From a virus (taxonomy: Duplodnaviria; Heunggongvirae; Uroviricota; Caudoviricetes), in the IMG/VR virus record IMGVR_UViG_2737471843_000007: a stretch of 24,606 nt of DNA; one strand, given 5' to 3'. The translations under genes were made by a program, and so were the position numbers. Shown one piece after another: positions 1 through 24,606 of the stretch. The notes beneath the pieces were generated by a model. That model searched no databases, was not told the DNA's origin, and was given only the letters and a program-made list of their open reading frames with translations. Within the stretch, counting starts at the first letter, position 1. Every line of letters starts with the position of its first letter.

Positions 1-1062
1 TTCTCCCAAACCAAGGTATGTGAGAAGACCAGCTACATCCTTTCCACTCAAATTAGTCAGCGTATTGTCCAGCGGTTGTTTACCTGCCAGCGCATTAAGC
101 ATTGTCGTGGCAAAGTTCGGGTCATTCCCCAGCGCTGCCGCCAGTTCGTTCAGTGTATCCAGTGCCGCAGGTGCAGAACCCACCATTGCCGCAATTGCCG
201 ATTTCACAAAAGCCGTGGTGGCAATCTGTGTATTGTTGACCGACTGTGCCGCAGTAGGTGCGGTTGGCGTTCCGGTGAGTGCCGGACTCGACAGCGGCGC
301 TTTCAGTGCCAGCGCATTGTTAATGGTGGTACTGAATTTCGGATCATTGTTAATGGCTGCGGCTATTTCTTTCAGCGTGTCCAGCGTGGCTGGCGCACCA
401 TTAATAAGAGCCGTCAGAGCCGCCTGAACAAACGCGGTGGTCGCAATCTGCGTGGTGTTATTCCCTGCGGCTGGCGTTGGCGCTTTGGGTGTCCCGGTAA
501 ACGTCGGACTTTCTTTGAGTGCATACTGTGAATGCGGGTCCGGTGCGGCAAGATGTTTTGCCATCTGATCATCCGCGTACACCTTCAGCTCCAGTGCCTT
601 GTCATCCACATACTTGCGGGTTGCCAGCACTACGGCAGGGTCGATTTTCAGGGTGATATTGTCCGTGCTGCTGGTAATCAGCACCATGCGCACGGTCTGA
701 GTGCGCCCGCTACCTTCAGCCAGTTGCGGCTTATAGCTTTCCGGGCAGTTGCCCACGGCAATCAATGCCCCGGACTCATCAAACAAGCCCACTTCACGTA
801 TCCACCAACCGCCCTCGTTTTCAGGGATCACCTGTTCGGCAATAATCTGGCTGCTGTTCTGCGGGTCGATATAGAGCATATTCAGCGCAGCCCGGCGTTT
901 CTCATTTACCAGTGCAGTCTGCTTTGAGTCTGGCGTTGGCAATACTCCGCCGCCATCGCCGACCGCCATATGGGTAATTTTTAGCGGCACACCGAGCGCG
1001 GCGGCGCTGGCAAGTTTCGCCGCGCCAATATCCGTCAGCAGGGTATAAAATTTTGTGCTCAT
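1..1062 (-). CDS. H: Tail fibre protein, N-terminal part (P2 gpH-like); 3' end lies outside the window
   Basis: Minus-strand ATG at 1062-1060 gives MSTKFYTLLTDIGAAKLASAAALGVPLKITHMAVGDGGG, matching the conserved N-terminus of P2-family tail fibres. The frame stays open to position 1. It overlaps the gene I stop (ATGA). Two copies of the NTTQIATTA tail-fibre motif are encoded near 205-235 and 434-465. Confidence 0.8.
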   Translation of the reverse strand, partial: MSTKFYTLLTDIGAAKLASAAALGVPLKITHMAVGDGGGVLPTPDSKQTALVNEKRRAALNMLYIDPQNSSQIIAEQVIPENEGGWWIREVGLFDESGALIAVGNCPESYKPQLAEGSGRTQTVRMVLITSSTDNITLKIDPAVVLATRKYVDDKALELKVYADDQMAKHLAAPDPHSQYALKESPTFTGTPKAPTPAAGNNTTQIATTAFVQAALTALINGAPATLDTLKEIAAAINNDPKFSTTINNALALKAPLSSPALTGTPTAPTAAQSVNNTQIATTAFVKSAIAAMVGSAPAALDTLNELAAALGNDPNFATTMLNALAGKQPLDNTLTNLSGKDVAGLLTYLGLGE

Positions 1063-1664
1063 GGATTCACTCTCATTGTGTCAATAACATGGACCGCCCC
1101 GCCTTCATGCGCGGTGCCGCCAGAAATAATTGTTTCGTTGATATACGGATAGATCGTGATTTCTTCGCCAAGATAGCTGGCGGCCCCCACCCAATGCGGA
1201 CCGCTGGTCTGCAGATTGATGGACATGCCGATCATGTGACGGCTACATGGTTTGGCATCGCTTATCAGCCGCTCAAGTTCCAGATAGGTATCTTCAGTGA
1301 TGCCCTGGTCCTGCACGCCGATATCCAGGCGAAACGTGCCCGGTGTTTCTCCGGTCTGCCACCACTCAATAATGCGGATCAGGAATCCGAACGGTTCCAC
1401 CACCCGCCGCACGGCACTGGTGGTTCCTTTATGCTGATGAATATAAAAAGCATCCTTCACTACCTGGCGTTTGACGCTTTCTGTCCAGCCCTCGTCCCAG
1501 CGATCCACAGAGAACGCCCAGGCGAGATAAGGCAGGAAGCTGACCGGACAGGTAGCCGGATTCCACAAGTCACGCAGCGGCACCTGCAGATCAGAAATCC
1601 CGCTGCACGTTTGCGCCAGTCGGCGCTCCAATGAAGTTGAACCCGGTGGCAGCAGACTATTCAT
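1059..1664 (-). CDS. I: Baseplate/tail fibre assembly protein (P2 gpI-like)
   Basis: The 201-aa ORF starts MNSLLPPGSTSLERRLAQTC and contains LWNPATCP, LPYLAWAFSVD and GTTSAVRRVVEPFGF, as recalled for P2 gpI. It sits between J and H. Confidence 0.85.
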   Translation of the reverse strand: MNSLLPPGSTSLERRLAQTCSGISDLQVPLRDLWNPATCPVSFLPYLAWAFSVDRWDEGWTESVKRQVVKDAFYIHQHKGTTSAVRRVVEPFGFLIRIIEWWQTGETPGTFRLDIGVQDQGITEDTYLELERLISDAKPCSRHMIGMSINLQTSGPHWVGAASYLGEEITIYPYINETIISGGTAHEGGAVHVIDTMRVNP

Positions 1665-2565
1665 CCGTTCCTCCGTTGGTTACGCTCCACTGCGTACATG
1701 ATGCCGCCTGTGTTTTGTTCAGGACCACATCCGCCAGAGGAGAAGCCAGCTCCACACGCTGCACACCCTCAACATGCAGGGCGGCAAAGATGGCGCTACG
1801 GCGAATATCCCGACCAAGACGCGTCTGACTGGCGATGTACTTCTGCAGGCTGGCTTTTGCCGCTGCCATTACCGGCTCTGCTTCCGGTCCCGGATAGAGA
1901 AAAATGGTGGCTTCCACGCGATACGGGATGATTTCTGCGCTGCGAACCGTCAGACGGTCAGCCACCGGGCGGACGCTCTCACTGTTCAGAGCTTTTTCCA
2001 CCACGTCCAGCAGGTCTTTTTCTGCAGTTCCATCGCCTTCGCGGCTAAGGACAGTCAGCACCACCTCTGCAGGTGCCGGGCTGGTTGCACTGGCATCCGC
2101 CACCCGACCGTCGGCGCTTCGGGCATGAAATTCATAAGCTGCAGTTGGCCCCGCAACAGAAAGCCCTTCAAAGGCTGCAGGCACACGCAGGCGTAACGCT
2201 TCATCGCTTTCCATCACAGCTGCAACGGGCGGCACAGCATCATTATCAGCAGGCGTCACCGTCAGGCGTGTCACGTTGTAGTTGGCAGCGAGCTGGTCAA
2301 GATCGCCGCCCATCGCGTAAGCCACCATCACCGCCTGCGCGGCTTCGTTAATGCGCTGGCGCAGAAGCAACTCACGGTAAGCGTTCTCCTGCAACAATTT
2401 AGTGACGGGTTCAGATTCCAGTTCCAGCGTGCGGATCACGGCTTCCTGCTCATCTTTCGGATGAAGCGCCACAAATTCTGCCTTGCGTTCGGCAAGCAGC
2501 GTCTCAAAGTCCGGCACATCCACAATCTGCGGTGCAGGCAACTGCGAAAGGTCAATCACTGCCAT
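1657..2565 (-). CDS. J: Baseplate assembly protein (P2 gpJ-like)
   Basis: Translation from the internal Met (MAVIDLSQLPAPQIVDVPDFETLLAERKA) matches the P2 gpJ N-terminus. The C-terminus HVEGVQRVELASPLADVVL is conserved. The ORF-track start at 2604 adds 13 unlikely residues. Confidence 0.9.
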   Translation of the reverse strand: MAVIDLSQLPAPQIVDVPDFETLLAERKAEFVALHPKDEQEAVIRTLELESEPVTKLLQENAYRELLLRQRINEAAQAVMVAYAMGGDLDQLAANYNVTRLTVTPADNDAVPPVAAVMESDEALRLRVPAAFEGLSVAGPTAAYEFHARSADGRVADASATSPAPAEVVLTVLSREGDGTAEKDLLDVVEKALNSESVRPVADRLTVRSAEIIPYRVEATIFLYPGPEAEPVMAAAKASLQKYIASQTRLGRDIRRSAIFAALHVEGVQRVELASPLADVVLNKTQAASCTQWSVTNGGTDE

Positions 2566-2911
2566 TCTCTGCTCCTGTTGATACGGAAAGGGACACAGGC
2601 ACACCGTTATTCCGCCGCCCGGTCAGCTCCACCACCATAGAACCGTCAAAGTTGCTGTTGATGGTGATGGAATCCAGCGTTAGCCGTGGCTCCCAGCGAC
2701 TCAGCGCCACATACACTGCCGACATGACCTGCAGGCGTAATGCCGGATTTTGTGGCTGATCTATCAGTGCCGACAGTAGGGAACCATATTCCCGACGGGC
2801 AATGCGGCTACCCTGCGGCGTCAGCAGAATGTCCCGCACCGACTGGCGCAGATGGTCAATATCAGTAATGACTTTGCCGCTGGTATTGTTCATCCCGCTA
2901 TAAAGCGTCAT
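2552..2911 (-). CDS. W: Baseplate wedge protein (P2 gpW, GPW/gp25 family)
   Basis: The 119-aa ORF MTLYSGMNNTSGKVITDIDHLRQSVRDILLTPQGSRIARREYGSLL matches the gpW/gp25 signature. It overlaps J and V in the typical compact arrangement. Confidence 0.9.
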   Translation of the reverse strand: MTLYSGMNNTSGKVITDIDHLRQSVRDILLTPQGSRIARREYGSLLSALIDQPQNPALRLQVMSAVYVALSRWEPRLTLDSITINSNFDGSMVVELTGRRNNGVPVSLSVSTGAENGSD

Positions 2912-3486
2912 ACCGGGCCTCCGGTTGTGTCGCCGCCTTTCAGGACGCCAGTATGCTGATGTGCATCAACCACAATTCCGTTAGAACTCATTGCACCGCC
3001 GCCCTGGGTAACACCACCATTGATCACTACTTCGCTGTTAATACGCGTGCGGTCAGCCTCCAGCACAAACTCACTGGTTTTCAGGGTGATGTTGTCGGCA
3101 GCCTCAATGACCATGGATTTGATGCCCCTGACATACCAGCGCCCGGTGGCGGGTTCGTATTCAAACCAGCCACCGTCAGGATGTTCTGTCACGCAGGCGT
3201 CCGCCGACGTCGAAGGTGGCGCGAACTGATTCGAATAGACAGCGGGCAACGCAAAGGCGGTTTCCAGATTGCCTCCCAGACTCAGCAGCACCACCTGCTC
3301 ACCTTCCGATGGTCGCCACCATGTGCGGGCATTCCCGGCACGCAGCGTCAGCCAACTGATCCAGTTAGTTTCAAGGTCGCCCGTTTTCACCCGGCAAAGC
3401 CAGTTCTCCCGGTCCACTTCGGTAACTACACCTGTGCGGATCAGGTTGGTGATAAGGCGCATGATTTCGGTTAATTGTGCGTTCAT
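2908..3486 (-). CDS. V: Baseplate spike / tail protein (P2 gpV-like)
   Basis: The internal start MNAQLTEIMRLITNLIRTGVVTEVD aligns with the P2 gpV N-terminus (MN...IRTGII); ATG at 3486-3484. The upstream extension to 3729 runs into AT-rich intergenic DNA and is rejected. No clear SD precedes the ATG. Confidence 0.85.
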   Translation of the reverse strand: MNAQLTEIMRLITNLIRTGVVTEVDRENWLCRVKTGDLETNWISWLTLRAGNARTWWRPSEGEQVVLLSLGGNLETAFALPAVYSNQFAPPSTSADACVTEHPDGGWFEYEPATGRWYVRGIKSMVIEAADNITLKTSEFVLEADRTRINSEVVINGGVTQGGGAMSSNGIVVDAHQHTGVLKGGDTTGGPV

Positions 3487-3532
3487 AGATATATGATGAC
3501 AGATGAAAATTTGTTTATAACTTCTTGCAAAT

Positions 3533-3550
3533 TGTGGTATCGATGGTACA
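3533..3550. promoter_or_regulatory. TGT-N12-ACA dyad, candidate binding site for an Ogr/B-type late activator (late promoter upstream of V)
   Basis: The sequence TGTggtatcgatggtACA is exactly TGT-N12-ACA. P2-family late promoters carry this dyad, but geometry relative to the V ATG (about 55 bp) is tighter than expected. Confidence 0.45.
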
Positions 3551-3589
3551 AATTGACAAAAGGATAAAAAACAACCAATAGGTGGATAA

Positions 3590-4396
3590 ATGAGTGTTAT
3601 GAATCCAATAAGTTCTAATATATTTAATGCTGAATTTTTAAACACCCCGGCAGCGGCACTTGCCGCATGGATTTCCATTATTGGAGCTGTTATAACTTTG
3701 GTGACGATAGTTATAAGAGCACTATTCAAATATAGAAAATCTCATGATGTAATTTTGAAAAAATCAGGAATACCTGCGTTTATATTAAATTTCTTTCTTA
3801 TAAAAATATCATTAAAAAGGCTGCCTACTATCACATGGGCTGAAAAATCATTCACGGTTCTATTTTCGCTTCTTTTTTTGTGTGCAATTTATCTTTTTGG
3901 TCCAGTTTTCATCCAAGCCATTAGAACCCCACCAAATAGCACATTGCTTTATTGGATAAAGTCCGGTGAATCATTTTATATGTCAAAAAAAATGGCGACT
4001 GCAGCTACAATATTAACCACTCCTGATTGGGAAATATCAAAGGATGATTGCGAAGAGTCATCCTCTGCCAGTACAGAGAAGTACAAATCATTAACTATCG
4101 AACATAAAGAAATTCTTTGTAAACTACTAACCACTGATGAAGGGAATGCTTACATTGATGAAGAAGTCAAGAATTTCGTTAAAGACAAATTTTTTATCTA
4201 TTCCTTTGCCCCAACAACTATATTTATTCTATTATGGATTTCTTTGGGTTTTATACTGACCATTCACTATTCTAAAAAAGTTAGGAAATATATTCTAACT
4301 GAACAAAAAAATGCAATTCATTGGGCATATGGTGAATTCAAGACAGAAGGAATCTATTCAATATATCAAGAGTTAGAACATAAGACTCACCATTAA
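3590..4396 (+). CDS. Cargo (moron) gene in the P2 orf30 position: predicted 3-TM membrane protein of unknown function
   Basis: The 268-aa ORF has an SD (GGTGGA) before the ATG at 3590. The region 3490-4390 is visibly AT-rich against the GC-rich backbone. Hydrophobic segments: AAALAAWISIIGAVITLVTIVI, FTVLFSLLFLCAIYLFGPVFIQAI and TTIFILLWISLGFILTIHY. The last 59 nt overlap the 3' end of S on the opposite strand. Confidence 0.6.
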   Translation: MSVMNPISSNIFNAEFLNTPAAALAAWISIIGAVITLVTIVIRALFKYRKSHDVILKKSGIPAFILNFFLIKISLKRLPTITWAEKSFTVLFSLLFLCAIYLFGPVFIQAIRTPPNSTLLYWIKSGESFYMSKKMATAATILTTPDWEISKDDCEESSSASTEKYKSLTIEHKEILCKLLTTDEGNAYIDEEVKNFVKDKFFIYSFAPTTIFILLWISLGFILTIHYSKKVRKYILTEQKNAIHWAYGEFKTEGIYSIYQELEHKTHH

Positions 4397-4784
4397 GACC
4401 CAGCAGTCGGCGCTCTGCGTAACGGACCTCCGGTCCTTTGCGACTGACGCGATCACGCAGGCCGTAATGGTGAACACGGGCAATACGCTGCACCTTGCCT
4501 TCAAACTGTACGCTGGCAGAGTCGGCGCTGGCGGCAGTTTTCAGGTATTTTGTGGTGCGCAGCTTTGCAAACATCTGACGTTTGATGCGGCCTTTTTTGC
4601 TGCGTGCTGTTACCCTGCGCGGTTCATAACTGCTGCCATCTGGATTGCGCTGCATCCTGATATTCTGCTGCTGTGTCCGGCGCAGTTCCTGCGCCAGCTG
4701 GCGCATCATGCGGCTTCTCGTGGCTGGTTCCAGATTCGCCAGCAAGGCACTCAGCCAGTCGTCCACCTTCTGCAGTTCAGCCAC
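4338..4784 (-). CDS. S: Tail completion protein (P2 gpS-like)
   Basis: The 148-aa ORF lies between R and V as in P2; it is basic and of similar length to gpS. Its C-terminal ~15 codons are encoded by AT-rich DNA shared with the moron. Confidence 0.8.
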   Translation of the reverse strand: MAELQKVDDWLSALLANLEPATRSRMMRQLAQELRRTQQQNIRMQRNPDGSSYEPRRVTARSKKGRIKRQMFAKLRTTKYLKTAASADSASVQFEGKVQRIARVHHYGLRDRVSRKGPEVRYAERRLLGLNGESYVLTLDILNRFLLS

Positions 4785-5229
4785 GTTTCACCGTCCACAT
4801 TTCTTCAGGTTCATCGGGTTCTGCTACAGCTTCAACGCTCGACACACTGCCGTCAGTGCTGACCAGCACACGCTCCGTCAGTTGCAGGTTCAGGCTGATA
4901 TCACAGACATCGTTGCGCAGAATATCCACCTCAAAGGTGAATAGTTTTTCCCGTAACGCCGGGTTATTGATGGCATCGGGCTGGTTATCCCTCAGCCACA
5001 GCAAAACCGGGGCCATCAGCAGATTCTGGTCGCCGCTGAAATCCTCAATCACCGCGTTCAGGGTGTAACGGTACTCCCACGACATGGAGCTGGCCCCCGT
5101 GGCAACCAGCGAACCGTTATCCACAAACAGATGCAGTTTGTCCGGGTTATTGCGGACATAAGGCACCGCTTTATTGAGGGCGTGGCGCAGGGATTGTGGT
5201 TTGTTCACTGTTTCGCTCCTGACACGCAA
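4777..5229 (-). CDS. R: Tail completion protein (P2 gpR-like)
   Basis: The 150-aa ORF contains LHLFVDNGS, VLLWLRDNQPD and LTERVLVS, as recalled for gpR. It is positioned between lysis genes and S. Confidence 0.8.
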   Translation of the reverse strand: MRVRSETVNKPQSLRHALNKAVPYVRNNPDKLHLFVDNGSLVATGASSMSWEYRYTLNAVIEDFSGDQNLLMAPVLLWLRDNQPDAINNPALREKLFTFEVDILRNDVCDISLNLQLTERVLVSTDGSVSSVEAVAEPDEPEEMWTVKRG

Positions 5230-5461
5230 TAATCATATCCACTTTGTCTGCACAGACCGCCCAGGCGGCCTCCGTTTCATCCAGCAACGCGTTCAGATCA
5301 CCATTAGTGCGCGGCGTTGCCTGATCCAGCCGACACGGCGTCACTCGCGGACAACCACTGACGGTAAGCCGTACCTCCGGTGAGTGCCGGACGTTCCCGC
5401 AGCCGGATAATGTCAGCAGGCAAAGGAGTATCAGCCCAGCGGCGTAAATCCTCGTTCTCAC
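5171..5461 (-). CDS. lysC: Outer-membrane spanin lipoprotein (o-spanin, P2 LysC/Rz1-like), embedded out of frame in lysB and overlapping R
   Basis: The 96-aa ORF has a lipoprotein signal (LILLCLLTLSGC). It starts inside the i-spanin gene and extends into R, as P2 lysC does. Confidence 0.6.
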   Translation of the reverse strand: MRTRIYAAGLILLCLLTLSGCGNVRHSPEVRLTVSGCPRVTPCRLDQATPRTNGDLNALLDETEAAWAVCADKVDMIIACQERNSEQTTIPAPRPQ

Positions 5462-5732
5462 GTTTCAGTTCCTCGATCCGGTGTTGTCGTTGTCTCAGCA
5501 GCGCGCTGGTCTGTTCTGCTTCGGCATAGAGCCGCGCCTGCTCCCGGTTATTGGTTTCAGCCAGAATGGACAGACTGATCAGCTGGCTATTTTTCTTCGT
5601 TAGTTCGTGCGCTTTACTTTTCAGCGCCGCGCGCTGCGTTTCGATGGTGTGGCTGGCGCTGTTAAGCCACCACGACTGCCAGCCCAGCGCAACGAGTGCC
5701 AGCGCCGCCACTACCGCCAGCGCACGCGTCAT
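5304..5732 (-). CDS. lysB: Inner-membrane spanin (i-spanin, P2 LysB/Rz-like)
   Basis: The 142-aa ORF has an N-terminal TM (ALAVVAALALVALGW) followed by a charged coiled-coil region (EELKRENEDLRRW). It lies immediately downstream of the endolysin. Confidence 0.75.
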   Translation of the reverse strand: MTRALAVVAALALVALGWQSWWLNSASHTIETQRAALKSKAHELTKKNSQLISLSILAETNNREQARLYAEAEQTSALLRQRQHRIEELKRENEDLRRWADTPLPADIIRLRERPALTGGTAYRQWLSASDAVSAGSGNAAH

Positions 5733-6244
5733 AGTCCAGCTCCTTTAAGGCACCAGGCCATCTCCCGCGCACGGCGGTTATCCAGCCCCTGATTAAACAC
5801 ACCTTTCACATAAACCCAGCGCGGCAACTGTCGGCACGCTTCTGCCCAGCGCCGCTGATTGAGTAATTTCACCAGTGTGGAACTGCAGGCATTGCCCGTT
5901 CCCACGTTGAAGGCAAACGACACCGTAGCGTCATATACCTTCTGCGGCGGCTGTTGCTTCACACACCTTTCCAGCGCCCGCTCCACACGCAGCACGTTGG
6001 AAATCAGCCCTTCTGCTGCCTGTCGTTCCGTGATTGTTTTGCCGGGAATGACGCCCGATGTATTACCAATGCCGTCGGTCCAGACACCCGCGCTGCACTG
6101 ATACGGCTGCAGACGACAGCCTTCGTAATCGGCAATCAGTTTCACCCCCTCCACGGAGGTGTGAAGCTGCTGAAAACCCGGTAGCGTGGCAGCAATAGCC
6201 AGCACGGTCCCGACAAGGCAGCGTTTAACGATTGATGGACTCAT
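5729..6244 (-). CDS. K: Endolysin, phage lysozyme (GH24/T4-lysozyme-like), probably SAR type
   Basis: The 171-aa ORF contains the E...D...T-type motif region LIADYEGCRLQPYQCSAGVWTDGIGNT. The weakly hydrophobic N-terminus CLVGTVLAIAATL suggests a signal-arrest-release anchor. Confidence 0.85.
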   Translation of the reverse strand: MSPSIVKRCLVGTVLAIAATLPGFQQLHTSVEGVKLIADYEGCRLQPYQCSAGVWTDGIGNTSGVIPGKTITERQAAEGLISNVLRVERALERCVKQQPPQKVYDATVSFAFNVGTGNACSSTLVKLLNQRRWAEACRQLPRWVYVKGVFNQGLDNRRAREMAWCLKGAGL

Positions 6245-6440
6245 AGTCCTCCCGCGTGATCTGCCCGTCGCGCAGAAGCTGGTAGGCTTTGTGTTTGTAG
6301 TACCAGTTGATAGCCAGCATCAGCACACCGATCATCAGGCCGCCCAGCGTTGAGGCATCCTTGATGGACAAATCGCCCAGCCAGGCCAGCACGACGGCGA
6401 TGCAATATGTGATAAAGGCGCTGATTCGCTCAAGCGTCAT
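6225..6440 (-). CDS. Holin (small 2-TM protein)
   Basis: The 71-aa ORF has two hydrophobic helices (ISAFITYCIAVVLAWLG; LGGLMIGVLMLAINWYY) and a charged C-terminus. It lies directly upstream of and overlapping the endolysin. Confidence 0.7.
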   Translation of the reverse strand: MTLERISAFITYCIAVVLAWLGDLSIKDASTLGGLMIGVLMLAINWYYKHKAYQLLRDGQITREDYESINR

Positions 6441-6443
6441 AAT

Positions 6444-6647
6444 TCAGTCCCATAGCTGGACGGTCTGCACGGTGGTGGTTGTCGGAATGTCCGGCAGCTC
6501 CACCTGCAGCCCGTGAGGTAAAAAGGGGCCGTATTCGGCAAGCCCCGGATTTGCCTTCAGTACCTGCTCCGTGACACCCTGCGTGCGCCCGTAATGACGC
6601 CAGCAAAGCACGTCCACCGTGTCATACTGATGCGCACGCACTTTCAT
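6444..6647 (-). CDS. X: Tail protein X (P2 gpX-like, LysM-like)
   Basis: The 67-aa ORF contains YGRTQGVTEQVLKANPGL and LPHGLQVELPD, very similar to P2 gpX as recalled. Confidence 0.85.
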   Translation of the reverse strand: MKVRAHQYDTVDVLCWRHYGRTQGVTEQVLKANPGLAEYGPFLPHGLQVELPDIPTTTTVQTVQLWD

Positions 6648-7111
6648 CAGATAAGCTCCACTGTGCAGTGCGGCGCATCCTGTACCCGGCTGATGGCCCA
6701 GCGGGCGTCACGCCACAAATCACCGCTTGCTTCCGCCAGTTCCTCGCCTCGCTTCACACCGGACGCCGTGGCGTCATAGTCCTGATAACGCTCGTTGAGC
6801 ATGGCGTGTGCCCAGCAGTAAACCGCGTTGAAATAGTGCTGAATGCGCTCACTTTTGCCGTCCAGCTGTTCCGCCGGAACCTCTGCCAGCGAGGCATATC
6901 CCAGCATCTGCTGGCGTCTGCGAAACTCATACAGCTCTGCGTTGACCTCCGAAATTGCCGATAGCGCAACCTGCTTTAAACGTGGCTGCGTCACCGTGCC
7001 GTCAGTGCGCATCACACTGCGGAACTCCGACAGGTCCACATCAGGCCAGAACGGCGTATTTCTGATGATTTCCGCCTGTTCCGGTGCCTGTTCTGGCGCA
7101 ACAAACTTCAT
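6647..7111 (-). CDS. L: Head completion/stabilisation protein (P2 gpL-like)
   Basis: The 154-aa ORF sits in the conserved position between M and X, with gpL-like sequence (FWPDVDLSEFR; YCWAHAML). Confidence 0.8.
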   Translation of the reverse strand: MKFVAPEQAPEQAEIIRNTPFWPDVDLSEFRSVMRTDGTVTQPRLKQVALSAISEVNAELYEFRRRQQMLGYASLAEVPAEQLDGKSERIQHYFNAVYCWAHAMLNERYQDYDATASGVKRGEELAEASGDLWRDARWAISRVQDAPHCTVELI

Positions 7112-7206
7112 GCTGCTTTCTCCTGAAATAAAGGGCGGTGGACGGGGTTTTGATGTGGCTGTGCCTTTCGCCCCCCCGTGCCGCCCGTGCGCGGGGGCAC
7201 GTTCTG

Positions 7207-7857
7207 TCAGCGGCTGTCATTGCGCAGTCTGCGCTCCAGCTGCTGTTTGTCTTTTTTCACGCCACAGCGGGGATCGAGCTGTAACGCATGGTTGAGATGA
7301 TTAAGGGCGGAAGCCGGATTGCTTTCACTCAGGACTGCGCCAATCGCTTTATGCAGACGCGCCCGTGACTGGTCCGGCATATCCAGACCGTCTGTCAGCT
7401 CCAGCGTCTGCATCAACAGATCGACATCAAAGCCGGTAGTGGCAAGCATTGCGCTCTGTGCCGCGTCTGCCATTTCCTCTGCCAGCACAGTCTGCACGTT
7501 GCGGTTACCCAGCGGCATCACCCAGCCATGACGCAGAGCATGACGCCCGATCTCCAGCGCCCCGGCATAATCTCCGGCATCAATGCGCCACAGCATCACG
7601 TACATCAGCACGTCATCCTGTTGAGCGCCTCCGGCAGCCAGGACACCCTCCGCCCAGGCGGCGTACTTCGGCAGCAGCTCTACTTTGATTTCCGCTTTTT
7701 TGACCGTGGACTGAACGCCCTTGAGACGGCGGCGATCTTCCGCCAGTTGCAGCAACATCAGGTCATAGCCCGACGCGTGGCGAACGCTGCCGCCCTCACG
7801 GGCGGCCTGTTCAGCCTGAACGCGCAGGCGATGCTGCCGTGCGGGACTCAGGCTCAT
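7207..7857 (-). CDS. M: Terminase endonuclease (small) subunit (P2 gpM-like)
   Basis: The 216-aa ORF lies between N and L. It is about 30 aa shorter than P2 gpM as recalled, and a 95-nt GC-rich gap follows before L. Confidence 0.8.
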   Translation of the reverse strand: MSLSPARQHRLRVQAEQAAREGGSVRHASGYDLMLLQLAEDRRRLKGVQSTVKKAEIKVELLPKYAAWAEGVLAAGGAQQDDVLMYVMLWRIDAGDYAGALEIGRHALRHGWVMPLGNRNVQTVLAEEMADAAQSAMLATTGFDVDLLMQTLELTDGLDMPDQSRARLHKAIGAVLSESNPASALNHLNHALQLDPRCGVKKDKQQLERRLRNDSR

Positions 7858-7860
7858 GAA

Positions 7861-8919
7861 TTACGCTCCGGTTTCTGCTGCGGCGGCGCTAAAATCGCCA
7901 ATCTGGATGTTTTCCACCAGTGCAGCGCAGCGATAGTCCTCAACCACATAGGCTTCGTTAACGGATTCAAAGTTTTCAATCCGGTCACGTTTCGGGTTGT
8001 CGATAACTGAACGGCGGCGGGTGTCTTCCTGCCAGTAGATGGACAGGTTATCCAGACGGGTGATCAGCAGTGCATTCGGCGGGAAGAACGGCGCACGCAC
8101 GGCCTGCAGGCCACCCATGCGTTTCTGACTGATGATCATATCGGCAGCCAGTTTTTCACTGTTTTCCTGCTCTTTGTTGACCAGCGGGAAATACTTGTCA
8201 GACAGCAGTTCACGACCGCAAATCACCACCAGATCGTCATCGTCCTGGTAGACCACGTCGATAAGCTCATTGACGGCATCCATCACTACGGCGTCCAGGT
8301 TGGCATATTCGCCACCTTTACCGACTTTCACCGCGCCCGGTGTGGTTTCACCGCCCGTGGTGGTGCTGCCCATGACGTGATCCGGTGCATCCTCACGGAT
8401 TTTCTGCAGCCAACCTTTGTTCACATCCTGCAGCAGCGGGTTTTCGCTACGGTTGGAGGTTTTCGCACGCTTCACGCCGTTAAAGCCGATCATGATGCGG
8501 TCCAGTGCCTGACGTTTCACGATGGCGTTACGGATACGCACCTGGAAATCCTGAAACTTCGCCCACAGGTCCAGCTTCGCGTAGGTCAGCACCGTGTCAA
8601 AGTTGGTCTGTTCGCATTTGTATTCCACATCGACCATCAGCGTCGGATCGACAGGTTCTCGCTCTTTCGCGGTGGTATCAGTGGTTCCGGCAATGGTGCT
8701 GCCAACCCCCAGCCCCAGCAGCTGACCGGACTGCTCAGTCACTGGCGTGACGTTAATCAGCGTCAGGAAAGCAGCGGACTGCTGGATCTGGTCTTCCAGC
8801 GTCTGCTGCACAGACGGCTCTACAGTGAACTTGCTGGACAGTTCTTCAACTGCCACACCGTTCAGACGTGCCAGTTGCTGCAGGTAAGCGTTAAAAGCAA
8901 AGCGGGTATTCTTCTTCAT
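7861..8919 (-). CDS. N: Major capsid protein (P2 gpN-like)
   Basis: The 352-aa ORF aligns along its length with the recalled P2 gpN sequence (TRFAFNAYL; FNGVKRA; LDAVVMDAVNELI; ISQKRMGGLQAVR; YVVEDY). Confidence 0.95.
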   Translation of the reverse strand: MKKNTRFAFNAYLQQLARLNGVAVEELSSKFTVEPSVQQTLEDQIQQSAAFLTLINVTPVTEQSGQLLGLGVGSTIAGTTDTTAKEREPVDPTLMVDVEYKCEQTNFDTVLTYAKLDLWAKFQDFQVRIRNAIVKRQALDRIMIGFNGVKRAKTSNRSENPLLQDVNKGWLQKIREDAPDHVMGSTTTGGETTPGAVKVGKGGEYANLDAVVMDAVNELIDVVYQDDDDLVVICGRELLSDKYFPLVNKEQENSEKLAADMIISQKRMGGLQAVRAPFFPPNALLITRLDNLSIYWQEDTRRRSVIDNPKRDRIENFESVNEAYVVEDYRCAALVENIQIGDFSAAAAETGA

Positions 8920-8935
8920 CAGGTTTTGTGCTCCA

Positions 8936-9769
8936 TCAGCAATTGGTCAGAGTGTCAGCGGGGGCGTTACCGCCTGTTGCACGCTGGCGGTAGTCCTGGC
9001 GGCTGTCTTCATGGCTCAGCTTGTCCACCAGTTCGTTAAAGGCGGCTTGTTGTGCCTGCAGGGCAGTCTCCATCTCAGACAGGCGTTCTTCCTGCTCAGA
9101 CAGGGACTTTTCGGTGCGCGTGCTCAGGTTTTGCTGCTCAGTGGCGACCAGTTCCACGGCCTTATGCACATCAGAGAACCTGGCATCATCGGACTGCTCT
9201 TTTTTGGTGAACAGCGCCGTGACGCGGGCAAACAGGGATGGTTTGTCATCCTGGACTTCTTCCAGTTCGATCACCGTTTCCTCTGCAGCGGTAAAAAGAT
9301 TGGCGGGATTCTGCTTGCGGTTTGCCAACGGGTTATGGGCTGCACTGGCGCTGAATGTCAGCATTTCCGTACCCAGACTGGCTGGATCATCAGTGGCAGC
9401 CAGGCCAACCAGGTAGGCTTTGCCCGTATCAGCGAACTTCGGGCTGACTTCCATAGAGGTGAATAATTTCTGGCCTTTTTTCACCAGCTCCACCAGGGAC
9501 TCCGTTGGCTCAACGTCGGCATACAGCGCCATCTTGCCTGCCAGCGGGCCTTCCGTGATTTCTTCAGCAAACAGCGCCGTCACCTTGCCGTAGCGGTTAA
9601 AGGTGCTGTCCGGCAGATAAGACTTGATGTGCTCAAGGTTAATCAGCGCGGTATACACTGCGGGGTTGTAGCTGGCTGCCATCTGTTCCAGCCATTCACG
9701 CTGGATTTCGCGTCCGTCGGTGGTGGCACCTTCCACCCCGATGCGAAAACGCTTTGCTTTCACTGTCAT
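8936..9769 (-). CDS. O: Capsid scaffolding protein (P2 gpO-like)
   Basis: The 277-aa ORF is divergent from P and directly upstream of N, with a coiled-coil rich C-terminus typical of scaffolds. Confidence 0.9.
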   Translation of the reverse strand: MTVKAKRFRIGVEGATTDGREIQREWLEQMAASYNPAVYTALINLEHIKSYLPDSTFNRYGKVTALFAEEITEGPLAGKMALYADVEPTESLVELVKKGQKLFTSMEVSPKFADTGKAYLVGLAATDDPASLGTEMLTFSASAAHNPLANRKQNPANLFTAAEETVIELEEVQDDKPSLFARVTALFTKKEQSDDARFSDVHKAVELVATEQQNLSTRTEKSLSEQEERLSEMETALQAQQAAFNELVDKLSHEDSRQDYRQRATGGNAPADTLTNC

Positions 9770-9847
9770 GAGCCGTGCTCCGTTAGAAAAAACTTACTGG
9801 AGCCTTATGGTTGCGGTGATGAGGGCAGTGAAACAATGCGCGGTATT

Positions 9848-9865
9848 TGTACCGACAACCACACA
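9848..9865. promoter_or_regulatory. TGT-N12-ACA dyad in the O/P divergent intergenic region, candidate late-activator site (probably serving the O promoter)
   Basis: The sequence TGTaccgacaaccacACA is exactly TGT-N12-ACA. Its centre is about 87 bp from the O ATG, consistent with a -55 site plus a ~30-nt leader. Confidence 0.55.
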
Positions 9866-9911
9866 AACCGCAGGCGGGGAAAGCCTTCATTCAAGACTGT
9901 AGGTTTGTGCC

Positions 9912-11678
9912 ATGAACACCACACTGACACCCGCAGATCTCGATCCCCGTCGGCAGGCCATGCTGCTGTACTTTCAGGGATACCGCGTAGCCCGCATTGC
10001 TGAAATGCTGGGCGAGAAAGTTGCAACCGTTCACAGCTGGAAAAAACGCGACAAGTGGGGTGACTATGGGCCGCTGGATCAGATGCAGCTCACCACCGCC
10101 GCACGCTACTGCCAGCTCATCATGAAGGAGCACAAAGAAGGGAAAGATTTCAAAGAGATTGACCTGCTGGCGCGCCAGTCTGAGCGCCACGCGCGGATCG
10201 GCAAGTTTAACAATGGCGGCAACGAAGCCGACTTAAACCCTAACGTCGCCAACCGCAACAAAGGCCCGCGCCGTCAGCCGGAAAAAAATGTCTTCACCGA
10301 TGAACAGATTGAGAAGCTGGAAGAAATCTTCCATTCCTCCATGTTCAACTACCAGCGCCACTGGTGGGAAGCCGGAAAAACCAACCGCATCCGCAACCTG
10401 CTGAAGTCACGCCAGATCGGCGCGACCTTTTACTTTGCCCGTGAAGCCCTGATTGACGCCCTGCTTACCGGGCGTAACCAGATTTTCCTTTCCGCCAGTA
10501 AGGCACAGGCCCACGTCTTTAAGCAGTACATCATCGACTTCGCCAAAGAAGTGGAGGTGGAGCTGAAAGGCGATCCGATGGTGCTTCCTAACGGGGCCAC
10601 GCTTTACTTCCTCGGCACCAATGCCCGCACGGCCCAGAGTTATCACGGCAACCTGTATCTGGATGAATATTTCTGGATACCGAAATTTCAGGAGCTACGC
10701 AAAGTGGCTTCCGGTATGGCTATTCACAAGAAATGGCGGCAGACCTATTTTTCCACACCATCCAGTCTGACCCACAGTGCTTATCCGTTCTGGTCCGGTG
10801 CGCTGTTCAACCGTGGGCGCAACAAAGCTGACAAGGTGGACATCGACCTGTCCCACAGCAATCTGGCCCCCGGCCTGCTGTGCGCAGACGGGCAATACCG
10901 CCAGATAGTCACCGTGGAAGATGCGGTGCGCGGCGGCTGTAACCTGTTCGACCTCGACCAGTTGCGCATGGAGTACAGCCCGGACGAATACCAGAACCTG
11001 CTGATGTGTGAGTTCGTAGACGATCTCGCGTCCGTGTTCCCGCTCAGCGAGCTGCAGGCGTGCATGGTGGACAGCTGGGAAGTCTGGACCGACTTTCATG
11101 CACTGGCCCTGCGCCCGTTTGGCTGGCGCGAGGTGTGGATCGGTTATGACCCGGCAAAAGGTACGCAGAACGGCGACAGTGCCGGATGCGTGGTGGTGGC
11201 ACCGCCAGCCGTGCCGGGCGGCAAGTTCCGCATTCTTGAGCGTCACCAGTGGCGCGGGATGGACTTTCGCGCCCAAGCTGACGCCATCAAAAAACTGACC
11301 GAACAGTACAACGTGACCTATATCGGCATCGACTCAACCGGCGTTGGTCACGGGGTTTATGAGAACGTGAAAGCGTTCTTTCCTGCCGTCCGGGAGTTTG
11401 TCTACAACCCCAACGTTAAAAACGCCCTGGTACTCAAGGCCTACGACATTATCAGCCACCGCCGTCTGGAGTTTGACGCCGGGCACACCGACATTGCGCA
11501 GTCATTCATGGCAATCCGTCGCGCCACCACCGCCAGTGGCAACCGCCCGACCTATGAAGCCAGCCGCAGCGAAGAAGCCAGCCACGCCGATCTGGCCTGG
11601 GCAACGATGCACGCACTGTTTAACGAACCGCTGCAGGGCGAATCCGCCAATACCAGCAATATTGTGGAGATTTTTTGA
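9912..11678 (+). CDS. P: Terminase large (ATPase) subunit (P2 gpP-like)
   Basis: The 588-aa ORF has ATG at 9912. P2 gpP-like sequence is present throughout, and it is divergent from O as in P2. Confidence 0.95.
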   Translation: MNTTLTPADLDPRRQAMLLYFQGYRVARIAEMLGEKVATVHSWKKRDKWGDYGPLDQMQLTTAARYCQLIMKEHKEGKDFKEIDLLARQSERHARIGKFNNGGNEADLNPNVANRNKGPRRQPEKNVFTDEQIEKLEEIFHSSMFNYQRHWWEAGKTNRIRNLLKSRQIGATFYFAREALIDALLTGRNQIFLSASKAQAHVFKQYIIDFAKEVEVELKGDPMVLPNGATLYFLGTNARTAQSYHGNLYLDEYFWIPKFQELRKVASGMAIHKKWRQTYFSTPSSLTHSAYPFWSGALFNRGRNKADKVDIDLSHSNLAPGLLCADGQYRQIVTVEDAVRGGCNLFDLDQLRMEYSPDEYQNLLMCEFVDDLASVFPLSELQACMVDSWEVWTDFHALALRPFGWREVWIGYDPAKGTQNGDSAGCVVVAPPAVPGGKFRILERHQWRGMDFRAQADAIKKLTEQYNVTYIGIDSTGVGHGVYENVKAFFPAVREFVYNPNVKNALVLKAYDIISHRRLEFDAGHTDIAQSFMAIRRATTASGNRPTYEASRSEEASHADLAWATMHALFNEPLQGESANTSNIVEIF

Positions 11679-12715
11679 TGGGAAAGAGTAAGAAGAACCG
11701 CGCTGCGGCGACGAACCAGATTCAGCATAAAAGCCAGACTTCAGCCGAAGCATTCAGCTTCGGTGATCCCATTCCAGTACTGGACCGCCGCGAACTGCTG
11801 GACTATGTGGAATGCGTACAGATGGACCGCTGGTATGAGCCGCCCGTCAGCTTTGACGGACTGGCACGAACCTTCCGCGCCGCCGTGCATCACAGTTCCC
11901 CGATTGCAGTAAAGTGCAACATTCTGACCAGTACCTACATCCCTCACCCGCTGCTCAGCCAGCAGGCTTTTTCACGTTTTGTGCAGGACTATCTGGTATT
12001 TGGTAACGCCTACCTGGAGAAACGCACGAACCGCTTCGGTGAAGTTATCGCCCTTGAACCGGCCCTGGCAAAATACACCCGACGCGGGTTAGACCTGGAT
12101 ACCTACTGGTTTGTGCAATACGGTATGACAACACAGCCGTATCAGTTCACGAAAGGCAGCATCTTTCATCTGATGGAACCGGACATTAACCAGGAGATCT
12201 ACGGCCTGCCCGGCTATCTTTCTGCCATTCCGTCAGCCCTGCTCAATGAGTCCGCCACGCTGTTCCGCCGTAAGTATTACATCAACGGCAGCCATGCAGG
12301 CTTCATCATGTACATGACCGACGCCGCGCAGAATCAGGAGGATGTGAACAATCTCCGCAACGCGATGAAAAGCGCCAAAGGTCCAGGCAACTTCCGCAAC
12401 CTGTTTATGTACTCGCCTAACGGCAAAAAGGACGGCCTTCAGATCATCCCTTTGTCAGAAGTTGCGGCGAAGGATGAGTTTCTGAATATCAAAAATGTCA
12501 GCCGCGATGACATGATGGCAGCACATCGCGTTCCGCCACAGATGATGGGGATTATGCCAAATAATGTTGGGGGTTTTGGGGATGTGGAGAAGGCTAGTCT
12601 TGTATTTGTTCGCAATGAATTGATGCCACTACAGAAGCGACTACATGAACTAAACGAATGGGTGGGTGTAGAAGTAATACGTTTTGATGACTATGTTTTA
12701 GGTGTTCAGGAATAA
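11678..12715 (+). CDS. Q: Portal protein (P2 gpQ-like)
   Basis: ATG at 11678 overlaps the P stop (TGATG); the ORF-track start at 11675 is a TTG. Length (~345 aa) matches portal gpQ. Confidence 0.9.
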   Translation: MGKSKKNRAAATNQIQHKSQTSAEAFSFGDPIPVLDRRELLDYVECVQMDRWYEPPVSFDGLARTFRAAVHHSSPIAVKCNILTSTYIPHPLLSQQAFSRFVQDYLVFGNAYLEKRTNRFGEVIALEPALAKYTRRGLDLDTYWFVQYGMTTQPYQFTKGSIFHLMEPDINQEIYGLPGYLSAIPSALLNESATLFRRKYYINGSHAGFIMYMTDAAQNQEDVNNLRNAMKSAKGPGNFRNLFMYSPNGKKDGLQIIPLSEVAAKDEFLNIKNVSRDDMMAAHRVPPQMMGIMPNNVGGFGDVEKASLVFVRNELMPLQKRLHELNEWVGVEVIRFDDYVLGVQE

Positions 12716-12720
12716 AAGAA

Positions 12721-12744
12721 AAGGCGCTAATCTCAGCGCCTTTT
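12721..12744. terminator. Bidirectional Rho-independent terminator between Q and the convergent cargo cassette
   Basis: Hairpin AAGGCGCT-aatctc-AGCGCCTT is followed by TTTT on the plus strand and preceded by an A-run, giving a U-tract on the minus strand. Confidence 0.6.
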
Positions 12745-12761
12745 ATCTAACTAACCATATA

Positions 12762-13100
12762 TTAACAAACGGCGTATAAACCATCAAATCCAACGGAATG
12801 AACCTTTTTTGATGCTACTTCATTACTACGGCGTTGGATCACTTTTGCAATACTTTTTAAAATTGAAGGGGGTGCATTGCGAACCTTAACTTGACTCAAA
12901 ACTTTGGTTACACCGAATTTCACTACCAAAACACCAAAGATTTCATCAGAGTATGATTCTGAAATTGAATAAACACCGCTCAGATCTAAATCTACGGTAT
13001 ACCCTTCTTTAATGAACCCTTCAATCTTGTGTCGTTGGGGGATAGCCTGATTGCGCGAAGCCAGGTCACCCTCGGGTAACTTGTATGCGATTTTGTTCAT
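12762..13100 (-). CDS. Small STAS-like protein (DUF4325-like / anti-sigma-antagonist-like fold suspected); second gene of a two-gene cargo cassette
   Basis: The 112-aa ORF has a strong SD (AGGAGGAG). Its ATG overlaps the upstream stop (TAATG). The motif VDLDLSGVYSISESYSDEIFGVLVVKFG resembles STAS-like domains from memory; the region is AT-rich. Confidence 0.55.
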   Translation of the reverse strand: MNKIAYKLPEGDLASRNQAIPQRHKIEGFIKEGYTVDLDLSGVYSISESYSDEIFGVLVVKFGVTKVLSQVKVRNAPPSILKSIAKVIQRRSNEVASKKVHSVGFDGLYAVC

Positions 13101-14074
13101 TACTCTCCTCCTAACGCCCGCATTATTTCCATAAGCTGAGGGTCATTTTCTTCGCTATCTTTATCGACTGCCAGTTCATGAATCTTAAAACGGCAAGAAA
13201 TTGCTACACCCGGCCATTCAGTACGTAATTCAGTATAGCTCACTTCATCACCTATTGCTTCTAAGCATACATTTCCTGAAGCCAGTTGCAATTCCCCATT
13301 ATATGTTTTTATCAATTTCATCAAGTGATACAACCCAAGCCCTTGATGATTATTATCTTTTTCTTTGACCGAAACCCCGTGGCCAAACACACTACCCCCA
13401 ATAAAGTCCTGGGGAAGCTGCTGTGCCCAATCATCCTGCAAATCAGCATGCTTAGATGAATGTCCCTCTTGAATACACCATGCGATCGCATCCTGGTGAG
13501 TCTCAATTCCGGGTATACCAGCTCGCCGCAATTCTCGGAGAAATCCTAACCCACAGTCCGCCAAAGAAAATTCTAAATAGTGCTCTTTTTTTTGAGTGTG
13601 GGGTACAGCCGAACGTTGTGCAAAAGAAAAACCCGTTGATTTTCCATGCGACCAAACGTTATCGTGAAGCTCACCTATAACATGGGTTAGATCTGTAAGT
13701 CCCTTGGGACAATCTCTCGGATCACGATCAGGGAATGTTAACTGCCTTACACAACTGTTAATACTACCAGTGGCAACGTCAACAGCTTCAACATTGGTTA
13801 ATGCTGTAACCAAACTGTAATTTCTTCCAACATTTACACGTTCCTGTTGATACTGATCCTCTCCCCATAAAGCACCATGTAAATTGATAGCTCGCATATA
13901 GCCAGGGCATGACAAAACACAGTTATCTTCGGTAATTTTGTGATGATTCACGTAAGCTGCTAAGACAGTGATAAAACCAGGATGCCAATGATTGTTTGGC
14001 AATTGCAATTCATTAGTTTCCTTTTGATGAAACGCAGCGGTATGCACAATAGCGTCTTTTAATCCTAACCCCAT
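13100..14074 (-). CDS. GHKL (histidine-kinase-like, Bergerat fold) ATPase-domain protein; first gene of the cargo cassette
   Basis: The 324-aa ORF carries, in correct order, an N-box-like GELHDNVWSHG, a G1-box LADCGLGF (DxGxG) and a G2-box HQGLGLYHL (GxGxG). It is AT-rich and translationally coupled to the downstream small gene. Confidence 0.6.
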   Translation of the reverse strand: MGLGLKDAIVHTAAFHQKETNELQLPNNHWHPGFITVLAAYVNHHKITEDNCVLSCPGYMRAINLHGALWGEDQYQQERVNVGRNYSLVTALTNVEAVDVATGSINSCVRQLTFPDRDPRDCPKGLTDLTHVIGELHDNVWSHGKSTGFSFAQRSAVPHTQKKEHYLEFSLADCGLGFLRELRRAGIPGIETHQDAIAWCIQEGHSSKHADLQDDWAQQLPQDFIGGSVFGHGVSVKEKDNNHQGLGLYHLMKLIKTYNGELQLASGNVCLEAIGDEVSYTELRTEWPGVAISCRFKIHELAVDKDSEENDPQLMEIMRALGGE

Positions 14075-14103
14075 GAACCGAACCTTTTTTATGCATTTTT
14101 CTT

Positions 14104-14132
14104 ATCATATAACTTAGGACTGATCAGCGCAA
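14104..14132 (-). promoter_or_regulatory. Candidate sigma70 promoter for the GHKL/STAS cassette
   Basis: On the minus strand: TTGCGC, 17-nt spacer, TATGAT, about 25 nt upstream of the ATG at 14074. Confidence 0.35.
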
Positions 14133-14192
14133 AGCTCCCGACACTATTGAATCATACTAAATTAAGGCCTATACCACACAGCACAGCGCGCG

Positions 14193-14211
14193 CTCGTATC
14201 CCCGCCACGCC
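14193..14211. other. Candidate cos site (cohesive-end sequence of the P2/186 family)
   Basis: The minus strand reads GGCGTGGCGGGGATACGAG. The first 13 nt match the cohesive-end sequence of P2/186 as I recall it (GGCG[A/T]GGCGGGGA...). It lies between the early region and the late region, as expected. Confidence 0.5.
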
Positions 14212-14255
14212 TGCCCGCTTTATGTAGTGGTTTTCATGCACCTGCATGATCTACG

Positions 14256-14280
14256 CAAAAGCCCGCCAGAACTGGCGGGC
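14256..14280 (-). terminator. Rho-independent terminator ending the minus-strand early/cargo transcript before cos
   Basis: Perfect inverted repeat GCCCGCCAG-aa-CTGGCGGGC, followed on the minus strand by TTTTG. Confidence 0.55.
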
Positions 14281-14384
14281 CTTAACACAAAAGATCCTCA
14301 AACGATCATGCGATCTCATGCAGCATAGACATGCGCGTTTATGCAGAATGTGCAAAATCGTAACATACTCAGTAAGCGTGAAAC

Positions 14385-15062
14385 CTAGAACGTGACAGCC
14401 TTGTCAAAGCCAGAAATAATTGTATAAGAAATAGACGAGTTATCAGCCTTGTTCACTTTGAACTTGGCACCTTTGTAAGCGATAACGTCACTTCCCTTAG
14501 AATCTACAGAAAAATCTGTTGTAAATGCTGCACGAGCCATATCGTTTGCAAATTCACGATAGGTGAACTTCATTACACCGCCTGCATTTCCATTGTATTC
14601 GATAGTCTTAACCAATGAGTTACTAACTCGACACAGCCCATCAGGAACACGTTTGATAGAAATTTCTGATGCAGTATAAGAAGTACCATTTGGCGGTGAT
14701 ATCTCATTTTTTGCAGCATCGTAACTAACATAATCAACATAGTTACCGATTTGCCCATAGAGATTTTTTAACGCAACAGCTTGAGGGTTATGATAATTGC
14801 GGTAAATTCCATTCCCCTCACTGCAATATGTACCAGCAGCGATAGAAGACAATGCACCATTAGCCGCACCAAGTTCTAGTACGTCCGTTTTAAATCCAGT
14901 AGCAGATGTGATAATGGGATCGCCCATGTAGGCGGTAGCACTTTGCCCAATAGCAGGCTTCACCACTTCAATAGCAGTGATATTTCGGTTAGAAGCATGT
15001 GGCACGCAACCAGTTAGGATTACAGCAAGAGATATTGGTAACGCTACATTATTAATTTTCAT
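14385..15062 (-). CDS. Cargo lipoprotein of unknown function (predicted outer-membrane lipoprotein)
   Basis: From the internal Met the protein starts MKINNVALPISLAVILTGC, with lipobox LTGC. The ORF-track start at 15116 would span a hairpin plus T-tract and is rejected. The start coordinate may be off by 1-2 nt. The region is AT-rich. Confidence 0.6.
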   Translation of the reverse strand: MKINNVALPISLAVILTGCVPHASNRNITAIEVVKPAIGQSATAYMGDPIITSATGFKTDVLELGAANGALSSIAAGTYCSEGNGIYRNYHNPQAVALKNLYGQIGNYVDYVSYDAAKNEISPPNGTSYTASEISIKRVPDGLCRVSNSLVKTIEYNGNAGGVMKFTYREFANDMARAAFTTDFSVDSKGSDVIAYKGAKFKVNKADNSSISYTIISGFDKAVTF

Positions 15063-15175
15063 TTTTAGCCTATTATTCTTTTCTTGACAAAAAACAAGGC
15101 GATATCTGATTGACATCGCCTCTCACTCATATGTAACCCTTTTTGATTAGTAAAAACAAGCGTCTATTGACAAAA

Positions 15176-15409
15176 TCAATGCAGCCAGCTGTCGTCTTCC
15201 CACACCTTCTGCATAATTTTCATCACTTGTTTTCTTTCTTCGTCCAGTTGCAGTCCGGTCAGTTCCACACCGTTAGAGCTACCTTTACGGATACGGATTA
15301 CCGTTTTGGGATACAGGGGGCGCAGATTGCGGTAAAGCTCGGATTCAAGGGCGTCCAGGGTAGACTGGCTAATCTTCTGCTCTTTATCGATCATTATTTC
15401 AATGCGCAT
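15176..15409 (-). CDS. DinI-like protein (SOS-associated; possibly the DinI-like part of a Tum-type module)
   Basis: From the internal ATG at 15409, preceded by SD GAGGTGA, the protein MRIEIMIDKEQKISQSTLDALESELYRNLRP...WEDDSWLH resembles E. coli DinI (MRIEVTIAK...). The longer ORF-track N-terminus is rejected. Confidence 0.75.
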   Translation of the reverse strand: MRIEIMIDKEQKISQSTLDALESELYRNLRPLYPKTVIRIRKGSSNGVELTGLQLDEERKQVMKIMQKVWEDDSWLH

Positions 15410-15419
15410 AAAAGTCACC

Positions 15420-15608
15420 TCAACTGATGACATCCATTGAGCGGTTGTATTCGTGGGTTCTGATTTTTGCCATGAGTTCATCAGTCAATTCAGAAACCCA
15501 CTGCAGAGCCAGCCCCTTTTCTTCATCACTACACTCACTAGCCGCTACAAGCTTAAGAAAAAAATCAATGCGCTGGAGCTTCAAAGACTCCAAAAAATAG
15601 TCCTGCAT
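15420..15608 (-). CDS. Small SOS-controlled ORF upstream of the DinI-like gene (Tum-like N-terminal module?)
   Basis: The 62-aa ORF has a strong SD (AGGAGG) 6-8 nt before the ATG and a perfect LexA box ~45 nt upstream. It stops 11 nt before the DinI-like ATG. Confidence 0.5.
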   Translation of the reverse strand: MQDYFLESLKLQRIDFFLKLVAASECSDEEKGLALQWVSELTDELMAKIRTHEYNRSMDVIS

Positions 15609-15651
15609 CTTTCCTCCTATGACACCACAAGCAATACTGTATACATAACCA

Positions 15652-15667
15652 CTGTTTATATTTACAG
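15652..15667. promoter_or_regulatory. LexA box (SOS operator)
   Basis: CTGTttatatttACAG is a perfect CTGT-N8-ACAG. An overlapping half-site box (CTGTatacataaCCAC) lies immediately upstream at 15637-15652. Confidence 0.7.
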
Positions 15668-15761
15668 CATATAATAATCTTACTGATGTAAAACGTTTTT
15701 TTACGCTTATCAGCCTGATATGCCTGGTATTATTAAGAGCACGAATTGTTAACCAGCGTAA

Positions 15762-18176
15762 TTAATACAGGTTCCGCCACTTATCATCTTCCTGCAAACG
15801 CTGGTTCCGATAGAAGATACGCAAGCCTGCTCCTGACGGAATACTGCCGCCGCGAAGGAGTAAATCGACCTCTTTCTCGCTACCATCAAATCCTCTGGAC
15901 TTCAGCTCATAGACGAGCTGCAGTCGCTGATGGTCTGTAATTCGCTGTTTGTAGTCTTTACGCCGTTTCGGTTTCACCAGGCGTAACCTTGCAGCCAGTT
16001 CCCGGCGCTCTTTTTTGTTCATACTGTGCAGGTAATCGTGCAACTCCTTGTCATCCATGCTGGTAATGTCCGTTCTGGGGGCCCCATCAGCTGATTTATC
16101 TTTCTCCTGTTGGTTCAAATTTTCAGCAAGGGGACAGTTATTGCCACGAGTCCAAGGGGCGCAAGCGCCCTGGTCGGCTGCCGCCTCCTGAACGTCAACG
16201 GCCTTACGAACCATTTTCCACTTCACGGCATGAGTGCAGATTTTGCCCTCTGTAATGGGTGACCAGATGCCATAAATACGAATGCCGTGATCGCCATAGG
16301 CGGTCGGCTCTTCGTTGATTTCATAAGCGGTTCTGATGAGGTGATATTTACGGGGAACCAGTACGCCGCCCTGCTTCATGATGTAGGTGGCAAAACAACC
16401 AGCATCAGCTGCAGCCAGAATGGCATCAAGGCGCGGGTTATCCAGTACCGGCGCACCTGCTTTTTTGTCACCCTGTTGCCTTGCCGCCTGACCAGCCAGC
16501 AATCGCAGTTCACGGTAAGCCTGACGCCCCGGAATGCCAAAGAAGCGGAATTGCTGAACACGATGCAGAGACGCCCAGGCATTAACGTATTCAGCGTTAT
16601 CACGCAGAGATTTACCCGTTTCCTTGCTGATCTCGCCAGCCAGACCACGCCCGTCAATGTTCTTACTGATGTATTTCGCGATGTAGCTAGTCGGCGTTCC
16701 TTTGCGCGGGTTTATCAGCTCAGACTTAAAGCGTGGCCCCGTGTTATTACCCAGCTCCTCGCGGTCTTCACGGATAGCAAACTTACGCAACAATGCAGTA
16801 ATGGCGCGGCGGTCTTTTTTGCGCATGAAACACAACAGGTGCCAGTGAACTGTGCCGTCATGATGCGGCTCAGCCACCCGCACGCCATACCAGCGCAATC
16901 CGGCTTTGTGCATCGCCTTACGAAATGCAGCAAACATGCCGACCAGATAATCACTGCTTTGTCTTACCGTCGCATTTGTCCAGGTCGGGTTGGGCCTGCC
17001 GTTATTTAGCGTGGAATGGAAACGTGACGGACAGGTGATGGTGTAGAAAACGGCGCAGTCACCGCGCATTTCCGCGATAAGCTCCAGACCTTTAACACAG
17101 GCCATCATCTCATTGCGGCGATGCGCAGGGTTGCTGCTGCTGGCGTTTACCACATCCTCCATGTCCAGCGTATCGCCGTCTTCGTTCACCAGTTCATGAG
17201 AACGGAAAAACTCCAGCGACTTACGGCGCTGCTCACGTTTATGCATCACGGCTTCATAGCTGACATAGGGAGATGCTTTTTTGCTGACCAGGCAAACAGC
17301 ACGCAACTGCTCTTCCCGCCATTCGCAACGCATCTTCCACAATTTCCGATACCACCAGTCGGCGCACAGCATACGCGCCAGCGACCCCGGAATGAGTTCA
17401 TAGGGCACGGGTTTACGGCGGTTTCTTTTCCGGCGGAGTTGCTCAAACGCAGGCGGTATGACATCCAGTCGCAGGGTTTCCGCCGCCACCTTTTCCCATG
17501 TCTTGCGGATTTCTTCTGGCTTAACGTCATCGGTGGCATACAAATCGCCACAAGCGGCATCAAGGCACATGCTCATATGCGCAGCTACCAGGGTGGACAG
17601 GCGTTTCACCTGATCCTGACTCATTTCAGGCAGGATCAGCAGACCGTCCAGCCCTTCATGGCTTGCCATAAAGCGAAAAGAAGTGGATAGCTGACTGTCG
17701 CGTACATGCTCCAGTCGTTCCAGACATGGCTTAATCGTCTCACGCAAATAGCGGGAATAAGCCTTTGGCCTGCCCAGGCTGCTGAAGTATTCAATACGTT
17801 GCATCAGCGGCTTGCTGATATGGGAAGGCTGGGCGTTGACGTCCGCCAGAATGACCATATCCGGATTAAAACGCTGCTGCTCATGCGCCAGCTTTGCCCG
17901 ACTAATGAGCTTATCCTGTTCCATTTCGCGCTGGACAGGATCACGGGATTCATTAAAGAAATAACGCTCCCAGACCTGATCACTCAGCGCCTCACGGCGC
18001 AGCTGTTCCTGCTCGTTATCGGCAGCGTACAGAGTGATCAGGTTTGAAAGCGCAGAAACCGGCGCAACTTCCGCCGGGTCCAGATAAGGGTTAATGGCCT
18101 TTTTCGGGCTGTTCCATGAGAATGCTGCGGCGACCTCGTTAAAGCCGCTGCAGTTGTTCATATCAGCATGGCTCAT
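15762..18176 (-). CDS. A: Rolling-circle replication initiator (P2 gpA / 186 A-like, HUH endonuclease)
   Basis: The 804-aa ORF contains an HUH-type motif ([10 protein letters not shown]) and tyrosine motif ([10 protein letters not shown]). It is translationally coupled to the upstream methylase (ATGA). Confidence 0.95.
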
Positions 18177-19030
18177 GCACGCACTCCGTACACGGCAGAA
18201 CTATCCACGCCACGCGAAGGATCAAATCCCACCCAGCAGCGCGGCCCGGAAACAGCGATGATTTCTGTTGCAGATTTACTCTCACCAACTGCCACACCGA
18301 TGCTGCGTTTTGCCTTGATGTAGTGGTGAGTAAAATTGCGATATAGCGAACGGATCAGGGATGTGTCACTGTTAGAAACAATGACCGGATGTCCTTCTGA
18401 TGACCGATGTTCAAGAACGGATGCCAGGTGATACTGGTCATCTTCAGTGAAACCATCAGTGTGATAGCCGGAAAACGTACCGTCATACGGCGGATCGCAA
18501 TACACCACATCCCCCACCTGCAGCATCGCCAGCGTTTCATCAAAGCTTGCGCAGATAAACGTTGCCCGCTGGGCTTTCTCTGCAAATGCGCGAATTTCTT
18601 TTTCAGGGAAATACGGATTTTTATAATTACCGTACGGAATGTTGAAATGCCCGCTCTTGTTATAGCGACATAAACCACGGTAACCGTGACGATTGAGATA
18701 CAGGAAATATACCGCTTTCATGAAATCAGTAATTTCAGTTGAGTAATTAAACTCCTGCCTTATGTTGTAATAAGCCACCTCCCTGTTTGCTTCCTTAAAT
18801 AAAACTCTGGCGCGAGATATAAACGATTCACAATCAGCGGCAACCTTTTTATAGAGGTTGATTAAATCAGGATTAATATCCGCAACCAGATAGCTTGGAT
18901 AATCCGTCGCCATCATCACAGCACAGGAACCCGCGAAAGGTTCAACCAGTCGCGGGCCAGCAGGAAGGTGTTTTTTCAGTTCGGACATAATTGCGGTTTT
19001 ATTTCCCGCCCATTTCAGGATGGTGCTCAT
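18173..19030 (-). CDS. dam: DNA adenine methyltransferase (Dam family, N6-A MTase)
   Basis: From the internal Met the protein starts [23 protein letters not shown] and includes the FAGSCAVMM region and the DPPY catalytic motif. Start ATG at 19030 overlaps the upstream stop (ATGA). Confidence 0.9.
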
Positions 19031-19254
19031 ACAGCACCTCCGTTGTAATGTTTGCCTTTCAGCTCTGCGATTTCCTGACAGATAATGCAAAGCTGCACAC
19101 CTGGAATGGCGCGGCGGCGTGCTGGCGGAATTGGCGCTTCACACTCAATGCAAAGCACGCGGGACACGCCCGGCGTTTTGGCACGGGCAGCACGGATATG
19201 GCGCTGGCGTTCTTCTTCAACGCGCTGCTGTACGAGATCCATTGCATCAGCCAT
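19027..19254 (-). CDS. TraR/DksA-type C4 zinc-finger protein
   Basis: The 75-aa ORF has a C-x2-C...C-x2-C arrangement (CIECEAP...CIICQE). It is coupled to flanking genes by ATGA/TAATG overlaps. Confidence 0.7.
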   Translation of the reverse strand: MADAMDLVQQRVEEERQRHIRAARAKTPGVSRVLCIECEAPIPPARRRAIPGVQLCIICQEIAELKGKHYNGGAV

Positions 19255-19487
19255 TAGTGGATCTCCTGCGCTTCGTTCTGGATTGCTTCAGCAGTTACAC
19301 GCAGTAGTTCTGCTGCTTCGACGTGGTTTAGCTGGCGGGATGTGATATGACACGCCAGGCTATCAAGGCGAGCTGCCATTGCTTCAGCCCTTGCCCGGCG
19401 TTCTTCCAGACGAGCCTCTGTCAGTAAAATATTAAGCCCTGCATCATCCGGTCCGGTTTTAGTCGTGAGGGTTTCAATATTACGCAT
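19254..19487 (-). CDS. Hypothetical early protein
   Basis: ATG at 19487 is preceded by SD AGGAG; the ORF-track start at 19493 is TTG. Its stop overlaps the next start (TAATG). Confidence 0.5.
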   Translation of the reverse strand: MRNIETLTTKTGPDDAGLNILLTEARLEERRARAEAMAARLDSLACHITSRQLNHVEAAELLRVTAEAIQNEAQEIH

Positions 19488-19554
19488 AATCAATTCTCCT
19501 GAATTTAGATAAAGGGATACCCGGCGGGTTTACGCCATTAATTTCATTAGTTGG

Positions 19555-19896
19555 TTAATTCGGCATGGTTAGCCGTCTGGGAAATAAGCTCACCACTGCA
19601 CGAAAATGATTCATTGCTTTAATCAACTCCCGCTTTTCGTCAGTGGTCAGCTCATTAATGCTGATGCTATGACGTTCAGCTGGAATTTTTGCCATAAAGA
19701 ATATAGCAGCCAGTGCCCGTTTATTTTGTTCGTTATTGATATCCCGTGGATCACGCATATCTTTAATAAACCGCTCAAGCTCTGACTCAATATTCAGGCC
19801 AAAAACTTTCGCCCTTAGCTCCGCAATGTGATTAAGTCCATTCAGGCGTTCACCGGGGCTTAATGGAACAGTCGCCGCAGCGCCATTAATTGCCAT
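19555..19896 (-). CDS. Hypothetical early protein
   Basis: The 113-aa ORF is in the early operon between the cII-proximal genes and the zinc-finger gene. Confidence 0.5.
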   Translation of the reverse strand: MAINGAAATVPLSPGERLNGLNHIAELRAKVFGLNIESELERFIKDMRDPRDINNEQNKRALAAIFFMAKIPAERHSISINELTTDEKRELIKAMNHFRAVVSLFPRRLTMPN

Positions 19897-19918
19897 AATT
19901 CATATCCCCAAAACGCAA

Positions 19919-20143
19919 CTATCGTTGTTTGTTATTACGGTAACGTTCAAGAGGAGATACATTTTTTCGTATCGTCTCTTTAACCTGCTCTCCCCGTAAA
20001 AACGTCCCATCTTTTAGCGTGAAAAAGTAACTGCCATCGCCCGACAACGACGGATAACAACAGAGCAAATCATCTTCAGGTACTGAATAACTCTCCCCTC
20101 TGTAACGAAACTGATAAACCACTTCACTTTCCGCTGCATACAT
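19919..20143 (-). CDS. Hypothetical small early protein
   Basis: The 74-aa ORF has a good SD (GGAGAAAG) 8 nt before the ATG at 20143. Confidence 0.5.
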   Translation of the reverse strand: MYAAESEVVYQFRYRGESYSVPEDDLLCCYPSLSGDGSYFFTLKDGTFLRGEQVKETIRKNVSPLERYRNNKQR

Positions 20144-20310
20144 TTTGACTTTCTCCGTTTCCTCGTGGTCAATTCAGACAGCAATTCATCTTGTGAATGG
20201 CATGGATGCCAGGGTTTTCCATCCTCACCCATGATCCAGCCGTGACCGTAGTGCATTGCCGGGCTTTGCTTTACCAGCAGCGATGCAAATGATGGTTCTT
20301 TCGTCAGCAT
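20014..20310 (-). CDS. Hypothetical small early protein overlapping the next gene (true 3' end uncertain)
   Basis: The ORF starts right after the cII stop (MLTKEPSFASLLVKQSPAMHYGHGWIMGEDGKPWHPC...). Its distal part is Arg/Cys-rich and overlaps 19919-20143 in another frame, so the real protein may be shorter or frameshifted. Confidence 0.3.
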   Translation of the reverse strand: MLTKEPSFASLLVKQSPAMHYGHGWIMGEDGKPWHPCHSQDELLSELTTRKRRKSKCMQRKVKWFISFVTEGRVIQYLKMICSVVIRRCRAMAVTFSR

Positions 20311-20317
20311 AAGTACC

Positions 20318-20827
20318 TCACAGCAAACCGAATGAAGCACCGAGGCCAGTCACGGTATCAACTGCACTCGCCATCGCAGGGTTAGCCTGTAAACGGGCCT
20401 GCAATGAAACAGCAGCCAACGCCATCAGTCGTGTTACAGAGTTAATGCTGCTGATAGCATCACGACGACCTGCACTGGTTTTTACATCGCCAGATACCGC
20501 ACCTGCAGCAACACGCCCGATCTCTGCGGTTGCACTCATGACGTAATGTGGCAGTTTCTCTTTTGCCACCTCATTAATCGGTACACATGGCAGACAATGA
20601 ATCTGTGCCAGAAAACCGTCTACCAGCGTTGAATCTTCAGTCAGATCGGTAAGTAGCCAGATATCTGGTGCGGTTAATAAATGAGGTTGAGCTGGGTTCA
20701 GCTTGTTCCGCAGAATCTGCACATTCATGCCTGCACGTTCTGCCAGTTGCACCAGGTTGTGGCGCAGTGCGAATGCACGACAGGCTTCATCAAAATGTGG
20801 ATGTTTGGAAACTTGGTAATCAAACAT
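20318..20827 (-). CDS. cII: CII-like lysogeny establishment activator (phage 186 CII-like)
   Basis: From ATG at 20827 the protein begins [45 protein letters not shown], close to the 186 CII sequence as I recall it. Confidence 0.8.
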
Positions 20828-20859
20828 GGTCGACACCCCTGATGTATCCCAAAATGGAA

Positions 20860-21081
20860 CTAGTTGAATACAACATTGCAATCAGTAAGTGCATCAACGG
20901 TAAGAGCAGCAAGGTTGATCATCACCTTTTCTCTTTTCTTGTCTTTCCGAAGGCGATGCCGAGGGATGCGACCGTCAGCCAGCATATCGTTAATTGTGTC
21001 GATTGAAAGACCAGTAAGTTCGCTATAACGCTCAATTGTGACATGTGGCGTATTCAGAGTTATTGAAATGTTAGGGGTCAT
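20860..21081 (-). CDS. apl: Apl/Cox-like excisionase and lytic-promoter regulator
   Basis: The 73-aa protein from ATG at 21081 ([40 protein letters not shown]) has a helix-turn-helix excisionase character. It is the first gene of the early operon, divergent from cI. Confidence 0.7.
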
Positions 21082-21176
21082 GATGCAACATCTCCTATTG
21101 GCTTGTGGTGAGCCTGTAGTAATCGTGACAAGTACCCAAATGGGGACAAAACTGATACTAGGATCGCAAAAGAGAT
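21082..21176. promoter_or_regulatory. Lysis/lysogeny switch region between apl and cI (expected face-to-face pR/pL promoters and CI operators)
   Basis: It is a 95-bp divergent intergenic region between the first lytic gene and the repressor gene. Individual operators could not be assigned by eye. Confidence 0.5.
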
Positions 21177-21773
21177 ATGTCAACATCAAAGTACCCAAGT
21201 GAGATCAAAATAAATCCCAATAAAGGTGGTAAGGCTGCGATTGAGCGATTAGTCGAAGCTTATGGCTTTACGACACGACAGGCTTTAGCTGATCACTTGG
21301 AAGTATCAAAAAGCACTCTGGCGAACAGGTATTTGCGGGATACGTTTCCTGCAGACTGGATAATCCAATGTGCTCTTGAAACAGGAACCTCACTGAAATG
21401 GTTAACCACCGGGCAAGGACTTAAGCAAAGCTCGCTGACAGTAGCCACAGAAGAGCTTCCCAAGTTTCGCCTTACCGCAGGCAAAATGATTGAAGATGGT
21501 TCATATGTCTTCGATTCATCATTTCTTCCTGCAAATCTTTCATCACCAATTGTTATTCAGGATGGGCTTGTCACATACATTTGTGATCAAAAATTTTCTG
21601 AAGTACTTGATGGGCACTGGTTAATCAACATCGACGGAACCTATTCCATTCGAAAAATCACAAAGCTTCCAAAAGGTATGATTAAAATTACAACTACAGA
21701 GAATAGCTTTGAATGTGCATTTTCTGATATTGAAGTGGTTGCTTGTATAAGAAGTACAATAGTTTCAAATTGA
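21177..21773 (+). CDS. cI: CI-type immunity repressor (186 CI-like)
   Basis: The 198-aa ORF has an N-terminal HTH region (GFTTRQALADHLEVSKSTLANRYLR) and the conserved CALETG motif, upstream of int as in 186. Confidence 0.75.
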   Translation: MSTSKYPSEIKINPNKGGKAAIERLVEAYGFTTRQALADHLEVSKSTLANRYLRDTFPADWIIQCALETGTSLKWLTTGQGLKQSSLTVATEELPKFRLTAGKMIEDGSYVFDSSFLPANLSSPIVIQDGLVTYICDQKFSEVLDGHWLINIDGTYSIRKITKLPKGMIKITTTENSFECAFSDIEVVACIRSTIVSN

Positions 21774-21793
21774 TATAGTAAAAGGATTTAAAA

Positions 21794-23470
21794 ATGAATT
21801 CATTTTCCATCGTTATATTCTTATTAGCATTTCTCGCCCCTGTTCTAGCTATAATATTATTTAAGCAAAGTAAAGAACACAAAACCGCCATAGATAACCT
21901 GACGGCTAACAACATAGCTCTTTCCAGCCAACTGAAAGAAAATCAAGAAGAATTAGCACAGACTGTACGAGATCTATCAGAGCTTGAAGGACGAGCTGCA
22001 CCATTATGGCAATACGTAGAATTGCACAGCGCAGTGATGGAAGCAGAGAATAAGATAAAAAATGCAGACTCAATAGCCAGGCAAAAAATAGAAGAAGCCC
22101 AAATAAAGGCTGCTAAGACAGTAAACGAAGCAAATTATCAAGCTCAGATAACAATAAGCAACGCTAATAGCGAAGCTATAGCAATCACCAAAGACGCTCG
22201 CGATGCACGCCTGAAAGCCAAAGAACGTCTTGATAATGCCAACAGTAAAGCAAATGAGCTGATCTCAAATGCTAATGACAACGCAGTAAAAATTATTTCC
22301 GATGCAGAAGAAAGAGCAAAAGAGATTGCTGGTTCAGCATATGAAGCTAAAGAGTTTGCAGAAAAATATGAAGCAGTTGCCAAATCAATGAAAAATAAAA
22401 TTGAAGGTTATGGCGATGAATGGATCATCCCTAACCGTAGTGTACTTGATGAATTGGCAGAAAATTATGAGTTTACAGATGCAGGCAAGGAATTACAAAA
22501 AGCCAGGGAGTTAACAAAATCATTAATAAAAACTAATAAAGCAGCTTCGTGTGATTATGTTGAGCAAAACAGGCGTAATACTGCTATCAACTTTGTTTTG
22601 GATGCCTTCAATGGAAGAGTTGACAGTATTTTATCAAAAGTCAAACACAACAATTTTGGAAAACTTTCCCAAGAAATAAAAGATGCATTTCAACTTGTAA
22701 ATTATAATGGCTCTGCTTTTAAATCCGCAAAAATAAGTGACATCTATCTTCAGGCACGACTCAACGAGCTAAAATGGGGAGTTGCAGTTAATGAAATTAT
22801 GCTCGAAGAAAAAGAGGAGCAAAGAAGGATTAAAGAACAGCTTCGTGAAGAGGAAAGAGCTCGTAGAGAGTATGAAAAAGCGATAAAAGAAGCCGAAAAA
22901 GAAGAGAAAGCTATTCAACAAGCTATAAATAAAGCGACGAAAGAGCTTATGCTTGCAAATGAAGAACAACGCTTAGCTTTAGAGCAAAAAATAGCTGAAC
23001 TACAGTTAAAATATGAAGAAGCTGAAGCTAAAAACCAACGAGCTATTTCTATGGCTCAACAAACTAGATCAGGCCATGTTTATATAATTAGCAATATTGG
23101 CTCATTTGGCGAAGATGTATATAAAATTGGAATGACACGCCGCCTTGAACCACTTGATCGTGTTCGTGAACTTGGGGATGCTAGTGTTCCTTTTTCGTTC
23201 GATGTTCATGCGATGATTTATAGTGATGATGCACCGTCATTAGAAAATCATCTGCATAAAGTCTTCAACGAAAAGCAGGTCAATAAAATTAACTCACGAA
23301 AAGAGTTTTTTAACGTAAATATTAAAGAAATTAAATCGGTTATTGAAGATATGAACATCAATGCCCACTGGACAATGTTTGCAGAGGCGAAAGAATATAG
23401 AGAGTCACTAGCTATTGAGCAGGAACGCAAAGCAGCCACTTCCGCCAACGATGAACTACATGTTGCTTAG
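21794..23470 (+). CDS. Cargo gene: membrane-anchored coiled-coil protein with DUF4041-like region and C-terminal T5orf172 (GIY-YIG-like) domain
   Basis: The 558-aa ORF has SD AAGGA before the ATG and is strongly AT-rich. It has an N-terminal TM (FSIVIFLLAFLAPVLAIILF) and a long K/E/A-rich coiled coil. The C-terminus GHVYIISNIGSFGEDVYKIGMTRRLEPLDRVRELGD...LENHLHKVFNEKQVN...KEFFNV fits the T5orf172/Mug113 pattern. Confidence 0.7.
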   Translation: MNSFSIVIFLLAFLAPVLAIILFKQSKEHKTAIDNLTANNIALSSQLKENQEELAQTVRDLSELEGRAAPLWQYVELHSAVMEAENKIKNADSIARQKIEEAQIKAAKTVNEANYQAQITISNANSEAIAITKDARDARLKAKERLDNANSKANELISNANDNAVKIISDAEERAKEIAGSAYEAKEFAEKYEAVAKSMKNKIEGYGDEWIIPNRSVLDELAENYEFTDAGKELQKARELTKSLIKTNKAASCDYVEQNRRNTAINFVLDAFNGRVDSILSKVKHNNFGKLSQEIKDAFQLVNYNGSAFKSAKISDIYLQARLNELKWGVAVNEIMLEEKEEQRRIKEQLREEERARREYEKAIKEAEKEEKAIQQAINKATKELMLANEEQRLALEQKIAELQLKYEEAEAKNQRAISMAQQTRSGHVYIISNIGSFGEDVYKIGMTRRLEPLDRVRELGDASVPFSFDVHAMIYSDDAPSLENHLHKVFNEKQVNKINSRKEFFNVNIKEIKSVIEDMNINAHWTMFAEAKEYRESLAIEQERKAATSANDELHVA

Positions 23471-23528
23471 CAATGTATGTTTCATAGCAATCACACATTG
23501 ATTACTGGTTGTATATACAGTTAAATTT

Positions 23529-23553
23529 AGCCCTCTGATATGAGGGCTTTTTT
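23529..23553 (+). terminator. Rho-independent terminator immediately upstream of the int start codon
   Basis: Hairpin AGCCCTC-tgatat-GAGGGCT is followed by TTTTT, which runs directly into the int ATG at 23554. Confidence 0.6.
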
Positions 23554-24606
23554 ATGGCAGTACGAAAACTCACCACAGGAAAATGGCTGTGCGAATGTTA
23601 TCCCGCCGGACGTAGTGGACGTCGTGTGCGTAAACAATTCGCCACCAAAGGCGAAGCTCTGGCTTTTGAGCGTCACACGATGGAAGAAACCGAAGCAAAG
23701 CCCTGGCTAGGTGAATCAGTGGATCGTCGAACACTGAAAGACGTGGTTGAGCTATGGTTCAAACTACATGGTAAATCACTGACTGCTGGGCAGCATGTCT
23801 ATGACAAATTGCTGCTGATGGTTGACGCTCTGGGCAATCCCCTTGCAACGGATCTAACCTCTAAAATGTTTGCCCACTATCGAGATAAACGCCTGACAGG
23901 CGAGATCTACTTCAGCGAGAAATGGAAGAAAGGAGCAAGCCCGGTCACCATTAACCTGGAGCAAAGCTATCTAAGTAGTGTTTTTAGCGAACTATCCCGT
24001 CTGGGCGAATGGTCGTATCCGAACCCACTGGAGAACATGCGAAAATTCACCATCGCAGAAAAAGAGATGGCATGGCTTACCCATGAGCAGATTGTTGAAT
24101 TGCTGGCTGATTGCAAACGTCAGGACCCAATTCTGGCACTGGTAGTTAAGATATGCTTAAGCACAGGCGCACGCTGGCGTGAAGCCGTAAATCTTACCCG
24201 CTCACAGGTGACCAAATACCGAATTACCTTTGTCAGAACGAAGGGGAAGAAAAACAGAAGCATCCCTATCAGTAAAGAGCTTTACGAAGAGATCATGGCG
24301 CTCGATGGGTTCAATTTCTTCACAGACTGCTATTTTCAATTTTTATCCGTGATGGAAAAAACGTCTATCGTGCTCCCTCGCGGTCAACTCACACACGTTC
24401 TGCGCCATACGTTTGCAGCGCACTTCATGATGTCGGGTGGAAACATTCTGGCCTTACAAAAAATTCTCGGACACCACGATATAAAAATGACTATGCGTTA
24501 CGCACATCTGGCACCGGATCATCTGGAAACGGCGCTCCGTTTCAATCCTCTGGCAACGCTGCCAAGTGGCGACAAAGTGGCGGCAGCGGTTGGCATTACC
24601 CCGTAA
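23554..24606 (+). CDS. int: Tyrosine integrase (P2/186 Int family)
   Basis: The 350-aa ORF has an N-terminus MAVRKLTTGKW...GRRVRKQFATKGEALAFE like P2 Int, and C-terminal catalytic motifs (HVLRHTFA; MRYAHL). Confidence 0.9.
   Translation: MAVRKLTTGKWLCECYPAGRSGRRVRKQFATKGEALAFERHTMEETEAKPWLGESVDRRTLKDVVELWFKLHGKSLTAGQHVYDKLLLMVDALGNPLATDLTSKMFAHYRDKRLTGEIYFSEKWKKGASPVTINLEQSYLSSVFSELSRLGEWSYPNPLENMRKFTIAEKEMAWLTHEQIVELLADCKRQDPILALVVKICLSTGARWREAVNLTRSQVTKYRITFVRTKGKKNRSIPISKELYEEIMALDGFNFFTDCYFQFLSVMEKTSIVLPRGQLTHVLRHTFAAHFMMSGGNILALQKILGHHDIKMTMRYAHLAPDHLETALRFNPLATLPSGDKVAAAVGITP

Follow-up and report, generated by a model that had tools for sequence, protein, structure and literature searches.

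We propose that, in this P2/186-like E. coli prophage, the region between the tail genes S and V carries a swappable cassette whose cargo, a gene of the DUF6216 family, protects the bacterial host by superinfection exclusion and is retained even in prophage remnants; we give this reading as a whole a probability of about one half. Comparison with close relatives establishes that the region is one allele of an exchangeable accessory cassette occupying the S-V (orf30) slot of P2/186-like phages, and the DUF6216 gene is thus an uncharacterised cargo of an already known hotspot. Its 3' end lies antisense to the last codons of S, an arrangement that is old and maintained in both reading frames. Coordinates refer to the window, that is, the whole 24,606-nt stretch of DNA that was analysed.

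An exchangeable cassette between S and V

2908 to 3486, minus strand: gene V, baseplate assembly / spike protein (Pfam Phage_base_V and Apex); the cassette is bordered on the left by the ATG of V
3487 to 4397, no strand: AT-rich exchangeable cassette, from the V start codon to the LLG codons of S
3590 to 4396, plus strand: DUF6216 family gene, 268 aa (Pfam PF19723, hydropathy, charge distribution, dN/dS, AF2)
4338 to 4784, minus strand: gene S, virion morphogenesis / tail completion protein, 148 aa (Pfam and RefSeq)

The first-pass annotation of this DNA placed an AT-rich island of about 0.9 kb between V and S, and the GC profile bears this out: the island has a GC content of about 0.3 against 0.57 in its surroundings, and in 200-nt windows GC is 0.28-0.38 across roughly 3401 to 4400 with 0.53-0.62 on both flanks. 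On the left, DNA identity with the cargo-less relative L002 stops at the V ATG (3486), and on the right, identity with the cargo-less relatives L002 and CP019275 stops after CTGCTGGGT, at about nt 4397/4398. Three elements make up the unit bounded in this way: the terminal 19 codons of S, the oppositely oriented cargo gene, and a form of the V late-promoter region that is particular to the cassette. Neither direct repeats nor ends resembling those of transposons were found beside the island. Because identity breaks off at the V ATG and the LLG codons, and flanking repeats are absent, cassettes were probably exchanged by homologous recombination in the conserved flanks. Both composition and presence or absence among close relatives also agree with the earlier view that the S-V (orf30) hotspot holds an accessory gene of foreign appearance; location in this slot, foreign composition and variable presence together are the features of a moron-type gene. 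An Rfam search of the window returned no matches, and a consensus scan of positions 3300-4700 found no intrinsic terminator.

Foreign genes are common at the orf30 locus (PMC3091744; PMC6823313), which together with Z/fun and tin-old (TO) makes up the three classical horizontally acquired, AT-rich and non-essential loci of P2-like phages. Like P2 orf30, the DUF6216 gene sits in the S-V slot on the strand opposite the late operons, is AT-rich, and is missing from close relatives, and the two products are of similar size (261 aa for P2 Orf30, 268 aa here). However, orf30 of P2 lies behind a terminator that separates it from S and does not overlap it, whereas the DUF6216 reading frame enters S by 59 nt. 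Homology with P2 Orf30 was considered and rejected: hhalign gave a probability of 0.2%, P2 Orf30 has no Pfam match, and it belongs to phrog_2407, while the DUF6216 protein has no PHROG match.

Other cargos found in the S-V slot are PARIS, DUF2971/PDC-S31, an Sll1717-family ATPase, and a 481-aa protein. The first three give the slot a defence context; guilt by location is weak evidence, and hotspot cargo is not always defensive. In its organization the slot resembles the P2-like defence hotspots old/tin and Z/fun (Rousset et al. 2022, PMC9122126; Moura de Sousa et al. 2026, PMC13586616), with variable cargo between conserved core genes, cargo swapped between near-identical phages, and, in other phages, recognised systems such as PARIS in the S-V slot itself; unlike the cargo of those hotspots, DUF6216 is not a recognised defence gene. 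Defence systems within P2 tail genes are reported by Moura de Sousa et al. The relevant passages of PMC9122126 and PMC13586616 make no mention of the S-V slot, of S-tail co-transfer, or of the pV region.

Expression signals recognised or predicted between V and the DUF6216 gene:

3525 to 3552, plus strand: predicted sigma-70 promoter of the DUF6216 gene (conserved blocks in six loci)
3533 to 3550, minus strand: TGT-N12-ACA dyad (pattern match), where Ogr/B would be expected to activate late transcription from the V promoter
3580 to 3585, plus strand: Shine-Dalgarno sequence AGGTGG, 4 nt 5' of the DUF6216 ATG (sequence and comparison of loci)

The cassette's own version of the V late promoter keeps the TGT-N12-ACA activator site. 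The centre of this dyad and the V ATG are 55.5 nt apart, the spacing also seen for the annotated activator site in P2, and the dyad is conserved in cargo-less and other-cargo relatives despite differing surrounding sequence. Overlapping the right half of this dyad is the predicted promoter of the DUF6216 gene. Here the -35 element TTGCAA (3525-3530) and the -10 element TACAAA (3547-3552) are separated by 16 nt that end in TGG, and transcription is predicted to start near 3559. A consensus scan of the plus strand reported no sigma-70 promoter for the gene, having missed this candidate because position 6 of its -10 element is A. Its blocks are nonetheless invariant in six loci, including prophage remnants with a mutated TGT half-site, and a comparable architecture lies upstream of distant family members. 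The DUF6216 gene may have a promoter of its own and be transcribed from it in the lysogen, possibly damped by H-NS.

A predicted membrane protein under purifying selection

The protein carries the RefSeq name 'DUF6216 family protein' (WP_022645427.1), and its residues 71-237 match the PF19723 HMM (E = 5.9e-13) with a score of 49.1 bits, above the gathering threshold of 27.3. Kyte-Doolittle hydropathy agrees with the three hydrophobic helices first described in this 268-aa reading frame, at residues ~22-46, 87-110 and 206-228, and the central loop is acidic and Ser-rich, as had been noted: the 95 residues from 111 to 205 hold 16 D/E against 12 K/R, 21 S/T, and the string EESSSAST. Hydropathy and positive-inside charges together predict a multi-pass protein of the inner membrane with three TM helices, the N terminus out and the C terminus in, a basic cytoplasmic loop, and an acidic periplasmic domain of ~95 aa holding two family-invariant cysteines. 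The core of the AF2 model has a pLDDT of ~90. F129, C154 and C177 are the same in all 25 family members aligned, W147 is nearly invariant, and the window protein matches the architecture of the family (about 230-270 aa, three hydrophobic helices, a conserved F / W / C...C central loop). With a dN/dS of 0.14-0.33, the reading frame is a real gene under purifying selection, and this value together with the conservation of the family rules out a junk ORF.

Persistence in decayed prophages

Homologs are many and nearly all intact. Of 5426 complete E. coli genomes, 111 have the gene, among them BL21(DE3) and other E. coli B strains, where the copy (ECD_RS04470 in BL21) has 98.3% nt identity; among the 60 of these 111 matches that were listed, one has an IS1 insertion and one a split annotation. 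A further 19 IMG/VR viral contigs carry it, and tblastn against 50,697 GenBank phage records found no isolated phage with the gene.

The DUF6216 gene survives in decayed P2-like prophages. A Serratia remnant beside rpoD-mug is reduced to ogr, a V fragment, DUF6216 and S, in both K. aerogenes and locus L009 the V and S genes are pseudogenes and DUF6216 is intact, and the BL21 copy sits in a defective prophage. More distant copies, also intact, share two chromosomal sites with these remnants: ybjL-rcdA and rpoD-mug. Location is the sole pointer to a prophage origin for these tail-less chromosomal copies, since no P2 gene remnants were found within 4-6 kb of them. One distant family member adjoins AlpA and a DO-GTPase/GAP1 conflict system.

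What the protein might do

Envelope-level phage exclusion is our best guess at the role of DUF6216. We hypothesize that the protein acts at the inner membrane or in the periplasm and shields the host against other phages, most likely by keeping their genomes out of the cell, as in superinfection exclusion. Because this protective benefit would belong to the host rather than to the phage, the gene could outlive its prophage and be kept in decayed P2-like remnants. Known superinfection-exclusion proteins of the inner membrane, encoded by phages or prophages, include T4 Imm, P22 SieA and HK97 gp15. Like them, DUF6216 is predicted to be a small, single-gene, prophage-borne integral protein of the inner membrane with a periplasm-exposed part, and its gene lies outside the structural operons. 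The likeness is one of description, and searches found DUF6216 similar in neither sequence nor fold to any annotated family. More tentatively, and with less than even odds, DUF6216 can be cast as an unrecognised single-protein inner-membrane anti-phage system, acting by superinfection exclusion or abortive infection, useful to the host, repeatedly the last gene to stay intact in decayed prophages at ybjL-rcdA and rpoD-mug, and with a tail overprinted on S.

Searches for remote homology are consistent with a protein that lacks similarity to known defence, PHROG or structural families: the PADLOC-DB v2 search returned 0 families at E <= 1, and profile searches of PHROGs, NCBIfam and PDB returned 0 matches each. 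These negatives weigh against exclusion, as do the failure of the consensus scan to find a promoter or terminator and the absence of the gene from the isolated phages searched. This lack of similarity to any defence family is also what favours a factor of lysogenic conversion or host fitness (envelope, transport, stress) unrelated to phage defence, as do the intact copies under purifying selection at chromosomal sites without other phage genes nearby. We consider such a role unlikely, though the best of the alternatives, because the other S-V cargos and the neighbours of one distant relative are of defence type, and because no transporter or enzyme signature was found in the protein.

Somewhat less probable again is an abortive-infection or toxic membrane effector, a holin-like protein or pore-former that is kept silent, for example by H-NS, until infection and then kills the cell. 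A multi-pass membrane protein encoded in an AT-rich island would suit this role, and TM1 bears a weak resemblance to HP1 family holins, scoring 14.7 bits (E = 0.032) where the cut-off is 28.8. In addition, a preprint on H-NS silencing of immunity loci, which discusses BL21, P2-like elements and a retron, names a 'DUF6216 gene' (bioRxiv 10.64898/2026.09.05.749240); a literature search by accession or locus tag found no mention of the gene. However, DUF6216 is a single gene with no sensor partner, holin-like effectors do not typically have a large, conserved periplasmic domain with a pair of cysteines as its product does, and its stable preservation in many genomes, laboratory B strains among them, gives no hint of strong toxicity. 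Assignment as a holin proper (HP1 family, PF16080) was rejected, since the score is below the cut-off and the match involves one TM helix only.

That the gene or its antisense transcript serves the phage itself, by regulating S or late expression, tail assembly or lysis, is very improbable: the convergent 59-nt overlap with S, the lack of a terminator between the genes, and the overlap of the predicted promoter with the late-activator site of pV would fit, but close relatives with 100% identical S bodies do without the DUF6216 gene, the gene persists at loci that have lost S and V or keep them as pseudogenes only, and conservation acts at the level of the protein and not of the RNA alone.

Should DUF6216 prove to act in defence or exclusion, the known single-gene, membrane-based systems would gain a new member. 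The near-identical copy in BL21(DE3) and other B strains makes it directly testable, and, should the anti-phage reading be true, that copy may shape the phage sensitivity profile of E. coli B.

The S tail travels with the cassette

4338 to 4397, minus strand: S tail allele, residues 130-148 (LNGESYVLTLDILNRFLLS) and stop codon, which travels with the cassette
4338 to 4396, both strands: convergent dual-coding overlap of DUF6216 and S, 59 nt (coordinates, dS, comparison of loci)
4331 to 4396, plus strand: clade-specific C-terminal extension of DUF6216, residues 248-268 (GEFKTEGIYSIYQELEHKTHH) and stop codon (alignment of distant relatives)

S as a whole matches Pfam Phage_tail_S at E = 8.3e-40 over profile positions 2-147 of 148. 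Aligned with the nearest cargo-less relatives, its C-terminus departs from them exactly at the island border: residues 1-129 are identical to those of CP019275 and the last 19 differ (LNGESYVLTLDILNRFLLS in the window, VNDDVEAMTRDMILQWLAG in the relative). GC is 0.58 in the S body and 0.32 after LLG. The first-pass annotation was thus right that the end of S is encoded by AT-rich DNA, and the stretch is 19 residues rather than about 15. Against ordinary S tails this end shows up to 11/19 identities, in register and at equal length (shuffle p < 5e-5), and it is therefore a homologous allele of the S tail and not a chimera made by insertion. The same tail type accompanies DUF6216 in Escherichia, in Serratia and in metagenomic P2-like contigs.

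Each cargo examined in the S-V slot has an AT-rich S tail and a copy of the V late-promoter region of its own. The GC of the tail is 0.25-0.32 with every cargo and 0.43-0.63 without cargo, and the tails are hypervariable among S bodies sharing 81-99% identity. Swapping of S tails is thus general to the hotspot, and because every other cargo examined has an AT-rich tail, replacement of the S tail belongs to the hotspot rather than to the DUF6216 gene, to which it had first been ascribed. Whatever the function of the cargo, the S-V exchange unit takes in the V late-promoter region and, from an essential tail gene, the 19 C-terminal codons. Automated delimitation of hotspots anchored on whole core genes will therefore misplace the borders of such cassettes, and S tails are usable as markers of cassette type.

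A probably overprinted gene end

Coordinates agree with the earlier statement that the last 59 nt of the DUF6216 reading frame are antisense to the ~19 final codons of S. On the S side the overlap contains the stop codon, codons 131-148 and two bases of codon 130, and DUF6216 residues 250-268 are encoded antisense to it. An overlap of 59 or 47 nt is present in 17/17 intact related loci whose DUF6216 proteins are 50-100% identical, and it is old and conserved. These observations contradict the proposal that an insertion replaced the native end of S and created the overlap. The origin model behind it, a recent illegitimate insertion that cut S, fused a foreign end to it and made the overlap by accident, is highly improbable: it is true that, as far as the island border, the S body is 100% identical to that of a cargo-less relative, and that the S tail is AT-rich, but the tail is homologous, in register and of the same length as ordinary S tails, the same tail type and overlap accompany DUF6216 genes that are only 50% identical, and AT-rich tails come with all other cargos examined.

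We instead attribute the overlap, most likely, to a gain of 17-21 codons by the DUF6216 gene, because distant family members stop just before it. The C-terminal extension has no counterpart in 20 aligned distant relatives, of which 17 end at window residue ~246-247 and the remaining 3 have an unrelated, longer C-terminus. The ancestral DUF6216 stop codon, ~5 nt from the S stop, would have been lost. Should the anti-phage reading hold, the 21 C-terminal residues of DUF6216 are a young peptide overprinted antisense to S.

Within the clade that occupies the P2 slot, residues G248, E249, F250, G254, Y256, Y259, E261 and L262 of the extension are invariant, and dN in the extension remains low even at loci where S is dead. 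Where both genes are intact (window against Serratia), dS is 0.18 in the overlap versus 0.81 in the gene body. Both frames are now constrained, which is the signature of dual-coding overprinting. As in other overprinted antisense genes of phages, a stretch of 47-59 nt encodes parts of two conserved proteins, one on each strand, with reduced synonymous divergence and with single substitutions that change the two proteins at once. The difference is that the overlap here is short, lies between a mobile accessory gene and a structural core gene, and moves within a hotspot cassette. It offers a clean case of overprinting in which a mobile accessory gene has probably extended into, and co-evolved with, the end of a core structural gene. 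In BL21, a single change (4369 A>C) alters both the DUF6216 and the S protein.

Cargo of the S-V slot

The window prophage is of the P2/186/Fels-2 type, has E. coli as its host, is 100% identical to the STEC1587 chromosome and lies beside rcdA-ybjJ, which its integrase abuts (window 22471-24606). Between the late genes V and S, the latter followed on the minus strand by R, lysC/B, lysozyme, holin and so on, the GC content drops from 0.53-0.62 to 0.28-0.38, bearing out the AT-rich island described in the first-pass annotation.

Features of the S-V slot (window coordinates)
2908-3486, minus strand, late gene V
3525-3530, plus strand, predicted -35 element TTGCAA, in an invariant block
3533-3550, TGT-N12-ACA dyad, centre 55.5 nt from the V ATG
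3547-3552, plus strand, predicted -10 element TACAAA, in an invariant block
3590-4396, plus strand, DUF6216 ORF, 268 aa, sole long ORF of the island
4338-4396, convergent, DUF6216/S overlap, 59 nt
4338-4784, minus strand, late gene S

The ORF has a ribosome-binding site (AGGTGG) 4 nt 5' of its start, and its final 59 nt are, as first described, antisense to S, being the reverse complement of the S stop and last 18.7 codons; RefSeq annotates exactly the same overlap for both genes.

The ORF is a genuine gene under selection, and its family, although already known, is uncharacterised. Its product matches Pfam DUF6216 with 49.1 bits (cut-off 27.3), and pairwise dN/dS against the homologs from Serratia, K. 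aerogenes and the prophage remnant L009 is 0.14-0.33. The possibility that the ORF lacks homologs does not hold: 32 relatives with 50-97% identity (one 167-aa fragment left out) were retrieved from 5.8 billion proteins, those with a named source coming from Escherichia, Salmonella, Klebsiella, Citrobacter and Serratia, and 1.84 billion cluster representatives searched by profile yielded 50 DUF6216 members. Nor is the ORF generally interrupted in relatives. Among the 60 matches listed, only two are not single intact genes: H99, with a split annotation, and H72 of E. coli strain EC19, which contains an IS1B element (NZ_CP182182.1 3286295-3287819).

The gene is carried by 111 of 5426 complete E. 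coli genomes (109 copies chromosomal, 2 plasmid-borne) and by 19 IMG/VR viral contigs, and by none of 50,697 GenBank phage records. A 98.3% identical copy (ECD_RS04470) is present in every E. coli B derivative listed, among them BL21(DE3), C41/C43 and ATCC 11303, and lies together with retron Ec86 inside a defective P2-like prophage. In BL21(DE3) this prophage (L026, NC_012971.2 873173-897920) shares the ybjL/rcdA site of the window prophage, with the same V-DUF6216-S order and 59-nt overlap.

The unit of exchange

P2-like phages have three classical sites of horizontal gene acquisition, of which the orf30 locus is one (PMC3091744; PMC6823313), and defence systems within P2 tail genes are reported in a further, recent paper (PMC13586616). 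The first-pass annotation proposed that insertion had given S a chimeric 3' end. S of the window and of a cargo-less relative (CP019275, S-V gap 68 nt) are indeed identical over residues 1-129 and differ in the last 19, and the divergent end is encoded by AT-rich DNA, although it spans 19 residues and not about 15. DNA identity with the relative ends straight after CTGCTGGGT (LLG), the island border, one base beyond the DUF6216 stop codon. However, the tail has the length of ordinary S tails and shares 4-9 of 19 residues with them in register, and a sister allele shares 11 of 19 with a cargo-less Klebsiella phage; in the best comparisons the observed score was reached by at most 1 in 20,000 shuffles. 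The 3' end of S has been replaced, but by a homologous allele and not by foreign sequence.

Among 120 S proteins with bodies 81-99% identical to the window's, many distinct tail types follow LLG, all sharing the pattern xNxE...TxDxLxxWLxx. Downstream of the various types lies either nothing (the 68-nt gap) or another cargo.

Other cargo of the S-V slot in related loci
L024 3503-5606, opposite to S, PARIS (AriA + AriB/DUF4435)
L021 3456-4325, opposite to S, DUF2971 protein (PADLOC candidate PDC-S31)
L003 3053-4564, same strand as S and V, Sll1717-family P-loop ATPase
L022 3492-4937, opposite to S, 481-aa protein (no PADLOC match, no Pfam hit on record)

The GC content of the S tail is 0.25-0.32 in every case examined with cargo and 0.43-0.63 without, and an AT-rich replacement tail is a general property of the slot. 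At the left border, the V ATG is the exact point from which the sequence again matches that of relatives. Over the 100 nt preceding V the sequence varies with the cargo, yet the TGT-N12-ACA dyad, the expected late-activator site of the V promoter (pV), is always kept at equal distance from V, and in the window this distance equals that of the annotated activator site of P2 pV. No repeats flank the cassette. The junctions, the tail GC and the cargo-specific pV region together indicate that the exchange unit comprises S tail, cargo and pV region, and the break points suggest that homologous recombination within the S body and V swaps it.

Two further dyads, at window 9848-9865 and 9906-9923 in the 142-nt gap between the divergent genes O (capsid scaffold) and P (terminase), are presumably activator sites of divergent late promoters.

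Origin and constraint of the overlap

All 17 intact related loci keep the overlap, at 59 nt (268-aa form) or 47 nt (264-aa form), including a viral contig with DUF6216 and S only 50% and 83% identical to the window's. The arrangement is old and conserved, and together with the homology of the tail to ordinary S tails this contradicts both the chimeric S end and the earlier view that the insertion itself created the overlap.

The opposite-strand cargo ORFs of L021, L022 and L024 stop 5-25 nt past the S stop, with no overlap. In an alignment with 20 distant DUF6216 relatives, the C-terminal tail is matched in none of them: 17 (232-246 aa) end at the equivalent of window residue ~246-247, where a stop would fall ~5 nt from that of S, and the other three (273-296 aa) have an unrelated, longer C-terminus. 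The extra 17-21 residues (GEFKxEGIYxIYQEL...) occur only in the P2-slot clade and one chromosomal relative (P0033). The tail of S is ancestral to S, and DUF6216 proteins lacking the extension occupy the deeper, more diverse part of their family. Read parsimoniously, loss of a stop codon let the DUF6216 ORF run on into the strand antisense to S, an instance of overprinting.

The overlap also bears a dual-coding signature. For the window against Serratia, dS within it is 0.18, compared with 0.81 over the remainder of the gene. Where S is a pseudogene (K. aerogenes, L009), tail dS reaches 0.67-0.99 and dN is still 0.12-0.20, so the tail is selected in the DUF6216 frame as well. A single difference between the window and BL21, at nt 4369 (A>C; L026 12780), produces DUF6216 Q260H and S L139R together. 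The same change gives BL21 back the T-R-D motif that is canonical for S tails.

Architecture of the protein

Hydropathy supports the three hydrophobic helices seen at first pass (about 22-46, 87-110 and 206-228), and the central loop (111-205) is acidic, as described (16 D/E vs 12 K/R), and Ser/Thr-rich. Since loop 47-86 has 9 K/R vs 2 D/E and the C-terminal 40 residues are basic, the positive-inside rule predicts an outer N terminus, an inner C terminus and a periplasmic domain of ~95 residues. The only invariant residues among 25 family members, with identity down to 20%, are F129, C154 and C177, W147 being nearly so; all four lie within this domain, and the C154/C177 pair would fit a periplasmic disulfide.

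In AlphaFold2 predictions the domain consists of a small four-stranded sheet with helices (pLDDT ~90 in the full-length model). Remote homology searches added nothing to the Pfam match: PADLOC, PHROGs, NCBIfam and PDB profiles gave no matches, and neither full model nor isolated domain convincingly resembled solved or viral predicted structures. Homology to P2 Orf30, which occupies the same slot, was rejected; the proteins are unrelated.

Expression

Consensus scans of 3300-4700 yielded neither a plus-strand promoter nor a terminator. Between V and DUF6216 the intergenic region is nevertheless more conserved than the coding sequence in loci whose proteins are only 50-58% identical, and the blocks CTTCTTGCAA and TGGTACAAATTGA are invariant across these loci, even in remnants with a mutated TGT half-site of the dyad. 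Together they can be read as a predicted extended -10 promoter with a 16-nt spacer ending in TG; a similar promoter-like architecture precedes distant DUF6216 relatives. Because the predicted -10 overlaps the right half of the late-activator dyad, we speculate that activator binding during lytic growth might switch the region from cargo to V expression. As no terminator separates the convergent genes, late S transcripts would run antisense across the cargo, and cargo transcripts antisense into S. AT-rich islands of this kind are typical H-NS targets. One lead here is a 2026 preprint (bioRxiv 10.64898/2026.09.05.749240) about the silencing of immunity loci by H-NS; it deals with BL21, P2-like elements and retrons and mentions a 'DUF6216 gene'.

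Survival in decayed prophages

In Serratia rubidaea, beside rpoD-mug, all that is left is ogr, an 80-codon V fragment, DUF6216 and S. At the same site in K. aerogenes, DUF6216 is intact next to an S with stop codons and a 23-codon stub of V, and in L009, between ybjL and a 186-type CI gene, an intact DUF6216 is flanked by short, degraded V and S. Downstream of DUF6216 in L009 (5257-7849) come the CI repressor gene and a gene for a 662-aa ATPase that PADLOC matches to AriA, Old and GajA.

More distant intact members (21-40% identity) lie between ybjL and an rcdA-like tetR gene (L012, L013-L018), the locus at which the window and BL21 prophages are attached, or near rpoD-mug adjoining a Fic gene (L050). 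No P2 gene remnants occur within 4-6 kb of these loci, and it is their location that suggests they may be the final genes left from decayed prophages. In the mobile island L028/L029 (4985-10741), which also holds CbtA and DUF932, a tail-less relative lies between an AlpA gene and a GAAD/GASH/DO-GTPase1/2/GAP1-N1 set, a predicted GTPase-centred conflict system. Because DUF6216 repeatedly survives while its neighbours decay, we infer that it is kept for host benefit.

A possible role in phage exclusion

The DUF6216 gene, an uncharacterised P2 hotspot cargo, is an exchangeable cassette encoding a selected, predicted inner-membrane protein with a periplasmic domain. We hypothesize that it acts at the envelope to shield the lysogen, the most plausible mechanism being exclusion of the genomes of superinfecting phages, because it is a single gene without a partner, exposes its conserved domain to the periplasm, shares its slot with defence-type cargo (also found beside one distant relative) and is retained after prophage decay. 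We put the probability of some anti-phage role at about 0.5, with exclusion taking the larger share and an abortive or toxic membrane effector the smaller. A host-fitness function unconnected with phages we consider rather unlikely, though a little more probable than the abortive or toxic reading, and a phage-intrinsic regulatory role very improbable. The question is easily testable in BL21.

The hotspot was already known, as were the Pfam family and the annotation. In the papers searched we found no account of the S tail and pV region as part of the swapped unit, of the DUF6216 tail as an overprinted extension under dual constraint, or of repeated retention in prophage remnants, including that of E. 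coli B.

A second P2 hotspot, between the portal gene Q and the replication gene A, holds an AT-rich trio in the window (12762-15062, minus strand, GC 0.38-0.45) encoding a STAS-like protein of 112 aa, one of 324 aa and a hypothetical one of 225 aa; the related BL21 prophage has retron Ec86 in its place. The sole match for the trio is a weak one of the STAS-like protein to a DrmA segment (PADLOC, E = 4.7e-6), and the trio may be uncharacterised defence cargo.

What the first reader, a model, noticed from the sequence alone, without database searches (positions are those of the whole stretch)
14385..15120. Cargo lipoprotein adjacent to the cos site, in the position P2 uses for old/tin
At the right genome end, between the tum-like module and cos, P2 carries the defence genes old and tin. 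Here the slot is occupied by an AT-rich gene for a ~225-aa lipoprotein (lipobox LTGC, then a Gly/Ser/Thr/Asn-rich mature domain) with no resemblance I recognise. A hairpin plus T-tract (about 15085-15120) lies just upstream of the likely start, and a strong terminator lies downstream before cos, so it looks like an independently acquired unit. Prophage lipoproteins in such slots often block incoming phage DNA entry or modify a receptor.
Basis: partly seen in the sequence, partly recalled or inferred. Interest (0 to 1): 0.5.

Follow-up and report, generated by a model that had tools for sequence, protein, structure and literature searches.

The report
SOS-operon cargo lipoprotein of P2-like prophage
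A real, swappable gene for an outer-membrane lipoprotein of an uncharacterised phage family sits next to cos in a Fels-2/186-type prophage, as the last gene of the DNA-damage-inducible tum operon, where phage 186 keeps an unrelated gene that blocks infection; what it does is still untested.

Summary
Window 14385-15062 (- strand) encodes a 225-aa lipoprotein with lipobox LTGC, under strong purifying selection (dN/dS 0.04-0.15). It is AT-rich and flanked by two stable hairpin/T-tract elements. Cos lies at about 14193-14211.

It is identical to WP_000700647.1, which is Fels-2 STM2726 and is also carried by prophage DuoHS of E. coli HS. It belongs to phrog_1353, a large family with no Pfam, NCBIfam, PADLOC or PDB relative and no recognisable solved fold.

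It is true cargo. The 843-bp block 14335-15177 is replaced by nothing, an HNH endonuclease, DUF4145, DUF6236 or other genes in otherwise about 95-98% identical E. coli prophages. Only 50 of about 1,280 genomes with this backbone carry it.

The gene is not free-standing. It lies downstream of a perfect LexA box, a 62-aa ORF, a DinI/Tum-like gene and a hairpin. This copies the phage 186 SOS operon (p95-tum-t95a-orf97-t95b-cos), whose non-homologous orf97 "blocks 186 infection". In Salmonella, STM2726-2728 are all induced by a mutagen.

The best reading is an SOS-co-induced envelope exclusion factor, and this part is inferred only. DuoHS data argue against a block of self-adsorption. It is a moderately interesting new member of a known kind.

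The parts
15652..15667 (-). LexA (SOS) box CTGTAAATATAAACAG. It overlaps the presumed -10 (TGCTGT, 15669-15664), which lies 17 nt after TTTACA (15692-15687). This is the counterpart of the 186 promoter p95.
   Evidence: It is the only CTGT-N8-ACAG in the 24.6-kb window and matches the 20-nt LexA consensus at 16/20 positions (my count). It is conserved upstream of orf62 in 47 of the 58 IMG/VR loci, including variant forms next to diverged cassettes. The 186 record annotates the same layout. LexA control of tum was shown experimentally in DuoHS, which has the identical DinI-like protein.
15420..15608 (-). 62-aa ORF, first gene of the SOS operon (phrog_698; TumA-like position).
   Evidence: It is conserved at 79-100% in the IMG/VR loci.
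15176..15409 (-). DinI-like / Tum C-terminal-domain protein (77 aa), second gene of the SOS operon.
   Evidence: Pfam DinI E 1.3e-22; phrog_189 E 1.7e-30. PGAP names it WP_001217575.1. Its Fels-2 orthologue STM2727 is induced 5.5- to 14.8-fold by the mutagen MX.
15086..15122 (-). Hairpin (11 pairs) plus T-tract between the DinI-like gene and the lipoprotein gene. Proposed partial terminator or attenuator, analogous to 186 t95a.
   Evidence: dG -16.6 kcal/mol, z -4.6. One compensatory C-G to U-A change keeps the stem in the 88%-identity variant L057. 186 t95a is annotated 'partial termination of p95 transcript'.
14385..15062 (-). Lipoprotein gene: 225 aa, 19-aa signal peptide with lipobox LTG|C, Val at +2, and an all-beta mature domain of 206 aa. 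Member of phrog_1353.
14254..14283 (-). Strong intrinsic terminator ending the operon (counterpart of 186 t95b), located in the conserved cos-proximal segment.
   Evidence: dG -23 kcal/mol, z -4.65. The segment is shared with other E. coli prophages.
14193..14211 (-). Cos cohesive-end sequence GGCGTGGCGGGGATACGAG.
   Evidence: Comparison with P2 cosR and the 186 genome end. Homology with other prophages breaks at 14185/14186.
14335..15177 (.). Swappable cargo cassette: hairpin, lipoprotein gene and about 50 nt of 3' flank. Its flanks are conserved in other Fels-2-like prophages.
   Evidence: The flanks 14186-14334 and 15178-15800 are shared at 87-99% identity. The interval between them is 83 bp in strain 2011C-3911 and holds other genes elsewhere.

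Best explanation
The locus is an accessory ('moron') cassette. It encodes an outer-membrane-targeted lipoprotein of the uncharacterised phage family phrog_1353. It is inserted as the last gene of the LexA-repressed tum (SOS) operon of a Fels-2/186-type P2-like prophage, directly before the operon terminator and cos.

Shown here:
- It is a real gene under purifying selection.
- It has a canonical SPase-II lipobox.
- It is dispensable and exchangeable cargo.
- The layout is LexA box, 62-aa ORF, DinI/Tum-like gene, hairpin plus T-tract, lipoprotein, terminator, cos. This copies the 186 SOS operon, in which orf97 is reached by read-through of the partial terminator t95a.
- The Salmonella orthologue is induced together with its two upstream genes by a DNA-damaging mutagen.

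Inferred:
- LexA cleavage after DNA damage de-represses the promoter. A fraction of transcripts reads through the hairpin.
- The prolipoprotein is exported, lipidated at Cys19 and sent by Lol to the outer membrane, because +2 is Val and not Asp.
- Its novel all-beta domain then acts at the envelope.

Most likely role, by position and analogy only: it protects the lysogen or the induced cell against incoming phage. It would interfere with a conserved envelope component needed for infection, such as a receptor or a DNA-entry step. This would parallel 186 orf97 ('expression from plasmid blocks 186 infection') and the Cor and Llp lipoproteins. It probably does not block adsorption of its own phage to O-antigen.
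For: Gene and lipobox.

Cargo status: 50 of 1,281 E. coli genomes with this backbone carry it. The slot is otherwise empty or holds an HNH endonuclease, DUF4145, DUF6236 or other genes. GC is 0.38-0.42 against 0.53-0.60 in the backbone.

Operon anatomy: LexA box, DinI-like gene, hairpin. There is one compensatory stem change in a diverged variant. No promoter-like site lies between the hairpin and the ATG.

The 186 record shows the same architecture and gives the orf97 phenotype.

Conservation: the order A, orf62, DinI, lipoprotein holds in 50 of 58 IMG/VR loci, 47 of them with a LexA box.

Expression: operon STM2726-2727-2728 is 100% up-regulated, fold change 2.6-14.8, p <= 0.01. STM2727 is listed in the Salmonella LexA regulon (PMC2225428). 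LexA-to-tum control was shown genetically in DuoHS (PMC12055606), which carries the identical lipoprotein and DinI-like proteins.

Independent contexts: LexA boxes also lie upstream of homologues in two unrelated settings (L073 and L019).

Accessory character: homologues are morons in siphoviral, Mu-like, Vieuvirus and Moraxella phages and in a recombinase/AbiC island.
Against: No functional test exists for any member of the family. There is no similarity to any known exclusion or defence protein and no structural relative.

186 Orf97 is not homologous (BLASTP E 4.5; hhalign probability 0.3%), so the analogy is positional only.

Capsule-less DuoHS lysogens still bind DuoHS virions and are lysed from without, and virions stick to lysis debris (PMC13622650). 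The protein therefore does not mask that phage's O-antigen receptor.

Read-through of the hairpin has not been measured. The array paper assigns the operon computationally and does not give the fold change of STM2726 by itself. Basal expression from a weak promoter (TTGTCA-16-ACTAAT, 15173-15146) cannot be excluded.

Distant family members are chromosomal and not phage-linked. Most non-P2 homologues have no LexA box.
Confidence: 0.42

Rival explanations
1. It is a lysogenic-conversion factor that benefits the host rather than defending against phage. As an outer-membrane lipoprotein it would alter surface properties such as serum or complement resistance, adhesion or envelope stress tolerance, in the manner of lambda Bor or plasmid TraT.
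For: The protein is an outer-membrane-type lipoprotein carried as a moron by many unrelated temperate phages. It is 99-100% identical in E. coli, Klebsiella and Salmonella prophages, including clinical clones. Distant members are ordinary chromosomal genes. P2 hotspots are known to carry virulence cargo as well as defence genes (Rousset 2022).
Against: There is no similarity to Bor, TraT or any Pfam family. Coupling to the SOS/tum operon, which fires when the prophage is about to kill the cell, is hard to reconcile with a long-term host benefit. Alternative cassettes in the same slot are defence-like: HNH endonuclease, DUF4145, and an AIPR-domain gene in the same A-to-Q locus.
Confidence: 0.2
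2. It serves the phage's own lytic cycle after induction. It could be an 'anti-Kronos' factor that limits loss of progeny on induced cells and debris, or an aid to envelope remodelling or lysis, produced at the right time because it shares the SOS operon.
For: SOS-timed expression is supported. T5 Llp sets the precedent for an early-expressed lipoprotein that protects progeny (established knowledge). One homologue lies just upstream of the holin/SLT lysis genes of a Mu-like prophage.
Against: The gene is absent from about 96% of closely related prophages, whose slot is empty or filled with unrelated genes, so it is not needed for the cycle. In DuoHS, which has the gene, virions still become trapped on neighbouring cells and lysis debris when capsule is lacking. 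P2-type phages already encode their own lysis proteins, including LysB/LysC (established knowledge; not checked in this window).
Confidence: 0.12
3. It is a self-contained moron, bracketed by terminators and expressed constitutively in the lysogen from its own weak promoter. On this reading the link to the SOS operon is only positional.
For: The cassette brings its own upstream hairpin/T-tract, which would insulate it from tum transcription. A weak TTGTCA-16-ACTAAT element lies upstream of the hairpin (sequence). The 79%-identity variants lack the hairpin. Siphophage and island homologues have no LexA box.
Against: The scan found no promoter-like site in the right place. STM2726 rises with STM2727 and STM2728 after DNA damage. 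186 uses exactly this terminator-then-gene design for read-through expression of orf97. LexA boxes recur upstream of homologues in two non-P2 contexts.
Confidence: 0.15
4. It is a conserved structural or housekeeping phage protein, or a spurious ORF.
For: None beyond its location between essential genes.
Against: dN/dS of 0.04-0.15 and thousands of homologues show a real gene. Its absence from most sister prophages shows it is dispensable. It has no similarity to virion or replication proteins.
Confidence: 0.02

Closest known systems
orf97 of the coliphage 186 SOS operon (p95-tum-t95a-orf97-t95b-cos; Brumby et al. 1996, as annotated in NC_001317)
   Same: The position and regulatory architecture are the same. 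It is the last gene of a LexA-repressed operon, after the Tum/DinI-like gene and a hairpin terminator and before a strong terminator and cos. It is a non-essential envelope protein of about 225-243 aa. For orf97 the record states 'expression from plasmid blocks 186 infection'.
   Different: There is no sequence or profile similarity (E 4.5; hhalign probability 0.3%). By eye, Orf97 looks like an N-terminally membrane-anchored protein rather than a lipobox lipoprotein. The phenotype is known only for orf97.
Phage outer-membrane exclusion lipoproteins Cor (phi80/N15/HK022) and Llp (T5)
   Same: Both are phage-encoded lipoproteins predicted to reach the outer membrane and are carried as non-essential genes. 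Llp is produced during the lytic programme, as this protein would be after SOS induction. This comparison rests on established knowledge, not on a test here.
   Different: Cor and Llp are small (about 60-80 aa) and act on FhuA. This protein has a 206-aa mature all-beta domain with no detectable similarity to any annotated PHROG or Pfam family. Its target is unknown.
P2 Old and Tin, and the catalogued gpA-gpQ defence hotspot of P2-like phages (Rousset et al. 2022)
   Same: It occupies the same genomic interval, and alternative cassettes are swapped between conserved flanks. The protein already appears as 'hypothetical' in that paper's Table S5A loci.
   Different: Old and Tin are cytoplasmic abortive-infection or exclusion proteins transcribed from their own promoter on the opposite strand. 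This is an exported lipoprotein co-oriented with, and downstream of, the tum operon. It has no PADLOC match.
Lambda Bor / plasmid TraT surface lipoproteins
   Same: Both are lipoproteins encoded by mobile elements that reach the outer membrane and are carried as lysogenic-conversion cargo.
   Different: There is no sequence similarity, since no Pfam hit of any kind was found. Bor is expressed in the lysogen, whereas this gene is tied to an SOS operon.

Membership tests
Bacterial lipoproteins (SPase II / Lgt substrates) | N-terminal signal peptide with a basic n-region, a hydrophobic h-region and a lipobox [LVI][ASTVI][GAS]C, with the Cys at residue 15-35 | tested here: met
   MK-INNVALPISLAVI-LTG|C with Cys19 meets the PS51257-type rule. 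G18 and C19 are invariant in 22 homologues.
Bacterial lipoproteins (SPase II / Lgt substrates) | Actual diacylglyceryl modification, globomycin-sensitive cleavage and outer-membrane sorting | not testable with these tools
   Val at +2, and never Asp across the family, predicts Lol-dependent outer-membrane sorting. No experiment was possible.
186-type SOS (tum) operon | LexA box overlapping the promoter upstream of a Tum/DinI-like gene, located between gene A and cos | tested here: met
   CTGTAAATATAAACAG lies at 15652-15667. The DinI domain scores E 1.3e-22. The layout matches NC_001317 and is conserved in 47 of 58 loci.
186-type SOS (tum) operon | Distal gene reached by read-through of a partial terminator (t95a), with the operon closed by a second terminator (t95b) | tested here: inconclusive
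   Both hairpins are present and stable. STM2726-2728 are co-induced. Partial termination itself was not measured.
186 Orf97 protein family | Sequence or profile homology to Orf97 | tested here: not met
   BLASTP E 4.5; hhalign probability 0.3%.
Known phage/plasmid surface lipoproteins (Cor, Llp, Bor, TraT) | Sequence similarity to the family models | tested here: not met
   The protein gave no Pfam hit at E <= 1, and 52 family members gave none at E <= 0.01 beyond four scattered single-member matches. The only strong PHROG is phrog_1353, function unknown. I did not check which models for these four families the libraries hold.
Catalogued anti-phage defence systems (PADLOC-DB v2) | Match to a defence-protein model | tested here: not met
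   0 families at E <= 1.
phrog_1353 (uncharacterised phage protein family) | Full-length match to the family profile | tested here: met
   E 3.1e-105 over residues 1-223 of the protein and positions 1-230 of the 230-position profile. All 52 diverse homologues also match.
P2-type cos-proximal cargo hotspot (gpA-gpQ) | Located between A and Q next to cos, and variable among otherwise near-identical prophages | tested here: met
   The definition comes from PMC9122126.

The most novel reading that the evidence does not exclude
phrog_1353 could be a new, widespread class of envelope-acting phage lipoproteins with a fold unlike any solved structure. P2/186-type prophages would deploy it only when the SOS response fires. 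The timed outer-membrane factor would shut a conserved entry route (a receptor or the DNA-translocation step) against other phages while the prophage is replicating. Because the protein is 99-100% identical in E. coli, Klebsiella and Salmonella, its target would be a component shared by these genera.
Probability: 0.3. Interest if true: 0.6.

Novelty: new member of a known kind. Interest (0 to 1): 0.36.

Why it matters
Prophage lipoproteins that act at the cell surface are a small, poorly sampled class of phage-resistance and lysogenic-conversion factors.

This one is very common. The exact sequence occurs on 1,000 or more contigs. It is present in the model prophages Fels-2 (Salmonella LT2) and DuoHS (E. 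coli HS) and in epidemic Klebsiella clones.

It belongs to a family of more than 2,400 sequence clusters that has no domain annotation and no structural relative.

The gene rides in the LexA/tum operon in place of 186 orf97. That gives a concrete, testable idea: expression timed to DNA damage and an envelope-level exclusion role, in genetic systems that already exist.

If the exclusion role were confirmed, it would matter in two ways. It would add a new family to surface-level defence. It would also help predict phage-therapy failure in Klebsiella, E. coli and Salmonella lysogens. If the role is not confirmed, this remains an ordinary uncharacterised moron.

Tried and rejected
1. Sequence annotation. 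Pfam, NCBIfam and PADLOC gave nothing, and PHROGs gave only an unnamed family. This held for the protein and, for Pfam, PHROGs and NCBIfam, also for 52 diverse relatives. A PDB sequence search found 0 hits at E <= 10.

3. Homology to 186 Orf97 was rejected. The equal ORF length of 732 nt is coincidence.

4. The 243-aa start at 15116 was rejected. It lies inside the hairpin, is not conserved, and puts the Cys outside the lipobox range.

5. An independent promoter was not supported. The only sigma-70-like match near the gene ends on the start codon.

6. Rfam found no known RNA element in 13900-15900.

7. Literature. No paper in the library studies STM2726 or WP_000700647 functionally. Rousset 2022 lists it only as 'hypothetical' in locus tables, and the stored copy of their summary table is truncated.

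8. A viral-contig scan with the deep alignment failed for lack of conserved peptide stretches. It was redone with the close alignment.

9. The 90% cluster that holds the protein is chimeric, mixing in branched-chain aminotransferases. I ignored its names.

Full report
**What is there**

The window is a Fels-2/186-type P2-like prophage, identical over this region to E. coli STEC1587. On the minus strand the gene order is:
- replication gene A (18176-15762)
- a 62-aa ORF (15608-15420)
- a DinI/Tum-like gene (15409-15176; Pfam DinI E 1.3e-22)
- the target ORF
- a strong terminator
- cos
- a two-gene block of a GHKL-like ATPase plus a STAS-like DUF4325 protein
- the portal gene Q on the opposite strand

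The target's maximal ORF is 14385-15116. The supported start is the ATG at 15062 (225 aa). PGAP uses it, all homologues begin there, and the upstream ATG lies inside a hairpin stem.

The N-terminus MKINNVALPISLAVILTG|C meets the PROSITE-type lipoprotein rule. G18 and C19 are invariant in 22 homologues. The rule holds in 42 of 52 distant relatives, and the +2 residue is never Asp, so outer-membrane sorting is predicted.

dN/dS against 96%, 88% and 79% variants is 0.04-0.15. The gene is real and constrained.

- GC is 0.38-0.42 against 0.53-0.60 in the backbone.
- A hairpin plus T-tract lies at 15122-15086 (dG -16.6 kcal/mol, z -4.6).
- A stronger terminator lies at 14283-14258 (dG -23 kcal/mol).
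- Cos lies at 14211-14193, matching the P2 19-mer at 14/19 positions.
- The composition is only mildly Gly/Ser/Thr/Asn-rich, at 33%.

**Is it cargo?**

Yes. Megablast of the A-to-cos interval against 5,426 complete E. coli genomes finds the tum genes and the cos-proximal segment in 1,281 genomes. The whole interval is present in only 50.

Homology breaks exactly at 14334/14335 and 15177/15178. The 843-bp block starts at the DinI stop codon and ends about 50 nt after the lipoprotein stop.

In sister prophages that are otherwise 95-98% identical here, the same slot is:
- 83 bp of spacer
- an HNH endonuclease
- a DUF4145 or DUF6236 protein
- a 111-aa gene on the other strand (BL21)
- a two-gene hypothetical unit

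The far side of cos, up to Q, is a second and even more variable slot. It holds a SEFIR protein, a retron, a 565-aa protein in Fels-2, or the GHKL/STAS pair seen here. Together these two slots make up the gpA-gpQ hotspot of Rousset et al. 2022. Their locus table already lists this protein, WP_000700647, as 'hypothetical'.

The protein is 100% identical in many Klebsiella P2-like phages and in E. coli HS. It is 99% identical in Fels-2 (STM2726) and RE-2010. The A and Q proteins of the carrying phages differ by up to 12-14%, so the cassette moves between backbones.

The only CTGT-N8-ACAG in the window is a near-consensus LexA box at 15652-15667. It overlaps a -10-like hexamer upstream of the 62-aa ORF.

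The annotated genome of coliphage 186 shows the same design after gene A: promoter p95 with a LexA site, tum, t95a ('partial termination of p95 transcript'), orf97 ('expression from plasmid blocks 186 infection'), t95b, cos. Here the hairpin/T-tract before the lipoprotein gene takes the place of t95a, and the lipoprotein gene takes the place of orf97.

Three further observations fit read-through expression:
- No sigma-70-like site fits between the hairpin and the start codon.
- In the 88%-identity variant the stem is kept by one compensatory C-G to U-A change.
- Among 58 IMG/VR loci with the gene, 50 show A, orf62, DinI, lipoprotein. In 47 of them a LexA box lies upstream, including variant boxes next to diverged cassettes.

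Experimental support comes from the literature:
- In Salmonella TA100 (Fels-2+), the predicted operon STM2726-STM2727-STM2728 was induced by the mutagen MX. All three genes had p <= 0.01 and fold changes between 2.6 and 14.8. STM2727 rose in a dose-dependent way from 5.5- to 14.8-fold and is listed in the LexA regulon (PMC2225428).
- In E. coli HS, whose prophage DuoHS encodes the identical DinI-like and lipoprotein proteins, lexA(Ind-) and a tum deletion abolish induction (PMC12055606).

LexA boxes also precede homologues in two unrelated contexts. In L073 a box is followed by a 109-aa ORF and then the lipoprotein gene. In L019 a box lies 74 nt upstream of the gene. Siphophage and island copies lack them.

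**What the protein is**

It is a full-length member of phrog_1353, function unknown (E 3e-105).

A profile search finds 2,434 50%-identity clusters at E <= 1e-3, mostly 210-240 aa lipoproteins. They come from Gammaproteobacteria and, more distantly, Beta- and Alphaproteobacteria. None of 52 diverse members has a Pfam or NCBIfam domain.

Two further cysteines, C80 and C144, are invariant in the close family. That would suit a disulfide in an exported protein, but this is inference only.

Homologues sit in typical moron positions:
- beside Arc/antirepressor and tape-measure genes in Providencia and Klebsiella aerogenes siphophages
- before the lysis genes of a Mu-like prophage
- next to a toxin-antitoxin-like pair in Acinetobacter Vieuvirus
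- among the tail genes of Moraxella phage Mcat28
- in a recombinase/AbiC island of K. pneumoniae

Remote members are ordinary chromosomal genes.

**How it most likely works**

The anatomy is shown. The following steps are inferred. DNA damage inactivates LexA. The tum operon fires. Some transcripts pass the hairpin. The prolipoprotein is exported, lipidated and delivered to the outer membrane, where its beta domain acts.

I favour a role in excluding incoming phage at the envelope, with a confidence of about 0.4. The reasons are:
- It occupies the place of 186 orf97, which blocks infection.
- The alternative cassettes in the slot are defence-like.
- The relatives are morons that often sit next to defence or toxin-antitoxin genes.
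- Outer-membrane lipoproteins such as Cor and Llp set the precedent.

Against a block of its own phage's adsorption: capsule-less DuoHS lysogens still bind DuoHS virions and are lysed from without, and virions stick to debris (PMC13622650). Any exclusion would therefore act on other phages or after adsorption.

The rivals are a host-benefit surface factor of the Bor/TraT type, a helper of the phage's own lytic cycle, and a constitutively expressed insulated moron. None is excluded. A structural or essential role is excluded, because most sister prophages lack the gene.

**Comparison and novelty**

The architecture is that of the 186 SOS operon, so the gene's position and expression are organised like orf97. 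It is not a member of the Orf97 family. It is also not a member of any catalogued defence or surface-lipoprotein family.

The gene has been seen before as an unnamed ORF. Its lipoprotein nature, its family, its cassette boundaries and its place in the LexA operon appear not to have been described in the literature I could search.

I class it as a new member of a known kind: phage cargo at the cos hotspot, specifically a moron lipoprotein. Interest is moderate. Nothing about it is surprising to a specialist. It is, however, abundant, of unknown fold, and directly testable in Fels-2 and DuoHS.

Noticed in passing
window 12762-14074 (- strand): The slot between cos and portal gene Q holds a two-gene unit whose stop and start codons overlap. 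One gene is a 324-aa GHKL-like ATPase (weak HATPase_c, E 0.09; phrog_3364 E 2e-66). The other is a 112-aa STAS-like DUF4325 protein (Pfam E 3e-9; weak match to a DrmA segment in PADLOC, E 5e-6). It looks like a candidate defence pair. It is listed only as 'hypothetical + DUF4325' in Rousset 2022 Table S5A, and it recurs at 90-100% identity in IMG/VR loci L036, L057 and L076.
   Followed up: partly
window 21794-23470 (+ strand): A 558-aa protein with DUF4041 and T5orf172/MUG113 domains matches the PADLOC model PD-Lambda-1 (E 8.5e-120). It sits between the 186-type cI repressor (21177-21773) and the integrase (from 23554) in an AT-rich stretch (GC about 0.35-0.39). This is a third cargo slot in the same prophage.
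   Followed up: partly
window 3400-4400 (ORF 3590-4396, + strand): A sharply AT-rich island (GC 0.32-0.35 against about 0.57 on either side) contains a 268-aa DUF6216 protein. It is probably further cargo, but I did not annotate the flanking genes.
   Followed up: no
L073 5526-6654 (IMG/VR contig, Pantoea-like homologue, 54% identity): In a context unrelated to P2, a near-consensus LexA box (ACTGTATATTCTTACAGTA) precedes a 109-aa ORF of unknown function. The lipoprotein homologue follows 78 nt later. This looks like a second, independent SOS-linked arrangement of the family.
   Followed up: partly
L012, L014, L015 (E. coli Fels-2-like prophages), just after the DinI-like stop codon: Prophages with an empty slot or other cassettes share a roughly 75-nt element (GCTGGCGTC...GACGCCAGC hairpin, then GGTTGAACAACGAGC...GCGAGGCGTTAG). 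It also occurs downstream of orf97 in phage 186 and is absent from the lipoprotein cassette. Its function is unknown. It may be a recombination or terminator element that marks the slot boundary.
   Followed up: no
L016 6001-6651 (Rugamonas rivuli): A distant family member lies inside a chromosomal lipid or aryl-polyene-like biosynthetic cluster (ketoacyl synthases, an ApeP-like dehydratase, DUF3261, a phosphopantetheinyl transferase). This suggests the ancestral cellular role of the family may relate to outer-membrane lipid handling.
   Followed up: no
cluster 1 of the 90% protein collection: The 90%-identity cluster that contains this lipoprotein is represented by a 308-aa branched-chain amino-acid transaminase and mixes both proteins. 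This is a clustering artefact, and names taken from that cluster would mislead.
   Followed up: no

Follow-up and report, generated by a model that had tools for sequence, protein, structure and literature searches.

A predicted SOS operon of the Fels-2/DuoHS type, with separate tumA and tumB genes, in a 186-like P2-family prophage

Phage 186 carries an SOS operon downstream of its replication gene A, in which the promoter p95 (annotated as TTCACA-18-TACTGT) and a LexA site overlapping its -10 element are followed by tum, the partial terminator t95a and orf97. Tum is a 146-aa protein in which an antirepressor module is fused to a DinI-like module, and the DinI-like part is also produced from an internal GTG start as a short product that, according to the 186 annotation, 'modulates SOS induction'. 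Antirepression by Tum, which binds CI and prevents it from binding its operators, is attributed to Shearwin 1998 as cited in PMC3121763. In the prophages Fels-2 and PSP3, tum is split in two, and the upstream gene is the antirepressor in PSP3 (Lemire et al. 2011, PMC3121763). The PSP3 annotation accordingly describes tumA as 'similar to 5' end 186 tum; UV induction of prophage' and tumB as 'similar to dinI and 3' end of 186 tum'. Transcriptomic data exist for Fels-2, where STM2727 was induced 5.5- to 14.8-fold by the mutagen MX, placing it among the most significantly induced genes of the LexA regulon, and where STM2726-STM2727-STM2728 were scored as one mutagen-responsive operon (PMC2225428). 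Genetic data exist for DuoHS, a prophage of E. coli HS, in which either an in-frame deletion of tum (ECHS_RS04495) or a lexA(Ind-) allele abolishes induction by mitomycin (Phollow study, PMC12055606); the deletion could in principle be polar on tumB. The operons of the Gifsy and Fels-1 prophages (GfoA, GftA, FsoA) are likewise LexA-repressed, lie outside the immunity region and pair a small antirepressor with a DinI homologue, and their antirepressors can act on non-cognate repressors (PMC3121763).

We analysed a 24,606-nucleotide stretch of viral DNA assigned to the Caudoviricetes (IMG/VR record IMGVR_UViG_2737471843_000007), hereafter the window. A sequence-only reading had pointed to LexA-controlled genes downstream of A and compared them with the tum locus of 186. 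The sequence features it had listed were recovered where it had placed them, on the minus strand, and its comparison is supported, since the locus is both the positional and the homologous counterpart of the 186 SOS operon. On the strand of gene A and immediately downstream of it, an AT-rich intergenic stretch leads into a 62-aa ORF and a 77-aa DinI-family ORF, and the whole operon spans 14385-15692 (Table 1). CI, CII and integrase ORFs are also present in the window. We are confident that the window carries the SOS operon of a Fels-2/DuoHS-type, 186-like P2-family prophage, and that its two ORFs are separate genes and no broken fusion. The LexA-repressed tumA/tumB module itself is already known from 186, PSP3, Fels-2 and DuoHS.

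Table 1 Positions in the window of the features discussed in the text.
Feature	Position	Strand	Basis
Lipoprotein-like gene, signal peptide MKINNVALPISLAVILTGC	14385-15062	-	99% identical to Fels-2 STM2726
Intrinsic-terminator-like hairpin after tumB, 11-bp stem and T-run	15086-15122	-	Folding z -3.26
tumB-like gene, 77 aa, DinI family	15176-15409	-	Pfam DinI
tumA-like gene, 62 aa, presumed antirepressor of prophage CI	15420-15608	-	PHROG profiles, homology
Shine-Dalgarno AGGAGG of the 62-aa gene	15613-15618	-	Read from sequence
Proximal LexA box CAGTGGTTATGTATACAGTA	15635-15654	-	Predicted; 20-mer scoring
Distal LexA (SOS) box TGCTGTAAATATAAACAGTG	15650-15669	-	Predicted; core CTGT-N8-ACAG at 15652-15667; 20-mer scoring
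Candidate -10 region	15664-15671	-	Overlaps left arm of distal SOS box
Candidate -35 TTTACA, counterpart of 186 p95	15687-15692	-	Read from sequence
Replication gene A, 804 aa	15762-18176	-	ORF list
186-type CI repressor, presumed TumA target	21177-21773	+	33% identical to 186 CI, E 1e-34

The likeness to 186 extends over the whole arrangement: a LexA site overlapping the -10 element, an antirepressor module, a DinI-like module, a terminator and a further gene follow A in both, and both have an immunity region of the 186 type with CI, Apl and CII. The two differ in that the modules are fused in 186, whereas the window encodes them as two genes in different frames; in addition, 186 has a single LexA box where the window has two overlapping ones. 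The nearest relatives are Fels-2 (STM2728, STM2726.1/STM2727 and STM2726) and DuoHS (ECHS_RS04495, labelled 'tum', and ECHS_RS04500), in which a 701-nt region is 97.1% and 98.6% identical to the window, respectively. Their TumA proteins are 98% identical to the 62-aa protein of the window, from which ECHS_RS04495 differs by one residue, and they have the same dual operator. What sets the window apart from both is one operator base (G for A at 15668), the immunity type of CI (43-55% identity) and the cargo downstream of the operon.

More distant systems share parts of this plan. PSP3 has the same split into tumA and tumB downstream of A, and the TumA types of PSP3 and the window both cross-match phrog_1993 and phrog_8554; however, PSP3 TumA, which belongs to phrog_1993, is only ~22% identical to the window protein, and PSP3 has a single LexA box (TACTGTATAAATATACAGTA). 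The PSP3 genes are also in the same frame, separated by TAG and one codon, whereas the window pair is out of frame. The Gifsy and Fels-1 operons resemble the window in their control, location and composition, but they belong to lambdoid phages, place dinI first, the reverse of the order here, and encode antirepressors and repressors of unrelated families.

Around the operon, a DNA adenine methylase gene (18173-19090, minus strand) immediately precedes and overlaps A. Fels-2 and DuoHS have the same gene order, whereas 186 has a PAPS-reductase-like orf in this place. A hotspot between the portal gene and A (12762-14074, minus strand) holds a gene pair encoding a 324-aa protein with a weak HATPase_c-like match (phrog_3364) and a 112-aa DUF4325 STAS-like protein (Pfam 3.1e-9; weak match to the PADLOC DrmA region, 4.7e-6), which may be uncharacterised defence cargo. 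Fels-2 and DuoHS have other genes in this hotspot. An Rfam search of the window returned no match.

The 62-aa gene is well formed, as the sequence-only reading had stated, with AGGAGG placed 4 nt before its ATG; the GGAGG is conserved in relatives. Alignment of both ORFs with 186 Tum had been suggested as a check, and its outcome differs between them: the DinI-like ORF aligns readily, while BLASTP did not align the 62-aa ORF with 186 Tum at all, so profile methods were needed. The 62-aa ORF matches phrog_698 (3.6e-38), phrog_8554 (2.4e-8) and phrog_1993 (2e-3), and residues 1-70 of 186 Tum match the same three profiles in reverse order (phrog_1993 1.5e-23, phrog_8554 3.4e-12, phrog_698 5.9e-6), with Tum residues 6-44 collinear with profile positions 6-44. 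A family HMM built from 120 close homologues of the 62-aa protein ranked the 186 N-terminus first of 4003 sequences, 4000 of which were shuffles, at 15.4 bits against 10.7 for the best shuffle. Since the profiles connect both proteins, we read the 62-aa protein as distantly homologous to, and collinear with, the N-terminal half of Tum (its antirepressor part), although the two are only ~21% identical.

Homologues of this protein are widespread, with 484 found across Enterobacterales. AlphaFold2 predicts a two-helix hairpin (pLDDT 89.5), for which Foldseek searches of PDB and BFVD returned non-significant, generic helical matches (best E 1.3 and 0.6); the ORF has no Pfam family, no PADLOC match and no PDB sequence match. 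Several phage and UniRef records label the protein 'levan regulatory (domain) protein'. Pfam gives this label no support, and it is apparently an annotation error for the tumA antirepressor that has spread between records.

The second ORF had been called DinI-like with a Shine-Dalgarno sequence of its own, and both parts of this description are borne out by a GAGGTGA preceding the ORF and by a match to Pfam DinI (PF06183) over the full profile (positions 1-63 of 63), scoring 81.3 bits where the gathering threshold is 24.2 (E 6.6e-23). It also matches the E. coli DinI structure 1GHH at 2.7e-6. An ungapped alignment pairs the ORF with residues 71-145 of 186 Tum at 41% identity and places the Met1 of the ORF on Tum V71, the residue at which the short 186 product starts from the annotated internal GTG. 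By alignment, the 77-aa ORF corresponds to the C-terminal half of Tum.

The presumed target of TumA in the window is a CI repressor that is 55% identical to the CI of DuoHS, the prophage in which TumA function was shown. TumA alleles at least 98% identical to that of the window are paired with CI proteins that are 100, 55, 50, 44-45, 42-43 or 39% identical to the window CI; the phages concerned belong to four genera of the Peduoviridae (Felsduovirus, Elveevirus, Kapieceevirus and Gegavirus). These CI partners are 58-83% identical pairwise in their N-terminal domains and 21-58% in their C-terminal domains, while the N-terminal domain of 186 CI is 38-45% identical to that of any CI partner of window-type TumA. 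This pattern fits recognition by TumA of the CI N-terminal DNA-binding domain and a TumA that is common to several immunity types.

Upstream of tumA, the -35 element is probably TTTACA, of which TTTAC is invariant in relatives from Pectobacterium, Lonsdalea and a metagenome. A scan with a strict sigma-70 consensus did not call the hexamers of the SOS promoter, and the assignment of the -10 element is therefore ambiguous between TATGCT (15666-15671), with a 15-nt spacer, and TGCTGT (15664-15669), with a 17-nt spacer that mirrors the annotated 186 p95. The choice matters for the G at 15668, a minority A-to-G substitution that occupies the second position of the distal SOS box and lies inside the candidate -10. 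Among complete E. coli genomes, TGCTGT with G occurs in 17 and TACTGT with A in 968, and under the 186-style assignment the G replaces the critical second base of the -10 element (the -11 A). One could therefore suppose that this prophage has a module of the usual type whose action is attenuated or uncoupled, with G15668 crippling the -10 or shifting LexA affinity, or with a resident CI that is insensitive to this TumA allele, given that the window CI is no closer than 55%, 43% and 33% identical to those of DuoHS, Fels-2 and 186. However, distant relatives have A, G or T at this base within an invariant AT-N-CT, and one Col-type plasmid operator has G, for which reasons we think that the variant is tolerated; the conserved TAT-N-CT would also fit a -10 element in which 15668 is the least critical base. 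As for the repressor, a TumA 100% identical to that of the window occurs with the same CI in Klebsiella phage KP12, and the same TumA also occurs with at least five other CI types, which argues that one TumA type serves all of them. We consider attenuation or uncoupling of the module improbable, and favour an operon that is working in the Fels-2/DuoHS manner.

Control by LexA had been proposed from a perfect CTGT-N8-ACAG, which we confirm at 15652-15667 as the sole perfect match in the window. This bare 16-mer pattern is weak evidence, as 0.43 matches are expected per window and at least one occurred in 33 of 100 shuffles. We therefore give more weight to 20-mers scored against the consensus TACTGTATATATATACAGTA, to which the distal box TGCTGTAAATATAAACAGTG has 4 mismatches; none of 300 Markov-1 simulated windows contained a site with 4 mismatches or fewer. 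The 'overlapping half-box' of the sequence-only reading turned out to be a second 20-mer, CAGTGGTTATGTATACAGTA, offset by 15 nt from the distal box and with 5 mismatches to the consensus but a perfect right arm, and two such sites 15 nt apart were likewise found in 0 of 300 simulated windows. The 20-mers overlap by 5 nt, their 16-mer cores share 1 nt, the shared core reads CAGTGG, and these predicted LexA sites overlap the candidate -10. A fortuitous match in AT-rich sequence, leaving the operon outside SOS control, would be compatible with the expected frequency of the 16-mer and with the strict promoter scan, but not readily with the simulations; moreover, the LexA box is kept in distant relatives despite diverged flanks, and dependence on SOS and LexA has been demonstrated for both Fels-2 and DuoHS, each 97-99% identical to the window in this region. 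Together with the near-invariance of the operator with experimentally studied bacteriocin operators described below, this makes a chance match very improbable, and we retain the predicted LexA repression of the operon.

A 45-nt operator query recovered small Col-type plasmids and Yersinia pestis pPCP1, with the matches sitting directly in front of three genes: pesticin (pst on pPCP1), a klebicin-like tRNase bacteriocin gene and one carried by a small Col-type plasmid of E. coli. In an alignment of the window operator with the pst, klebicin and Col-plasmid operators, ~35 nt are nearly invariant (CTGTA.ATA.AA.CAGTGGTT.T...TACAGTATT). The dual SOS boxes of colicin, klebicin and pesticin operators have the same 15-nt offset as those of the window, although the upstream -35/-10 elements and the regulated genes are unrelated. 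Because overlapping boxes by their nature limit which bases are allowed, the likeness of these operators may reflect either common descent or convergence. A literature search for the operator string brought up no relevant paper. In colicin operators, two LexA dimers bind simultaneously and repression is very tight, according to the account in PMC2994835, which cites Lu and Chak 1996; by analogy, the Fels-2-type tum promoter should be unusually tightly locked, and its operator could be a transferable 'lethal-gene lock' common to bacteriocin promoters.

The two ORFs are in different frames, with a start-to-start offset of 199 nt, and the gap between the TGA stop of the first and the ATG of the second is 10 nt, correcting an earlier count of 11. 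The sequence-only reading had described 186 Tum as a single protein of ~146 aa, which agrees with the 186 record, and had left open whether the window holds a genuine two-protein arrangement or a frameshifted tum; the first of these options stands and the second does not. A broken gene would account for two ORFs 10 nt apart in different frames, for a tumB frame without stops over the 24 codons preceding its ATG (a 101-aa ORF), and for a 186 protein that contains both parts. However, a re-check of the junction, which had been proposed as a guard against sequencing error, found TGA, GAGGTGA and ATG to be the same in DuoHS and Fels-2, with only the codon before the stop differing. Of 5426 complete E. 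coli genomes, 1125 carry the module, more than 1000 of them with the arrangement intact, and it also occurs in Klebsiella, Salmonella, Escherichia, Cronobacter and Yersinia phages; the split is also on record in the PSP3 annotation and the Fels-2 and PSP3 literature. TumA is exactly 62 aa long and 81-100% identical across many genera of Enterobacterales, and the tumA genes of the window and Fels-2 differ by 4 synonymous changes and 1 non-synonymous change. With ~21% identity to the 186 N-terminus and no 186 linker, TumA cannot be the product of a recent break. That the ORFs are halves of a recently frameshifted or nonsense-mutated 186-type tum, or of one split by a sequencing error at the junction, leaving a pseudogene, is the least probable of the readings considered and can practically be dismissed. 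The tumA/tumB split is a genuine, conserved two-gene arrangement.

In two Lonsdalea loci and a metagenome contig, tumA homologues lie downstream of A (around 1501-1716 of those sequences) without an adjacent DinI-family gene, so the tumA and DinI modules are separable. The Lonsdalea tumA locus has a single, near-consensus LexA box, TACTGTAATTATATACAGTA, in place of the dual operator. We also considered programmed frameshifting to a fused Tum and rejected it: the last sense codon before the tumA stop varies (AGT, AGC or AAT in the window, DuoHS and Fels-2), and there is thus no conserved slippery site. A hairpin over the tumA stop and the tumB Shine-Dalgarno sequence (15414-15431) is not more stable than shuffles, and because its z is only -1.28 we do not claim structural translational coupling of the two genes.

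Downstream of tumB, the terminator-like hairpin is the positional counterpart of the partial terminator t95a in the 186 annotation. Beyond it, the lipoprotein-like gene is a probable distal member of the SOS operon. It can be read as 225 or 243 aa and matches phrog_1353 (function unknown) from residue 19 of the longer ORF. Homology to 186 orf97 was considered, the longest reading frames being identical in length, and rejected, as a comparison with 186 Orf97 found no similarity; the gene is a positional, not a homologous, counterpart of orf97.

A second strong LexA-like 20-mer, TACTGGTTGTATATACAGTT, lies at 23503-23522 (context 23470-23556) with 4 mismatches to the consensus, and none of 300 simulated windows held one as good. 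On one side of it a PD-Lambda-1-like gene ends, and on the other is a terminator-like hairpin (23529-23548) directly adjoining the start codon of int (23554). This layout recurs in DuoHS, where the LexA-like box falls within the spacer of a TTGACA-17-AAAAAT promoter; in Fels-2 and 186, cI abuts int and there is no int-proximal LexA-like box. Many E. coli genomes contain a match to the int-upstream segment. The box could mark an SOS-regulated int promoter or small transcript. The gene preceding it, which encodes 558 aa between cI and int (21794-23470, plus strand), matches the PADLOC PD-Lambda-1 defence protein (E 8.5e-120), and RefSeq labels relatives of its product 'SNIPE associated domain-containing protein'; judged by these matches, it is anti-phage cargo in the immunity region.

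These observations suggest how the operon would act. In a lysogen, host LexA on the two overlapping boxes (15635-15669) would cover the -10 and start region and keep the operon silent, as suggested by the sequence here and by genetics and transcriptomics in near-identical prophages. Upon DNA damage, active RecA would trigger LexA self-cleavage, following the established SOS pathway, and the operon would be transcribed. The helical-hairpin TumA would then bind the prophage CI, probably through the conserved N-terminal DNA-binding domain, and keep it off its operators, allowing the lytic promoter to fire; antirepression has been demonstrated by biochemistry with 186 Tum and by genetics with the tum of DuoHS, which is 98% identical. 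TumB would not be an antirepressor; by homology, and in line with the annotation of the short 186 product, its most likely role is to bind RecA filaments and to adjust how strong or how long-lasting the SOS signal is. The terminator after tumB would let part of the transcripts run into the lipoprotein-like gene, in keeping with the Fels-2 orthologues, which behave as one operon.

A further proposal is that Fels-2-type TumA is a generalist antirepressor for at least six CI types, expressed from an operator that serves as a transferable lock, with int under a LexA box of its own in the cargo-bearing subgroup. We regard this as a tentative idea that is rather doubtful at present. The relation of one TumA to many CI proteins, the bacteriocin-type double operator and the extra LexA-like box before int are nevertheless the features of this locus that are worth experiments, the module otherwise being nothing new in kind and carried by about a fifth of complete E. 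coli genomes. Its recognition is of use for annotation, as the 62-aa gene is mostly recorded as 'hypothetical' or, wrongly, as 'levan regulatory protein'. For the prophage in the window, DNA damage should cause induction via antirepression and not via repressor cleavage, and the presence of the module helps to forecast prophage mobilisation under genotoxic antibiotics. If TumA is indeed a generalist, one induced prophage could derepress every co-resident P2-like prophage of the group.

Follow-up and report, generated by a model that had tools for sequence, protein, structure and literature searches.

A SNIPE/PD-lambda-1 family gene, very probably serving in phage defence, between cI and int of a 186/P2-like myovirus prophage

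The window, that is the whole stretch of 24,606 nucleotides of Caudoviricetes DNA that was analysed, carries between its cI repressor gene and its int integrase gene a single long open reading frame, which begins with ATG and specifies a protein of 558 amino acids (ORF listing). The genes and signals of this interval and of its flanks are the following:

21177-21773, plus strand: CI repressor of the 186 type, 198 amino acids (Pfam Phage_CI_repr and Phage_CI_C).
21430-23490, no strand assigned: variable low-GC module, relative to the closest SNIPE-less sister prophages, made up of the cI C-terminal domain and the SNIPE gene (blastn boundaries).
21782-21786, plus strand: Shine-Dalgarno sequence AAGGA of the SNIPE gene (sequence; 7 nt 5′ of the ATG).
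21794-23470, plus strand: SNIPE/PD-lambda-1 family gene (ORF; PADLOC PD-Lambda-1; Pfam DUF4041/T5orf172/MUG113).
23529-23553, plus strand: hairpin AGCCCTC-TGATAT-GAGGGCT with T-run, before the int ATG (terminator scan; five-prophage alignment).
23554-24606, plus strand: tyrosine integrase, 350 amino acids, the right-hand backbone flank (Pfam Int_N and Phage_integrase).

A CII gene lies upstream of cI in divergent orientation. An earlier reading of this DNA, made from the letters and their open reading frames and here called the sequence-only reading, had described the interval as a strongly AT-rich cargo gene with a ribosome-binding site of its own, and both points are correct, as the AAGGA sequence is suitably placed before the ATG and the GC content of the gene is 0.372 (GC3 0.279) as against 0.488 for int (GC3 0.501) and 0.502 for the whole window. 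The cI gene is likewise low in GC (0.400, GC3 0.327). The remainder of the interval, from 23471 to 23553, is non-coding, and from about 23490 onward it represents the conserved int leader, which lies outside the cargo. A protein of identical sequence is present in public databases under many accessions, AXH85252.1 being one example, and on 254 contigs.

The cI stop codon occupies 21771-21773 and the ATG of the SNIPE gene follows 20 nt downstream, while the promoter scan found no sigma-70-like promoter between the two genes; across the 3-kb region it returned two promoter-like sites as compared to 7.6 in shuffled sequences, i.e. fewer than in the shuffles. In phage 186, cI and int belong to one lysogenic operon. 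Owing to the short gap and the absence from the scan of a promoter belonging to the gene, the SNIPE gene most likely shares with cI a transcript that starts at the lysogenic promoter, and it would therefore be expressed constitutively in lysogens. A terminator had also been ascribed to the cargo gene, and this assignment was not upheld. The hairpin in question (23529-23548) consists of a 7-bp GC-rich stem followed by a T-run which reaches up to the int ATG, its 3′ arm (GAGGG) forms the Shine-Dalgarno sequence of int, and five aligned sister prophages that carry other cargo in place of the SNIPE gene have retained it with compensatory changes in the stem (fold z-score -2.5). Judging from this alignment, the hairpin is a backbone element of the int leader and not a terminator of the cargo.

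The architecture of the encoded protein was resolved into the following segments, all on the plus strand:

21803-21862, plus strand: predicted single-pass membrane anchor, residues 4-23 (Kyte-Doolittle; helical in the AlphaFold2 model).
21872-22585, plus strand: N-terminal, mainly helical adaptor region, residues 27-264 (helix in the AlphaFold2 model; without BLASTP alignment).
22592-22759, plus strand: DUF4041 (PF13250), residues 267-322 (Pfam).
22769-23062, plus strand: long charged linker helix, residues 326-423 (AlphaFold2 helices 316-387 and 390-422; aligns with the SNIPE linker).
23072-23353, plus strand: GIY-YIG-type nuclease domain (T5orf172/MUG113), residues 427-520 (Pfam).
23243-23245, plus strand: codon of E484 in the motif APSLE, aligned to catalytic E414 of SNIPE (BLASTP; invariant column).

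Pfam analysis located DUF4041 with an E-value of 3.1e-12 and a score of 46.6 bits as compared to a gathering cut-off of 27, T5orf172 with an E-value of 1.1e-16, and, at residues 443-520, MUG113 with an E-value of 1.6e-19, the latter two also being above their gathering cut-offs; the precomputed Pfam label of PF13250 now reads 'SNIPE'. T5orf172 and MUG113 are members of the GIY-YIG clan. The protein contains one hydrophobic segment, at residues 4-23, which reaches a Kyte-Doolittle 19-mer mean of 2.99, all other windows being at or below 1.6, and the lysines K24, K27 and K30 come directly after it. In the AlphaFold2 model, which was computed from an input alignment of 72 diverse homologues and has a mean pLDDT of 85, residues 2-204 form one continuous helix, and this is followed by a mainly helical globular region that includes DUF4041, by the linker helix (316-422, approximately 100 residues) and by an alpha/beta domain at residues 427-520. 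Pfam, hydropathy and the structural model together bear out the architecture that had been read from the translation, namely a transmembrane helix, a helical stretch of some 200 residues, DUF4041 and a T5orf172/MUG113 domain, and the Pfam check that had been proposed for the two named domains found both. A search of PDB sequences with the protein gave no match at E-values up to 1. An NCBIfam match to DivIVA/Wag31 was set aside, as it scored 24.5 bits as compared to a cut-off of 260 and reflects coiled-coil composition.

Membership of the SNIPE/PD-lambda-1 family was established by PADLOC, where the model PDLC03976 (PD-Lambda-1) matches residues 107-550 to positions 37-481 of its 491 (E-value 8.5e-120, 398.9 bits) and PDLC03977 also matches (E-value 2.9e-116), and in RefSeq, genes with 98.9-99.8% DNA identity to that of the window already bear the name 'SNIPE associated domain-containing protein' or 'DUF4041 domain-containing protein'. 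The family is large, comprising 3,370 representative clusters at E-values up to 1e-3, and an N-terminal hydrophobic segment is present in 106 of 124 full-length representatives. In an alignment of 72 sequences, these being representatives clustered at 50% identity, the invariant positions are Y430, G436, G439, G446, T448, E459, F469, E484, N497 and F506.

PD-lambda-1 was recovered by functional selection from E. coli ECOR26 (Vassallo et al. 2022, PMC9519451), the reference protein RCP76574.1 being 500 amino acids in length with DUF4041 at residues 197-252 and T5orf172 at residues 357-448 (PMC9519451), and the system was subsequently renamed SNIPE and characterised by Saxton et al., Nature 2026 (PMC13190303). 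For comparison we employed a protein, L004, from an E. coli lambdoid prophage, which was matched to RCP76574.1 by its length of 500 amino acids, its near-identical domain coordinates and its HMM score, as it matches the PD-Lambda-1 model over its full length with 659 bits. BLASTP aligns the window protein to L004 over residues 265-555, a C-terminal stretch of 293 aligned residues, with 49% identity (E-value 1e-76), identity being visibly higher in the nuclease core, and places E484 exactly opposite the catalytic E414 of SNIPE. At the DNA level the L004-type gene was missed by megablast, and sensitive blastn aligned only the nuclease portion, with 72% identity. The profile match, DUF4041, the GIY-YIG domain with its catalytic glutamate and the N-terminal hydrophobic helix are all found in the window protein, whereas an adaptor region like that of the characterised protein is not, as BLASTP aligns nothing of residues 1-264 to the SNIPE-type protein L004. 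The N-terminal adaptor does not define the family, because this region was reported by the authors to be highly variable across 474 SNIPE homologues (PMC13190303).

The gene resembles SNIPE of ECOR26 in being a single, prophage-borne gene with the same order of domains, the same PADLOC model and a retained catalytic glutamate, and differs from it in that the region preceding DUF4041 is 70 amino acids longer, the two proteins having 558 and 500 residues, respectively. The two also differ in placement, as the gene of L004 belongs to the nin/replication region of its lambdoid prophage, whereas in the 186/P2-like myovirus prophage of the window the gene forms part of the cI-int lysogenic operon. 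Gain-of-function substitutions at E223 and W257 changed the target range of SNIPE (PMC13190303), and these specificity-altering positions correspond to S292 and K327 in the window protein.

The characterised SNIPE resides constitutively at the inner membrane with a periplasmic N-terminus and a cytoplasmic body, and it cuts phage DNA during injection and not after prophage induction (PMC13190303). Its defence requires both the GIY-YIG catalytic residue E414 and DUF4041, the substitution E414A abolishing defence as well as toxicity, and DUF4041 binds DNA and the phage tape measure protein; SNIPE associates both with the latter and with ManYZ (PMC13190303). It protected against siphoviruses, whereas the myoviruses and podoviruses that were assayed escaped it (PMC13190303). 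Zorya, Kiwa and prophage superinfection-exclusion proteins are likewise active at the inner membrane while the phage genome is being injected (PMC13190303); these differ from the present protein in sequence and architecture, and none of them was matched in PADLOC.

On the strength of this homology, the gene between cI and int is very probably a SNIPE/PD-lambda-1 family defence gene that works in the following manner. The N-terminal transmembrane helix would hold the protein at the inner membrane and thereby keep the nuclease off the chromosome, the N-terminus facing the periplasm and the body lying in the cytoplasm, an orientation suggested by the positive-inside rule and by PhoA/LacZ mapping of the homologue. 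The long helical N-terminal region would serve as a variable adaptor, DUF4041 would bind DNA as well as the injecting phage's tape measure protein, and the GIY-YIG nuclease, with E484 as its catalytic residue, would cut the entering phage genome during its passage across the membrane, so that infection would be stopped without death of the cell. As lysogens would make the protein constitutively, both the host and the resident prophage would be guarded against other phages. Cleavage of DNA during injection, and a defence that is direct rather than abortive, are in this way carried over by analogy from the published homologue. Its association with ManYZ and its lambda specificity are not transferable to the window protein, because residues 1-264 are without detectable similarity to SNIPE.

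The sequence-only reading had suggested a single-gene abortive-infection or anti-phage effector. The single-gene anti-phage part of this proposal agrees with the PADLOC assignment and with an experimentally validated family (PMC9519451, PMC13190303), while the abortive part is not supported by the behaviour of the homologue. An abortive effector would imply that infection frees or activates the nuclease, that both host and phage DNA are destroyed and that the cell dies. SNIPE deprived of its transmembrane helix is indeed toxic and cuts the chromosome (PMC13190303), which indicates that such a nuclease could kill the cell, and the N-terminal region of the window protein is unlike that of the SNIPE that was tested, so its behaviour could differ. 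Against this, the characterised homologue provides direct defence in which infected cells survive and grow, with no lysis and with survival at high MOI, unlike the abortive-infection control assayed alongside (PMC13190303), and the transmembrane anchor, DUF4041 and the nuclease are all conserved in the window protein. An abortive mode of action is consequently judged improbable.

In phage 186 the cI stop codon overlaps the int start codon, and the adjacency of the two genes that the sequence-only reading gave for 186-like phages is therefore correct. The further proposal, that a 1.7-kb AT-rich insertion separates them in the window, holds as regards an additional AT-rich gene and does not hold as regards a simple insertion. 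When compared by blastn to the closest sister prophages that are devoid of SNIPE, homology breaks on the left at approximately 21429, inside cI and just past the helix-turn-helix domain, and on the right at 23489-23495, while against the comparison sequences L002 and L005 the left break is found at 21127-21184. By these boundaries the exchanged unit is a low-GC module, approximately 2.06 kb in length, which includes the SNIPE gene together with the C-terminal domain of cI or all of cI.

The block consisting of cI, the SNIPE gene and int recurs in Klebsiella phage KP12 (99% identity) and in Escherichia phage vB_EcoM-813R9 (96% identity), and the SNIPE variant also occurs in Klebsiella, Citrobacter and Salmonella. 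Among 5,426 complete E. coli genomes the SNIPE gene was found in 164 (3%) and the cI allele in full length in 163, a comparison of totals and not one made genome by genome, whereas the int allele is far commoner (1,135 of the 5,426). The cI allele was sought without SNIPE in the same 5,426 E. coli genomes and no such case was found, eight extra matches covering just the first third of cI; in 181 E. coli genomes the match is confined to the final 40-80 nt or so before int. In prophages of Klebsiella and Citrobacter the order cI (198 amino acids), SNIPE (558 amino acids) and int recurs with identical spacing, cI being 80-84%, SNIPE 83-84% and int 90-93% identical to the genes of the window. As the same arrangement has been retained with such similar levels of divergence in cI and SNIPE, the module is old and its two genes have co-diverged across genera, and by the totals given above the cI allele and the SNIPE gene appear to be strictly co-inherited.

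Such linkage raises the alternative that the gene is a part of phage lysogeny or maintenance, either as a partner of this CI allele or as a chromosome-segregation (SMC-like) protein. Co-inheritance with one cI allele and location within the lysogenic operon would be consistent with this, as would the GenBank records of the phages KP12 and vB_EcoM-813R9, in which the product is called a 'chromosome segregation ATPase'. One recombination joint inside cI is, however, enough to account for the linkage, and in closely related prophages which share the int, cII and replication genes the place of the SNIPE gene is taken by other cargo, while the reference type of SNIPE is found in an unrelated lambdoid prophage among different neighbours. 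With regard to the SMC or segregation ATPase identity, the protein is without the Walker A/B ATPase head, neither Pfam nor NCBIfam assigning it to an ATPase or SMC family, and the ATPase name most likely reflects the coiled coil. A role in lysogeny or maintenance is accordingly considered very unlikely. Just as little probability attaches to the gene being a selfish GIY-YIG homing-type endonuclease cassette which would spread through cleavage of empty cI-int sites in related prophages, as the protein has a transmembrane anchor and DUF4041 and matches a defence HMM over residues 107-550, Pfam finds in it none of the sequence-specific DNA-binding modules that soluble homing endonucleases of the I-TevI type possess, and its stable linkage to, and co-divergence with, one cI allele (80-84% and 83-84% identity for cI and SNIPE) argue against frequent invasion of new sites.

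The placement of this very probable defence gene was further examined by the comparison of cI-int intervals that had been advised in the sequence-only reading. Sister prophages with the same flanks have a 63-amino acid ORF at the site, another sister prophage has a longer, double-HTH cI along with a 314-amino acid protein of unknown type, and Klebsiella phage 4LV2017 has a longer double-HTH cI along with an unknown protein of 349 amino acids, while E. coli E2348/69 harbours a second cI-like gene and a KAP-family NTPase, for which PADLOC returns the candidate PDC-S20 (E-value 5e-78). The site thus combines conserved flanks with unrelated content in closely related prophages, and the proposed placement in a prophage hotspot is in keeping with the finding that SNIPE-less sisters carry other cargo there. 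A cI-integrase hotspot in P2-related Vibrio K139-like prophages is described by Rousset et al. 2022 (PMC9122126), and a survey of 3,574 P2-like prophages gives integrase-primase (8% of systems) and integrase-att (3%) as minor defence hotspots (NAR 2026, PMC13586616). Variable content between conserved flanks is common to the hotspots of P2-related prophages and to the present site, which differs in that the exchange unit takes with it part or all of cI, so that the immunity allele and the cargo move together.

The novelty that had been implied for the cargo gene does not stand, as PADLOC, RefSeq PGAP and current Pfam already label it and there are published accounts of the family, of how it works and of hotspots of this kind; the gene does not represent a new kind of gene, and its identification has little discovery value. 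The value of the analysis lies in the immunity allele and the defence gene being exchanged as one module in this prophage lineage, and in the provision of a common natural SNIPE variant with an unrelated N-terminus, through which the published proposal that phage specificity is determined by the N-terminus may be examined. It is conceivable, though doubtful, that the unrelated and 70-residue-longer adaptor sends this variant to an injection route other than ManYZ and thereby gives it a different range of target phages. Co-inheritance with one allele of the cI C-terminal domain could, moreover, reflect functional coupling, for example of dosage through CI autoregulation, and not hitch-hiking.

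The analysis also corrects the annotation as a chromosome segregation ATPase that the gene carries in phage records. The N-terminal part of SNIPE is its fastest-diverging portion, with 58-79% identity as compared to 89-94%, the adaptor region having 78-79% identity between genera and the domains 89-90%, and this agrees with the pattern published for SNIPE.

The site between the repressor gene cI and the integrase gene int holds different cargo in related prophages, and two such alternatives were found in the E. coli E2348/69 prophage (L010) and in two sister prophages lacking SNIPE (L005 and L002).

L010:2013-4479, second cI-like gene and gene for a KAP-family NTPase
L005:2135-3969, longer cI and gene for an unknown protein
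L002:1324-3317, longer cI and gene for an unknown protein

The second cI-like gene of the E2348/69 prophage encodes two CI-type HTH domains and is followed by the gene for a 505-aa KAP-family P-loop NTPase, which matches the PADLOC candidate system PDC-S20 with an E-value of 5e-78, the match to PifA being weaker. In the sister prophages cI itself is longer (292 or 313 aa), also with two CI-type HTH domains, and the gene after it encodes a protein of 314 or 349 aa for which no match was obtained in Pfam or PADLOC; together, the two genes have the look of an alternative module that recurs at the cI-int site.

Exchange was also evident within the repressor gene of the window, where a recombination joint is located at approximately position 21429, 3′ of the HTH domain. 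The N-terminal HTH domain of cI is 81-92% identical in DNA sequence to that of prophages in which the DNA for the C-terminal domain of cI is unrelated, and the repressor's domains for operator binding and oligomerisation are thus shuffled independently of each other. On the integrase side, a hairpin with a T-run (23529-23556) immediately adjoins the int start codon, its 3′ arm being the int Shine-Dalgarno sequence. The conservation of this hairpin among sister prophages with differing cargo, the compensatory nature of its stem changes and its position abutting the int start suggest that, either by termination or by translational masking, it restricts how much int is expressed from the transcript made in lysogeny.

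The SNIPE gene is named 'chromosome segregation ATPase' in the GenBank records of Klebsiella phage KP12 (L001:3695-5371) and Escherichia phage vB_EcoM-813R9, and as its product contains no ATPase domain this name is most likely a coiled-coil artefact. The gene at L004:5846-7393, next to the reference-type SNIPE of an E. coli lambdoid prophage, encodes a 515-aa HD-domain protein which has no match in PADLOC and may be a neighbouring defence candidate.

A further variable spot, the counterpart of the published integrase-att hotspot, lies in the relatives between int and the prophage end.

24565-24606, window
L003:7793-8122, relative
L007:5629-6894, relative
L008:5581-6974, relative
L011:7795-8770, relative

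Its contents in the relatives are a DUF2971 protein, a Panacea-domain protein with a hypothetical protein, a pentapeptide-repeat protein or an 89-aa ORF, and the window appears to carry none of this cargo.

The classical P2 defence hotspot, flanked by the portal gene and replication gene A, corresponds to 12716-15761 of the window, where the GC content is low (0.37-0.45) and three ORFs are present, all on the minus strand.

11675-12715, plus strand, portal gene (left flank)
12762-13100, minus strand, ORF of 112 aa
13100-14074, minus strand, ORF of 324 aa
14385-15116, minus strand, ORF of 243 aa
15762-18176, minus strand, replication gene A (right flank)

Pfam and PADLOC scans of the 324-aa and 243-aa ORFs returned no match, and their sole matches are to PHROG families of unknown function (phrog_3364 and phrog_1353). 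This interval may contain uncharacterised defence cargo, which could be of greater interest than the SNIPE gene.
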